Position numbers and translations under genes: made by a program. A stretch of DNA of 15,405 bases from a candidate division WOR-3 bacterium (GTDB lineage Bacteria; Hydrothermota; Tepidihabitantia; SM23-42; JAOAFX01): NCBI GenBank assembly GCA_037444665.1, contig JBBILZ010000055.1, forward strand, positions 1 to 15,405. Direction: 5' to 3'. Below the pieces are notes generated by a model that saw only the letters and a list, made by a program, of their open reading frames with translations, was not told where the DNA came from and did no database searches. The stretch's first letter is position 1, and the number at the start of each line of letters is the position of its first letter. Positions 1-15,405 of this stretch are shown one piece after another.

Positions 1-2
1 TG

Positions 3-788
3 GGACCAGGGGAAATCATTCTATTAAGTGAAAGTAAGATAAAACAGATTAAAAAACCAAGCAATGACCTCAGACTCTGCACATTCTTATTTGTTTATAC
101 TGGATTCCCCGCATCAGAGTATGAAGGCAAGAATGTAGAAGAGTTCAGAGAAGATTCAGGCAGAATCATTGCCCGACGGGATAATGTCAAGATTGATATG
201 GTTGCCGGTATTGCCGATTCAGGGACTGCTTATGCACATGGTTATGCGTCTGAATCCGGTGTGCCGGTCCGAATTCCATTATTGAAATATACACCTGGTT
301 GGGCAAGGAGTTATGTTCCACCAACCCAGCAAATGAGGGACCTGATTGCCCTGATGAAACAAATTACAGTTGAGGCGTTGATAAAAAATAAAAAAATCGC
401 CATTACTGAAGATTCAATTGTCCGTGGCACACAATTAAAAAATTACCTTCTGGTCAAACTCTGGAATGCCGGTGCAAAAGAAGTTCATGTTAGACCTGCC
501 TGCCCGGCATTGATGTTTCCGTGTAAATTTTTGTTTTCAACAAGAACCCTTGATGAGTTATTTGCGCGGAGAATTTTAAAACAAATGTTTGGTAAACATT
601 TGAAAGATGTCCGAGCTTATCTTGACCCGGATTCAAAACAATATAAAAAGATGCTCAAACAGATGGAAAAAGATTTGAATATCACCAGTTTAAGATACCA
701 GCGTCTTGAAGATATGCTCGCTGCAACTGGCTTACCCGTAAAGAACCTATGTATCTATTGCTGGGCAGGCATTGAAAAACTAAAATAA
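3..788 (+). CDS. purF: Amidophosphoribosyltransferase (PurF family), C-terminal part; 5' end lies outside the window
   Basis: The frame of ORF 198..788 is open back to base 3 (GPGEII...LCTFLFVYTGFPASEYEGKNVEEFR...). Motifs: VAGIADSG, GYASESG, PRPP loop ITEDSIVRGTQ, AGAKEVHVR. Four Cys lie in the positions of Bacillus-type [4Fe-4S] ligands (CTF, FPC, CIYC). Stop TAA at 786-788. Confidence 0.88.
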   Translation, partial: GPGEIILLSESKIKQIKKPSNDLRLCTFLFVYTGFPASEYEGKNVEEFREDSGRIIARRDNVKIDMVAGIADSGTAYAHGYASESGVPVRIPLLKYTPGWARSYVPPTQQMRDLIALMKQITVEALIKNKKIAITEDSIVRGTQLKNYLLVKLWNAGAKEVHVRPACPALMFPCKFLFSTRTLDELFARRILKQMFGKHLKDVRAYLDPDSKQYKKMLKQMEKDLNITSLRYQRLEDMLAATGLPVKNLCIYCWAGIEKLK

Positions 789-795
789 TATAATT

Positions 796-1827
796 ATGGA
801 AATTGACCTGCGGAGCGACACAGTCACATTGCCCACACAAAAGATGCGTGAGGCAATCTATCATGCTGAACTCGGCGATGATGTATTTGGTGATGACCCG
901 ACCGTAAACAGGTTTGAAAAAATGGCAGCAGAGATTGTAGGTAAAGAAGCAGGTTTGCTCGTCTCCAGTGGCACACAGGGAAATCTTGTCTGTCTGTTGA
1001 CCCATTGCCATCGTGGTGATGAAGCCATCCTGGGCAATCTATCCCACACATTTTTGAATGAAGTTGGCGCACTATCAGCCCTGGGTGGAATCCATCCTCA
1101 TACTGTTATAAATCAGGAAGATGGGACAATGAACTTAAAAGACATTGAATCTGCAATCAGAGGAGATAATATCCATTACCCGAGGACAAAACTAATCTGT
1201 ATTGAGAATACACACAACCGTTGTTTTGGAGCACCTCTCACTGTTGAATATACAAATCGTGTGTGTGAACTCGCTCGGCGTTACAATCTGAAAGTTCACC
1301 TTGATGGTGCAAGAATATTCAATGCCGCAGTTGCCCTGAATGTTGATGTCAAAGAATTAACCAGTAATGTAGATTCTCTAAGTTTCTGTTTATCCAAAGG
1401 TTTATCCGCTCCCATCGGCTCGGTCGTCTGCGGGAAAAAAGAATTCATTATGGAAGCAAGAAGATATCGCAAGATGTTGGGTGGGGGAATGCGTCAGGCA
1501 GGAATTATTGCGGCAGCAGGTATTGTAGCATTGGATGATATGATTGAGAGGTTGAGGGAAGACCATAACAATGCCCGTATCCTTGCCGAAGGAATCAGCA
1601 AAATCCCTGGTCTTCTCATTGACCTGAACAAGGTCAGAACCAATATCATCTATTTTGACCTGACAAGTAAAAAGATAAGCGCAGATGAATTGATACAAAA
1701 ATCTGCTCAGGAGGGCATAAAATTTTTAGGCACTGGCCCTAACCGTTTCAGGATGGTTACCCATTATGGAATTACCGAAGAAATGGTCAAATATACAATT
1801 AAAGTATTGACGAAAATTATGGAATAA
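796..1827 (+). CDS. ltaE: Low-specificity L-threonine aldolase (PLP-dependent)
   Basis: IDLRSDTVT N-terminus, GDDVFGDDPTV, SGTQGN, ENTHN, HLDGARIFNA, PLP lysine in CLSKGLSAPIGS, RKMLGGGMRQAG; 343 aa; starts 7 nt after the purF stop. Confidence 0.95.
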   Translation: MEIDLRSDTVTLPTQKMREAIYHAELGDDVFGDDPTVNRFEKMAAEIVGKEAGLLVSSGTQGNLVCLLTHCHRGDEAILGNLSHTFLNEVGALSALGGIHPHTVINQEDGTMNLKDIESAIRGDNIHYPRTKLICIENTHNRCFGAPLTVEYTNRVCELARRYNLKVHLDGARIFNAAVALNVDVKELTSNVDSLSFCLSKGLSAPIGSVVCGKKEFIMEARRYRKMLGGGMRQAGIIAAAGIVALDDMIERLREDHNNARILAEGISKIPGLLIDLNKVRTNIIYFDLTSKKISADELIQKSAQEGIKFLGTGPNRFRMVTHYGITEEMVKYTIKVLTKIME

Positions 1828-1842
1828 AACGGGCACCCGTTT
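1827..1842. terminator. Small hairpin between convergent ltaE and HD genes, possible bidirectional terminator
   Basis: Inverted repeat AAACGG-gcac-CCGTTT directly after the ltaE stop, in a 29-nt convergent gap. Stem is short and U-tracts are weak. Confidence 0.35.
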
Positions 1843-1856
1843 AGCTGAAAAATCGA

Positions 1857-2378
1857 TTAATTCTTTATCGCCTTTGTCTTTTCAATATCAAAATCAATAA
1901 AATCACAATGATGAATTACAATGGCTTCAGGTGAACGGCTTACCTTCTCTCCTTCTTCAGAGTGTGCCGCAACAATATGGGCAATCTCCAGAGGCAAACC
2001 CGCATCAAGAACCAGATGATAACCAGAGACCGGATGTCGGATAAGCTTACCATAATCACTCTTTATATACTTGCCACCCTTAAACTCATACTCAAGTAAT
2101 TTGCCCACATCGTGAACCAGACCACCGGCTACGATAATATCCCAGTTAAGGTCATTACGGAGCCGGGCAATCTCCATAGCCATCTGTGTTACTGCTCTGG
2201 TATGTTCAATCAGGGTCTTTTTCGTTTGTATTAAAAGCGTAAACGGAATATCTTCAATGCTCTCCCATTTGCCTTTTCTAATTGCACTGAGCCAGGCATT
2301 TATTACACCGCTGCGCAACCTTGCATCCTTTATCTCATCTATTTCGGGAAATATTTTTTTAATATAAGTTTCATCCAT
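1857..2378 (-). CDS. Stand-alone HD-domain (HDIG-like) metal-dependent phosphohydrolase
   Basis: H...HD...H...H...D ligand pattern: EHTRAV, VHDVGKLLEY, RHPVSG, AHSEEG, HHCDF; 173 aa; begins 9 nt after the LeuD-like stop. Confidence 0.85.
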   Translation of the reverse strand: MDETYIKKIFPEIDEIKDARLRSGVINAWLSAIRKGKWESIEDIPFTLLIQTKKTLIEHTRAVTQMAMEIARLRNDLNWDIIVAGGLVHDVGKLLEYEFKGGKYIKSDYGKLIRHPVSGYHLVLDAGLPLEIAHIVAAHSEEGEKVSRSPEAIVIHHCDFIDFDIEKTKAIKN

Positions 2379-2387
2379 AATAATTTT

Positions 2388-2900
2388 TTACCCTTGCATA
2401 AATTTCAAATATTGTAGCAAACCACCGGCATTGAGAATCTCCTTCTCCAGTTCAGAAATGGGCTCCGCCTTATAAATTTTATTCTGGGTTATATCCTTTA
2501 TCTCACCGGTCTCAATATTAACTTCAAGGATATCGCCATCCTGAATTTCGTTTGCTTCCTTCAATTCTAATACGGGTAAAGCAGTATTTATACAATTACG
2601 ATGGAATATCCTTGCGAATGATTGGGCAATGATTAATGAAATACCAGCACCATGAATGGCAATTGCGGCATGTTCCCTTGAAGAACCACAACCAAAGTTC
2701 TTTCCTGCTACAATAATATCACCTGGTTTTACATTCTTTATAAATTCCTCTCCCCTGTCTGTTCCTTCCATTGCGTGTTTTGCCATTTCTGATTTATCAG
2801 TTAGTGGCAAATACTTCCCCGGGTAAATCTGATCAGTATCAATATCATCTCCAAAATGCCAGGAAGTTCCGCGAAATCTTACCGACAATAACCTATCCAT
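2388..2900 (-). CDS. 3-isopropylmalate dehydratase/homoaconitase family small subunit (LeuD/HacB/DmdB type)
   Basis: FGDDIDTDQIYPGKYL, IIVAGKNFGCGSSREHA, SFARIFHRNCIN, ILNAGGL; ATG abuts the large-subunit stop codon. Confidence 0.92.
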   Translation of the reverse strand: MDRLLSVRFRGTSWHFGDDIDTDQIYPGKYLPLTDKSEMAKHAMEGTDRGEEFIKNVKPGDIIVAGKNFGCGSSREHAAIAIHGAGISLIIAQSFARIFHRNCINTALPVLELKEANEIQDGDILEVNIETGEIKDITQNKIYKAEPISELEKEILNAGGLLQYLKFMQG

Positions 2901-4145
2901 TTATAACTCCATGGGTGATGTTATCACACCCCGTAACGCAGTCGCCGCAGCAGTAGCAGGCGAAGCAAGATAGACTTCTGTACCCTTTCCAAGTTTACCA
3001 ATAAAATTGCGATTGGAAGTTGAAACCATGACTTCGCCCGGAGCAAGAATCCCGGGGTGTCCGGTTGTGCAGAGTGAACAACCTGGATTTACTACCACTG
3101 CTCCGCTCTCTAAAAAGATTTTGTATAAACCTGCCTGTTCTGCAGCCATCGCCACTTCCATTGTTGCGGGCACAATAATCAAACGCACCCCATTATTAAT
3201 TCTTTTCCCTTCCAATATCCGTGCTACAACCTTTAAATCCTCAAACCTACCATTGGTGCAGGAGCCAATAAAGACCTGGTCTACTTTCCTTCCTGCTACA
3301 TCTGAAACATTCGTCACATTATCAGGTGAATGGGGACAGGCAATCTGGGGTCTCAAATTTGATATGTCAAATCCGTAGACCTTTTCATACTCTATATTAT
3401 TGTCAGATTTAATCGGTTCAAGGTCAGTAACATTATGCCCGCGTAAAAATTCAAATATTGGCTCATCTGGTTCAATAAATCCAATATCACCGGACATTTC
3501 TGTCACCATACTCGCCAGCGTAATCCGTTCAGCAAGATTCATCATCATTATCGCCTCACCAAAAAATTCTATTGCCCGATTTAGTGCACCACTTGTAGAC
3601 AGATTTTTTAAGATATATAAAGCAACATCCTTTGCCGTCAATGGATATTTTAAAATGCCGTCAACGATAATTTTGATGGTGCGCGGCACTTTAAACCAGA
3701 GTTTACCCCGATAGAGCCCAGCAGCAATATCAGTCGTACCCATTCCAAAACCTGCTGCACCTACTGCACCCAAGAGATTCATATGGCTATCAGTACCGAT
3801 TATTACATCCCAGGGCTTGACCAGCCCATTTTCAAGGAGAATATGCTGTCCAACTCCAGTATTAATATCAAATAATCTGATATTATGTTCCTTTGCGAAC
3901 TTCCGTAAAATTTGCTGGTTTTGCGCAACCTTTTCATCACGGGCAGGAATGTGGAGGTCAAAAGTAATGGCAACCTTTTTATTATCAAAGACCGGTGCAT
4001 CTCCAAAATGTTCTTTATATTCCTTTACTACATTGGGACCACCAAAGTCACGCATTGCAACAAGGTCAAGATTGACCCATACATAATCATCAGCTTTTAC
4101 CTTTTTGTTTGCTGCCCTTGAAAAAATCTTTTCAATAACTGTCAT
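2901..4145 (-). CDS. 3-isopropylmalate dehydratase/homoaconitase family large subunit (LeuC/HacA type), [4Fe-4S]
   Basis: GVGQHI, IGTDSHMN, GMGTTD, AKDVAL, ERITLASM, cluster cysteines in FIGSCTNGRFEDL and NPGCSLC, STSNRNFIGKLG, YLASPATAAA; ATGA overlap with the upstream dehydrogenase at 4142-4145. Confidence 0.93.
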   Translation of the reverse strand: MTVIEKIFSRAANKKVKADDYVWVNLDLVAMRDFGGPNVVKEYKEHFGDAPVFDNKKVAITFDLHIPARDEKVAQNQQILRKFAKEHNIRLFDINTGVGQHILLENGLVKPWDVIIGTDSHMNLLGAVGAAGFGMGTTDIAAGLYRGKLWFKVPRTIKIIVDGILKYPLTAKDVALYILKNLSTSGALNRAIEFFGEAIMMMNLAERITLASMVTEMSGDIGFIEPDEPIFEFLRGHNVTDLEPIKSDNNIEYEKVYGFDISNLRPQIACPHSPDNVTNVSDVAGRKVDQVFIGSCTNGRFEDLKVVARILEGKRINNGVRLIIVPATMEVAMAAEQAGLYKIFLESGAVVVNPGCSLCTTGHPGILAPGEVMVSTSNRNFIGKLGKGTEVYLASPATAAATALRGVITSPMEL

Positions 4146-5260
4146 AGTTTGCTCGCTATTGCCTCTGCCATCTCCAGGGTTGAAGCACTGCCACCCATAT
4201 CATAGGTCTTAACCTTTCTCTCTTTAATGACTTCTGCCACACCACTCTCAAGTCTCAGTGCAAGTTCAGACTCACCGAGCCATTCAAGCATCATCTTTGC
4301 GGCAAGTATCGTGGCAATGGGATTGACCTTATACATACCAGCATATTTAGGAGCAGAACCATGGGTAGGTTCAAAGACTGCAAGTTTCTCACCAATATTG
4401 CCTGAACAACCAAAACCCAGACCACCCACCATCTGGGCGCAAAGGTCTGATACAATATCACCATAAAGATTTGGTGCTACAAGCACATCATAGTTATAAG
4501 GATTTTTTAGAAGCCACATCATAATCGCATCAACATTTGCCTCATCAAACTGAATTTCAGGATAATTCTTTGATACTTCTCTTGCAGTCTCAAGAAATAA
4601 ACCATCTGAAGCACGCACCACATTTGCTTTATGGATAACTGTAACCTTTTTTCTATGGTGCTTTTTTGCATAATCAAATGCGGCACGAATAATTTTTTCT
4701 GAACCCTTTCGGGTATTTACTTTGCAGGATATTGCAATATCCTTTGCATCCAGATTTTTAAATGGTTCAAAATTTCTGGAAAGGTTGGTTAATAATTTTG
4801 ACAGGTCTTCCGGAACAGGAAAAAATTCAACACCCGAATACAAATCCTCGGTATTCTCCCGAAAGACAATAAGGTCTATATTTTCTTTGTAATTAAGGGA
4901 ATTGCCAAGATATGCCTTGCAGGGTCGCAGACATACATAGAGGTCAAACAACTGTCTCATTCTCACGATGGGAGAACGATAGACCAGTCCTTTACCTTTC
5001 AGTTCTGGAACAAGTTCAACCTCTGCTTGTTTTACAGGTTTGGAAGTAATTGCACCGAAAAGTGCTGCGTCAACATTCTTCAGTAAATTCACAGTGCGCT
5101 CGGGCAGGGGTTCGCCTTCCTTGCACCAGAATTCCCAGCCAATATCACCATGGATATACTCCGCATCCAGATTTAATTTATCAAGTACAATTCTCGTAGC
5201 ATCCAGCACATCATTGCCTATACCATCCCCTGGCAACCAGGCAATCTTATATTTTGCCAT
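4142..5260 (-). CDS. Isocitrate/isopropylmalate/homoisocitrate dehydrogenase family beta-decarboxylating dehydrogenase
   Basis: LPGDGIG, LFGAITS, RQLFDLYVCLRP, FRENTEDLY, HKANV, NLYGDIVSD, FEPTHGSAP, NPIATIL, TYDMGG; SD AGGAGG at 5270-5265. Confidence 0.93.
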   Translation of the reverse strand: MAKYKIAWLPGDGIGNDVLDATRIVLDKLNLDAEYIHGDIGWEFWCKEGEPLPERTVNLLKNVDAALFGAITSKPVKQAEVELVPELKGKGLVYRSPIVRMRQLFDLYVCLRPCKAYLGNSLNYKENIDLIVFRENTEDLYSGVEFFPVPEDLSKLLTNLSRNFEPFKNLDAKDIAISCKVNTRKGSEKIIRAAFDYAKKHHRKKVTVIHKANVVRASDGLFLETAREVSKNYPEIQFDEANVDAIMMWLLKNPYNYDVLVAPNLYGDIVSDLCAQMVGGLGFGCSGNIGEKLAVFEPTHGSAPKYAGMYKVNPIATILAAKMMLEWLGESELALRLESGVAEVIKERKVKTYDMGGSASTLEMAEAIASKL

Positions 5261-5303
5261 TGAACCTCCTCTATCACTAATTCTGTATTAAAATAGCAGT
5301 GAT

Positions 5304-5331
5304 ATTCTATTTAAAAAAATGGCATAGTCAA
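5304..5331 (-). promoter_or_regulatory. Putative sigma70-type promoter of the dehydrogenase/hydro-lyase operon
   Basis: Minus strand TTGACT (5331-5326), 16 nt spacer, TAGAAT (5309-5304), upstream of the SD and the ATG at 5260. Confidence 0.65.
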
Positions 5332-5364
5332 TAGGTGAATGGGATACCACAGAAAAGTTCCTCC

Positions 5365-5392
5365 TTGACTTATATGATTTTTTGATTATGCT
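5365..5392 (+). promoter_or_regulatory. Putative sigma70-type promoter of the 5415 gene
   Basis: TTGACT (5365-5370), 16 nt spacer, TATGCT (5387-5392); SD AAGGAGG at 5403-5409. Confidence 0.6.
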
Positions 5393-5414
5393 TATCAATA
5401 TAAAGGAGGCACAA

Positions 5415-5744
5415 ATGGAGAAGAAATTTACGGCATTGCGCATTGTGTCTGTAATTTTTAAAGTCCTTGCCTGGATCGTTGCAGTATTAACCATAATCGG
5501 TTTTATTGTGATGCTCATTGGTGGTGCAGCAATGTCATCTATGATGGGGCGGGGTTATGGTGGATATGGATATGGTGGTATGGGTGCACTCGGTGCATTT
5601 GGCGGTGTAGGCATCGCCTTCGGTATCCTGATTTATGGTGCTTTTGTCTTTGTCAGTTTGCTCGCTGCCGCTGAAATGATTCTTGTAATCCTTGCTATTG
5701 AAGAGAATACTCGAGCGCTGAAACCACCGCAGGCAGGTGGATAA
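5415..5744 (+). CDS. Hypothetical membrane protein (two hydrophobic segments joined by a Gly/Tyr/Met-rich loop), 109 aa
   Basis: Start moved from 5382 to ATG 5415 because AAGGAGG lies 5 nt upstream. MEKKFTALR, then a hydrophobic segment, GRGYGGYGYGGMG, a second hydrophobic segment and AEMILVILAIEENTR; followed by a terminator. Confidence 0.85.
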   Translation: MEKKFTALRIVSVIFKVLAWIVAVLTIIGFIVMLIGGAAMSSMMGRGYGGYGYGGMGALGAFGGVGIAFGILIYGAFVFVSLLAAAEMILVILAIEENTRALKPPQAGG

Positions 5745-5760
5745 TTAATTTTGCAAAATT

Positions 5761-5790
5761 AAGGGGCAGATTTCTCTGCCCCTTTTTTAT
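5761..5790 (+). terminator. Intrinsic terminator, probably bidirectional
   Basis: Perfect 10-bp stem AAGGGGCAGA (5761-5770), TTTC loop, TCTGCCCCTT (5775-5784), then TTTT; lies between two convergent stop codons. Confidence 0.85.
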
Positions 5791-5966
5791 TTGGTGAATA
5801 AAAAATGGAAAACGAGCGCGAAGAGTAGCATTGTTATTGTAAGACGAAGATAGGTTAAAGCAGCGAGTCCAAGAAGTGCCTTGTCAGGCATAAATAAGCG
5901 GGCAATCACCGCGAGCACCATGGTAATAACTGCAACCACAAATGCAACATATTTTAGATTCTTCAT
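5787..5966 (-). CDS. Small two-TM hypothetical membrane protein, 59 aa
   Basis: MKNLKYVAFVVAVITMVLAVIARLF...LLGLAALTYLRLTITMLLFALVFHFLFTK. ATG at 5966 is preceded by SD-like GAGGGGG. The ORF-track start at 6017 is the TTG of the -35 box. Confidence 0.75.
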   Translation of the reverse strand: MKNLKYVAFVVAVITMVLAVIARLFMPDKALLGLAALTYLRLTITMLLFALVFHFLFTK

Positions 5967-5989
5967 TTCAACCCCCTCGGTTAATAATA

Positions 5990-6017
5990 AATATAAACAA
6001 TATTTTTGAAATGTCAA
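5990..6017 (-). promoter_or_regulatory. Putative sigma70-type promoter of the 59-aa membrane protein gene
   Basis: Minus strand TTGACA (6017-6012), 16 nt spacer, TATATT (5995-5990). Confidence 0.6.
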
Positions 6018-6034
6018 GCAGGAAATCGGCTAAC

Positions 6035-6070
6035 AAATACCTAAAAGTCCAAAATACCTAAATACCTAAA
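6035..6070. repeat. Short direct repeats (AAATACCT x3)
   Basis: AAATACCT at 6035-6042, 6052-6059 and 6060-6067, each followed by AAA, with a degenerate unit AAAAGTCC between the first two. Confidence 0.75.
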
Positions 6071-6192
6071 GCTATTAAAAGGAAGTATTTTCTTCAGTCG
6101 TGTATTTTTTGACTATAAACCATACCCTATAACCATACTGGCTGCTACGCCTTACAACCTTAGACCTGTTTCTAAACCAATCCCTGATATAA

Positions 6193-6215
6193 TGCCCGAT
6201 AAATCGGGCAACTAC
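6193..6215 (-). repeat. GTAG-type REP-like palindrome (single copy in window)
   Basis: Minus strand reads GTAG-T-TGCCCGAT-TT-ATCGGGCA: a GTAG tetranucleotide followed by a perfect 8-bp GC-rich inverted repeat, in intergenic DNA. Confidence 0.6.
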
Positions 6216-6295
6216 ATCTATGGTAAGATAAGAAAATAAATCTGAAATTGGAGAGGATTCAAGGATTTAATTTAAGAAATTAAAGAGCGAAAAAA

Positions 6296-9200
6296 TCAGC
6301 GGGCAATTATAAACTTTTCAACTTTTTTGTCTGTTCCTGAATTTCCTTCAGCAAGGATGTAAACAAGATATACACCATTGCTCAAATCATCACCATAATC
6401 ATCCTTACCATCCCAGAATTTCTGATTATATCCCGGATTACAGGAAATATCAGGGATACTCTTTACCAGACGGCCCGCAATCGTATAGATCTTTATCGTC
6501 ACCTTTGCACTCTGCGAAAGGTTGAATGTTAGCCAAAGTCCATTATAATTTTTTACGGGATTTGGATATATAAGAATATTCTCTATTGATATGCGCTCGT
6601 AAATATTGGCATTGAGTAAAATCTTTTTTATCGTTTGATTAAAAATATTATCGCTTACATACACAGTAAGGGATTCCTGAGGATTTTCCAGTGTAATTTC
6701 AGTTCTGAACTCACCTTCTGAATATGAATTTTGATTGTAGATAAAACTACTACGCAGGTCAATGCGATTTATAACATTGTCCTTACCAACATATAAAAAG
6801 AAACCGCGTGCATCTTCTTTTGAATTGAGCAGATTCACTCCACTTTCGTCAGTGACTACACCAGTAAGGGTAAATTTTTTGTCCACCCAATCCCCATCCT
6901 TTAATCGCCTTGCCCCATCATACAATTCAATTTCAGGACCGTTCTGGTCAGAAGATGGAACTGCAGTGCCATATACCTTGATTGATTCAGTACTGGCACT
7001 GAACTGGGTGCCATATACCTTGATTGATTCAGTACTGGCACTGAACTGGTCTTTATATCCACTCAATTTAATGGTCGGCAAATGGGTTGTTGAATGCTGT
7101 GGAACTACAAATTTTGCAGTATCATCGGTCCAGTAACCCTGATAGACTTCTTTTCCTTCTATACGATAATCAAATATCACGGTATCTGCTGGATTATCTG
7201 TATTACGCACTGCCCGTCTTATATGCCCAGAGATTTTATTTGCGGTTGTCGCATCAATCCACTTTATATGGGTGGTATCTTTAAGATATGCGCTAAGGTA
7301 ATAGGGTTTTTTATCAGATATTGCTTTTAATCTTTCCAGGGGTCTTACTGAATCTGGCAATGCCTGTATCTGAAAATTCTGCTTTACCTTCCTTATTTTC
7401 GTTGCCGGGTCACCCAATAATAGATATATTGCAATACCACCTGCACTATGTTTGGCAGCATAATAACATTCGCCCATTGTAAGATTCGTATCTGGCGAAG
7501 TAAAGAAACGGAATAGATACAAACCTATGTTCTGATTTACTCCAGTACTTGAACCTGCATGTGCGCCCATTGTTCCAATTGCGCCCTGTCTGATTCTGAC
7601 AAGTTCTTCAGCAATACACTCGTAATCAGAATCATCAAAACGTCCCACTGTGCACGAAGCAAAATAGAAAAAGAAAAATCGCTTTCCATTGTTGACCAAT
7701 GGTAAATAAGTTCCATAAAATAGTTTTTCATGGGCGAGTTGGTGTGTGTTTCCATGGCCAAAGAAACAACCAATGAGTGCGCCCTTATTCAATTCCTTAA
7801 TAAAATCTTCAGTTGCAAGTGGTTTTGTTGTTCCAGTTTCGTGTGGAGGAAATGGTAAATAACTCAATTCATAGACCTTTGCCCGGTCATAGATTGAATC
7901 AGGAACAACTAAACTCAGAGCCTCACAGGCTGCAGCATGTTCAGTTCCTTCCCAGCCAGTTGCATACTCATCATCAGCAGAGAGGATAATCCTTTTGTTC
8001 CAGATGCCATCAATATCACCCTGCTCATAGACAATTAGTTTATCAATAAAGTCACGCACTTCCCGGTTATTGCGCACAGTTATTCTACCCAGCACCATTG
8101 CCTCGGTTCCGAAGAAATTTACATATTCACCTTCATAAATATAGTTAGGTGGTATCCCGGGATTACCTGATAGCGTGGTTCCCGCCTCATACATCGGAAT
8201 GTAGTTCGGTGGATTCTCTTTGCCTAAATTATTTTTATAATCATAGGTTGCATCACCAACGAGCAGAACAAACTTTGGCACAGTTGTCCAGTGATTATAA
8301 GTATGATACAAAAAGTGTTTTATTGCCAGTGGGTCATACTTACCATAAGAAAAATCATCAAAGATCGCATCCACAGTAACTACCTTTGTGGAGTATTCCT
8401 GGCGACGGTAATTGACCAGTGGCATTATTGAATTATAAAAATTCCTGTGGGTAATAATAAGATATTCACAACCATTGTCTGTGGTCCTGAGACGGCCAGG
8501 GTTCGCCGGAATAAGAGTGGCATGCATAGCAGAATTTAACTGGGTAATGTATAATAATTGGGACGAATCACATTGAGTGGTAAAAGTTATATTCTTACCG
8601 CTCGTATTAAAGTTATCAAGCATCGCAGGTTTATGTAAATCTGTTATATTTAAAATAAACGGCTTAGAATTCACATTTTTACATTTAATTGTATAAGTAC
8701 CTGCATTTTGAAAATAGGCATGAAATGATTCTGTAACATCGGTCAACCGCTGATATTGCAAGTCAAGACAATTAAGGTACATTATAAGTTCTGCTGTGGT
8801 ACCAACTGGCCTTTTTATCTTGAATTCAAATACTGAAGAATCGCCATTTAGAACTCCATTTCCTGTAAAACGCACTGCCGGTAATGACATTGATTGTGGT
8901 ATAATAAGTGTATCATTGAAGAAATTATTATTGTTCAAGCCAAATCTTATCCAGAATTGCTGGGCATTGGGAGACATTGAACTAAAAATTGATGTAATTA
9001 ATTGTGCTTCGCCATAGGCATCAGCATGGAAAACAGGTAGTGCTATTGAAGTGCTCTCTGCCTTTCCAAGTGACATATCCTTCCAGAACCAATTTATACC
9101 TGAACGGGTAGGGTTCCCTTCATCCACTTCAATGTGCAAAATTTCATTGACAATTGTATCAGGACTGGAATTATTCCATTGGGCATCTGTTCTCTCCATT

Positions 9201-10180
9201 CTTTTACCATATGCGCCACCAAATGTGAACCAGTATACATTTTTTAAGGCATAACCATTTTCAAACCAGGTTACAGTTGTGCCAGGAATTAAATGGCTTG
9301 CAGGAAAACCATAGAATACAAGATAGTCCTTTTTGTCAAAACTGTGGTCGTCCTCCCCTTCCACATAGACCGGAATCTCTATCAGCGAATCTGGAAATGG
9401 GGTCTGAACATTCTTGGGCAAAATCTCAAATGCTGCTGTGTATACCTTCATAGTTTTTGGGTCAAACTGCTTGGGGTCAATGCCAGCATTACGCAATTCA
9501 TCATAATCAATTTTGTATAAACCTTCTTCACCTATTTCCATTTTAAACCAGACACCTGTAGTAAAAGGATTTTTGATGGACTGTTGTTCAACCCTTCTGC
9601 GCCAGTTCTTGCATTGTTCATAATTTATAATTGTTTGTTTATATATTTGTTCAAAAGAGTCATCCATTATGGGATACGTCTCAGGCTTACCCTGGAACCT
9701 TATCATTATCTTAAGTCTTCTTGAAACAATGAGTTCTCTCTTCACAGGGTTGTACTGCACAGGATGCAATCTTATATTCACTACCCGAATATCACGCATA
9801 TAGCCGGGCGAAGAAACTTCTATTATCTGCTCAGGAAAAAATCTATTCTGTTTATATACCTCACTCTGTTTTTCAGGTTTTTCACGCAGCGGTGTTTCAT
9901 AGATTGCGAGGGGAATAGCGGGTTTAATCTCAACTCCAGAAAATACTTCTATTTGATTCTCTACTAACTGAACCTCTATCTCTCCATTCTGAGGCACACC
10001 GACAAAGATATTTAATGAAGGCAGGTCAGGCTCACCAGGTTGAGCAAAAGATGTAGCACCGGAAAACTTTAAGTCTGGTAAGTTTATCTGTGCACCATCA
10101 AACTCAATCTGGAGTCCTTTATCGCCAATATCCAATATGTGCAGATTTGCAAAAGATACTAATAGTAAAATGGCAAGCAT
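6296..10180 (-). CDS. Peptidase C25 (gingipain family) protein, PorU sortase-like, with N-terminal propeptide-like region and T9SS/FlgD-Ig-type C-terminal domain
   Basis: PGEPDLP and RLHPVQYNP propeptide-like motifs; WFKMEIGEEGLYKIDYDEL; DYLVFYG; EYLIITH; DPLAIKHFL; VLLVGDATYDYKN; GRITVRN; catalytic-dyad motifs FFGHG (His809) and ASC (Cys843); LLGDPA; DQNGPEIEL; CTD motifs IYPNP, KIYTIAGRLVK, WDGKDDYG..LSNGVYL and KFIIAR-stop. Confidence 0.88.
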   Translation of the reverse strand: MLAILLLVSFANLHILDIGDKGLQIEFDGAQINLPDLKFSGATSFAQPGEPDLPSLNIFVGVPQNGEIEVQLVENQIEVFSGVEIKPAIPLAIYETPLREKPEKQSEVYKQNRFFPEQIIEVSSPGYMRDIRVVNIRLHPVQYNPVKRELIVSRRLKIMIRFQGKPETYPIMDDSFEQIYKQTIINYEQCKNWRRRVEQQSIKNPFTTGVWFKMEIGEEGLYKIDYDELRNAGIDPKQFDPKTMKVYTAAFEILPKNVQTPFPDSLIEIPVYVEGEDDHSFDKKDYLVFYGFPASHLIPGTTVTWFENGYALKNVYWFTFGGAYGKRMERTDAQWNNSSPDTIVNEILHIEVDEGNPTRSGINWFWKDMSLGKAESTSIALPVFHADAYGEAQLITSIFSSMSPNAQQFWIRFGLNNNNFFNDTLIIPQSMSLPAVRFTGNGVLNGDSSVFEFKIKRPVGTTAELIMYLNCLDLQYQRLTDVTESFHAYFQNAGTYTIKCKNVNSKPFILNITDLHKPAMLDNFNTSGKNITFTTQCDSSQLLYITQLNSAMHATLIPANPGRLRTTDNGCEYLIITHRNFYNSIMPLVNYRRQEYSTKVVTVDAIFDDFSYGKYDPLAIKHFLYHTYNHWTTVPKFVLLVGDATYDYKNNLGKENPPNYIPMYEAGTTLSGNPGIPPNYIYEGEYVNFFGTEAMVLGRITVRNNREVRDFIDKLIVYEQGDIDGIWNKRIILSADDEYATGWEGTEHAAACEALSLVVPDSIYDRAKVYELSYLPFPPHETGTTKPLATEDFIKELNKGALIGCFFGHGNTHQLAHEKLFYGTYLPLVNNGKRFFFFYFASCTVGRFDDSDYECIAEELVRIRQGAIGTMGAHAGSSTGVNQNIGLYLFRFFTSPDTNLTMGECYYAAKHSAGGIAIYLLLGDPATKIRKVKQNFQIQALPDSVRPLERLKAISDKKPYYLSAYLKDTTHIKWIDATTANKISGHIRRAVRNTDNPADTVIFDYRIEGKEVYQGYWTDDTAKFVVPQHSTTHLPTIKLSGYKDQFSASTESIKVYGTQFSASTESIKVYGTAVPSSDQNGPEIELYDGARRLKDGDWVDKKFTLTGVVTDESGVNLLNSKEDARGFFLYVGKDNVINRIDLRSSFIYNQNSYSEGEFRTEITLENPQESLTVYVSDNIFNQTIKKILLNANIYERISIENILIYPNPVKNYNGLWLTFNLSQSAKVTIKIYTIAGRLVKSIPDISCNPGYNQKFWDGKDDYGDDLSNGVYLVYILAEGNSGTDKKVEKFIIAR
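6966..7049. repeat. Exact 42-bp tandem duplication, in frame within the C25/PorU-like gene
   Basis: GTGCCATATACCTTGATTGATTCAGTACTGGCACTGAACTGG at 6966-7007 and 7008-7049; encodes QFSASTESIKVYGT twice. Confidence 0.97.
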
Positions 10181-10183
10181 TTT

Positions 10184-10351
10184 TTAATCCAGTTTTCTTG
10201 CTTCGTCAATCAACATTATCGGAATATCATCTTTGATCTGATATGCAAGTTTACATTTATAGCAGACCAACTCCTGTTTATCTTCATCATACTTTAACTC
10301 CCCCCGGCACTTTGGACATACAAGGATGTCTAAAAGTTCTCTTTTGAGCAT
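10184..10351 (-). CDS. Trm112/YcaR (UPF0434) family zinc-knuckle protein, 55 aa; not in the ORF track
   Basis: Manual translation [55 protein letters not shown], with LLDILxCP, CxxC..CxxC and IPxMLxDEAR motifs. SD GGAGG at 10360-10356. Overlaps the GT2 3' end by 22 nt and stops 3 nt before the C25 ATG. Confidence 0.93.
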
Positions 10352-11817
10352 AATGCCTCCTGATATTTCCCAAATAAAAATTTCTCTTTTAAAGAATTAA
10401 AACCAAGGTTTAAAAAACCAAAACAATAGGCGCACAAAAATGGCACGAGAATATACTGGGCATTAAATAGGGCATAAAAAAGGGTGAACAATATATAAAT
10501 ACCAAATAATATCTCTGCAACGGGAATCAATAATTTTGATTCTAAAATATATGTTCTTTGTAGACCTCCAGATTTAGGCGTTCTTGTAAATACATTGTTT
10601 TTATTGAGCAGGGATTCTATCAATGCCCTGGTATTGGAAATTGAGAGTCCCATACTGTAGGCGATAACACTGGCAATATAGGGAAGCCTCTTTTTATAAT
10701 TTGTATAACTGAGTTTCTGTGAAAAAATATAGAGCAAAGGATAACCAAATGCACCGATTGTAAAAAATGAAGCAAATATATAGTAACCATTTGAAACAAT
10801 TTTTTCAACTTTGAAATAGATTATTGGAAAGGAAAATAGCCCGAGTAAAAGCATTGCAACAAAATTTATATGACAGGTCAAATGAACAAGTGCTTCATAT
10901 TTTGCAAGCGGCTTCAGATTGCTTTGTAGCACATCCTTAAGTAATTTGCAACCAACCTGAAATGTTCCTTTTGCCCACCGATTTTGTTGTACCCGAAAAC
11001 TATCAGCATTATCAGGCAATTCGCCAGGCACAATTATATCACCACGATATTTAATACGCCAGCCCTTGAGCTGGACACGGTATGAAAGGTCAAGGTCTTC
11101 AGCAAGTGTATCACTTGACCAACCACCTGCATCAGTGATTGCAGACTTGCGCCATATCCCGCAGGTGCCATTAAAGTTGATGAATAATCCTGCCCTATAG
11201 CGTAATTCCTGTTCATTAATAAAATGATTATCAAGGCCAATCGCCTGGCTCATTGTAAGCAGGGAATCATCAGAATTGAGATGTCCCCAGCGTGCCTGAA
11301 CACCACCAATATACGGTATCTGGAACTCAGGCATTAATTTTTTCAAAAAATCCCGCGGTGGCACAAAGTCAGCATCAAAGACCGCAATAAAATCACCCTT
11401 TGCCCTTTCCAATCCATATTGTAGGGCACCTGCTTTAAAACCCTTTCTTGAATTTCTTCTTAAATGTACAATGTCATAATTTTGATTTTTCTTGTTCTGA
11501 ATAACAGTTTTAATAATTTCAGTAGTTTCGTCATTTGAATCATCAAGAATCTGCACCTCAAACTTATCCTTAGGATAGTCAATCATCAGAACACTATTGA
11601 GCAAACGCCTCACCACATACTTTTCATTATAAACAGGTAACTGGATTGTAACAAAAGGATAGTCCTGCAAATTCCCGCAAGGTGGTTTTTCAGACTTATG
11701 ATTGTTTTTTTTCTTCCTGAATTTGAAATGCAAATACAACAGCACATAAGAGTGAATGGAATAGAAAAACAAAACAATCAATACAACTGTGTAGATAAAC
11801 AGCACTAACCCAATCAA
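10330..11817 (-). CDS. Family 2 membrane glycosyltransferase, cellulose-synthase-like (CesA/CslA type)
   Basis: N-terminal [64 protein letters not shown] (D,D,D,QxxRW); several C-terminal TMs; FTRTPK. TTG start overlaps the upstream TGA (TTGA at 11817-11814). Confidence 0.92.
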
Positions 11818-12974
11818 TCAGACCCCTTGGGTAATAAAATAATATCCATATTATTTAATGGCTCACCAATATAAGCACACAATTTCCAGAAATCAAGGAA
11901 TTTCATGTCTGAATATGCAATAATAGTATCCATTTTTTCCACTTTGTCAAGGGATATCAGCAACATAATATTACCATCCACTTCAATCGCAATCTGCTCA
12001 GGCAACCCAATCTTTTTCTTCAATTTTATACTTGCGAATGGTTTTAATAGATAATCAAATTTGATTGCCACATCTTTCACCATTTCCTGATTGCATTGCC
12101 AATCACTCAAATAAACACTGTGGTTAGGATTCTTTTGCAGATAAGAAATTTTGGATGCATTACTCTGGTTCTGGGCAACACCATAAAATACTGTCCTGCC
12201 TGGAGCAAGTAATTCTTTTATATCATCAAGATTATAGACTCCTGGCACCCGAAGAATAATTTTTTCATCCTCTTTTTTAATTTGCCACTTTAAATTGAGT
12301 AATTTCAAGCGATGCTTTATTTTTTTTATTGCCTCTGACTGGTCAATACTACTATCAATCTTTATCTCATAACTATTTATTTCAGTAGTGGGCGACTCAA
12401 TCTTGATATCTTTATTATAGTTTCCAAGCAAGACCTGCCAGTAGACAGACGAATCTGGTAAACCAACCCAGATAAATACAGGTAGATATTCCTCCTTGGA
12501 GATTTTTATATAGGCAACCATATCACGCCAGCGGTCAGGTGATAGGAAAGGCAAAGTTGCATTGAACCGATAGAAATATTCTGCATCACTATTCAGTAAT
12601 TCAAATTTCTCAAATTCAAGGACACGTTCAATCTGAGCGAGGATATTGGATTCCTCTCCCCTTACTGATTGTTCCCATTTATTATCTTTTTTTGTCCATT
12701 CCCGGTCATTTATGCCAATATATTCAAAATTTATTATTGTATCGCCATAGTCCATAGTGCCTTTTACATATTCTGCCCAACCATAAATACAATCTCCACA
12801 GGCATTAACCTTTACTGCCCTGGTCTTCAATTCATAATGATAACTGAAAGACTTCTGCCGCCTGAAATTGGCAACCCATTCTTTAATGTCTTTTTCCGGC
12901 ACAGGATTATAGATAAACTTCGGACCGCAGCCTAACAGCAAAAAGACCAAAAAAACGATTTTCAGAGGTTTCAT
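11814..12974 (-). CDS. Putative lipoprotein, 386 aa; N-half LolA/LppX-like, C-half resembling the SecD periplasmic P1 domain
   Basis: MKPLKIVFLVFLLLG-C lipobox from ATG 12974. The ORF-track start at 13019 lies in the promoter region. Domain calls are by-eye pattern matches only. Confidence 0.8.
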   Translation of the reverse strand: MKPLKIVFLVFLLLGCGPKFIYNPVPEKDIKEWVANFRRQKSFSYHYELKTRAVKVNACGDCIYGWAEYVKGTMDYGDTIINFEYIGINDREWTKKDNKWEQSVRGEESNILAQIERVLEFEKFELLNSDAEYFYRFNATLPFLSPDRWRDMVAYIKISKEEYLPVFIWVGLPDSSVYWQVLLGNYNKDIKIESPTTEINSYEIKIDSSIDQSEAIKKIKHRLKLLNLKWQIKKEDEKIILRVPGVYNLDDIKELLAPGRTVFYGVAQNQSNASKISYLQKNPNHSVYLSDWQCNQEMVKDVAIKFDYLLKPFASIKLKKKIGLPEQIAIEVDGNIMLLISLDKVEKMDTIIAYSDMKFLDFWKLCAYIGEPLNNMDIILLPKGSD

Positions 12975-12987
12975 AGAAGATTCACTA

Positions 12988-13015
12988 ATTATAACAAAAA
13001 ATAAAAAAATATCAA
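12988..13015 (-). promoter_or_regulatory. Putative sigma70-type promoter of the lipoprotein-GT2-Trm112-C25 operon
   Basis: Minus strand TTGATA (13015-13010), 16 nt spacer, TATAAT (12993-12988), with extended -10 TGn. Confidence 0.7.
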
Positions 13016-13064
13016 GCAAAAAATTCGTGCTTATTATTAAGTATGGATATGAGAACCAGGGGTG

Positions 13065-13107
13065 TTGACAAAAAATGTTATATTGTTATAATTAAGATGA
13101 TAGGAGG
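13065..13107 (+). promoter_or_regulatory. Consensus sigma70-type promoter and SD for the 13112 gene
   Basis: TTGACA (13065-13070), 16 nt spacer, TATAAT (13087-13092) preceded by TGT; AGGAGG at 13102-13107; ATG at 13112. Confidence 0.8.
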
Positions 13108-13111
13108 TTCT

Positions 13112-15405
13112 ATGATAACCATATTTTTGATCTTCACAATCACTGAACCAGAAATCTATCTGTGTAATCCAAATACTACTCCTTACGGTTTTGTTCTTAC
13201 AAATAATTATTGCAATAATTTATACCTCCTGAAAAACAATGAACTTGAAGAACTAATTACTGCACCAGGGTGTGGCAGGTTTTATACTCTCTCTCCTGAC
13301 AAAAGGTTGATTGGATTCAAGTGGATTAGTGAAAAAGGCCTACAAGTACCGGCAATATATGACCTTGCAAAAAGAGAAATTATAAAATTGCATAACCCGG
13401 TTTATCTCTCAGGACAGGTAAGCTTTTCCAATGATGGAAAGATTGCGTTCACGCTCAATGAAGATTTAATTGTTCAGAATTCACGGGAAACAAAACAGTA
13501 TAACTTAGGTGTCTATGCAAACCTCTCCCCTATTTCACCAGATGGGAATTTTGTAGTATATAATGATAATTATGACCAATTATGGATTCTGGACCTGAGA
13601 GATGATAAAAGAATTTGTATCACTGATAAAAAAAATGGCTATTGGTCACCAAAATGGTCTTACGATTCAAAATTCATTGCCTATTCAACATTGAGCGGTT
13701 TCATAAAAGTCTATGACTGTATTAAAAATATAAACTATGATATTGGTGAAGGGAAAGGATTTAACTGGTCACCAGATAGCAAATGGCTTATATATTATAT
13801 TACGCAGACCAATGGCAATGAGTTAATCAATTCTGATTTATATATATCAAAATACGATGGCTCAGCAAAATTCCAATTGACAAACACACCTGATATTCTT
13901 GAAATGGAACCAAGTTTTGCAGATGAAAATAATATTATTTATCATACCTTTGAGCAAATGGAAATATGCACTGGTATGCTCAAAGACCATCAACTTATTG
14001 ATAAGAAAGTTCTATATCAACAAAAGAAAAAATTGAAAATCAATTACTATAATATCTATGTTGATTATGGCACAAGGGATTCTATTGATGTTCCGTATAT
14101 TCATCAGGTCTATGATACTCCGGACTGGCACAATGGACACTGGTCCTGTGCACCGACCACAGCAATGATGGCAATTGCCTATTACCGAAAACTACCTTAC
14201 TGGGACTGCTGGTGCTCGTATCCTTATGGACATACAAGCCATTTTGGAAATTATATCTGCTCACAATACAACTACCGCGAAGTTACATACGATTTAGTAG
14301 CACAGGATGCAGGCGGAAATGATGCCTGGGGTGGTTATGGATATATGTGGTATAATGGCTATTCACCATATTCAAGGATGTATAATTATCTTATTTACCA
14401 CGATTTGAATTCCTGGGTTGATGATACACCAACCTGGGACGAAACTGTAGCTGAAGTCCAGGCAGGTTGGCCATATTGTATGTGTGTAGGATTAACAACT
14501 GCAGGTCATCTGGTGCTTGCTGTGGGCCAGGTCTTGAACTGGCATACACTAATCTTCAATGACCCCTATGGCAATAAAAATACACCCGGTTATCCAAGTT
14601 ATGATGGAAAATACGCCCGGTATGATTGGCCTGGTTACGATAACGGTTATCAAAATCTCAATTCTGTGTATTGGTGTCGTGGTGCAAGGGGGTCCTGGCC
14701 TGCGCCAGTGGATACAATTGTAGATGATTTGCAGATTCGCTATGTAGGAGAATCTTATGGATTCTATATGCATACCCAATCACCTTCCACAATGAGATTT
14801 TACCGCGATAATCTCGCTGGCTATAATAACCATTTCTGGTGGACATACACCACTGTCTCTGCTGATACCTGTTATGTAACCTGGACACCCCATCTGCTCA
14901 CAAGTGGCAATTACGAAGTTTATGCTTTCATTCCCAGTATAAATGCCAATGCCAATGCACATTATAAAATCTATTATGCAGGCGGCAACCAAACCGTAAT
15001 CATCAATCAGAATAACTATTCAAATCAATGGGTCTTGCTCGGTACATTCCCTTTCAATACAAGTGGTGGATATGTCTATCTTGGTGATGCATCAGGCACA
15101 TCAATGCAAAGGATTGCCTTTGATGCAATAAGATGGCATCTGGTTACTACAGAAATTGCAGAAGATTTAACAGAAAATAACTGTGGTACATATAAATTGG
15201 AGACATTGCCAAATCCATTCAAGAATGCTACAAGCATTAAATTCCAAATCCCAAGCACCAAATCCCAAACAATACTCAATTCCCCAATCCCAAACTACAA
15301 ACTAAGAATTTATGATGTCACTGGCAGACTGGTAAAATCCTTTTTACTTCCTACTTCTCACTTCTCACTTCTTACTTCTGTGGAGTGGAACGGAACAGAC
15401 GATTC
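13112..15405 (+). CDS. Secreted multidomain protein (>764 aa, 3'-truncated): TolB/PD40-like beta-propeller, C39-like cysteine peptidase, golvesin/Xly-CBD-like domain, T9SS-type CTD; not in the ORF track
   Basis: Manual translation is open from ATG 13112 to the window end. Propeller-blade motifs LSPDKR, FSNDGKIAF, ISPDGNFVVY, PKWSYDSKFIAY, WSPDSKWLIY, QLTNTPD. Peptidase motifs DVPYIHQ, SCAPTTAMMAIAYY (Cys346), GHLVLAVG (His466), FNDPYG (Asp484). Golvesin-like WTPHLLTSGNYEVYAFIP, NQWVLLGTFPF, IAFDAIRW. CTD motifs PNPFKNATSIKF, LRIYDVTGRLVKSF, WNGTDD. Confidence 0.9.
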   Translation, partial: MITIFLIFTITEPEIYLCNPNTTPYGFVLTNNYCNNLYLLKNNELEELITAPGCGRFYTLSPDKRLIGFKWISEKGLQVPAIYDLAKREIIKLHNPVYLSGQVSFSNDGKIAFTLNEDLIVQNSRETKQYNLGVYANLSPISPDGNFVVYNDNYDQLWILDLRDDKRICITDKKNGYWSPKWSYDSKFIAYSTLSGFIKVYDCIKNINYDIGEGKGFNWSPDSKWLIYYITQTNGNELINSDLYISKYDGSAKFQLTNTPDILEMEPSFADENNIIYHTFEQMEICTGMLKDHQLIDKKVLYQQKKKLKINYYNIYVDYGTRDSIDVPYIHQVYDTPDWHNGHWSCAPTTAMMAIAYYRKLPYWDCWCSYPYGHTSHFGNYICSQYNYREVTYDLVAQDAGGNDAWGGYGYMWYNGYSPYSRMYNYLIYHDLNSWVDDTPTWDETVAEVQAGWPYCMCVGLTTAGHLVLAVGQVLNWHTLIFNDPYGNKNTPGYPSYDGKYARYDWPGYDNGYQNLNSVYWCRGARGSWPAPVDTIVDDLQIRYVGESYGFYMHTQSPSTMRFYRDNLAGYNNHFWWTYTTVSADTCYVTWTPHLLTSGNYEVYAFIPSINANANAHYKIYYAGGNQTVIINQNNYSNQWVLLGTFPFNTSGGYVYLGDASGTSMQRIAFDAIRWHLVTTEIAEDLTENNCGTYKLETLPNPFKNATSIKFQIPSTKSQTILNSPIPNYKLRIYDVTGRLVKSFLLPTSHFSLLTSVEWNGTDD
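15239..15305 (+). repeat. Degenerate heptamer repeats (AAATCCC-like) inside the CTD coding region
   Basis: AAATTCC AAATCCC AAGCACC AAATCCC AAACAAT actc AATTCCC CAATCCC AAACTAC AAACTAA. Confidence 0.8.
15344..15378 (+). repeat. Five tandem YYACTTC heptamers inside the CTD coding region
   Basis: TTACTTC CTACTTC TCACTTC TCACTTC TTACTTC. Confidence 0.9.

Follow-up and report, generated by a model that had tools for sequence, protein, structure and literature searches.

Hydrophobic-ligand binding has been described as the unifying feature of the LolA-fold superfamily, in which non-lipid binders, e.g. VioE and RseB, are found as well (PMC6363788). In SecDF, the cavity within the P1 head cross-links to precursors and is lined by poorly conserved residues, and the membrane part bears essential Asp residues (PMC5974789). 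Substrate pulling by SecDF is coupled to cation influx (PMC11470409). In E. coli, the association with outer-membrane fractions that SecDF drives was abolished when P1 was removed (PMC7695460), which provides a precedent, by analogy, for P1 acting as a Sec-BAM contact module. For WD40-Omp85 proteins, a role has been proposed from their likeness to a BamA-BamB fusion (PMC4104836). A protein joining a LolA-type fold to a P1 domain, or its gene context, was not found described in the open-access literature, supplements aside, in agreement with a sequence-only reading of the present DNA that did not recognise the architecture. Likewise, the open-access papers retrieved on type IX secretion (the T9SS) yielded no fusion-like component and no mention of WOR-3.

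Both domains are known, and their fusion is real, widespread and apparently undescribed. The window (the whole stretch of 15,405 nucleotides that was analysed, from a candidate division WOR-3 bacterium) harbours the gene at 11814..12974, as the sequence-only reading had stated; it lies on the minus strand, with an open reading frame of 386 amino acids from the ATG at 12974 to the stop codon at 11814, and the plus strand is closed there. The features of the locus are:

11814..12974, minus strand: gene of the LprG/LppX-fold and SecD-P1 fusion lipoprotein (P0001), from the open reading frame, homologues, AlphaFold2 model and profile
12927..12974, minus strand: signal peptide II with lipobox L-L-G-C (Cys16) and Gly at +2, from the translation and alignment
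12381..12914, minus strand: LolA-superfamily beta-clam domain, nearest to LprG/LprF/LppX, residues about 21-198, from VIA, Foldseek, Atlas and strand positions
11826..12380, minus strand: homologue of the SecD P1 base and head without membrane helices, residues 199-383, from VIA and profile
about 12197-11910, minus strand: P1 head, lacking the SecD head helix, within the P1-homologous half
12988..13015, minus strand: sigma-70-like promoter match TTGATA-16-TATAAT with TG, a consensus match only
10330..11817, minus strand: cellulose-synthase-like GT2 membrane glycosyltransferase with the motifs D, DxD, ED and QxxRW, overlapping the fusion stop codon
6296..10180, minus strand: PorU, the type IX sortase, encoded third in the apparent operon (NF033707, 476 bits against a cut-off of 420)

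The promoter-like site at 13015-12988 has 11 of 12 matches plus TG and is located 13 nt above the ATG. Since it begins below an alternative TTG at 13019, the start giving 386 amino acids is favoured, as far as a consensus match can indicate; sites of this kind do not fall below chance frequency in the region as a whole (36 observed against 29.1 +/- 7.5 in shuffles). Searches of Pfam, NCBIfam and PDB with the single P0001 sequence returned no match, so the domain resemblance needed testing. The AlphaFold2 model (pLDDT 90.8, pTM 0.85) predicts two folds in a fixed domain arrangement. The lipobox and the missing SecD transmembrane helices noticed from the sequence were both borne out. The signal peptide is the sole hydrophobic segment of P0001, the maximum in the mature part being 1.15, compared to 6-7 segments in SecD; beyond the signal peptide, 52 of 63 members show no such segment and the other 11 a single modest one. 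The lipobox Cys is aligned in 61 of the 63, 17-43 residues ahead of the first strand, and none of the 63 aligned members has Asp at +2. It is inferred that the fusion protein is lipidated and located in the periplasm.

Structural comparison of residues 21-200 with VIA-align gave LprG as the best match (Z 16.2, rmsd 4.3, 178 residues aligned), followed by LprF (Z 15.1), LppX (Z 13.2) and a Bacteroides LolA-like protein (Z 11.6), and Foldseek on the N-half agreed with the LprG/LprF/LppX fold (E 5e-8). RseB (Z 8.6) and MucB (Z 8.2) have the same fold but score far lower. A TA06 member, only 17% identical to P0001, displays the same domain pair in its predicted model, with Z 16.7 to LprG and Z 18.5 to SecDF P1 (3aqo). 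A curved beta-clam sheet with a helical lid is thus predicted for the N-half of two members. For the N-half, an Atlas lead pointed to an LppX_LprAFG cluster (score 0.89, 145 shared features); a search with the whole of P0001 gave no useful match (best 0.81). Neither P0001 nor the alignments A1 (53 members) and A5 (52 members, E 0.1) matched PF07161 (LppX_LprAFG), and the LolA profile PF03548 matched neither P0001 nor the family members scanned. The N-half therefore shares the LprG/LppX fold without membership of those Pfam families. It is the better conserved half, with a mean majority of 0.385 and 8 columns at or above 80% (about 0.29 and 3 columns in the P1 half), and the alternating hydrophobic positions of its strands, forming a hydrophobic strand face, are kept in the alignment. 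The motifs on which the sequence-only reading based its two domains all occur in the translation, the ESP motif ending at residue 195 (about 12390), and its assignment of a LolA/LppX-like N-half is supported by these fold matches.

The same holds for the SecD P1-like C-half. Residues 199-383 align with SecDF P1 (3aqo) at Z 13.6 (rmsd 3.7, 179 residues), with which Foldseek agrees, and the family profile A2, built from 49 rows free of SecD, matches 3aqo at E 6.8e-16. The close-relative profile A1 found nothing; only the deeper A2 reached SecDF, matching five SecD/SecDF sequences (E 7e-16 to 4e-7) at profile positions 210-399. The SecD-free profile recovers 30 of 30 SecD proteins tested, and among the 3841 open reading frames of the own genome SecD P1 alone is significant besides the fusion (E 5e-10). 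The PF22599 cut-off was passed by 4 of 51 scanned members, all distant, and one member matches both P1 models below their cut-offs. These data show that the C-half is homologous to SecD P1 over base and head. Conserved residues are R222 of the IxxR motif (63/63), G259 and D333. The spacing between P312 and D333 is 22 in P0001 versus 32 in SecD, the helix that follows the 'RP' strand of SecD heads being missing; indeed, the AlphaFold2 model has no helix between residues 299 and 359. The full spacing of 32 is retained in 7 of 63 members, and the head helix is deleted or shortened in the other 56, P0001 included. TIGR01129 (SecD) does not match at the fusion locus, and the six membrane helices with the proton-path Asp are absent. 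Lack of the membrane part and of proton coupling excludes active pulling by the fusion protein; passive polypeptide binding by the fused P1 is conceivable but unsupported. Stand-alone P1-head annotations occur in other bacteria, and P1 pieces without transmembrane segments are not by themselves unprecedented.

The distribution of the fusion, a point raised by the sequence-only reading, is wide. P0001 has 56 homologues of similar length, the named ones being 'hypothetical protein' of candidate division WOR-3 or of bacteria. A scan of 1.84 billion representatives gave 68 matches, many of 370-460 amino acids at 20-30% identity, and all 61 distant matches checked found their best match within the members of the phylum (25-100% identical). 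Of 41 related genomes, 39 contain a single match to P0001, as do 30 of 30 high-quality ones. Across 272 genomes of the phylum, profile A2 matches 227 at E 1e-5 and 142 strongly (E <= 1e-20); the named relatives are WOR-3 and TA06, and UniRef gives one TA06 member the automatic name 'SecDF P1 head subdomain domain-containing protein'. Three weak rows displayed (~1e-8) cover only C-terminal profile positions in SecD-like frames of about 520-555 amino acids, and most other weak rows are likewise assumed to be SecD. Their locus confirmed four more diverged members (L097, L098, L131 and L133). Loss of the fusion is patchy across the phylum and it is dispensable in several lineages. In a FastTree analysis of 63 fused P1 and 30 SecD P1 domains (unrooted, with long-branch warnings), one branch with support 100 separates the two groups, and the fused copies have longer branches than SecD P1 and are largely grouped by family. 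This topology fits one old duplication and mostly vertical descent; the P1 domain probably arose via an old duplication of secD, followed by faster evolution.

The genome from which the window derives also harbours canonical counterparts of both halves. As the sequence-only reading had thought worth checking, a full-length secD exists elsewhere: secD and secF are intact on contig C12, and secD scores over the cut-off in 61 of 61 genomes sampled. A broken or split secD is thereby ruled out as explanation of the fusion gene, as is replacement of LolA, since a separate canonical LolA gene is located on contig C27. Of the type IX and outer-membrane genes, the own genome has SprA over the cut-off, BamA, a shorter Omp85 and five PorV-like genes. 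Its PorZ-like gene is a divergent 722-amino acid candidate (E 1.5e-23) under the cut-off, because of which replacement of PorZ by the fusion was dropped; no PorZ over the cut-off was found among 41 genomes. GldM was not found in the own genome, where the control matched nowhere either, and GldK gave a partial match of 285 amino acids only. An lpxC-like gene under the cut-off and many CTD-like matches are present. The type IX-like set lies at C10:3675-9104, C5:24870-25877 and C7:28265-30430 of the own genome and at 6296-10180 of the window.

The gene context was absent from the sequence-only reading and is new. In the window the order is fusion, GT2, PorU; the Omp85 orthologue is unlinked and found on another contig. 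Synteny was sampled in 61 loci (the window and L048-L107), hand-picked to span families; being hand-picked and related, they are not independent. A gene for a peptidase MA/PD40/Omp85 protein of about 950 amino acids is located just upstream of the fusion in 37 of the 61, and a QxxRW-type GT2 directly downstream in 31, overlapping or abutting the fusion stop codon. In 43 loci, PorU is encoded no more than 2 kb downstream, and each of these copies aligns to the window PorU. PorV occurs within the fetched stretch in 13 loci. At least one of Omp85, PorU and PorV is near the fusion gene in 58 loci; the remaining 3 lack all of them, and 2 of those lack GT2 too. No secD/secF and no sigma/anti-sigma pair occur among the annotated conserved neighbours. 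The linkage spans classes whose members share only about 17-25% identity; on either side of the block, by contrast, gene content turns over. PorU (254/272) and Omp85 (258/272) are near-universal in the phylum, in contrast to the fusion with its strong matches in only 142 of 272. Among genomes that have no strong match, 18 of 20 PorU loci hold no fusion member and 20 of 20 stretches downstream of Omp85 are fusion-free, several of the stretches being truncated at contig ends. Locus L147 has the order Omp85-GT2-PorV, with the fusion gene cleanly missing between Omp85 and GT2. Since PorU and Omp85 are near-universal and the fusion is often absent beside them, the fusion is at most accessory.

Several further observations concern the neighbouring genes. 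The peptidase MA, PD40 and Omp85 protein measures about 930 amino acids (L062:6134-8947, minus strand; C16:36063-38942 in the own genome), and its HExxH motif and a downstream Glu are invariant in 35 of 35 aligned copies; judged by these residues, the Omp85 encoded near porU/porV probably carries an active zinc peptidase. Within porU, positions 6958-7049 of the window contain a 42-bp in-frame tandem duplication (2.2 copies, 96%) that adds 14 residues; the window PorU has 1294 amino acids versus 1280-1281 in three relatives, and the closest relative has one repeat copy. Strain variation or misassembly could account for this duplication. A divergently transcribed gene at 13043-15403 (plus strand), which runs off the contig end, encodes a secreted protein carrying a Golvesin_C domain (E 6e-17), a CTD-like tail and, judged by eye, TolB-like repeats; the gene has a 12/12 promoter match at 13065-13092. 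A small membrane protein with a weak DUF4282 match is encoded at 5382-5744 (plus strand) and occurs near porU in 7 loci (cluster 16). The stretch at 1857-5260 (minus strand) holds an HD-domain gene, followed by lookalikes, by eye, of LeuD, LeuC and LeuB/isocitrate dehydrogenase; a LeuC-type gene also follows the fusion locus in L103 and L104. In L038-L042 and L045-L047 only some 100-560 bases separate the fusion gene from the contig end above it, and such breaks in several relatives suggest a repeat or hard-to-assemble element upstream.

It is tentatively proposed, at a probability a little short of even, that the fusion is an accessory, membrane-anchored periplasmic carrier that serves the Omp85/type IX (PorU-PorV) machinery with P1 as a passive docking arm. 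Its first domain would shield a lipid or a lipid/acyl tail in an LprG-like pocket, P1 would dock passively on the Omp85/PorU-PorV machinery, and the carrier would serve outer-membrane and T9SS biogenesis, likely delivering greasy cargo to the cell surface. We infer ligand binding, the docking role of P1 and the functional link to the neighbours. In favour, the best fold matches of the N-half, in P0001 as well as in the TA06 member, are lipid-anchored lipid carriers, and most of the conserved positions and the hydrophobic strand face reside in this half. The linkage to Omp85, PorU or PorV in 58 of 61 loci and the SecDF precedent for P1 point the same way. Against it, the fold includes non-lipid binders (VioE, RseB), Omp85 is encoded away from the fusion in the genome of the window and the neighbours persist without the fusion. 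A complex prediction of a relative's fusion with the WD40/barrel part of the neighbouring Omp85 scored 0.00, which is neutral on binding. A more elaborate version, rather unlikely, is a WOR-3 type IX variant with SprA, PorU, PorV, a divergent PorZ and no GldM detected, in which an undescribed periplasmic adaptor with a motor-less SecD-P1 arm and a lipid pocket would link the peptidase/WD40-Omp85 and PorU to a client or an anchor bound to lipid, of which the neighbouring GT2 may be the source.

Other roles were weighed against the same data. The GT2 that overlaps or abuts the fusion stop codon in 31 of 61 loci, with PorU following, could make a glycolipid or lipid-linked glycan that the fusion carries across the periplasm and with which PorU anchors secreted proteins. 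Some QxxRW-type GT2 enzymes make glycolipids. MgdA is an integral membrane glucolipid synthase (PMC3916417), PorU of P. gingivalis attaches cargo to A-LPS (PMC8545088) and LprG moves triacylglycerides (PMC4709180). This route is nevertheless considered improbable, with the GT2 not adjacent in 30 of 61 loci and retained where the fusion is lost (L147), its best solved relatives being cellulose synthases, and a divergent PorZ candidate and an lpxC-like gene suggesting that the known LPS route may exist. Little probability is also given to a Sec-coupled form of the chaperone role proposed in the sequence-only reading: the fusion would be an inner-membrane Sec partner with a P1 head that captures emerging preproteins and passes lipoproteins, or their acyl chains, to the half resembling LolA. 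Overall, P1 retains base and head, 7 of 63 members have the full head, and, the lining of the SecDF head cavity being poorly conserved (PMC5974789), low sequence conservation is compatible with binding. However, 56 of 63 members, P0001 among them, have lost or shortened the head helix, membrane helices and proton-path residues are missing, canonical LolA and SecDF are present, and no member has Asp at +2. Inner-membrane retention by Asp at +2 is an E. coli rule and may not apply to the hosts of the fusion. Capture of polypeptides by P1 is further weakened by P1 being the less conserved half, by the lack of proton coupling, and by conserved annotated neighbours that are Omp85, GT2, PorU and PorV, without secD/secF.

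The fold of RseB (Z 8.6) and MucB (Z 8.2) brings in a protein chaperone or envelope sensor, in which each domain would bind unfolded proteins of the outer membrane or the T9SS and no lipid would be carried. The invariant HExxH zinc-peptidase motif of the upstream Omp85 suggests quality control, but RseB and MucB score far below LprG, LprF and LppX and no sigma/anti-sigma pair accompanies the fusion among its annotated conserved neighbours; such a role is doubtful. Finally, the gene order may be a historical relic and the role of the fusion unrelated to Omp85 or T9SS. None of the neighbours is kept at the locus in all lineages, Omp85, PorU and PorV are all missing from 3 of 61 loci, and the neighbours persist where the fusion gene is absent. 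Set against this is the linkage across classes at about 17-25% identity while block-flanking genes turn over, which leaves a relic very improbable.

SecDF P1 has been reused as a stand-alone module without proton motor in about half a bacterial phylum, and a motor-less P1 offers a natural way to learn whether P1 on its own binds clients or partners. Outside Bacteroidota, the fusion makes a new candidate component of type IX secretion or of outer-membrane assembly, tied to the WD40-Omp85 class. Its named relatives are metagenome-assembled candidates; the protein itself can be tested directly, given its small size, its good model and its expected solubility once the anchor is removed.

Among known systems, LprG, LprF and LppX (PF07161; PDB 3mh9, 4qa8 and 2byo) are the best structural match to the N-half (Z 13-17) and, like the fusion, are lipoproteins with a LolA-type beta-clam directly after the anchor. 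They share 10-14% identity with the fusion, which differs in its extra SecD-P1 domain of 185 amino acids and in belonging to a phylum with Omp85, T9SS and LolA genes. LolA and LolB belong to the same fold superfamily as the N-half (Z 8-12), but the fusion is longer and carries a second domain. MzrA is a SecD-related periplasmic module outside SecDF. Its structure (PDB 4pwu) matches the P1-base part of the fusion (Z 7.7, 72 residues), a Z at the level of generic ferredoxin-like folds, and it lacks both the head and a LolA-like domain. SecD/SecDF P1 (PF21760, PF22599; PDB 3aqo and 5xan) has the base-head-base topology in common with the fusion. In contrast to SecD, the fusion has no TM1, no TM2-6 and no proton path, having a probable lipid anchor instead, its head helix is usually deleted, and its P1 forms a separate, faster-evolving branch from true SecD P1. 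Of the T9SS attachment module (PorU, PorV, PorQ and PorZ), porU and porV are the genes beside which the fusion is encoded.
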